A stretch of 31,349 nt of DNA from a virus (Duplodnaviria; Caudoviricetes): positions 1 to 31,349 of IMG/VR virus record IMGVR_UViG_3300012667_000232, one strand, 5' to 3'. Each line of letters begins with the position of its first letter. The stretch's first letter is position 1. This document shows positions 1 to 31,349 of the stretch, piece after piece. Below the pieces are notes generated by a model. That model did no database searches. It was not told where the DNA came from and saw nothing but the letters and a program-made list of their open reading frames with translations. Position numbers and translations under genes: made by a program.

Positions 1-23
1 TCGTAAATGTATGCTAAATAATT

Positions 24-1328
24 CTAACCCACAACATATTGTCCATAACTTGGATTCAACTCAAAGTACATTCGCATCATTATCGCGTCGGCAACGTCGG
101 GAGAAATTCCTTCGCGGTTCTTGATAACGTCCTTCGGTGTTACCTGCAACTTTCCGTCTACGTCCGCGCGGTGTCGTTTAATCATTTCTAATTCACGCAC
201 GATTTGTTCTTTGCGCGTACTGGATAAGATAGTGACTTTGTTTTCTTCGACGTATTGCGCAAGTTTATAATAACATTCGCTTTTCAAGTTTTGGTATTGT
301 GGGTGTTTGGGTTTAGATCCGTTGACGAACCCTCGACATTTAAGAAAATCAACCACTCCAGCGCCGATGCCATCCTCATCTGCGACGACATCCTGTAACA
401 AAATGTTATGTTCTTTTGTTACGAGGCGAATCTTGTTTACGACCTCATCTAACGACGCTCTATTCAATTCAATTATATCGATAATTGTTAGACCGTGCCA
501 AACGCAAATAATTGTTCTGTCCTTTCCAAATCGCGCAATGTCGGCTGTGATGTATTTCTTTCCTTCAATGAGTTCATTGCGGAACATACGCAACAGGTTG
601 TCCGTTGAGAACAATTTGTCGCTGTCGTCGTCGAACTCCCAGTTTCCTTCGAGCAGACGTTTGCGGTCGTACTCTGGAAGTTTCTGCAAGTTCTCCAAAT
701 ACGTTTGCGAGATATAAGGATTGTCCGTTGGAAGTGCTTGAACAAATGCGCGGTCGCTTCTTAAATTGCCTTTTTGGTGAGCAAAATAAAAGTCATTGTA
801 CAACCAACCTTTCGAAGGGTTACAAGTCATTAATCCCTTCGCTCTGTCGTTAATCAATTTGTAACGTACACGCGACTGCAATATATCGATACAACGCTTC
901 GAAACTTCGGCTACCTCATCTACGAAGTAGTCTGTGATTTCAATAGACCCAAATCTTTGAAAGTCGGGGTCTGAGGGCATATCTGCCAAGTCCATTAATA
1001 TCGTTTGGCTTCCGTTATACCACTTAATAACGTGGTCTTGTCCATTGTAGGTATAATGAACGTTCGGTTTCAATCCGTGTAAGGTGCAAAGTTCAAAGAA
1101 GGTTTGCATTGTGGACAAGCGCAACTTCTTTAATTCAGCACGACCGATTAATCCTTTTGTCCCTGGGTATTTTAGTCTTCGTTTTATTTGCCAATCGCAA
1201 CCTAAAAAAGACTTTCCACTAAACACACCTCCACCATACAAGACCTGCGCAATAGGACTTTCATAAGATAGAAGTTCTAAAGCGTGTTTCTGTTTGTCGT
1301 GGTAAATTATTTCGCGTGGTTCATTCAT
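24..1328 (-). CDS. terL: Terminase large subunit
   Basis: Walker A GGVFSGKS, Walker B YFVDE, coupling motif TCNP, and RNase H-like nuclease motifs TADIARFGKD, DEDGIG and PDVADA. Confidence 0.95.
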   Translation of the reverse strand: MNEPREIIYHDKQKHALELLSYESPIAQVLYGGGVFSGKSFLGCDWQIKRRLKYPGTKGLIGRAELKKLRLSTMQTFFELCTLHGLKPNVHYTYNGQDHVIKWYNGSQTILMDLADMPSDPDFQRFGSIEITDYFVDEVAEVSKRCIDILQSRVRYKLINDRAKGLMTCNPSKGWLYNDFYFAHQKGNLRSDRAFVQALPTDNPYISQTYLENLQKLPEYDRKRLLEGNWEFDDDSDKLFSTDNLLRMFRNELIEGKKYITADIARFGKDRTIICVWHGLTIIDIIELNRASLDEVVNKIRLVTKEHNILLQDVVADEDGIGAGVVDFLKCRGFVNGSKPKHPQYQNLKSECYYKLAQYVEENKVTILSSTRKEQIVRELEMIKRHRADVDGKLQVTPKDVIKNREGISPDVADAIMMRMYFELNPSYGQYVVG

Positions 1329-1491
1329 CTATTCTAATCATTGCGTAAGACTGCGGAATTTGTGCAATTATTTTATCTCCGATTAAGCACCACCAATACG
1401 ACTCATTAACCGAACCATATTCTTCTATTTTATCACAAATAACAATGTGAGCTTCGCCTGTTATTGGATGAATGAATTTATACTTTCTCAT
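1321..1491 (-). CDS. Small hypothetical protein (56 aa, MRKYKFIHPITGEAH...MIRIDE), absent from the ORF track
   Basis: Translated by hand. It has a TAATG overlap with the upstream ORF and overlaps the terL start, filling the gap exactly. Confidence 0.7.
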   Translation of the reverse strand: MRKYKFIHPITGEAHIVICDKIEEYGSVNESYWWCLIGDKIIAQIPQSYAMIRIDE

Positions 1492-1838
1492 TAAAATAGT
1501 GTTAGTTGATTTTCAACAACAGGACAAAGTTCGTCTTGCAGTATTTGAACAATGCGGTCGTATTTCTTCGCGTCGTTGTTTTGCTTTACTTGATGCAATA
1601 GCAATTCAAGACCAGCGTTGAACGCTTCGTCTTTCGTTTTATATACGCAGTATTCAGCGTGGTAAATCAAAGGCTGCGACCAACCTTGATCCTGTCCTTT
1701 GAAACTAATTGAATAACTCCAATTTCCGTTCTGAACAATGGCTACATTGACCTGCGCTTCATAACCCTTTATACATTTGTAGGTGTATAGAATCGGATTC
1801 TCGCAAACACCTTGTTCGTTGAATGTGAACTGACTCAT
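1491..1838 (-). CDS. Hypothetical protein
   Basis: Coupled to its neighbours (ATGA/TAATG overlaps) and ends in QLTLF, which resembles a beta-clamp-binding motif. Confidence 0.7.
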   Translation of the reverse strand: MSQFTFNEQGVCENPILYTYKCIKGYEAQVNVAIVQNGNWSYSISFKGQDQGWSQPLIYHAEYCVYKTKDEAFNAGLELLLHQVKQNNDAKKYDRIVQILQDELCPVVENQLTLF

Positions 1839-2590
1839 TGCTTACTCAAATAAAGTTTATACAACTCACGAAAGCCTTCAAACTGAATCGATTCTTTTAG
1901 CAGTTGACGTTTTCGGTCACTCATGCGTTCAACCATTCCTTTACTCAATTGCTGTTCGTTGAAGACTGTCTTTCGCGCCTTTGCTTTGCAAAGATTGTAT
2001 TCGTCGTCCGTGAATGTTTCAGCCGTTATACGCTTACTTTCTTCCAACCAACGCATCATTGACACACCGCGCAATTCTAACGTCGTAAATTTGCTTTGTT
2101 TGAAGCTCTCAACGTCCTCTGCTAACATCCTTCTCCAACTGTCATCGTTTACCGCCATTTCGTTTTCCTTTATTTGTTGTGATTTTTCTTCAATTGCTTC
2201 CGCGATTTCGCGTTGTATTTGCAGGTTCGCTTTGTCTCGGTGTGGTTTGTAAGCCGTCAACACGTCGCCTATAAACGAAACGCTCAAAGCTCCGAAGTGT
2301 TCGCATTTCTTTGATAGTTCGTTCGCAGCGTTCATTTCAAACGCAAGGTTGAAGTGTTCAAACGTAACCCATCGAAAGTGCTTAACGATGAACTCGTGCA
2401 ACATTTGCAATAGTTGCGCTTCTGGAAGTGCTATTCCGTACATAGCGCAAACCTTCGAACATAACTTAACAAACGTTGGAAGGTCGTAGTCTGCTACAAA
2501 CGCGCTTTCGCGTTCTGCACGATCAATCCTTTGTGTAGTTGTGAGCGTCTGCGTATATGCGTTGCGCAGCGTCTGAATCGAATTTTCCAT
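1835..2590 (-). CDS. Hypothetical replication-module protein, possibly helicase loader/inhibitor-like (likely start MENSIQ at 2590)
   Basis: A-rich leader before ATG 2590, located directly downstream of the initiator-like domain. The function is inferred from position only. Confidence 0.55.
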   Translation of the reverse strand: MENSIQTLRNAYTQTLTTTQRIDRAERESAFVADYDLPTFVKLCSKVCAMYGIALPEAQLLQMLHEFIVKHFRWVTFEHFNLAFEMNAANELSKKCEHFGALSVSFIGDVLTAYKPHRDKANLQIQREIAEAIEEKSQQIKENEMAVNDDSWRRMLAEDVESFKQSKFTTLELRGVSMMRWLEESKRITAETFTDDEYNLCKAKARKTVFNEQQLSKGMVERMSDRKRQLLKESIQFEGFRELYKLYLSKQ

Positions 2591-2954
2591 TTTTGATTTT
2601 AGTTTGAGTTTGGTTTGTTTGAGTTGTTGCAAATTTAGTTAAGTCCCACGTTCGCACCGCCGCCTTCCAGTCTTTCATTTGATTCCTTCCCACCTTCCAA
2701 CCGTTTGCCTCGTAGTGCGCGTGGAACTTTTCAGTAAAGGCGAGAGCGTCGTCCTTGCTTAACTTTTCACACGCGTAGTCGAATATCTCAACGACTGTTG
2801 GTTTCTTGAATAGCGACTTCTTTTCTTTCGCTATTAGCGTTGGTGTGTTTGTTGGAACGGACAAACGAATAAGTATGTCGTTTATCTTTTGTTCCTGTTC
2901 CTGCGCCTTCGCTTCGAGTATCTCGATTCGTCTTTTGAGTTGTAGTATTAGCAT
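2523..2954 (-). CDS. Stand-alone C-terminal domain of a phage replication initiator/replisome organizer, with an N-terminal coiled coil
   Basis: The motif FKKPTVVEIFDY...FHAHYEANGWKVGRNQMKDWKAAVRTW is typical of the C-terminus of phage replication initiators. Confidence 0.7.
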   Translation of the reverse strand: MLILQLKRRIEILEAKAQEQEQKINDILIRLSVPTNTPTLIAKEKKSLFKKPTVVEIFDYACEKLSKDDALAFTEKFHAHYEANGWKVGRNQMKDWKAAVRTWDLTKFATTQTNQTQTKIKNGKFDSDAAQRIYADAHNYTKD

Positions 2955-3148
2955 TATATTTTCTCCTCTCTTATTTCTATTTTAAAAAGTTCTTTTAATA
3001 TGTCAACTTCCGCGTCTTTGAAGTTCGTTGTGCCTTGTTCGCGCAAACAATAGTTGCTTTGTTCAATTCCTAACTTGTAGGCGAGGTACTCTTGCGAGTA
3101 ACCATAGAACAGGCGGTAACATTTGACGCTCTTGTGAAATGGTATCAT
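2954..3148 (-). CDS. XRE/Cro-like helix-turn-helix protein (start MIPFHK at 3148)
   Basis: SQEYLAYKLGIEQSNYCLREQG matches the HTH_XRE pattern, with a TGATG overlap with the upstream ORF. Confidence 0.8.
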   Translation of the reverse strand: MIPFHKSVKCYRLFYGYSQEYLAYKLGIEQSNYCLREQGTTNFKDAEVDILKELFKIEIREEKI

Positions 3149-3351
3149 CAGTCCCACCCCTCCCCTTTCGCGTCGTCGTCTGCGTAGTCCCACTCGTGGC
3201 AGTCGTCGCACAAAACTATTTCTCCTTCGTCGTCGATAAACTCATAAGCAGAGTCCCAGTCTTCGAATTGTTGATCCTGCAAGACAAAGTCTACGCGTTC
3301 GCCTAAAAGTTCTTTGTCGCAGTTGGGACAAAATGTTAAGTCGCTTTTCAT
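3148..3351 (-). CDS. Small acidic zinc-ribbon protein
   Basis: CPNC...CDDC pairs, very D/E-rich, with a strong A-rich leader. Confidence 0.7.
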   Translation of the reverse strand: MKSDLTFCPNCDKELLGERVDFVLQDQQFEDWDSAYEFIDDEGEIVLCDDCHEWDYADDDAKGEGWD

Positions 3352-3362
3352 AGTTGTTTGAT

Positions 3363-3896
3363 TTATTTGATTTTAGATTTCTTTTTAAGTGCTAATTCTT
3401 TCTTGTATTCGATATGTTCGACAAACTTACTAAAAAATATCATTGGTTTAGCATAACCTATCTCAGCAAGTAAAAAACAAATACGTTTTACATTGGCTCT
3501 GTATTGTCTATCCCACTCAACCTGTGCAGATGCTTGATTGATTCCGTGCAGAATGGTAGCGTGGTCTTTCTTGTAGCGGTCGCCTACGTTCTTGAGTGAA
3601 AGCAAGTAGCAAGGACGAACAAGAAAGAATATAATTTGTCGTGCGGTTACTATCTCGCGCTTTCTCGTTGGCGAATACAACGCTTGTGAAGGTACTCCAA
3701 GAACTGAACACGTTACGTCTTCCAAAGCACTCCAGAACATATCGCGTTCGTTCTCCATTTCTTGCTGTTGTTTAATTTGATCCGCAGTCAGTCTTTCGTA
3801 CTTTGGAATTATCATCGTCCACAATAGTTCGAATCTTTCCATATGTCTGAGAGGTATCATCTCCGCTACTTCCTGTCTGATTTGCTCGTTAGTCAT
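3363..3896 (-). CDS. Protein with a DnaA C-terminal (domain IV) DNA-binding HTH
   Basis: RKREIVTARQIIFFL...SLKNVGDRYKKDHATILHG matches the DnaA domain IV signature (R..ARQ...SL..IG..F..DH.TV.HA). There is no AAA+ domain. Confidence 0.85.
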   Translation of the reverse strand: MTNEQIRQEVAEMIPLRHMERFELLWTMIIPKYERLTADQIKQQQEMENERDMFWSALEDVTCSVLGVPSQALYSPTRKREIVTARQIIFFLVRPCYLLSLKNVGDRYKKDHATILHGINQASAQVEWDRQYRANVKRICFLLAEIGYAKPMIFFSKFVEHIEYKKELALKKKSKIK

Positions 3897-4128
3897 TTTC
3901 TTCGTTTATATGTTTTGTAGGTGTGAATGTTGAGAATACGTCCTCGCGTGAAAGTCCCGTGTGTAAGCAAATGTTGTTGAAGTCTTTAATTCTCATTCTT
4001 TCGGGGTGTGCAACGTAAAGACGTGCAGTCGGGTCGCTTATGCGTAACGCGGTCTTAAAGTTCGTTAACGTCTTAAAGTTAATCTTGACTAAGCGACCGA
4101 ATGGGGTTGAATACAATTGTTTGTTCAT
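3889..4128 (-). CDS. Hypothetical protein, possibly HTH-like
   Basis: Coupled ORF. LTNFKTALRISDPTARLYVAHPERM...ICLHTGLS resembles a degenerate XRE fold. Confidence 0.55.
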   Translation of the reverse strand: MNKQLYSTPFGRLVKINFKTLTNFKTALRISDPTARLYVAHPERMRIKDFNNICLHTGLSREDVFSTFTPTKHINEEND

Positions 4129-4574
4129 AATTTGAAAAGTGATTTTACCACGCGTTGAATGAAGTTGAGTTGTTTTTTCTTTGCCTTCATTGTTGGCGCA
4201 GGTGCTGGTGATAATGTCATTGTTTGACCTGTAAACATAATGTTTTTACTACTTGATATTTTGCCTGTCTTTGGCTTTGGTTGGTTGAAAAGAGTTGCTT
4301 GTCTTGTCTTTTCCATTTGACGATTGAAGTTTATATTATTAAACTTCTTTCTTTCTGATGAAAATAATTCGTAACGTTCGGTGTAGACACGCTCAACCGC
4401 TTTGTATGTTCCATCTTTTTCAGTCCAAAAGAAACCCGCTCTTCTTAGTGGTGTTCCATAGGCACGGGAAGCCTTCATATTTGTCAAAGCTTCGGTAGGT
4501 GTTTCTCCGTTATTAATTCTTTTACAAAATTCTTTTACTCTTTCGATGTTAAACGCTTGTTGTTTTGCTCTCAT
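4125..4574 (-). CDS. Basic hypothetical protein
   Basis: 149 aa ORF with an A-rich leader and an ATGA overlap downstream. Confidence 0.65.
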   Translation of the reverse strand: MRAKQQAFNIERVKEFCKRINNGETPTEALTNMKASRAYGTPLRRAGFFWTEKDGTYKAVERVYTERYELFSSERKKFNNINFNRQMEKTRQATLFNQPKPKTGKISSSKNIMFTGQTMTLSPAPAPTMKAKKKQLNFIQRVVKSLFKL

Positions 4575-4617
4575 TTTGATTTTAATTGTATGGTTTATTA
4601 TTCATTAAGTGCCATAT

Positions 4618-4650
4618 AAGGCGATTATGTATGATATAACCGCCTTTTTA
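4618..4650. terminator. Intergenic hairpin, possible intrinsic terminator or processing site
   Basis: AAGGCG-aTTATgt atg atATAAc-CGCCTT, with a T-run on the + side. It lies between the SSB-like gene and the 4125-4574 gene. Confidence 0.45.
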
Positions 4651-4661
4651 TGACAAGTTAT

Positions 4662-5459
4662 TTAGAACGGCATATCGTCTTCGCTTTCCGTTGATTGAAC
4701 CAAACCGCTTTTCTCCAGCATCTGCTTTGCCTTGTTCATTTGATCCGCAGCCTTATCTAATCGGTCGCTAAATTCTTTCGACGAACTTACTTTGTTTTGC
4801 AACCACTCTGGAAGCATCTTGAAACGCAAGTCGAAATCTTCGCTGTCGTAGTCTAAAAGGAAAGCAGAGTTCACCAATGGTGGGCAAGTCATTCCTTTAA
4901 CAAGTGGACTTGCTCCTTTGATGTCCGCGTAGGTGCGTCCCGTGTTCGCGGTGCGATGCATAACGTTAAGCATTCCTTCGCGACCTAAAAGCGTTGCGAT
5001 GTCAAATTTCGACGCTTCGCCGTCCGACATAGACTTACCTAACCAACCTTGAACGAAGGCGCGTAAGCCGCTCTTTTCGTGCATTGAAAGTGTGAAGTCG
5101 CGACCGATTGAAAACGGTTGTTCACCTTTACCGAAGTCGGCTGTTTCGAGAGGTAGTTCGAATACTAAACGAACTTTGTTCACTAACTTTTCCTCGCCCT
5201 GGTAAGTGTCCAAGATTGTCCCGATATGAATGATTTGGTAGCAACGTGCGACGTGCGTACCTGCAGGAACTGTTTGTCCACCGCCGTTGTTGTTTGTTGG
5301 TTGTGCAATAATGCTCATTGTGTTGTTGTTTATTTTGTTGTTATTAAATGAATTTAGATATTGTTCGAACTTAATTGCCAGTTCTTCGTCGCTTTGGATA
5401 TGTCGCTGTTGGCTTTCGTGAATGTTCGATTGTTCGTTGATTCTTTTGAAGTAACCCAT
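4662..5459 (-). CDS. Phage single-stranded DNA-binding protein-like (alternative start at 5318, MSIIAQ)
   Basis: OB-fold-type family pattern (PAGTHVARCYQIIHIGT...LSMHEKSGLR...LLGREGMLNV) and an acidic SSB-type tail ESEDDMPF. Confidence 0.7.
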   Translation of the reverse strand: MGYFKRINEQSNIHESQQRHIQSDEELAIKFEQYLNSFNNNKINNNTMSIIAQPTNNNGGGQTVPAGTHVARCYQIIHIGTILDTYQGEEKLVNKVRLVFELPLETADFGKGEQPFSIGRDFTLSMHEKSGLRAFVQGWLGKSMSDGEASKFDIATLLGREGMLNVMHRTANTGRTYADIKGASPLVKGMTCPPLVNSAFLLDYDSEDFDLRFKMLPEWLQNKVSSSKEFSDRLDKAADQMNKAKQMLEKSGLVQSTESEDDMPF

Positions 5460-5460
5460 T

Positions 5461-5751
5461 TTAGATGCTGTCTTCGAAGATGTTAACATCGAAACTAAAA
5501 ACGATTCCGTCTTTGGTTAGTTCAACAACTTCGAGTTCAAACTCAGGATCTAACTTTCTCCAGAAGCGACCGAGCAAATGGATTTTAAACACGTTGTCGT
5601 TGTCGTCAATGAAGACAAGTTGTTGATGTTCTCCAACGTCGAACCACCCTGTTTCGTAGTCGTGGTAAGCTAAGGCTATTGCTTTGATTCTTTCGTTCAA
5701 CGTGCGTATGTCGTCAGAGCTGAAACAGTAATTGATTTTAGGACAGTACAT
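5461..5751 (-). CDS. Hypothetical protein (start MYCPK at 5751)
   Basis: A-rich leader CTAAAATCAAATCAAACT before the ATG. Confidence 0.65.
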   Translation of the reverse strand: MYCPKINYCFSSDDIRTLNERIKAIALAYHDYETGWFDVGEHQQLVFIDDNDNVFKIHLLGRFWRKLDPEFELEVVELTKDGIVFSFDVNIFEDSI

Positions 5752-5901
5752 AGTTTGATTTGATTTTAGTTGTTGCAAATGTATTCAATTAAATGGTCGT
5801 TCCAACGCGCTTCCGAAAGTTTTTGACATTTTTCAATGTTGGCGCTTATCTCGTTGTGCGTTAGGTTGTACGCATTAGCGCAAGACGAAACGCAAACAAA
5901 G

Positions 5902-6129
5902 TTACTTTTCTGTTGGCTCTGGTAGTTCCTTCCAATGCGACGTATTAAGTTTGAGGAATACTCGTTCAAGTTCTTCAATTCGGGCGTTGCAAAACGTATC
6001 CCTGCTACTTGTGCCGTCTTTCTGATTACCGTAGTAATTTTGTGCGGTAATGATTCCGTTAACAAGAATTTGTACTTCGTCTTCAAAGAGAAAAAGTGAT
6101 TTGTAAAAATTGGCTCTTTCATTGTTCAT
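5902..6129 (-). CDS. Hypothetical protein (start MNNERAN at 6129)
   Basis: A-rich leader and helical composition. It overlaps the alternative ORF 5766-6122. Confidence 0.55.
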   Translation of the reverse strand: MNNERANFYKSLFLFEDEVQILVNGIITAQNYYGNQKDGTSSRDTFCNARIEELERVFLKLNTSHWKELPEPTEK

Positions 6130-6142
6130 TTTGTTTTTAGTT

Positions 6143-6427
6143 TTAGATTTCTTTTGATTCAATTATTTCTTCGCGTGGTGTTGCTGACTTGATGCGGTCG
6201 TATGCGTTCTTTGCATCTTCCAAGATGTTGTACGACATATGAAACTCTCCGTTGACTTTGATGACATAGTACATATCGGTCAATGTCGTTTTTTGAATTA
6301 ATTCTACTTTCATTTTTGGTTCTTGTTTTGTGTTTAAAAAGTTATCGTTAATGTTGTCAAGGTCGTTAAAAAATTCTTGAACTTTAAAACTTCCAGACCT
6401 TGTAAAAAAAACAGGGGTGTCTTTCAT
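6143..6427 (-). CDS. Hypothetical protein (second in-frame start MKVELIQ at 6313)
   Basis: ATGA-coupled at 6427, with an internal A-rich leader before 6313. Confidence 0.6.
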   Translation of the reverse strand: MKDTPVFFTRSGSFKVQEFFNDLDNINDNFLNTKQEPKMKVELIQKTTLTDMYYVIKVNGEFHMSYNILEDAKNAYDRIKSATPREEIIESKEI

Positions 6428-6537
6428 TTTGTTGTGTGATTTGGTTGTTGTTCTAATTGTCTTGTTGATTCGTCAATCGTTCCTGCGATTAACATTCCTG
6501 CGAAAAGCATCGCGATAAAGAGTAGTGTTTTTTTCAT
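6424..6537 (-). CDS. Small membrane/signal-peptide protein (37 aa, MKKTLLFIAMLFAGMLIAGTIDESTRQLEQQPNHTTK), absent from the ORF track
   Basis: Translated by hand. It has a basic N-terminus, a hydrophobic helix and an ATGA overlap with the next gene. Confidence 0.65.
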   Translation of the reverse strand: MKKTLLFIAMLFAGMLIAGTIDESTRQLEQQPNHTTK

Positions 6538-6549
6538 TTGATTATTTGG

Positions 6550-6759
6550 TTATGAGTATTGAACGATTTCGATTTCTATCTCTGGCTTGATTCCGTCTGA
6601 AGATGCGTAGTAAAGGTCTTCGCGGATATTATCTAACGAGTTGTATGCAGCGTGTTCCATTAAGCAATTGATTGCTTTGTTCTCGTCGTTGAATTCATAA
6701 GACCAATCAATTCTTATTGCTTGTCCTGCGATGTGTGTGGTTTTTGTTACTTGGTACAT
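6550..6759 (-). CDS. Hypothetical protein, first gene of the leftward early operon
   Basis: Long AAAAC-rich leader immediately downstream of a consensus promoter. Confidence 0.65.
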   Translation of the reverse strand: MYQVTKTTHIAGQAIRIDWSYEFNDENKAINCLMEHAAYNSLDNIREDLYYASSDGIKPEIEIEIVQYS

Positions 6760-6776
6760 TTTGTTTTGTTTTTGTT

Positions 6777-6784
6777 TATCTTTG
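6777..6784 (+). promoter_or_regulatory. Possible rightward -7 element (TATCTTTG)
   Basis: Matches TAnnTTTG upstream of the rightward genes, but there is no correctly spaced -33 element, so it may be incidental. Confidence 0.35.
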
Positions 6785-6796
6785 TTTTGTTGAGTA

Positions 6797-6826
6797 CAAA
6801 TCTATGCTAACTTTTGTAATATCCAA
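6797..6826 (-). promoter_or_regulatory. Bacteroidota sigma-70-type promoter driving the leftward early operon
   Basis: The minus strand reads TTG (6826-6824), 19 nt, TAGATTTG (6804-6797), matching the TTG-N19-TAnnTTTG consensus. Confidence 0.8.
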
Positions 6827-6872
6827 CAAAAAAAATGAAAATAAATTGAAAATAATTTATAACTGATTGAAA

Positions 6873-7277
6873 ATGAACGTTAATACATATAAAAAAAGTT
6901 ACAAAAAAAGTAGTGCGAAGCGTAAAATTGCACCCGAAAGCGAAGCGAACCAACAAGAGATAGTCGTAAAATACCTTCGTTTAGCATATCCCGACGCGTT
7001 GTATTGCGCTTCTGCGGGTGGTATGCGAACAAGTTACTTGCAAGCGATCAAGATGAAGCGCACAGGTTATGTAAAAGGCTTTCCCGACCTGTTTATATAC
7101 GAACCACGCGGTGAGTTTCACGGTCTTGCTATTGAAATGAAGAAAGAGAAAGGTGGTACTGCATCGCCAGAGCAGAAGCGTTGGCAGGAGCAATTGAGAA
7201 ACAGGGGGTATTGTTCTTATATTTGTAAGGGTAATGAAGAGGCAATCAAAGTTATCGACGAATATTTTAATGGGTGA
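6873..7277 (+). CDS. VRR-NUC domain nuclease (PD-(D/E)xK, putative Holliday junction resolvase)
   Basis: SEANQQ...GFPDL...IEMK...SPEQKRWQEQL...GY is the VRR-NUC pattern. Confidence 0.88.
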   Translation: MNVNTYKKSYKKSSAKRKIAPESEANQQEIVVKYLRLAYPDALYCASAGGMRTSYLQAIKMKRTGYVKGFPDLFIYEPRGEFHGLAIEMKKEKGGTASPEQKRWQEQLRNRGYCSYICKGNEEAIKVIDEYFNG

Positions 7278-7777
7278 CACTTGACCACTACATAGAAGGA
7301 CATTACAAAAAGTTCAAAGAACTTGCGAAGAATATCTCGCGAGGTGAGGATTACTACGAAGACTTGCTTCACGATTCTTTGTTGTCAATGTTTGGAAGTA
7401 AACACATTGAGAATCTAATCGACACAGGCGACTTTGAGTTCTATTTAATCCGTGTAATGTATCTCGCAGTCAATTCGCCAACCTCACCATTCTACAAACA
7501 AACAATCGCGTGGAACAGGAATAGACGCGATTTTAAAGAGTACGCGCACGAAGTCGACAAGACGTGGTTAGGCGCGCGAATGACAAACGAGCAGTTAGAC
7601 ATTCTAATTAGTCGTCTGAGCGAGTTTGAGAGGCTTATCTTTCAAGAATACATCTTTGAAGGTTTCACCTACCGTGAACTGTCAAAACAAACGGGAATAC
7701 CAATGCCGTTCCTTTACAGAACAATAGACAATATCAAACAAAAAATAAGAGCAAATGTTATTCGCAAAAAGCAATGA
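7274..7777 (+). CDS. ECF-like RNA polymerase sigma factor (probable late-gene activator)
   Basis: Region 2-like EDLLHD...FYLIRVM and region 4 HTH LSEFERLIF...EGFTYRELSKQTGIP...YRTIDNIKQKIR. GTG start. Confidence 0.78.
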   Translation: MTLDHYIEGHYKKFKELAKNISRGEDYYEDLLHDSLLSMFGSKHIENLIDTGDFEFYLIRVMYLAVNSPTSPFYKQTIAWNRNRRDFKEYAHEVDKTWLGARMTNEQLDILISRLSEFERLIFQEYIFEGFTYRELSKQTGIPMPFLYRTIDNIKQKIRANVIRKKQ

Positions 7778-8189
7778 GTACAAACGCAGGTTAGAAATTT
7801 GTCGCACCTGTAAATTCTTCGAACCTTCAACGCAGTCTTGCGGACCATTGATCGTTGGTGACGAAGTAGAAACCGAAGTATTGTTTCGTCGCAAGTCGAT
7901 TAAGTTGTGCGGTTGTGTTATGCCTATCAAAGCAAAACTTGCCTTCGCTTCTTGTCCTGCGTCTAAATGGGACGGTGTTCTTTCAATGGAAGAACAAATA
8001 GAGTTTAAACGTTTTCTTCTTGATATGAAAGCCCAGGGACGTTTAGAGCAGAAAGACATGTTGAAGTTCTATTCGTTCAAGGACAAGGCCACAGGAGCCT
8101 TCAACGAGCGTTCAACGTGTTCGCCTTGTGTAAAGAAAGACATCAACACGTTTCTTGAATCAATGAAAGATGTTGAAATAGGTGAATAA
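7755..8189 (+). CDS. Cys-rich putative zinc-binding protein
   Basis: RRLEICRTC...CGCVMPIKAKLAFASCPASKW plus CSPC. Confidence 0.7.
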   Translation: MLFAKSNEYKRRLEICRTCKFFEPSTQSCGPLIVGDEVETEVLFRRKSIKLCGCVMPIKAKLAFASCPASKWDGVLSMEEQIEFKRFLLDMKAQGRLEQKDMLKFYSFKDKATGAFNERSTCSPCVKKDINTFLESMKDVEIGE

Positions 8190-8219
8190 CTTATAAGGCA
8201 ACTTTTGGAAGTAACAACG

Positions 8220-8227
8220 TATATTTG
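8220..8227 (+). promoter_or_regulatory. Bacteroidota -7 promoter element TATATTTG
   Basis: Exact TAnnTTTG in an intergenic region directly before a structured leader. No clear -33 element. Confidence 0.6.
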
Positions 8228-8230
8228 TTA

Positions 8231-8301
8231 CAGCCAAGCAACGCGAAACTACCCCCTTTTATTTTTGCTTGGCGGCTGAAATAATTGGGGGTATATTTTT
8301 T
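8231..8301 (+). ncRNA. Candidate short structured RNA or attenuator
   Basis: Terminator-like stem TACCCCC(8250-56)/GGGGGTA(8287-93) followed by a T-run. The 5' GCCAAGCAA(8233-41) is complementary to TTGCTTGGC(8265-73). Confidence 0.5.
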
Positions 8302-8339
8302 AATTGAAAATGAAAGAAACTGAATAAGAACACAAACCA

Positions 8340-8510
8340 CCTTCGTAAGTCAAAGCGAAGTAACCAATGACTACACTTGCAATACATCAATGCTTGGACC
8401 GAGCAACTGCTCTTTTAAGAGCGAGAGTAATCTTTTTCGGGGGAGCTTTTTCTTTTGTTCTTTCTTTATAGTGCTTACACGTTTTCTTTGTTCTTTTCTT
8501 TTCTTTGCAT
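8340..8510. other. Candidate replication origin (non-coding palindromes plus a polypyrimidine tract)
   Basis: Part of the largest intergenic gap (8190-8545). It has overlapping inverted repeats at 8391-8422 and repeated TTCTTT(T)GTTCTTT with strong strand asymmetry. Confidence 0.35.
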
Positions 8511-8545
8511 ATTTAAGACATACTATAAATTTAATGACATAACAG

Positions 8546-9187
8546 ATGCTTACAATAACTAACGAGGACAATATGAACTTAATGTCAAGGTATCCAGATA
8601 ACTACTTTGATTTAGCAATAGTTGACCCACCTTATGGAATAGGAGAATCAAGTGCTAAAATACACACAAGGCATCACTCTCAAAAAAAATACAGTATTAA
8701 AGATTGGGATAATGAACCACCAAGCCAAGATTATTTTAATGAACTAATAAGAGTATCTAAAAATCAAATTATTTGGGGTGCTAATCATTTTATAGAAAGA
8801 ATTAATAAAAATAGTAGTTGCTGGATTGTTTGGGATAAAGATGGATTTGGAGACCAAGCTGATTGTGAAATTGCATGGACTTCGTTTAAGACCGCAGTTA
8901 GAAAGTATAAATATACTTGGAATGGTTTTAGACAAGAAGACATGAAAAATAAAGAGATAAGATTTCATCCAACCCAAAAACCTGCTGCCCTTTACAAGTG
9001 GCTCTTATCAAACTATGCGAAGGAAGGCGATAAAATACTCGACACTCATTTGGGTAGTGGCTCAATCGCGATAGCGTGCCACGATTACGGCTTCGACTTA
9101 ACCGCCTGTGAACTTGATAAAGAATACTTTGACAAAGCAATGCAACGCATAAACAACCACACCGCACAAATAAAAATGTTTCAATGA
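8546..9187 (+). CDS. Orphan DNA methyltransferase (N6-adenine/N4-cytosine, beta class)
   Basis: DPPY catalytic motif precedes HPTQKP and the SAM-binding DTHLGSGS. No cognate restriction enzyme is adjacent. Confidence 0.92.
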   Translation: MLTITNEDNMNLMSRYPDNYFDLAIVDPPYGIGESSAKIHTRHHSQKKYSIKDWDNEPPSQDYFNELIRVSKNQIIWGANHFIERINKNSSCWIVWDKDGFGDQADCEIAWTSFKTAVRKYKYTWNGFRQEDMKNKEIRFHPTQKPAALYKWLLSNYAKEGDKILDTHLGSGSIAIACHDYGFDLTACELDKEYFDKAMQRINNHTAQIKMFQ

Positions 9188-9537
9188 TTATCATTCCCGC
9201 TCAACTTGAAAGCGTAGGTACGCGAAAGGACAAGACGCTCAAACTAACCTTTGGAACAAATGAGTTAAGTCCTGCGCAAGCGTCCGAACTATTTACAATT
9301 GCAAATCAATTCGGTTATCTTGCTTTCAAAGATGAAGATTTCAAACGCGAAGAACTTGACGCAGTTGAAAGTCTTAAGAGCGAGTTAGAAGATACGTTAA
9401 AGAAGCCCTCACAACGTTTAAGGGGTGTTATGTTTCGTTGCTTCGAGTTAGACAACGAAGGGTTCAATACATTCTCGAAGTATTACGATTCGAAAATGGA
9501 ACAAGTTATTAACCACTTCAAGGGCAAACTGACTTAA
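9184..9537 (+). CDS. Hypothetical phage protein
   Basis: ATGA-coupled 117 aa ORF with the KPSQRLRGV...YYDSKMEQVINHFK pattern. Confidence 0.7.
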   Translation: MIIIPAQLESVGTRKDKTLKLTFGTNELSPAQASELFTIANQFGYLAFKDEDFKREELDAVESLKSELEDTLKKPSQRLRGVMFRCFELDNEGFNTFSKYYDSKMEQVINHFKGKLT

Positions 9538-9619
9538 TTTTTACCTTCGAAGAGTAAACGATGGTAAGTTTTATATTTATCTTTTATCTGTTGTTATCAG
9601 ATTAAATACAGAAAAAAAA

Positions 9620-9889
9620 ATGAAATTTGAAAAAGGAAAAAGCGGAAACCCCAAAGGACGACCAGAGGGCGCAATAAACAAAAAGACTGAAATGTGGAAT
9701 CAACTCGGTGACTACGTTGTAACACAAGGTGCTGAAAGAGCAATGACAGTAATGCACGCAATGGACGACGAAGACTACCTTCACTATTACCTTGCGTTAG
9801 TTGAATACTTCAAACCTAAACAAGCGAGAACGGTTCACGCAGGTGATAGCGACGCTCCAGTACAAATTATAATCAATGACAAATTATGA
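9620..9889 (+). CDS. Putative terminase small subunit (DUF5681-like N-terminus)
   Basis: MKFEKGKSGNPKGRPEGAINK N-terminal motif and a C-terminal beta strand PVQIII. Confidence 0.65.
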   Translation: MKFEKGKSGNPKGRPEGAINKKTEMWNQLGDYVVTQGAERAMTVMHAMDDEDYLHYYLALVEYFKPKQARTVHAGDSDAPVQIIINDKL

Positions 9890-10101
9890 CACCAAAAGAA
9901 AAAGCCGATGAACTAATAGACAAAATGTATTATATCGGTAGGTACGATGACAAAGAGGACTATAACCTTGCTATGGCTTGGGAGAGAGCGAAACAATGTG
10001 CCTTAATTGCAGTAGAGGAAATTTTAAATGCCGCTTTAAATGTTAAAATGGGTGAGCATGAATACTGGAAAGAAGTTAAAAAAGAAATTGAATTGTTATG
10101 A
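9886..10101 (+). CDS. Hypothetical phage protein
   Basis: MTPKEKA..L...AKQCALIAVEEIL...YW.EVKKEIE pattern, coupled on both sides. Confidence 0.7.
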   Translation: MTPKEKADELIDKMYYIGRYDDKEDYNLAMAWERAKQCALIAVEEILNAALNVKMGEHEYWKEVKKEIELL

Positions 10102-10343
10102 GTACCGCAACATTGACCTTTGACCTTTCAGACGGAGACGATCGTTTCGAATTTAACCGCATCACAAAGGCTCTCGATATGGCAATGATGCTTTGGGAAC
10201 TCGATATAAACGGATATAGGAAGTTCACGAAGTACAACGAAAGGCAGGAAGCCGCGTATCAAGAAGGCATAGAAGAAGTCTTTGAATACATTCGTGACTT
10301 ACTACAACAGCATCAAATAAACGTTGAAGATTTAATAGTATAA
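10098..10343 (+). CDS. Hypothetical phage protein
   Basis: ATGA-coupled ORF with an ATLTFDL N-terminus. Confidence 0.65.
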   Translation: MSTATLTFDLSDGDDRFEFNRITKALDMAMMLWELDINGYRKFTKYNERQEAAYQEGIEEVFEYIRDLLQQHQINVEDLIV

Positions 10344-10346
10344 CAA

Positions 10347-10502
10347 ATGAGCGAAAACAAATTAAACTTTTTGAAATCACAAATCACCGCCTTCAATCCA
10401 ACGTGGACGAAAGAGCAGGTTGAGATGGAAGCAATAAGAATATACAACGAAGCAAACACAATCGACGACGATGACGAAGGGTGTTTGTATTGCGGATCGT
10501 AA
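10347..10502 (+). CDS. Small protein (51 aa) ending DDDDEGCLYCGS, absent from the ORF track
   Basis: Translated by hand: MSENKLNFLKSQITAFNPTWTKEQVEMEAIRIYNEANTIDDDDEGCLYCGS. It starts 3 nt after the upstream stop. Confidence 0.7.
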   Translation: MSENKLNFLKSQITAFNPTWTKEQVEMEAIRIYNEANTIDDDDEGCLYCGS

Positions 10503-10509
10503 AAGAACT

Positions 10510-10626
10510 GTACCTGCCTAAAACGCAGAGTCCCTTGCAGGTGGTCGCGACATCGTTGCAAGTAGCTGTGATAGACCTCGCAAAGGATGCTACCACATAA
10601 CACCAAGCTAAAGTCGGGTGTATTTT
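10510..10626. ncRNA. Candidate structured non-coding RNA
   Basis: GC-rich intergenic segment with several stems (see findings). The family is not recognised. Confidence 0.4.
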
Positions 10627-10667
10627 CAACAAAAATGTTTTTATTGTAGATATTAAACAACAAACGA

Positions 10668-11249
10668 ATGAGCATAAAAGTAAGTATACCTGCTGACTAT
10701 TCAAGCATCAGCGTCAAACAATACGTTGACTACCACGCGGCGAAGAACGACATCGACAAGTTGGTTAGCATTAGTAACCTACTGAAGGAACAAGCGGAGC
10801 AGATTCCCTTCCAACATTTGCCTACTTTGTTAGGTGCGTTTGAAGACACTCTGGCGAACGAGAGCGCGAAGTTCTTTGAGACCATTACAATCAAAGACAA
10901 AGACTTTGGTTTTATTCCCGACCTTTACTCGATTAGTATGGGCGAATACGCTGACATTTCAACGTGGGCATCTGACGTGAACGCGAACATCGTGAAGATA
11001 ATGGGGACGCTTTACCGACCTATCGACAAACGCGTGGGTTCGAAATACACCATCATCCCTCACAGCAAACAAAACAGAGAGTTAGTTGAAGGCTACGTTG
11101 AGCAGATGACGCTCGAACAATTCAACGGTGCGATGCTTTTTTTTTCGACTTTGCTCAACGAACTAAGCAGCACTTCGCTCGATTATTTGGAGAACGAAGT
11201 CCAGAAGTTGACGAAGGAGATGCAGGAATTGACGACAGAGAAGGAATAA
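10668..11249 (+). CDS. Tail assembly chaperone, short form
   Basis: FGFIPDL..ISMGEYADI...LYRP family pattern, with a T9 slippery run at codons LFF. Confidence 0.7.
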   Translation: MSIKVSIPADYSSISVKQYVDYHAAKNDIDKLVSISNLLKEQAEQIPFQHLPTLLGAFEDTLANESAKFFETITIKDKDFGFIPDLYSISMGEYADISTWASDVNANIVKIMGTLYRPIDKRVGSKYTIIPHSKQNRELVEGYVEQMTLEQFNGAMLFFSTLLNELSSTSLDYLENEVQKLTKEMQELTTEKE

Positions 11250-11425
11250 ACCAAGTGCTTGGACGCTACGGTTGGTATCATTTGTTCATGGAAGCCTGTG
11301 GACGCGACATAACTAAATTAGATACAATTACGGAAAAAAGCGCGTGGGAGATATTTACATTTATGACTTACTTAATAGACTACAATTATGTCGAACATAC
11401 AAAGTTACAACGCTCTCATCGATAG
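11144..11425 (+). CDS. -1 frameshift extension of the tail assembly chaperone (fusion of about 252 aa, 10668-11425)
   Basis: The -1 frame is open for 93 codons from the T-run (FDFAQRTKQHFARLFG...RYGWYHLFMEACGRDITKLDTIT...IFTFMTYLID...SHR*) and fills the apparent gap at 11250-11387. Confidence 0.8.
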   Translation, partial: FDFAQRTKQHFARLFGERSPEVDEGDAGIDDREGINQVLGRYGWYHLFMEACGRDITKLDTITEKSAWEIFTFMTYLIDYNYVEHTKLQRSHR

Positions 11426-13874
11426 GTTCAAAGCATTTGCTTCTGGACACTTTATATTAAAGACCTTTTCACACGGTCAGATTGACACGGCAGACCTTGA
11501 GAAGTTTACCGAGTATCCATTCATGCACGTCGTGCCTTCGAACGTTACTTACGCGAAAGGAACAAAGACGTTCTCTTTTCAAATTGTCCTTGCGGATCTT
11601 CCGCGTGATAAAGACGACAAGGTTGAATTTCAACGCGAGGTGTTGTCAGACCTTCAACGAATAGCAGAAGATTTAGTTGCTGAGATTACAAACCACCGCG
11701 TTTTGTTTGGCGACTTAATCACGGTTCAGAATGTAAGTCTTGAACCATTCTTAGAAGAGTTTCACAACACGCTAACGGGTTGGACGGTTAGTTTGGAGTT
11801 ACTCGTTCCTTACTATTGGGACGCGTGCAGCATTCCTGCGGAGTGGAACGATATGTTTGAATCTTCAACAGGTGGCACAGGATCAATTTTGACCTTCACG
11901 GATTCGATAACACGCGACGAGAACGGATTCGTTCGACTTGTCAATGACGAAGCAGAACCTTCACCGAACTATTACTATGGAACGAACGACGAAGGGGTGC
12001 GTGGTTGGTATCTGTTGACGGATGAGGTAGGTCTTACTTGCGTAACGCTTCCTTCTTGCCAGACGATTATCGATATCGAAGCAGCAATTGATTTATTGCA
12101 GACGGATGTAACCGATTTACAAAGCGACGTTTCTTCTTTGGAGACAAACAAAGTTCCTTATACAGGCGCAACAGGCAACGTAGATTTAGGAGAGTTCGAA
12201 TTAAAGGCAGGGCAATTGTCTTTAGACACATCTCCAACAGGAACGGCAGCGGTTGGAACAACGAGATGGAACGATACAATAGGTAGTTCAGAGACAACTT
12301 TAAAAGGCGGTTCAGTTATCTTAAAGAATGGGGTTGACCTTGTTGCTCGCGTAGTGAACAAAGTAACACCAAACACAACGCTTACAAAAGCTGCTTATCA
12401 AGCGGTAAGAATCAGCGGTGCGCAAGGTCAGCGTTTAGCGGTAGCACTTGCACAAGCAAACAACGACACCAACAGCGCAGATACAATCGGAATAGTTACA
12501 GAGACCATTGCAACGAATCAAGAAGGTTTTATCCTAACCGTTGGGCAACTTGAAAACATCAATACAACGGGAAGTCTGCAAGGTGAAACGTGGGTTGACG
12601 GAGACGTTCTTTACCTTTCTCCAACGACAGCGGGTGCGTTGACGAACATTAAGCCAACAGGTGCGACGGGACACATTGTTGTTATCGGTTACGTAGAATA
12701 CGCTCACGCTATTCACGGAAAGATTTACGTCAAGGTGATGAATGGTTGGGAACTTGACGAATTACACAACGTGTATATTACTTCACCTGCAAACAACGAG
12801 GTCTTGACTTACGAATCTTCTACTTCATTGTGGAAGAACAAGACGGTTGAAACGGCACTTGGTTACACACCAGTTCCAACAACGCGAACGCTGACCATTA
12901 ACGGCACAACGCAAGACCTTTCAGCCAACAGAACATTCACGATAGCGACAGGCTTAACGGTAGGCACTACACCAATAACAAGCGGAACGGTTGGTCGAGT
13001 GTTGTTCGAAGGAACGGGGAATGTACTTCAAGAATCAGCGAATCTATTTTGGGACAATACGAATAGTAGGTTGGGTATTGGTACGGCTACTCCTGCAACA
13101 AGCTTAGATGTAAATGGAATTATAAGAACTCCTCAATTATCATTGGGTGGATTTGATTCTGGAAGAAATTTATTATTAACTTATAGTTCAGGCCCTAATT
13201 TTAGAATTTTTACAACTGCTGGTCAATATGCAATTTTTGGATGTGGTGGGCTATCGGTTGGTTTAACTTCTGCTGCTATTTCTCCACCTACAAGCGGTGC
13301 TATAATACAAGGCAACGTCCTCATCGGCACAACAACAGACGCAGGTTTCAAGCTCGATGTGAATGGAACGGCGAGGGTGCAGGGAAATGCTCAATTTGGA
13401 ACAGGATTTTATTGGGATAATACCAACAATAGGTTGGGTATTGGAAGTGCTGCTCCTGTTTCAAGAATTTCGGTAGTAGATTCAACAAGCACTGTAGCCA
13501 GTCTTACGGCAAATGCTGCATCTCACTTTAACATTTCAAGAGGTGTAAGTGGAGTTACAAATTTAGTATTTACTATTTCGGGTGTTTCGCCTAATACGGC
13601 AGCAATTCAACATAGACACTCTAACCTTGATGGCCTCGGTTATCCTATTGCTATTAATCCATTAGGCGGTAACGTCCTCATCGGCACAACAACAGATGTA
13701 GCATCTTCAAAATTAACTGTTACAAGTACAACACAAGGCTTCTTACCTCCGAGAATGACTAACGCGCAAAGGTTAGCAATAGCAACTCCTGCGGTTGGAT
13801 TGATAGTGTATTGCACCGATGTAGTGGAAGGCTTATACATAAACAAATCAACAGGATGGACTTTCGTAATATAA
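11388..13874 (+). CDS. Tail terminator-like N-terminal domain fused to a fiber-like protein
   Basis: Residues 1-150 resemble a tail-completion fold (YPFMHV...EPFLEEFHNTLTGW...DACSIP). The rest is G/T-rich with LGIGT and VLIGTTTD repeats and ends GFLPPRMT...GLIVYCTD. Confidence 0.7.
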   Translation: MSNIQSYNALIDRFKAFASGHFILKTFSHGQIDTADLEKFTEYPFMHVVPSNVTYAKGTKTFSFQIVLADLPRDKDDKVEFQREVLSDLQRIAEDLVAEITNHRVLFGDLITVQNVSLEPFLEEFHNTLTGWTVSLELLVPYYWDACSIPAEWNDMFESSTGGTGSILTFTDSITRDENGFVRLVNDEAEPSPNYYYGTNDEGVRGWYLLTDEVGLTCVTLPSCQTIIDIEAAIDLLQTDVTDLQSDVSSLETNKVPYTGATGNVDLGEFELKAGQLSLDTSPTGTAAVGTTRWNDTIGSSETTLKGGSVILKNGVDLVARVVNKVTPNTTLTKAAYQAVRISGAQGQRLAVALAQANNDTNSADTIGIVTETIATNQEGFILTVGQLENINTTGSLQGETWVDGDVLYLSPTTAGALTNIKPTGATGHIVVIGYVEYAHAIHGKIYVKVMNGWELDELHNVYITSPANNEVLTYESSTSLWKNKTVETALGYTPVPTTRTLTINGTTQDLSANRTFTIATGLTVGTTPITSGTVGRVLFEGTGNVLQESANLFWDNTNSRLGIGTATPATSLDVNGIIRTPQLSLGGFDSGRNLLLTYSSGPNFRIFTTAGQYAIFGCGGLSVGLTSAAISPPTSGAIIQGNVLIGTTTDAGFKLDVNGTARVQGNAQFGTGFYWDNTNNRLGIGSAAPVSRISVVDSTSTVASLTANAASHFNISRGVSGVTNLVFTISGVSPNTAAIQHRHSNLDGLGYPIAINPLGGNVLIGTTTDVASSKLTVTSTTQGFLPPRMTNAQRLAIATPAVGLIVYCTDVVEGLYINKSTGWTFVI
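13314..13696 (+). repeat. 26-nt exact direct repeat AACGTCCTCATCGGCACAACAACAGA (13314-13339 and 13671-13696)
   Basis: Read directly. A second repeat, TAGGTTGGGTATTGG, occurs at 13067-13081 and 13430-13444. Confidence 0.9.
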
Positions 13875-13886
13875 ATAATATAAACA

Positions 13887-14141
13887 ATGGCTAAAATACA
13901 ACCAATCGTCTTTCCTTTAAACGCAGGAACAGCAACAGAGATGAGCGTGCTTATTCTCAACTTTGAAACAAACGCAACCACTTGCACCACCTATTACGAA
14001 TTGAAAACCGAAGAAGGAACAGTTCTTTCAAATGGAAACTACACGCTCACCGAAGATGAGTTTGCAGCGTGGGGAACAGATAATACATGGGTAGAAAACT
14101 GCGTAGCAAGTGCAATAGGAGTAACAATTTTAACTTTCTAA
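13887..14141 (+). CDS. Small fiber-associated protein (possible fiber chaperone)
   Basis: Directly follows the fiber gene and contains GNYTLTEDEFAAWGTDN. Confidence 0.6.
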   Translation: MAKIQPIVFPLNAGTATEMSVLILNFETNATTCTTYYELKTEEGTVLSNGNYTLTEDEFAAWGTDNTWVENCVASAIGVTILTF

Positions 14142-14142
14142 T

Positions 14143-14271
14143 ATGAACCTAACCGAAGAACACTTAAAGCAACTTGATGCTTTCATTCAAGAGATGCCAG
14201 TTAAATTTGGCTTACCATTGATTCAGTTTTTCAACAAGATAAAAGAGGAAAGCGAAGTAACAAATGGCTAA
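14143..14271 (+). CDS. Small helical protein (42 aa, MNLTEEHLKQLDAFIQEMPVKFGLPLIQFF...), absent from the ORF track
   Basis: Translated by hand. It fills the gap between coupled neighbours. Confidence 0.7.
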   Translation: MNLTEEHLKQLDAFIQEMPVKFGLPLIQFFNKIKEESEVTNG

Positions 14272-14869
14272 CGAACAGAGCGCGCCCAACTTCTTCGCTG
14301 TCGTTAACGACATGGCTAAACGCTTTGTCGAATTGATGCAGTCCGACTATCGCATGAAGCGAAAGGTAGGACGCAACTACACAAACGCGATAGCAAGTGG
14401 TACGCTTGAAAAGTCATTAGCTTATCGACTGAAGATAAAGGGAAAAGAAATTGACATTTCGGTCTATGCAAAGGGCAAGGCAGGGCAATACTTTTTGTTT
14501 CGTGAAAAGGGTGTCAATGGAACGCAGAGGTCACAAGGCGCACCATACTCATTCAAACGAGGAAGCGGAAGCAAACCTGCAAAAGGTCAAATGTCGCCAA
14601 TGCAACAAGCCATTTACGACTGGATGTCGATAAAAGGAATACGACTACGCGACAAGTCAAGTGGAAAGTTTAAGAAGTCAAGCGAAGAATTGAAACAGAC
14701 AGTTGCAAAACTGATAATGTTCAAAGTTAGAAGGGACGGAATCAAAGGGTGGAACGCATTTGAATATGCCTTCGATAACATTTGGGACGAATACGAAGCA
14801 AAGGTAGTCGCAGCATACGGCAAAGACTTTAACGCAACAATAGAAAATCAATTTAACGATATACAATAA
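14264..14869 (+). CDS. Tail completion/neck protein (HK97 gp10-like)
   Basis: Basic protein with ASGTLEKSL...G...W...KGI...GIK..F motifs, in a tail context. Confidence 0.6.
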   Translation: MANEQSAPNFFAVVNDMAKRFVELMQSDYRMKRKVGRNYTNAIASGTLEKSLAYRLKIKGKEIDISVYAKGKAGQYFLFREKGVNGTQRSQGAPYSFKRGSGSKPAKGQMSPMQQAIYDWMSIKGIRLRDKSSGKFKKSSEELKQTVAKLIMFKVRRDGIKGWNAFEYAFDNIWDEYEAKVVAAYGKDFNATIENQFNDIQ

Positions 14870-16104
14870 TGGCAATTACAATAGACGACCAACCATACGA
14901 ATACACTCCAGTCGGACAACGATTGATGCTCGTTGCATCTTCAACCAACGTAGCAAATGTAGGCTTTCGCTTCGTGTTCGACTTCGGTTCGTTCCAAGTC
15001 AACGTACAACCTAACGCAGAGAACAAAGGGGTGTTAGATTTAGCACCGATATTTCGTGAATCATTACAACACGATGTAGGCGCTGCAGACGCGACAATGA
15101 ATGACGAATACACAAGCGTTGCTTTTATTTCTTGCACGATAAAAGAAGGGTGGCTCGTTGACGGAGTGTTCACAGTAAGCGGTAGCGGAATGGCTGACAT
15201 TGACGACGTGTACGCCTTCCTTGCCGAATATCAAGTAAGCAACGGCTACAAGCCAGATCCGAATACTCGTTATGCTTTGAACGGCGTCACGAAATACTTA
15301 TTAAGCGAACGCACAACGGACACGCACAAATGGAGCGAAGCGGCAGCGCGTGGATTGTCAAGTAACTGGGTTTACATACCAACGCGATTAGCTGACTTTG
15401 GACAGTTGTATTCTATTTCAAATAACGGATTGTTAGGCGACAACATAGCGACTGACTTATTTGTGTCAACTTACGATAACACCAACACGTTAATTGAAGC
15501 AGTCAATTACGCACTTTCTACAGAGTTAAACAGCGTTTCTCGTTTTGGTGCTTATCCACAAAACTTAATCGGTGGCGGTTTAGATTTTACCAATGTCAAA
15601 TACTACACAATACAAGCAGGCGAATCTATTTCGCCACCTATCTACACAGCTGCTTCACGCGTCTATTGTTTTTATATTGTTCCTGACGATTGTCGCTTTG
15701 ACAATGTTCGCTTGGGTTGGACGAATACTTGCGGTGGGATTGATTACTTTAACTTCACGAAGAAGTCGGAACTATCGTTCAACTACGATCGTAAGCAATA
15801 CCAAAAAGTTATTGGTTCTTACAATACGGCAACGTTTGGTTTCAACACCTACGACAGAGGTGCAACCGACCGTTACGTCACAACAACCAAAGGACTACAA
15901 ATAAACAGCGACTGGGTATCTGTTGGAGAGTTCAATCTACTTCAAACGCTTTGTCGTTCCAACGACGTGTTCATTATCAATGACGACGGAACACAAACAC
16001 CTGTTCTTGTAGATACTCAAAACTTTGTTATCAAAGACGAAAGATATTCGAAACTTTACAACGTTACTTTGAATCTTAAATACTCACAACCTGTAGGTCT
16101 ATGA
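14869..16104 (+). CDS. Tail structural protein (distal tail/Dit-like, Bacteroidota type)
   Basis: C-terminal W.N..GGIDYFNF...INSDWV...L..S..VF pattern, beta-rich. Confidence 0.6.
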   Translation: MAITIDDQPYEYTPVGQRLMLVASSTNVANVGFRFVFDFGSFQVNVQPNAENKGVLDLAPIFRESLQHDVGAADATMNDEYTSVAFISCTIKEGWLVDGVFTVSGSGMADIDDVYAFLAEYQVSNGYKPDPNTRYALNGVTKYLLSERTTDTHKWSEAAARGLSSNWVYIPTRLADFGQLYSISNNGLLGDNIATDLFVSTYDNTNTLIEAVNYALSTELNSVSRFGAYPQNLIGGGLDFTNVKYYTIQAGESISPPIYTAASRVYCFYIVPDDCRFDNVRLGWTNTCGGIDYFNFTKKSELSFNYDRKQYQKVIGSYNTATFGFNTYDRGATDRYVTTTKGLQINSDWVSVGEFNLLQTLCRSNDVFIINDDGTQTPVLVDTQNFVIKDERYSKLYNVTLNLKYSQPVGL

Positions 16105-18743
16105 TAAACGAAGTAATTTTAACGCTTACCGATTTCGACGGCAACGCAGCGACAATCGACTTGTATGAAAACGAGAAGATGCACCTCAACTACAAGTTCA
16201 CAGACTTAACCGACTTCAGTTCGGTAGGTAATTACTCGCGTGAATTTCGTATTCCCGCAAGTAAGACAAACGTAGATTTCTTCGGTGCTATCTTCAACGT
16301 AAACTTCGACGGTTGGTTTGACTTCCGAAAGAAAGTTGAAGCGACGCTGACGGTTAACACTATTCCCATTGCAAGTGGTCACGTTCAAGTCAAGAAGTTA
16401 TACTGGCAAAGTGGTAAGTTGTTCGAATTTGAAGTGGTATTCTTCGGTGAAGTTCCAAACCTTGCAAGATTATTAAATGAAAAGAAACTACGCGATATTG
16501 AATCGATTGTCAACGGCGACCTTGACTACGATCTACTTCACGCTAACGTTGAAACACCACCTAACGACCACACGATTCTAACGCTGTGTGATAAGTGGAA
16601 CTTAACGGCAACAAATGTAGAAGGACAACCTGTTTATTCAAGTGTTATCGGTGGTCAGCCAACTTATAAACCTTTGTACGTTGGTCACTTAACACCTGCG
16701 GTAAGCGCTTACTATTTGTTCGACCAAATTTTGAAAGATGCGGGAGTGCAATGGGCAAGTGCTAACTTGTTTGATATGCTTGACCACATTTACGTTCCTT
16801 TCGTCAATGGTCAGTATTTGAACAGCGCTTTAGGATTGAATGATAATGCAAGTACTTTAGCATTTGCTTCAGATGTAACAGGAGAAAGCGTTACTTACGG
16901 AACTTATAGTTATCCGTTTTACACGCATCTTTCTGAATATCAAGACGCAGGAAATAATTGGGCAAGTGGTATTTTTACCGCTCCTTTTAGCGGTCAATTT
17001 ACTTTTAAGTTATGGTTTAACGCAACAATAATTGATTCAAACGGATATTTATATTCTTTAAGATATGACTTCTTTATAAACGACCAACCACCATTTCAAC
17101 CGACAGGAGTTACAATTCCCGAAAATGCAGGAAGTTTAAGTTACATAACAAATCAAACAGCAGACTTAAGCGCGGGTGACGAATTAAAAATAAAAATGTG
17201 GATTCAGCCATTAACTCCAAACAACGATGAAACAGGAGGAATGGACTTTGATATAATAGGTAACGGAGCAAATGATTATACAGGAACAGGAGTAGAACTT
17301 GTAAGTGTTGGAACATCTTTAACAGGTGACACTTGCGTAATGGAGTTTAATGCTCCAGATATGAAGCAAATAGATTTCATCACGTCTATTCAGAAGATGT
17401 TCAATCTTGCCTTCGTTCCCGATAGAACACTTCCAAACACGCTACGCATTGAACCACTTGTTGAATACATCGGAAGTGGAAATACTTTGGATTGGACGTC
17501 GAAACTTGACTTATCGAAAGACATCGCGTACTATCCTACTGTTGATATGCAAAAGGCGAAGTTCACGTTCACTTATACCGAAGACGGCGACTATTATAAT
17601 TCAGTATACAAAGACAACGGACGAATCTACGGAAGGTACGAAGTAACGGAGAACGACTTCGAAGTGATTAATGAGTTCGCAACAGGAGAAGAAAAGGTAG
17701 AACTTGCTTTTGCGTCTACTCCTTCAGCACCTGTCGAAAATACAGACGTCGTTGTTCCTAAATTCTTGAATGCAGAAGGTCAATTCGTACAACCGAAACC
17801 ACGTATCCTTTACTACTTTGCAGACTTCTTTGTGAATATGTTTGACGAAGTAAGTGGTGATGTAGTGCAAACAGCGGTAAAGTGTTTGAATAACTATTCA
17901 ACGATGAACGCAACGGTAACGGATTCAGATTTAAACTTTGCTCCCGAAATACCACCTCACACAATCGTTGCTAATCCATACAACAATCTTTACAATCGTT
18001 GGTGGAGAAATTACTACCGCGAACTATTCGACGGACAAGCGAGAATTTTAGAAGGAATGTTTGCACTAACATTAAACGATATATTCACCTTTCAATTTAG
18101 CGACAAGATTTGGATTATTGATTCGTGGTGGCGCGTATTAGACATCGAAGGTTACGTTGTTGGTGAACAAGACATGACGAAGGTAAAGCTTATTCGTCTT
18201 CTTGACATTGACAATGATTGCGACATTATACCCGTTTCGGCTAACCTCAACCAAACGTTGAATTGGGAAACTCCGAATGGTGACCCTGCAACCGTAACCG
18301 AAGATTGTTGTCGTCGTTTTGGCTACTATTGGAACTCTGCGAAGAACAATTGCTTTTCTATTCCAAACATAGGAACACGTTCTTTCATCACACAACAAGC
18401 ACCTTCACTCGCACCAACACGCTTCGGTGCGCCTGTGACGTTTAGCGCAGGAGTTTCGCAGCCAGTTAAGACGATAACGACGGACTACGTTATAACGAAC
18501 TTTGACCGCGTCTTATTCGCTGACACAACAGGCGGAAGCATTACTATTTATTTACCTTCCGCAACAACAACAGCGGGACGTGAGTTCATCATTCAAAAGT
18601 CGGTTTCGGCTAACGGAGTAACTATCCAAGCATACACAGGAGAAACGGTTGAGGGAAGCGGAAGCGTGACGTTGAGCGCAATGGGTGACACAATAACAAT
18701 TATATCAAATGGAAGCGACTTCAAAGGAACATCTACAAAATAA
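16101..18743 (+). CDS. Tail tip/baseplate hub protein
   Basis: 880 aa. N-terminal YSREFRIPASKTN...F pattern, FITSIQKMFNL...DWTSKLD core, and a C-terminal fiber-like domain DTTGGSITIYLPSA. Confidence 0.7.
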   Translation: MINEVILTLTDFDGNAATIDLYENEKMHLNYKFTDLTDFSSVGNYSREFRIPASKTNVDFFGAIFNVNFDGWFDFRKKVEATLTVNTIPIASGHVQVKKLYWQSGKLFEFEVVFFGEVPNLARLLNEKKLRDIESIVNGDLDYDLLHANVETPPNDHTILTLCDKWNLTATNVEGQPVYSSVIGGQPTYKPLYVGHLTPAVSAYYLFDQILKDAGVQWASANLFDMLDHIYVPFVNGQYLNSALGLNDNASTLAFASDVTGESVTYGTYSYPFYTHLSEYQDAGNNWASGIFTAPFSGQFTFKLWFNATIIDSNGYLYSLRYDFFINDQPPFQPTGVTIPENAGSLSYITNQTADLSAGDELKIKMWIQPLTPNNDETGGMDFDIIGNGANDYTGTGVELVSVGTSLTGDTCVMEFNAPDMKQIDFITSIQKMFNLAFVPDRTLPNTLRIEPLVEYIGSGNTLDWTSKLDLSKDIAYYPTVDMQKAKFTFTYTEDGDYYNSVYKDNGRIYGRYEVTENDFEVINEFATGEEKVELAFASTPSAPVENTDVVVPKFLNAEGQFVQPKPRILYYFADFFVNMFDEVSGDVVQTAVKCLNNYSTMNATVTDSDLNFAPEIPPHTIVANPYNNLYNRWWRNYYRELFDGQARILEGMFALTLNDIFTFQFSDKIWIIDSWWRVLDIEGYVVGEQDMTKVKLIRLLDIDNDCDIIPVSANLNQTLNWETPNGDPATVTEDCCRRFGYYWNSAKNNCFSIPNIGTRSFITQQAPSLAPTRFGAPVTFSAGVSQPVKTITTDYVITNFDRVLFADTTGGSITIYLPSATTTAGREFIIQKSVSANGVTIQAYTGETVEGSGSVTLSAMGDTITIISNGSDFKGTSTK

Positions 18744-18927
18744 AGCAGGCGCAATGGTCGCTTGTTTAGAGTTCATTAAACTCAATGTCAAGAGCGAAAG
18801 CGAGTTCGGAAAATTGGCTAACGGAAAGCGTAAGTTAAAAATGTGGAAGCACTACGCGTGGAAAGTAACGCGTATTTCCGTAAACGTCGCCTTTTGGATA
18901 TTTATACTTTATAAACTACTCTCATAA
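18709..18927 (+). CDS. Small protein with a C-terminal hydrophobic segment
   Basis: Coupled (TAATG) to the tape measure gene and ends VNVAFWIFILYKLLS. Confidence 0.5.
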   Translation: MEATSKEHLQNKAGAMVACLEFIKLNVKSESEFGKLANGKRKLKMWKHYAWKVTRISVNVAFWIFILYKLLS

Positions 18928-20729
18928 TGGCGAATACAATTGACTTTAATGTAAATACAAACGCGGTCACCGTCCTCAATCAAACGGCAACAGCGGCAGA
19001 CAATACAGCGCAAGGGTTTAGTTCAGCGAAGGCGGAGTTACGCGCGTTGAATCAGCAGTTGTTGCAAATGGATTCTTCGAGTGAAGAGTTCAAGAAAGCG
19101 TCCGCTCGTGCTGCTGAGTTGAAGGACAACATTTCCGACTTGTCCGCTGAGATTAGTGCCAACGCGGGTAATGCTTTCGAAGGTCTTTCGAATAACGTTG
19201 GTTTATTCGGTTCGCGTCTTATGGACTTGGACTTAAAGGGAGCAGGACAAGCGTTGAGTGGAATGGCTACGGCTGTGGGTAAGATTGATTTTAAGACGCT
19301 AAAAGATGAGATAGGTGGATTGATTCAAGGACTTGGAAAACTCGCTAAGGCGGTACTTGCAAATCCTTATTTGATGTTAGCGGCAGCGGTTGCTTTAATC
19401 GTTGCGAACTTCGATACGATCATTAAGCAGTTTCCTGCAATCGAAAAAGGACTTACAGGAATCAATGAACAGGAGCGCGAGTTATTAGACCTTCAAACAA
19501 AGAGAGCGGAACAAGCCAAAAAGAATTACGATAATATCTCTGCAATGGAAAACACCTTGAAGTTGCAAGGTAAGACAGAGAAAGAAATTCGTGATATGAA
19601 AATTGCTGCAATACAAGCAGCTATTCAAGAAGCCAAAGTTCGTTTAGAAACACAAAGAGGACAAGAGAAAGCGCAGATTGAAACAGCTCAAAGAAATAGA
19701 GAAATTCTTGAAGGTGTTATTCGTTGGATTAACGCGCCATTATATTTATTACTTGCAACGGTTGACAAGATAGCGTCTTGGGTTGGTCAGACAACAAATT
19801 TAGCGGAAGGACTTACCAATTTAGCCGCTGACTTATTGATTGATCCAGAGCAACAACAAGCAGACTTACAAAAGTCTTTTGAAGAACAAGAGAACACCAT
19901 TCGCGATATGGAAAACTCTTTTGCTGGGTTTCGTTTAGACCAACAAAAAGCAGATAAAGAAGCGAGAGATAAAGCAAAAAAAGATAGAGAAGACGCACAA
20001 AAAGAAGCAGATGAAGCAGAGTTAGAACGTCGCAAGAAGTTGAACGAGGAAATGAATGCGGAAGATGAGCGAATGGCAGCTATCGACTACGACGATTTAA
20101 AGGCAAGAGAAAAGAAAAAAGCAGATGCAAAACTTGAAGCAGAAATGCAGTCACACGCAAATCTGACAACATTAAAAGCTGAACATACAAAAGAAGAACT
20201 TGCGGAACTTCAAAAGGCAGAGGAACAAAAAGCACAACTTCGCGTCGATGCAATGAAGACTTCATTGTCTATTATTAGCGACTTGGCTCAAGCATTTGCA
20301 GGAGATAGCGAAAGACAACAAAAGAAAGCGTTCCAAATTCAAAAAGGAGTAAGCATTGCAACGGCTACAATAGATACATATTTAGCAGCGCAAGGAGCGT
20401 ATCGTTCTCAAATGGCTATTAGTACACCAGACGCACCTGTTCGCGCAGCAGTAGCGGCAGGAATCGCAATTGCTCAAGGTCTTGCGCGTGTGGCTATCAT
20501 AAGCAAACAACAATTTAACGGAACAGGTGGAACAAGCGGGAACAACGGAACAGGCGGTGTACCACAAGCGGGAGGAACAAACGCTCCTTCACCTGCCAAC
20601 TTCGCGTTCTTACAGAACCAACCCAACCAACAACAACCACCGCTTCAAGCGTACGTCGTGAGCGGTCAAGTGTCAAGCAATTTAGAGGCTCAACAATTAA
20701 TACAAAATCAATCAAGATTAGGAGGATAA
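18927..20729 (+). CDS. Tape measure protein
   Basis: 600 aa, Ala/Gln/Glu-rich helical protein with ANPYLMLAAAVALI, KGVSIATATIDTY and a QAYVVSGQV C-terminus. Confidence 0.82.
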   Translation: MANTIDFNVNTNAVTVLNQTATAADNTAQGFSSAKAELRALNQQLLQMDSSSEEFKKASARAAELKDNISDLSAEISANAGNAFEGLSNNVGLFGSRLMDLDLKGAGQALSGMATAVGKIDFKTLKDEIGGLIQGLGKLAKAVLANPYLMLAAAVALIVANFDTIIKQFPAIEKGLTGINEQERELLDLQTKRAEQAKKNYDNISAMENTLKLQGKTEKEIRDMKIAAIQAAIQEAKVRLETQRGQEKAQIETAQRNREILEGVIRWINAPLYLLLATVDKIASWVGQTTNLAEGLTNLAADLLIDPEQQQADLQKSFEEQENTIRDMENSFAGFRLDQQKADKEARDKAKKDREDAQKEADEAELERRKKLNEEMNAEDERMAAIDYDDLKAREKKKADAKLEAEMQSHANLTTLKAEHTKEELAELQKAEEQKAQLRVDAMKTSLSIISDLAQAFAGDSERQQKKAFQIQKGVSIATATIDTYLAAQGAYRSQMAISTPDAPVRAAVAAGIAIAQGLARVAIISKQQFNGTGGTSGNNGTGGVPQAGGTNAPSPANFAFLQNQPNQQQPPLQAYVVSGQVSSNLEAQQLIQNQSRLGG

Positions 20730-20733
20730 AACA

Positions 20734-21321
20734 ATGAAAAAAATTAAAGTTATCGAATACGGAATAGACGAAGGTGGTCTATTAGGAGTGTACGCTATCA
20801 GCGTAGTGGAACAACCTGCAATAGGTGTTGACTTCGTTGCACTAAGCGAACAACACAACGTGAAGTTCAAAGAAGATTTCAGAGGTCTTTTGTACGGAGC
20901 TTTGCTTATTCCCGATCAACTTATTTACCGACGCAACGACGAGACGGACGAGGAATACTATGTGAAGTATTCGAAGGATACCATTCGTGCAATTGCTTAC
21001 AATTATCTCAAACAAGCAAACCAAAACAACGCAACGGTTGAACACGCGAAAGTGGTTGACGGAGTGTCTTTGGTTGAGACGTGGATAATCGAAGGAGAGA
21101 ACGACAAGAGTAAAAACTTCGGGTTTGACCTTCCAGAAGGTACTTGGTTCGGTTGCATGAAAGTAGACAACGAAGAGGTGAAGAAGCAGATTCAAAACAA
21201 AGAGGTTCTTGGCTTTTCAATCGAAGGAAACTTCATCGCAGAAAAAGAAATGTATTTGAATAAGCACGAAGAATTTGCAGCACTTCTTGATGAAATAAAC
21301 GAACTTCTAAAAGGTGAATAG
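20734..21321 (+). CDS. Prohead maturation protease (XkdF-like serine peptidase)
   Basis: AISVVEQPAI...GALLIPDQLIYR...EH...GTWF...GFSIEG. Confidence 0.85.
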   Translation: MKKIKVIEYGIDEGGLLGVYAISVVEQPAIGVDFVALSEQHNVKFKEDFRGLLYGALLIPDQLIYRRNDETDEEYYVKYSKDTIRAIAYNYLKQANQNNATVEHAKVVDGVSLVETWIIEGENDKSKNFGFDLPEGTWFGCMKVDNEEVKKQIQNKEVLGFSIEGNFIAEKEMYLNKHEEFAALLDEINELLKGE

Positions 21322-21498
21322 ATGAACATCGAGGCAGGTGGTTTCTTTAAGTTGGAGTTGTTCAACGATGACGCTAACCTGTTTCTTAATGCTCTCACGA
21401 AGATTACAAATGAGGGCGGTAAAATGGGTTTTAAGACGTACGGATTGAGTGAAGATGAATTGAAAGTATTGAATACTATTCTCGACAATTTAGGATAA
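21322..21498 (+). CDS. Small hypothetical protein (58 aa, MNIEAGGFFKLELF...LDNLG), absent from the ORF track
   Basis: Translated by hand. The ATG immediately follows the protease stop codon. Confidence 0.6.
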   Translation: MNIEAGGFFKLELFNDDANLFLNALTKITNEGGKMGFKTYGLSEDELKVLNTILDNLG

Positions 21499-21527
21499 AA
21501 AAAACGGAGGGTAATCACTCCCTCCGT
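21497..21527 (-). terminator. Intrinsic terminator on the minus strand
   Basis: Perfect 8-bp stem ACGGAGGG/CCCTCCGT with an 8-nt loop. The U-tract lies only on the minus strand (A-run at 21497-21504). Confidence 0.8.
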
Positions 21528-21570
21528 CAAACCTAAAAATCAAATTTCACTATGAAAAAGCGAATTGTGA
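21497..21570 (-). ncRNA. Candidate antisense small RNA (about 70 nt)
   Basis: Bounded by a minus-strand consensus promoter and a terminator inside the plus-strand late operon, with no ORF. Confidence 0.65.
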
Positions 21571-21572
21571 AA

Positions 21573-21605
21573 CAAATATACCTCTTTTTATATCTACTCA
21601 TCAAA
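21573..21605 (-). promoter_or_regulatory. Bacteroidota promoter for the antisense sRNA
   Basis: The minus strand reads TTTG (21605-21602), 21 nt, TATATTTG (21580-21573). Confidence 0.7.
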
Positions 21606-21623
21606 CAAACAATTAACAGAATT

Positions 21624-22193
21624 ATGAATTTACGAGAAAAAGTAAACGCTCTATTCGCAAAGCACAACGTTTCTCTCTCTGCTGAAGAAGTAGTTGAGGT
21701 GAAGCAAATGGTTGAGGCGATCCTAGAGGACGGGACAAGCATCTATTCAGACAGCGACGTTTGGGCAGCAGGTGTTCGTGTATTCGGCAAAGACGCAGAA
21801 GGAAACGAGGTTGCGTTAATGGACGGAGAATACAAGACAGCTGAAAGCATCATTGTAGTTGTTGAGGGTGGTCTTGTGACTGAATTAAAACCAATGGAAG
21901 AAGAGTCTCCAGAGGTTGAAGTAGTAATCGAAGAAGAACAAACTTCTGAGGTTGTTGCTGAAGAATCACTAAGCAAAGAGGTTGAAGGACTTCTTTCGCT
22001 TGTTGCTAAGTTGGAAAGCGAACTTGCTGACATTAAGAAGGCAAACGCAGAACTTTCAAGCGAAGTAACAAAATTAAGCGCTCAACCTGCAGCGTCTTCA
22101 ATCAAAGAAGTAAAACAGGCAAAACAAACACCTTCAAAGCCATACGCTAAAATGTCGGCTGAAGAGCGTTTCTTATTCAATCTTAAAAAATAA
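21624..22193 (+). CDS. Capsid scaffolding protein (likely start MNLREK at 21624, upstream in-frame ATG at 21552)
   Basis: Acidic protein with DGEY..., a coiled coil and a basic C-terminus, located between the protease and MCP. Confidence 0.7.
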   Translation: MNLREKVNALFAKHNVSLSAEEVVEVKQMVEAILEDGTSIYSDSDVWAAGVRVFGKDAEGNEVALMDGEYKTAESIIVVVEGGLVTELKPMEEESPEVEVVIEEEQTSEVVAEESLSKEVEGLLSLVAKLESELADIKKANAELSSEVTKLSAQPAASSIKEVKQAKQTPSKPYAKMSAEERFLFNLKK

Positions 22194-22212
22194 AAAAAAA
22201 CACAAATAAAAA

Positions 22213-23115
22213 ATGGCTACTACCACTTCATTAACCACTACCTACGCAGGTAGAGAAGCAGCAGGATATATTCGCGCTGCGTTTTTAAGTAACGAGTCTT
22301 TGAACGCAGTTACTTTCAAAGAGAACATCGAGTACAAACAAGTTGTTCGCAAATTAGTTGACAATATCACTTTCGCAAACGCGACTTGTGACTTCACTCC
22401 AACAGGAACAGTTACTCTTACTGAGCGTATTTTGACTTTGGAAAAATTCCAAGTTCACCGTCAACTTTGTAAGAAAGACTTTTTAGCAGATTGGGAAGCA
22501 AAGTCTGAGCAAGACGGATTCCTTCACGCTTCATTGACTGACGCTTTAATTGCTAACGTTATGGCAGGTGTTGCAGCAAACAACGAGGTTGTTATGTGGC
22601 AAGGTGTTAACGCAACCGCAGGTGAATATGCAGGTTTTGAAACATTGTTCTTGGCTGACGCTGCTGTTCTTGACGTTGCTACTCCAGAGGCTATCACTTC
22701 TGCGAATGTTATCGAAGAAATGGCTCGTTTAGTTTTAACACTTCCAACACGCATTCGTCGTGCAACTGAGAAGCCTGTTATCGCGGTTTCTTCTAACGTT
22801 GCTGAAGCGTTTAGAACTGCTATCTTAGGTCTTGGCGGTGGTTCTTACTTGTATCAAGGAGAAACTGTTAAGATGACTTGGCAGGGACAATACGATATCA
22901 TCGAGTGTCCTGGTATGTCTGACGACACAATGGCTATGTTCCAAAAGTCAAACCTTTGGTTTGGAACTAACTTGAAAGACCAATGGAACAACGTAGCAGT
23001 TTTGGATATGTACCAATACGACCTTTCTGACAACGTACGTTTCGCAGCTTCTTTCTTCGCGGGTGTTCAGTACGGATTCGGTGACGAAATCGCGTTCTAC
23101 CAATACACTGCATAA
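22213..23115 (+). CDS. Major capsid protein
   Basis: 300 aa, MATTTSLTTTYAG...LCKKDF...NLWFGT...VRF...GVQYG pattern. It follows the scaffold and precedes a terminator. Confidence 0.85.
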   Translation: MATTTSLTTTYAGREAAGYIRAAFLSNESLNAVTFKENIEYKQVVRKLVDNITFANATCDFTPTGTVTLTERILTLEKFQVHRQLCKKDFLADWEAKSEQDGFLHASLTDALIANVMAGVAANNEVVMWQGVNATAGEYAGFETLFLADAAVLDVATPEAITSANVIEEMARLVLTLPTRIRRATEKPVIAVSSNVAEAFRTAILGLGGGSYLYQGETVKMTWQGQYDIIECPGMSDDTMAMFQKSNLWFGTNLKDQWNNVAVLDMYQYDLSDNVRFAASFFAGVQYGFGDEIAFYQYTA

Positions 23116-23135
23116 TCTCAACCATTCTAACCCTT

Positions 23136-23176
23136 GCACAAGAGGTAGCGGCTTAAACACCGCTCCTCTTTTGTGC
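23136..23176 (+). terminator. Hairpin terminator after the MCP gene
   Basis: GCACAAGAGGtAGCGG-cttaaaca-CCGCTCCTCTTTTGTGC. Confidence 0.7.
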
Positions 23177-23195
23177 TAATTAAAAACATACAAAT

Positions 23196-23708
23196 ATGGC
23201 TTGTGAATTAAGTACAGGTTTTACACTCGATTGCAAAGATGGCATCGGTGGTATCAAACAAATCGTTTTGTTGGATCAATCATTGGTTACAGGTATTACA
23301 TTGGACTCATCTCAAGTGATTACAGCAATTGCTGGTCCAACAGATGCAGACTTGTATACTTATGAACTTCCAACACAAACAGGTTCATTCGAAGAAACAA
23401 TCAATTTCAACCGCGACAACGGAACAGTATTTTATACTCAGACCGTAAACGTAATGTTGCACAAATTGAGCGCAGCAAAACGCAAGGAATTGCAAACGGT
23501 TGCACAGGCTCGCGTTATTGTATTCGTTCAAGACACTAACTCAAATTGGTGGGCTGTTGGATATGAGTACGGAGCAGACCTTTCTACTGCAACAGCAGGA
23601 ACAGGAACGGTTTTAGGTGATGCTAACGGATACACCTTAGCGTTCACTCACGAAGCTGCGGTTCGCGCTTATAAGTTGAACGGAGCACCTGCTTCTGTTA
23701 TTGGCTAA
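23196..23708 (+). CDS. Major tail (tube) protein
   Basis: MAC..STG..LDCKD.IGGIK...NRDNGTVFYTQ...GYTLAF pattern. Confidence 0.78.
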   Translation: MACELSTGFTLDCKDGIGGIKQIVLLDQSLVTGITLDSSQVITAIAGPTDADLYTYELPTQTGSFEETINFNRDNGTVFYTQTVNVMLHKLSAAKRKELQTVAQARVIVFVQDTNSNWWAVGYEYGADLSTATAGTGTVLGDANGYTLAFTHEAAVRAYKLNGAPASVIG

Positions 23709-23717
23709 TAAAAACTT

Positions 23718-23759
23718 TTACACACATAGGGACAAAGCGTCCCTACGTGTTGTAATTTT
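23718..23759 (+). terminator. Hairpin after the tail tube gene
   Basis: TTACAcacaTAGGGAC-aaagc-GTCCCTAcgtgtTGTAA followed by TTTT. Confidence 0.6.
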
Positions 23760-23778
23760 AACGTAAAGGAAAGATAGA

Positions 23779-24162
23779 ATGGTTTATCTCAACACAAACA
23801 CAGCGAATCAATACGCGTGGCTTTCACTCGATGAAGGTCGCCAGTATTTCAACGTTGCCTTTACACACTACCTACTCGTTTTGACTTACGAAATGACAGG
23901 TGAACAACTCGCGCAAGTAGTGACCGTGATAAACGAGAACGAACGCGTAACTAAAATAAGACTTACCACAGTTGGATTGACCGATGCAGGACGTTATCAT
24001 TACGAAGTGTATGGACAAAACAGCAGTAGCAATATAAACCCTACCAATGCTTCCGTCGTTGGATTGGTTGAAAAGGGGTTAATGATTTTACAAGACGGAA
24101 CTATTTACTTTGACGTTTCAACACCGACAATCCCTGTCGATGTAATTTATACAGGCGCATAA
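23779..24162 (+). CDS. Virion structural protein (possible head closure protein)
   Basis: Beta-rich 127 aa protein with G.YHYEVYGQ...VEKG, directly before the portal. Confidence 0.5.
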   Translation: MVYLNTNTANQYAWLSLDEGRQYFNVAFTHYLLVLTYEMTGEQLAQVVTVINENERVTKIRLTTVGLTDAGRYHYEVYGQNSSSNINPTNASVVGLVEKGLMILQDGTIYFDVSTPTIPVDVIYTGA

Positions 24163-24163
24163 A

Positions 24164-25852
24164 ATGGAAAACAATATACAATCAATTAATCTTTCATTAT
24201 ATCAGCCAGTTGAAGCGGTTGAAAAAGAGAATCGTAGCGGTTGGATTGACTACGGACAAAACAATTTATTCCCTCAACATTTAATAAACCTTTACCAAAA
24301 CTCACCAATACACAACGCGTTGGTGAACTCAATCTCTTATATGATTGAGGGACAAGGTACAGGAACTATTCTCGACAACGCTTTGCAAGGTATTGCGTTC
24401 GACTTAAAACTTCAAGGCGCGTTTGTTGCTGAGGTTATTTGGTCTATGGACTTTACTCGCGTTGTACAAATCAACCACTTGCCTTTTGAAAATTGTCGTT
24501 TGGCTTACGATCGTGAAGAAGACGATATTACAGGAATTTTCTATTCTAAAGACTGGGCAAACACGCGTTCAAAACGTGGTAAGCCAGAGTTCATTCCTGC
24601 GTTCAATCCTTCAATCGCGCAAGAACAACCAAGACAAGTTATTTACGCTCACGGAATGAGTGCGGGTAGTGTTTACTATCCAAAGCCCGACTACTTTGGA
24701 GCATTGAATTACGTTGAATTGTCTTATCAAATGGGACTTTATCACGTTAACAATATCTTGAATGGTCTTTTCCCTTCATTCATCATTAACTTCTTAAACG
24801 GCATACCACAAAAAGAAGAACGTGAGGCTATTCGTCGTGAGTGGGAAACAAGATTAAGCGGTGCGTCTAACGCGGGTAAGTTCTTAATGACTTTCAACGA
24901 AGATCCTGCACGCGCACCACAAATCGAAGCGTTCCCTCTTTCAGATGCTGACAAACAATATCAATTCTTAAGCGAAGAAACAGCGAAGCAAATTATGGTC
25001 GGACACCGCGTTGTTTCACCATTGATTCACGGCATACGCGACACAACAGGATTCGGAAGCAATAAGGACGAAATGCTTGTTGGTTTGGAAATCTTCAACA
25101 ACCAAGTTATTAAGCCTTATCAAAGAATCATTGAAAGAGTTTTCACTCCAATTTTAGGAGAAATAAATATCGAAATGAATTCGCCTTTCGACCCCGAAGT
25201 TGTAGTTGTTGAACCAACAGTACAAACTGCTGAGTTAAAAAAAAAAGTTGTAACTGCTGAGAATGACTTTTCAGACGAACAAGGTCGTGTTTGGATTAAC
25301 ACACTAAAAGAAAAAGGTGAAGTTGTTGATTTGAATGAGTGGGAATTGTTGAGCGAAGAAGAAGTAACAGACCCACACAACGAAGCTAATTTCCGTCAAG
25401 AATATATGAGTGTTCGCGATTATGCAAACGCTGACGAAAGGTCTGAATTTGGCGACACTGGACTTTACAAATTGCGTTATGCTTACTCACAGAACTTGAG
25501 CGAAAATAGTCGTGAATTTTGTGTTGAAATGGTTGGGCTATCACAGGCAGGTTTGTCTTTTAGATATGAAGACATTCAAAAAATGAGTAAAGACCCTGAC
25601 ATTAACCCAGATTTTGGTCCAGGCGGTTCAAACACTTACGATATATTCATTTGGAAAGGTGGTTGTTTTTGTCACCATTTTTGGAAGCGTCAAATCTATA
25701 TTAGAAAAAGAGATTCAAAAGGACGTATTTTACCTAACGACGGATTGAACAACGATAAGCGCGTAGGTAATAACCCATACGTTCCACAAAAAGGCGCAGA
25801 AGGTGTTGCGCCAATTAACACACCAACACGCGGTTCACTAAAATACTCTTAA
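24164..25852 (+). CDS. Portal protein with a C-terminal MuF-like extension
   Basis: Portal motifs YG.NN.FP..L..LY..SP.HNA, YYPKPDY and GASNAGK...HRVVSP. After about residue 365 come SREFCVEM and KGGCFCHHFW. Confidence 0.85.
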   Translation: MENNIQSINLSLYQPVEAVEKENRSGWIDYGQNNLFPQHLINLYQNSPIHNALVNSISYMIEGQGTGTILDNALQGIAFDLKLQGAFVAEVIWSMDFTRVVQINHLPFENCRLAYDREEDDITGIFYSKDWANTRSKRGKPEFIPAFNPSIAQEQPRQVIYAHGMSAGSVYYPKPDYFGALNYVELSYQMGLYHVNNILNGLFPSFIINFLNGIPQKEEREAIRREWETRLSGASNAGKFLMTFNEDPARAPQIEAFPLSDADKQYQFLSEETAKQIMVGHRVVSPLIHGIRDTTGFGSNKDEMLVGLEIFNNQVIKPYQRIIERVFTPILGEINIEMNSPFDPEVVVVEPTVQTAELKKKVVTAENDFSDEQGRVWINTLKEKGEVVDLNEWELLSEEEVTDPHNEANFRQEYMSVRDYANADERSEFGDTGLYKLRYAYSQNLSENSREFCVEMVGLSQAGLSFRYEDIQKMSKDPDINPDFGPGGSNTYDIFIWKGGCFCHHFWKRQIYIRKRDSKGRILPNDGLNNDKRVGNNPYVPQKGAEGVAPINTPTRGSLKYS

Positions 25853-25855
25853 AAA

Positions 25856-26428
25856 ATGGCACTACAACCCGAAGTTCTTTTAATAGACGAGAATTACATA
25901 AAGAAATATACTTGGATTAACGGCTCAGTTGATCCGTTGCTTATGTACCCTGCAATCTATTTGTCGCAAGACAAGTACGCGCAGTTGTATTTGGGTACTG
26001 ACCTTTACAATAAGATAAAAGAAGACGTTGTAAACGACGACATTGCAGGAGCATACGAAACGCTTCTTGACGATTACTTGCGTAGAATGGTAATGTGGTG
26101 GACGATGTACGAAGTGCTTCCGCATTTGTACGTTAAAACCGACAACGGAAGTTTGGTAATTCGAACAAGCGAAGACACTACACCAATAAGCCAAACAGAC
26201 TTGCAAAACTATCGCGATCAAGCGCGTTCACAGGCTATGTTTTACACTCAGCGAATGGTTGACTATTTGTGTTTCAATCAATCGAACTTTCCAGAGTACA
26301 CGACGAACGTAACGCAACAAATTTGGTCACAAACAAATGTGTATCCATCCAACGCCTTCGAGATTAGCGACGGACGCGATAGACTACCTTATGAATACAG
26401 ACGCAGAGGTTTAGGTTGGTTGAGATAA
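25856..26428 (+). CDS. Head-tail adaptor protein (DUF6712-like)
   Basis: LLI....IKKYT.INGSVD...I..SQD.....LGTDLY.KI...YLC....FPEY, directly after the portal. Confidence 0.7.
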   Translation: MALQPEVLLIDENYIKKYTWINGSVDPLLMYPAIYLSQDKYAQLYLGTDLYNKIKEDVVNDDIAGAYETLLDDYLRRMVMWWTMYEVLPHLYVKTDNGSLVIRTSEDTTPISQTDLQNYRDQARSQAMFYTQRMVDYLCFNQSNFPEYTTNVTQQIWSQTNVYPSNAFEISDGRDRLPYEYRRRGLGWLR

Positions 26429-26443
26429 CTAAAATAAAAACGA

Positions 26444-26560
26444 ATGGCAACAAGGGGACGCAAGAAGAATTTAACGATGCACAAGATTTACGAAGAGAAA
26501 TTTCGTAAGTATTTAGCAAAGAAAGAGAAACAAATTAAGAAGCTCAAAAATGAAAGTTAA
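26444..26560 (+). CDS. Small highly basic protein (38 aa, MATRGRKKNLTMHKIYEEKFRKYLAKKEKQIKKLKNES), absent from the ORF track
   Basis: Translated by hand. It has an A-rich leader and overlaps the endolysin start. Confidence 0.55.
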   Translation: MATRGRKKNLTMHKIYEEKFRKYLAKKEKQIKKLKNES

Positions 26561-26996
26561 CGCTGAAGGCTACGCGCTACTGAAGAAGTTCGAAGGCTGT
26601 CGTTTGAAAAGTTACCTCTGCCCTTCTGCTGTATGGACGATAGGTTACGGAAACACCTTTTACGAAGACGGTACAAAGGTTAAGGAAGGCGACGTTATTA
26701 CACAGGCAAGAGCGGAGCAATTAGCGAAAAACGTCATTGATAAGTTCGCGGTATCCGTTCGTGCATTGATAACTCAAACGCTTAACGAAAACCAATTTAG
26801 CGCGTGTGTTTCACTTGCGTATAACATCGGAACAGGTGGCTTTAAGAAGTCGTCTGTGCTGAGAAAGGTAAACGCTAATCCTAACGACCAAACAATAGCA
26901 GATTCTTTTCGTCTTTGGAACAAAGGAGGCGGAGTAATTCTCAAAGGTCTTGTTCGTCGTCGTGAGGCTGAAATTGAATTGTACTTTAAGAAATGA
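26550..26996 (+). CDS. Endolysin, GH24 phage lysozyme
   Basis: FEG...YLCPSAVWTIGYG (E-x8-C-x5-T triad), NQFSA.VSL.YNIG and GLVRRREAE. Confidence 0.93.
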   Translation: MKVNAEGYALLKKFEGCRLKSYLCPSAVWTIGYGNTFYEDGTKVKEGDVITQARAEQLAKNVIDKFAVSVRALITQTLNENQFSACVSLAYNIGTGGFKKSSVLRKVNANPNDQTIADSFRLWNKGGGVILKGLVRRREAEIELYFKK

Positions 26997-27241
26997 ACAC
27001 CGAACACGAAATCACTTTGATACACGAGCAGCTCCAAGATATGGACAAGAAGATTGACCGCATTTATAATGTGTTGATCGGTGACGACGAAATGAAAATT
27101 GAAGGTCTTGTGAGCAAGGTTCAGAAGCACGACAAGTACATTCAGAATCAAAGGTTGCAGGTTGCTCGTTTGGGCGGTATTGCAACCGCTGCTGGTGTGG
27201 TTGGTGGTTTGCTTGTTCAATTCGTATTGAAGTTTTTATGA
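26993..27241 (+). CDS. Holin-like protein (coiled coil plus C-terminal TM)
   Basis: Adjacent to the endolysin, with the hydrophobic C-terminus LGGIATAAGVVGGLLVQFVL. Confidence 0.55.
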   Translation: MNTEHEITLIHEQLQDMDKKIDRIYNVLIGDDEMKIEGLVSKVQKHDKYIQNQRLQVARLGGIATAAGVVGGLLVQFVLKFL

Positions 27242-27504
27242 AAGATTGGTTGAAATCTTTGTTAACATCGTGTTCGAAAGTAAGTTCGAAACGAATTGTT
27301 GCTATATTTGTTACAATTAACTTAATCGTTTTGAGTTATGTTGCAACATTTACTTACTACGTTTGCCCGATTGCGATGTTTGACACACTCGCTTTGCTTA
27401 CAGGTGGTTTGTTTGGTGGAACAGTAATTGAACGATTCACTAAACAAAAATCAAATGGCACGACCACAGACAGAAGCGAGGAAAATAACAGCGGAGATTT
27501 GTAG
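27238..27504 (+). CDS. Putative holin (two TM segments)
   Basis: SSKR followed by two hydrophobic helices and a charged tail. Confidence 0.6.
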   Translation: MKDWLKSLLTSCSKVSSKRIVAIFVTINLIVLSYVATFTYYVCPIAMFDTLALLTGGLFGGTVIERFTKQKSNGTTTDRSEENNSGDL

Positions 27505-28456
27505 TAAATTTCCCGACGCTCCTTCGCATTCATTGGCTTCAAAGTTATTTACTGAATATCCAGAAGCGTTTGATTCTTTAGAACACGCGCGTAATTACAT
27601 TCGAACTGTGCGCGGTAAGATTGGAAAGCGAAGCAGAGTTTCTAACTCGCAAAAAGAATTGATTGATACATCACCAAGACCTTCCAACCCATACGCACTT
27701 CCTAAATCTTATTCGAAGAAACGTCGTCACGTTGAATTGAAAGGGAATAAGTTCTTAATCCTGTCAGACATTCACATTCCTTACCAAGATAACGAAGCGT
27801 TAAGTGTTGCAATTAACGAAGGTATCCGTCAAGGGTGCGACGCGGTAATTCTAAACGGAGACGCTCTCGACTGTCATATGATTAGCGACTTCGTTAAAGA
27901 TCCACGCAAAAGAAAATTCAAGGATGAGTTGTACGCGATGCGTCAGTTTGTAGATACGTTACGAGGTCAATTTCCTTCAGCACACATCTATTATAAGGAA
28001 GGAAACCACGAGGAACGCTATTGGAGATATATGCGAATTAAAGCACCAGAGTTGTTTGACATTGACGCGTTTGACTTTTCGTCTTTGTGTCATTTAGATA
28101 AGCACAATATCACTTGGATTGACGGAAAGAGTAAGTTAAACATCGGTAAACTTTCTATCTTTCACGGTCATGAGTTCGGGAAGCAGTTCTTACCTTCGGT
28201 AAACGTGGCGCGTGGGTTGTTTATGAAGACAAAAGTGAGTGCGTTGTGTGGACACCACCACCAAACAGCGGAACACAGCGAACGTGATGCTAACGGTAAG
28301 TTTATTACTTGTTGGGGTGTCGCTTGCCTTTCCGAACTTTCGCCCGACTACAACCCGTATTCCCGCTATAACCACGGATTTGCAATTGTAACAAAAGGCG
28401 CAAACGGTTCATTCAGCGTTCACAATTACCGCATACACGAAGGACAAATTTTATGA
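27455..28456 (+). CDS. Calcineurin-like metallophosphoesterase
   Basis: All five motifs are present: SDIH, NGD..D, GNHE, HGH and GHHH. Likely start MARPQ at 27455. Confidence 0.9.
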   Translation: MARPQTEARKITAEICSKFPDAPSHSLASKLFTEYPEAFDSLEHARNYIRTVRGKIGKRSRVSNSQKELIDTSPRPSNPYALPKSYSKKRRHVELKGNKFLILSDIHIPYQDNEALSVAINEGIRQGCDAVILNGDALDCHMISDFVKDPRKRKFKDELYAMRQFVDTLRGQFPSAHIYYKEGNHEERYWRYMRIKAPELFDIDAFDFSSLCHLDKHNITWIDGKSKLNIGKLSIFHGHEFGKQFLPSVNVARGLFMKTKVSALCGHHHQTAEHSERDANGKFITCWGVACLSELSPDYNPYSRYNHGFAIVTKGANGSFSVHNYRIHEGQIL

Positions 28457-29028
28457 GAAAGAATATACTCGCAATTGTTTTGTTGCTCATTGGGACAACC
28501 ACCATTTGGACAATTATTTGTTGGCATTGGTTTGGAAAACCTGTTGCAAAAAACGAAACAACTGAAGTACAAAAGCAAGACAGCATCATTAACTACAACG
28601 CTGGTGAGTACGATCGTTTATTGCAAGAACAAATTGAACTTTATAAAGAACTCCGAACATATGAAGACGCTCAATCTAAAGCCAAAACCACCTATCAAAG
28701 AACTCGTGATATTGTTCTTATTCGAGATACTATTGTTCGCGTGGATGTTCTACGTTTGGTGAACTCCTGTGACAGTGTAATTGCTTCAGATTCACTCGTT
28801 ATTGACAATCTAAAAGAACAATTGAACATTGAAGGGGAAAAGGTAAACAACTTACAAGAAACAATCGTTGCTTATGAACAGAAGACGGACGTATTAACCG
28901 AAGAAATAAACACTCTAACTGCTGAAAAGAAAAATTTAGACAAACAAAAAAGACGCAGAAACCGCGCCTTAGTTGTAACATCGTCTGTCGCTATTTTGTC
29001 GACGTTTGTTCTTTCAATTTTACTTTAG
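28453..29028 (+). CDS. Spanin-like membrane protein
   Basis: N-terminal TM, long coiled coil, basic patch KRRR and C-terminal TM, at the end of the lysis module. Confidence 0.5.
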   Translation: MRKNILAIVLLLIGTTTIWTIICWHWFGKPVAKNETTEVQKQDSIINYNAGEYDRLLQEQIELYKELRTYEDAQSKAKTTYQRTRDIVLIRDTIVRVDVLRLVNSCDSVIASDSLVIDNLKEQLNIEGEKVNNLQETIVAYEQKTDVLTEEINTLTAEKKNLDKQKRRRNRALVVTSSVAILSTFVLSILL

Positions 29029-29176
29029 ATTCTGGAACGTAGAACTTCAACGAAAATTCAATTGCTTCACTTAAGAAAGTGTTGCGACTATTCTCACCTC
29101 TCTTTTCGTCAATCTCGTTCCACAGGTCTTTGTGTAGATAAACACATATTCCTTTTTTAGTTTTGCTTTCTGGCAT
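28991..29176 (-). CDS. Ribbon-helix-helix-like DNA-binding protein
   Basis: KKGICVYLHKDLWNEIDEKRGENSRNTFLSEAI shows the strand-helix-helix pattern. Confidence 0.6.
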   Translation of the reverse strand: MPESKTKKGICVYLHKDLWNEIDEKRGENSRNTFLSEAIEFSLKFYVPESKVKLKEQTSTK

Positions 29177-29360
29177 CTTCTTCAATTTTAAGTTTCTTCA
29201 AATACAACGCAAGGTCTAACGCTTCTTCGTATGCGTGTTGCAGCCATTCTGAGTGTGTTAAATCGGTGCGGTCAAGTGTTGTTCCATACGTCTGCATTCC
29301 CTTCGCTTCACGCGCTTCTAATTCAGCAATTACTTGCGTGAGTAGATTACTTTTCTGCAT
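29157..29360 (-). CDS. Small all-alpha NTP-pyrophosphatase (MazG-superfamily)-like protein
   Basis: R..KG..TYGTTLDR.DL...WLQHAYEEALD..LY carries the EExxD motif. Confidence 0.55.
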   Translation of the reverse strand: MQKSNLLTQVIAELEAREAKGMQTYGTTLDRTDLTHSEWLQHAYEEALDLALYLKKLKIEEDARKQN

Positions 29361-29559
29361 CTGGCTTACTCATCATTGAACCAATCATAAGCGCAAGATA
29401 GATTTTCTCTTTCGCGTTTAAGTCTTTTCGCTGTGAAAGTTCAAGGAGAATGTCGCCTAAAATCTTTCCTTGTTGAAAGTAGTTCGCGAGTGAATTAACA
29501 ATTTCGCGTTCGCGGTCGTAAGTCATTTTTAAAGACTCGTATAGTGGTGTGTTTTTCAT
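29347..29559 (-). CDS. Hypothetical protein
   Basis: Coupled ORF in the wrapped early operon. Confidence 0.6.
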   Translation of the reverse strand: MKNTPLYESLKMTYDREREIVNSLANYFQQGKILGDILLELSQRKDLNAKEKIYLALMIGSMMSKPDAEK

Positions 29560-29813
29560 TCTTGTTTATTTAAATGGTATGTTTCTAAGTAATCAATCAA
29601 AGTGTCTCTTGTTTTATCTAACATTTCCCATTCTTCAGGAGAAGTGCAATGCCCTACTTCATTATTAATTAACGCAAATAGATGTACTAAATTTTGAATT
29701 TTCAATTTAACATCGAACGAATCTTCGCCAAAGTCTTCGTCTTCAAAATCGTACTTTTGTAATAGTTCTACTGTTTGAGTAGTTGTTAAAGTGTATTCTT
29801 TTTCTTCTTTCAT
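29556..29813 (-). CDS. Hypothetical acidic protein, directly downstream of terL
   Basis: 85 aa ORF with an ATGA overlap downstream. Confidence 0.6.
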   Translation of the reverse strand: MKEEKEYTLTTTQTVELLQKYDFEDEDFGEDSFDVKLKIQNLVHLFALINNEVGHCTSPEEWEMLDKTRDTLIDYLETYHLNKQE

Positions 29814-29837
29814 TTCGTAAATGTATGCTAAATAATT

Positions 29838-31142
29838 CTAACCCACAACATATTGTCCATAACTTGGATTCAACTCAAAGTACATTCGCATCATTATCGC
29901 GTCGGCAACGTCGGGAGAAATTCCTTCGCGGTTCTTGATAACGTCCTTCGGTGTTACCTGCAACTTTCCGTCTACGTCCGCGCGGTGTCGTTTAATCATT
30001 TCTAATTCACGCACGATTTGTTCTTTGCGCGTACTGGATAAGATAGTGACTTTGTTTTCTTCGACGTATTGCGCAAGTTTATAATAACATTCGCTTTTCA
30101 AGTTTTGGTATTGTGGGTGTTTGGGTTTAGATCCGTTGACGAACCCTCGACATTTAAGAAAATCAACCACTCCAGCGCCGATGCCATCCTCATCTGCGAC
30201 GACATCCTGTAACAAAATGTTATGTTCTTTTGTTACGAGGCGAATCTTGTTTACGACCTCATCTAACGACGCTCTATTCAATTCAATTATATCGATAATT
30301 GTTAGACCGTGCCAAACGCAAATAATTGTTCTGTCCTTTCCAAATCGCGCAATGTCGGCTGTGATGTATTTCTTTCCTTCAATGAGTTCATTGCGGAACA
30401 TACGCAACAGGTTGTCCGTTGAGAACAATTTGTCGCTGTCGTCGTCGAACTCCCAGTTTCCTTCGAGCAGACGTTTGCGGTCGTACTCTGGAAGTTTCTG
30501 CAAGTTCTCCAAATACGTTTGCGAGATATAAGGATTGTCCGTTGGAAGTGCTTGAACAAATGCGCGGTCGCTTCTTAAATTGCCTTTTTGGTGAGCAAAA
30601 TAAAAGTCATTGTACAACCAACCTTTCGAAGGGTTACAAGTCATTAATCCCTTCGCTCTGTCGTTAATCAATTTGTAACGTACACGCGACTGCAATATAT
30701 CGATACAACGCTTCGAAACTTCGGCTACCTCATCTACGAAGTAGTCTGTGATTTCAATAGACCCAAATCTTTGAAAGTCGGGGTCTGAGGGCATATCTGC
30801 CAAGTCCATTAATATCGTTTGGCTTCCGTTATACCACTTAATAACGTGGTCTTGTCCATTGTAGGTATAATGAACGTTCGGTTTCAATCCGTGTAAGGTG
30901 CAAAGTTCAAAGAAGGTTTGCATTGTGGACAAGCGCAACTTCTTTAATTCAGCACGACCGATTAATCCTTTTGTCCCTGGGTATTTTAGTCTTCGTTTTA
31001 TTTGCCAATCGCAACCTAAAAAAGACTTTCCACTAAACACACCTCCACCATACAAGACCTGCGCAATAGGACTTTCATAAGATAGAAGTTCTAAAGCGTG
31101 TTTCTGTTTGTCGTGGTAAATTATTTCGCGTGGTTCATTCAT
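29838..31142 (-). CDS. terL: Terminase large subunit (second copy within the terminal repeat)
   Basis: Identical translation to 24-1328. Confidence 0.93.
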   Translation of the reverse strand: MNEPREIIYHDKQKHALELLSYESPIAQVLYGGGVFSGKSFLGCDWQIKRRLKYPGTKGLIGRAELKKLRLSTMQTFFELCTLHGLKPNVHYTYNGQDHVIKWYNGSQTILMDLADMPSDPDFQRFGSIEITDYFVDEVAEVSKRCIDILQSRVRYKLINDRAKGLMTCNPSKGWLYNDFYFAHQKGNLRSDRAFVQALPTDNPYISQTYLENLQKLPEYDRKRLLEGNWEFDDDSDKLFSTDNLLRMFRNELIEGKKYITADIARFGKDRTIICVWHGLTIIDIIELNRASLDEVVNKIRLVTKEHNILLQDVVADEDGIGAGVVDFLKCRGFVNGSKPKHPQYQNLKSECYYKLAQYVEENKVTILSSTRKEQIVRELEMIKRHRADVDGKLQVTPKDVIKNREGISPDVADAIMMRMYFELNPSYGQYVVG

Positions 31143-31305
31143 CTATTCTAATCATTGCGTAAGACTGCGGAATTTGTGCAATTATTTTATCTCCGATTAA
31201 GCACCACCAATACGACTCATTAACCGAACCATATTCTTCTATTTTATCACAAATAACAATGTGAGCTTCGCCTGTTATTGGATGAATGAATTTATACTTT
31301 CTCAT
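31135..31305 (-). CDS. Repeat copy of the 56-aa ORF at 1321-1491
   Basis: Lies within the terminal repeat at an offset of 29814. Confidence 0.65.
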   Translation of the reverse strand: MRKYKFIHPITGEAHIVICDKIEEYGSVNESYWWCLIGDKIIAQIPQSYAMIRIDE

Positions 31306-31349
31306 TAAAATAGTGTTAGTTGATTTTCAACAACAGGACAAAGTTCGTC

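Follow-up and report, generated by a model that had tools for sequence, protein, structure and literature searches.

Known antisense RNAs of phages mostly act on one gene, and to our knowledge the ordering of gene expression in phages of Bacteroidota is poorly described. The small RNAs (sRNAs) sar of P22, OOP and aQ of lambda and STnc6030 of BTP1 are each described as antisense to one phage mRNA, and VpdS of VP882, PreS of lambda and 24B_1 as trans-acting, Hfq-linked phage sRNAs of Proteobacteria (PMC12197685). In Bacteroides thetaiotaomicron, a family of paralogous sRNAs called FopS (Rfam RF04319) has been reported, whose members are 65-70 nt long, possess a canonical promoter and bind the start regions of susC mRNAs; FopS-10 blocks translation via binding beside the start codon, a FopS copy was also recorded in one phage, and, as far as the available text of that report goes, the distribution is given as Bacteroidaceae only (PMC11697453). 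GibS, which is host-encoded, measures about 145 nt, has additional hairpins as well as a second seed, and is described as having metabolic targets (PMC7366714). Initiation of translation in this phylum is reported to make use of adenines at -3, -6, -12 and -13, not of Shine-Dalgarno pairing (PMC6847099). In the open-access literature we found no report of a phage sRNA that silences the phage's own early genes through a common leader.

Here we analysed a stretch of viral DNA of 31,349 nt, hereafter the window, which represents a complete phage genome; the genome is circular and 29,814 bp long, and 1,535 bp are repeated at the window's ends. The minus strand carries genes from about 29,000 round to 6,760, and the plus strand the middle and structural genes. 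We use the label "early" for the minus-strand block, based on its host-type promoters, its small ORFs and a replication initiator of the NGO0469 family; the terminase large subunit gene (24-1328 / 29838-31142, minus strand) lies on this early-gene strand, opposite the structural genes. "Scaffold" and "capsid" are names given by position, since among protease, scaffold and capsid only the protease has a family match. From the promoter boxes, the A-rich gene starts and the nearest cultured relatives, the Nonlabens phages P12024S/L (28% capsid identity), we infer a Bacteroidota host; a host search with the capsid protein in GTDB genome contigs, which covers close relatives only, returned no relative. 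At 6777-6804, where the early and middle operons diverge, host-type -7 boxes stand face to face on both strands, and the starts predicted from them overlap by a few bases. Two long intergenic stretches (8200-8480 and 10500-10640, the latter found in some relatives only) contain inverted-repeat-like and conserved segments and are possible additional RNA elements.

Based on the letters alone, a model (the sequence-only reading) had described a complete minus-strand transcription unit of promoter, body, hairpin and U-tract between the protease and the scaffold gene. The unit (21497..21605) is present as described and its location is correct, although a 58-codon ORF lies between the protease and the unit. 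The promoter reads TTTG-N21-TATATTTG (21573-21605, minus strand). To place the RNA start we used the reported position of the -7 box at -12 to -5 (PMC9723704). Taken alone the promoter pattern is not rare, with 2 matches in the window vs 1.0 expected and 30 of 100 shuffles reaching 2. Between the promoter and the hairpin lies the U-rich RNA body of ~41 nt, followed by a perfect 8-bp hairpin with an 8-nt loop (21504-21527) and the U-tract (21497-21503); the fold energy amounts to -21.3 kcal/mol (z = -3.6), and none of 200 shuffles is as good. The features of the unit, the surrounding genes and the predicted targets are summarized in the table.

Table. Features of the antisense unit, neighbouring and related genes, and predicted target sites (positions in the window; energies include opening energies)
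Feature	Position	Strand	Remarks
Predicted 72-nt small RNA	21497..21568	-	start placed 4 nt past the -7 box; length predicted from motifs
-7 promoter box, Bacteroidota type, TAnnTTTG	21573..21580	-	77/77 loci
-33 box TTTG	21602..21605	-	TTTG 39, TTTA 37, other 1, of 77 loci
Intrinsic terminator, 8-bp stem and U-tract	21497..21527	-	one-directional in the window's clade
Anti-start-codon heptamer	21552..21558	-	predicted in the loop of a weak 5' hairpin; unpaired probability about 0.9
Second pairing segment, complementary to A-run/TCAAA leader motif	21529..21544	-	two core motifs in 70/70 unique units
In-frame ATG upstream of scaffold	21552..21554	+	likely by-product of the anti-AUG
Conserved box within promoter spacer	21586..21596	+	candidate late-promoter element
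Protease	20734-21321	+	PF14550
58-aa ORF (58 codons), converging on the terminator	21322..21498	+	between protease and unit; stop overlaps the U-tract
Scaffold gene	21624..22193	+	named by place between protease and predicted major capsid gene; no family match
Sigma-70/ECF-like gene	7274..7777	+	phrog_1740 E 7e-10; TIGR02937 E 3e-9, below the TIGR02937 cut-off
Best predicted target: start of 67-aa Cys-rich ORF, ATG 3351	3341..3376	-	-17.7 to -20.2 kcal/mol
Second predicted target: leader common to ATG 6129 and ATG 6122	6112..6150	-	-12.5 to -13.8 kcal/mol; 18/21 genomes
Predicted target: leader of 251-aa ORF, ATG 2590	2588..2606	-	-8.5 kcal/mol; 21/24 genomes
Weaker predicted target: ATG 5751	5749..5769	-	-8.6 kcal/mol; 10/22 genomes; own -7 box 5776-5783
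Weaker predicted target: 36-aa hydrophobic ORF, ATG 6537	6525..6555	-	-8.3 kcal/mol; 7/21 genomes
Weak predicted target: ATG 4574	4565..4595	-	-6.8 kcal/mol; 4/8 genomes

The sequence-only reading had proposed to look for the unit in related phages. Of 80 protease-bearing loci fetched, 77 extend to the scaffold, and the unit is kept in all 77 of these close loci. All 70 unique units of the close clade share an invariant 4-nt spacer downstream of the -7 box and have a purine (A/G) at +1. A 7-bp core of the terminator stem occurs in three compensatory forms in 43 units, all 43 being perfectly paired, and the remaining 27 units show a shorter G/C core. The anti-start-codon heptamer is found in 60 of the 70 units and is accessible (>=0.7) in 42 of the 60. 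The distance to the scaffold ATG, which is the one kept across clades, is fixed at 51 nt in 266/266 close-clade matches. Searches with divergent scaffolds located three further clades, in which hairpin, A/C-rich body and antisense -7 box follow one another as in the window: clade 2 (11/11 loci; scaffold identity about 55-60%), clade 3 (5/5 loci; about 40% to the window) and clade 4 (14/14 loci, one ending before the hairpin; 35-41% to the clade-2 query). The body sequence changes from clade to clade, both N positions of TAnnTTTG vary once clade 2 is counted, and in clades 2-4 no -33 box is evident at the window's spacing. Five loci more remote from the window (L299, L301, L304, L305, L667) showed no unit upstream of the scaffold. 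Taken together, we are highly confident that the unit represents a real and deeply conserved candidate sRNA gene.

Several observations concern its surroundings. In L304 (1610-1700) the sense strand carries a FopS-like U-rich stretch that is flanked by the protease stop and a terminator and could be a 3'-end-derived version. L332 (near 1170-1280) and L358 (a near match) display A-run, hairpin, leader-like body and antisense -7 box in the same order and have no protease or scaffold match, which suggests that the element type extends beyond the window's lineage. About 320 extra bases are present in the protease-scaffold gap, upstream of the unit, in 18 of the 77 close relatives (L015, L016, L020 and others). 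The 58-aa ORF has no match in Pfam or PHROG. Antitoxins of type I toxin-antitoxin systems overlap extensively with a small hydrophobic toxin gene that travels alongside. We rejected such a role for the RNA: its overlap with the 58-aa ORF comprises 2 nt of the stop, no membrane span is evident by eye, and the ORF, found in 80/80 close loci, is missing from clade 3, which keeps the unit. A cis-antisense RNA of the sar/OOP/aQ type was likewise rejected, as the RNA overlaps only an unconstrained upstream ATG that is lost in clade 4 and does not overlap ATG 21624.

A resemblance to the FopS family, absent from the sequence-only reading, emerged in the follow-up analysis. Rfam searches of the window returned no match at the gathering level and no match to GibS. 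Below threshold, the FopS model aligns end to end with the unit, scoring 20.9 bits vs a 56-bit cut-off (E = 0.79 against all Rfam, 0.012 for the genome), and the unit is the only match of this model in the window at E <= 10. None of 48 phage records reaches the cut-off, the best phage unit scoring 28.9 bits. The antisense of real gene starts scores as high on the model, up to 30 bits, and the sub-threshold score was therefore discarded as stand-alone evidence. Window 4575-4660 and G012 15229-15295 each carry a hairpin and a strong leader after a gene of the NGO0469 family; the antisense of stretches of this type reaches up to 30 bits without a promoter box and constitutes a false-positive class for this model.

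A pattern derived from the phage RNA was run against genome contigs (120 of about 300 stretches) and gave at least 9 matches with box and terminator; all 9 pattern matches listed belong to Paludibacteraceae or Ca. Enterocola, with FopS scores of 49-57 bits in the four genomes scored. FopS-like genes with a -7 box and a terminator were seen in L446, L463, L467, L468, L480, L496, L509, L520 and L533. The 5' part of the window RNA is identical to a 55-bit chromosomal FopS-like RNA in 26 of 27 aligned bases, and this chromosomal RNA fits the window's early leaders less well than the phage body does (14.3 vs 18.3). Chromosomal FopS-like genes also show short pseudo-ORFs on the opposite strand, as at 21552. 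Among 101 genomes of the order Flavobacteriales, FopS exceeds the cut-off in none. A model built from the phage units yields one match per phage in 9/9 records hit, no match in Nonlabens P12024S/L, and matches in 2/41 and 2/141 genomes, none a clear promoter-bearing copy, with 32-111 candidates scored per genome out of up to several thousand. Conversely, this model finds FopS loci (5/5 matches), a partly circular result as the genomes were picked by the phage-RNA pattern. Because the FopS seed mirrors a strong Bacteroidota start and the antisense of such starts scores alike, common descent and convergence are inseparable here.

To evaluate the predicted targets, gene starts were chosen by a heuristic, and pairing energies were calculated by an approximation that adds opening energies, not by IntaRNA; the target tests omit G015, in which the unit is cut off, and 8 records with fewer than 12 early starts. 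With opening energies added, the top 8 of the 48 window starts all lie on the early strand (p = 0.008 and 0.019 in two calculations), led by ATG 3351 (-17.7 kcal/mol) and ATG 6129 (-13.8), followed by values of -9.5 to -6.8, with the best late start at -5.7. Raw duplex energy sets apart ATG 3351 alone (-26.1, the best trans site of 5964 windows); ATG 5751, 4574, 6537 and 2590 (-15.8 to -12.2) are within background (5% quantile -16.6) and climb to ranks 4-8 of 48 when opening energies are included. Raw RNAduplex energies for all ATGs of 24 genomes give no consistent best target and are too noisy to name targets. According to these calculations, strong predicted pairing in the window is limited to two targets, ATG 3351, whose slot matches in 14/17 genomes, and ATG 6129. 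The latter opens a 75-aa ORF that overlaps, within 5766-6129, a 118-aa ORF starting at 6122 in a different frame; the two have a common leader, and both are open in several relatives. The gene at ATG 2590 has its own -7 box (2630-2637), and neither for its ORF nor for that at 3351 did our atlas searches suggest a function.

Local alignment of the RNAs with leaders gives a consistent picture at the level of gene classes, own early leaders beating own late leaders in 35/35 genomes. Among the free leaders of clade 1, 32% of 288 early vs 1% of 441 late ones score at least 15. The window RNA reaches this score with 2 of 265 host-type leaders, sampled from 400 kb of five Bacteroidota genomes that stand in for the true host, and the RNA of clade-1 variant B matched 12 of the 265. 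For the window, the top-3 alignment score for early leaders is 18.3 vs 11.9 +/- 1.2 for dinucleotide shuffles (0/100 as high), and the body shows no preference for late leaders (z = -0.2). In 11/11 genomes shuffled bodies score lower against early leaders (z 1.9-6.2; late leaders, z -0.2 to 2.3). Neither the start of the terminase gene, whose function is late despite its early-strand position, nor the replication initiator of the NGO0469 family (leader matches in 0/23 genomes) is a predicted target, and leaders match in 1/24 genomes for the DnaA-C-type gene and in 0/24 for the ORF at 2954.

These data bear on most of what the sequence-only reading had claimed. The matches that it quoted at ATG 3351, 5751 and 2590, and the weaker ones at ATG 4574 and 6537, all read as it gave them. 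Complementarity to several start codons exceeds chance for early leaders, but four of its five named sites are weak (-7 to -9 kcal/mol), and its target list contains the best site, ATG 3351, but misses the second-best, ATG 6129. Its expectation that early leaders pair better than late or host leaders is borne out, in the latter comparison with stand-in host genomes. The proposed silencing of early and replication genes agrees with the preference for own early leaders, whereas the replication genes do not emerge as targets.

In addition, the sequence-only reading had asked whether the unit covaries with early-gene leaders, and it does so at the level of clades but not inside clade 1. We set the RNAs of each clade against the leaders of each clade in a 4 x 4 matrix. 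With early leaders every own-clade residual is positive, and own-clade pairing comes first among 24 permutations in three related metrics, which is the best attainable with four clades (p = 1/24), and the target genomes outside clade 1 number 2, 2 and 1; for late leaders it ranks 12-17 of 24. Inside clade 1, own and foreign bodies perform equally (16/30, mean rank 0.51). Clade-1 leaders are fitted slightly better by clade-3 bodies (17.2) than by clade-1 bodies (16.9), and clade-4 bodies score higher with clade-2 leaders (16.7) than with those of clade 4 (16.1). A clade-specific leader style of the hosts could contribute to the clade diagonal; late leaders should share such a style yet do not.

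The main rival to a role on the phage's own early leaders, which we judge to be unlikely, is that the RNA acts mainly on host mRNAs as FopS does, masking strong host start regions, many of them of genes for exported or outer-membrane proteins, so that it reshapes the envelope, hides a receptor or frees ribosomes, and that the match to early leaders arises since these copy the strong-leader style of the host. The near-identity of its 5' part with chromosomal FopS-like RNAs of Paludibacteraceae fits such an action, as do FopS-model matches in Flavobacteriales that include the antisense of real host starts, several with signal-peptide-like N-termini. Moreover, each of five Bacteroidota genomes contains 3-10 occurrences of a leader-plus-start motif (reversed control 0 in four), and even 1% of host leaders would correspond to roughly ten targets. 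Yet the proportion of own early free leaders that are matched far exceeds that of sampled stand-in host leaders, no clade diagonal appears for the late leaders, which the same ribosomes translate, and clades 2 and 4 track their own early leaders despite the loss of the FopS-like seed. Such tracking also weighs against a purely local function, in which scaffold and capsid are kept off early, either because host polymerase on the antisense promoter occludes the interleaved late promoter or because the RNA captures, in cis, read-through transcript of the protease operon, with the body sequence being incidental. This possibility, which we consider quite improbable, would account for the fixed geometry, i.e. 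a box 9 nt from the -7 box in 4/4 clades and the constant distance to the scaffold ATG, and for the perfect complementarity of the RNA to its own locus (-57.3 kcal/mol). It leaves unexplained, however, why the body is conserved within clades and replaced between them, each time matching early leaders, and there would be no overlap between the RNA and a late transcript that begins near 21601.

Carrier-state control or superinfection immunity, with a resident non-lytic phage making the RNA and thereby silencing the early genes of incoming kin, appears very improbable to us. A host-type promoter can work without phage proteins, the seed performs alike throughout clade 1, as expected of a kin-wide immunity, and STnc6030 is described as an RNA precedent (PMC12197685); on the other hand, no capsid relative occurs in the GTDB genome contigs searched (close relatives only), no integrase was found among 26 ORFs scanned, and a weak repressor-like HTH is present in 6/25 genomes only. 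We give the least credence, and very little at that, to the explanation that there is no RNA gene and that the plus strand provides a translation start for a scaffold longer by 24 residues, resembling early leaders as all are translation starts. The caveat that the sequence-only reading had raised about ATG 21552 is valid insofar as this ATG shares the scaffold's reading frame, an open upstream ATG in that frame exists in 77/77 close loci, none of 79 unique blocks has a stop in frame, and the frame is open in clade 2, too, so that a degree of read-through translation is conceivable; as noted above, the antisense of a real early start can also reach 30 bits on the FopS model. As a scaffold start, however, it is largely answered by the lack of codon periodicity (entropy 0.62/0.51/0.72 vs 0.11/0.06/0.62 in the scaffold). 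In addition, of the 77 loci 17 have the window-type ATG at a shifted position and 7 lack it, the clade-3 loci L324/L363 carry an in-frame stop, and -7 box, spacer and U-tract point the other way. Since one clade (clade 4) has no ATG opposite the body, the long-scaffold explanation fails, and ATG 21552 is best read as the mirror of the anti-AUG.

On balance we lean towards a predicted phage-encoded, FopS-like anti-leader sRNA that is probably aimed at the phage's own early mRNAs and would damp their translation. Host RNA polymerase would transcribe the 72-nt RNA from the minus-strand promoter, and pairing in trans would start from the looped anti-AUG and the U-rich segment. The RNA would thereby cover the A/C-rich leaders and start codons of several early mRNAs, including the adenine stretch used for initiation, and ribosome loading would be blocked, as for FopS and GibS. 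As the -7 box of the unit is host-type, like the early-gene boxes at 6804, 5783 and 2637, the RNA could build up as soon as infection begins and act as a timer or damper, freeing ribosomes for late mRNAs. The conserved box 9 nt from the -7 box, of which a similar heptamer is present in 4/4 clades and similar boxes occur upstream of the plus-strand genes at 8546 and 9620, may be the late scaffold-capsid promoter, read by the sigma-like protein. Among RNA-library contigs of relatives (small shares of two runs), none spans 21510-21590, which is uninformative for a 72-nt RNA, and one ends at 21602, where the candidate late promoter would start, a weak hint from a single, strandless contig. Since the promoter of the unit is interleaved with the conserved box, RNA production and late transcription could be coupled, and late activation could switch the RNA either on or off. 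A more far-reaching and rather doubtful proposal is that this lineage runs its early-to-late transition by RNA: a bidirectional promoter ahead of the scaffold-capsid operon would make, in the reverse direction, a host-derived FopS-type sRNA re-tuned in each clade to cover the leaders common to the phage's own early mRNAs. Silencing of a whole class of genes in this way would be possible because Bacteroidota starts are free of Shine-Dalgarno sequences and A/C-rich.

If the favoured reading is true, a trans-acting RNA for the leader common to many early genes, its seed shifting together with those leaders between clades, would represent a different control logic and would link phages with the FopS/GibS regulation of gut Bacteroides, and the four natural seed-and-leader sets could guide the design of programmable repressors of translation in a phylum without Shine-Dalgarno control.

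Compared to the described phage RNAs, the unit has in common with sar, OOP, aQ and STnc6030 that these are phage-made small RNAs which repress phage genes post-transcriptionally and tune development; unlike in their descriptions, its predicted targets are several imperfectly matched leaders distant from the unit. VpdS, PreS and 24B_1 are likewise phage-encoded, trans-acting and affect the lytic programme, and that source describes none of them as covering a common leader of many own early genes (PMC12197685). GibS, as described, represses by an AU-rich, extended 5' seed pairing across start codons, as predicted here, whereas the phage unit is shorter (predicted 72 nt), phage-encoded and directed at predicted phage targets. 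Judged by its sequence, the element appears to resemble FopS in design yet fails the family cut-off. Common to both are a 5' pairing region followed by an intrinsic terminator, and complementarity to the start codons of multiple mRNAs, and the 72 nt predicted for the unit would come close to the 65-70 nt of FopS. The canonical primary-sigma promoter of FopS is mirrored in sequence by a -7 box in 77/77 loci and an exact -33 box in 39/77, and the conserved 5' seed described for FopS (R1/R1') by the window's match to the 5' region of the Rfam consensus; clades 2 and 4, in which the FopS seed is replaced, do not match it, and the antisense of ordinary gene starts gives matches of this kind as well. 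The FopS consensus fold consists of the terminator alone, and the window adds a 5' extension, a weak hairpin and the anti-AUG in its loop. Finally, FopS RNAs come from multicopy paralogues within a genome, bind RbpB and target host susC mRNAs, whereas the phage unit is single copy and its predicted targets are the phage's own early mRNAs.
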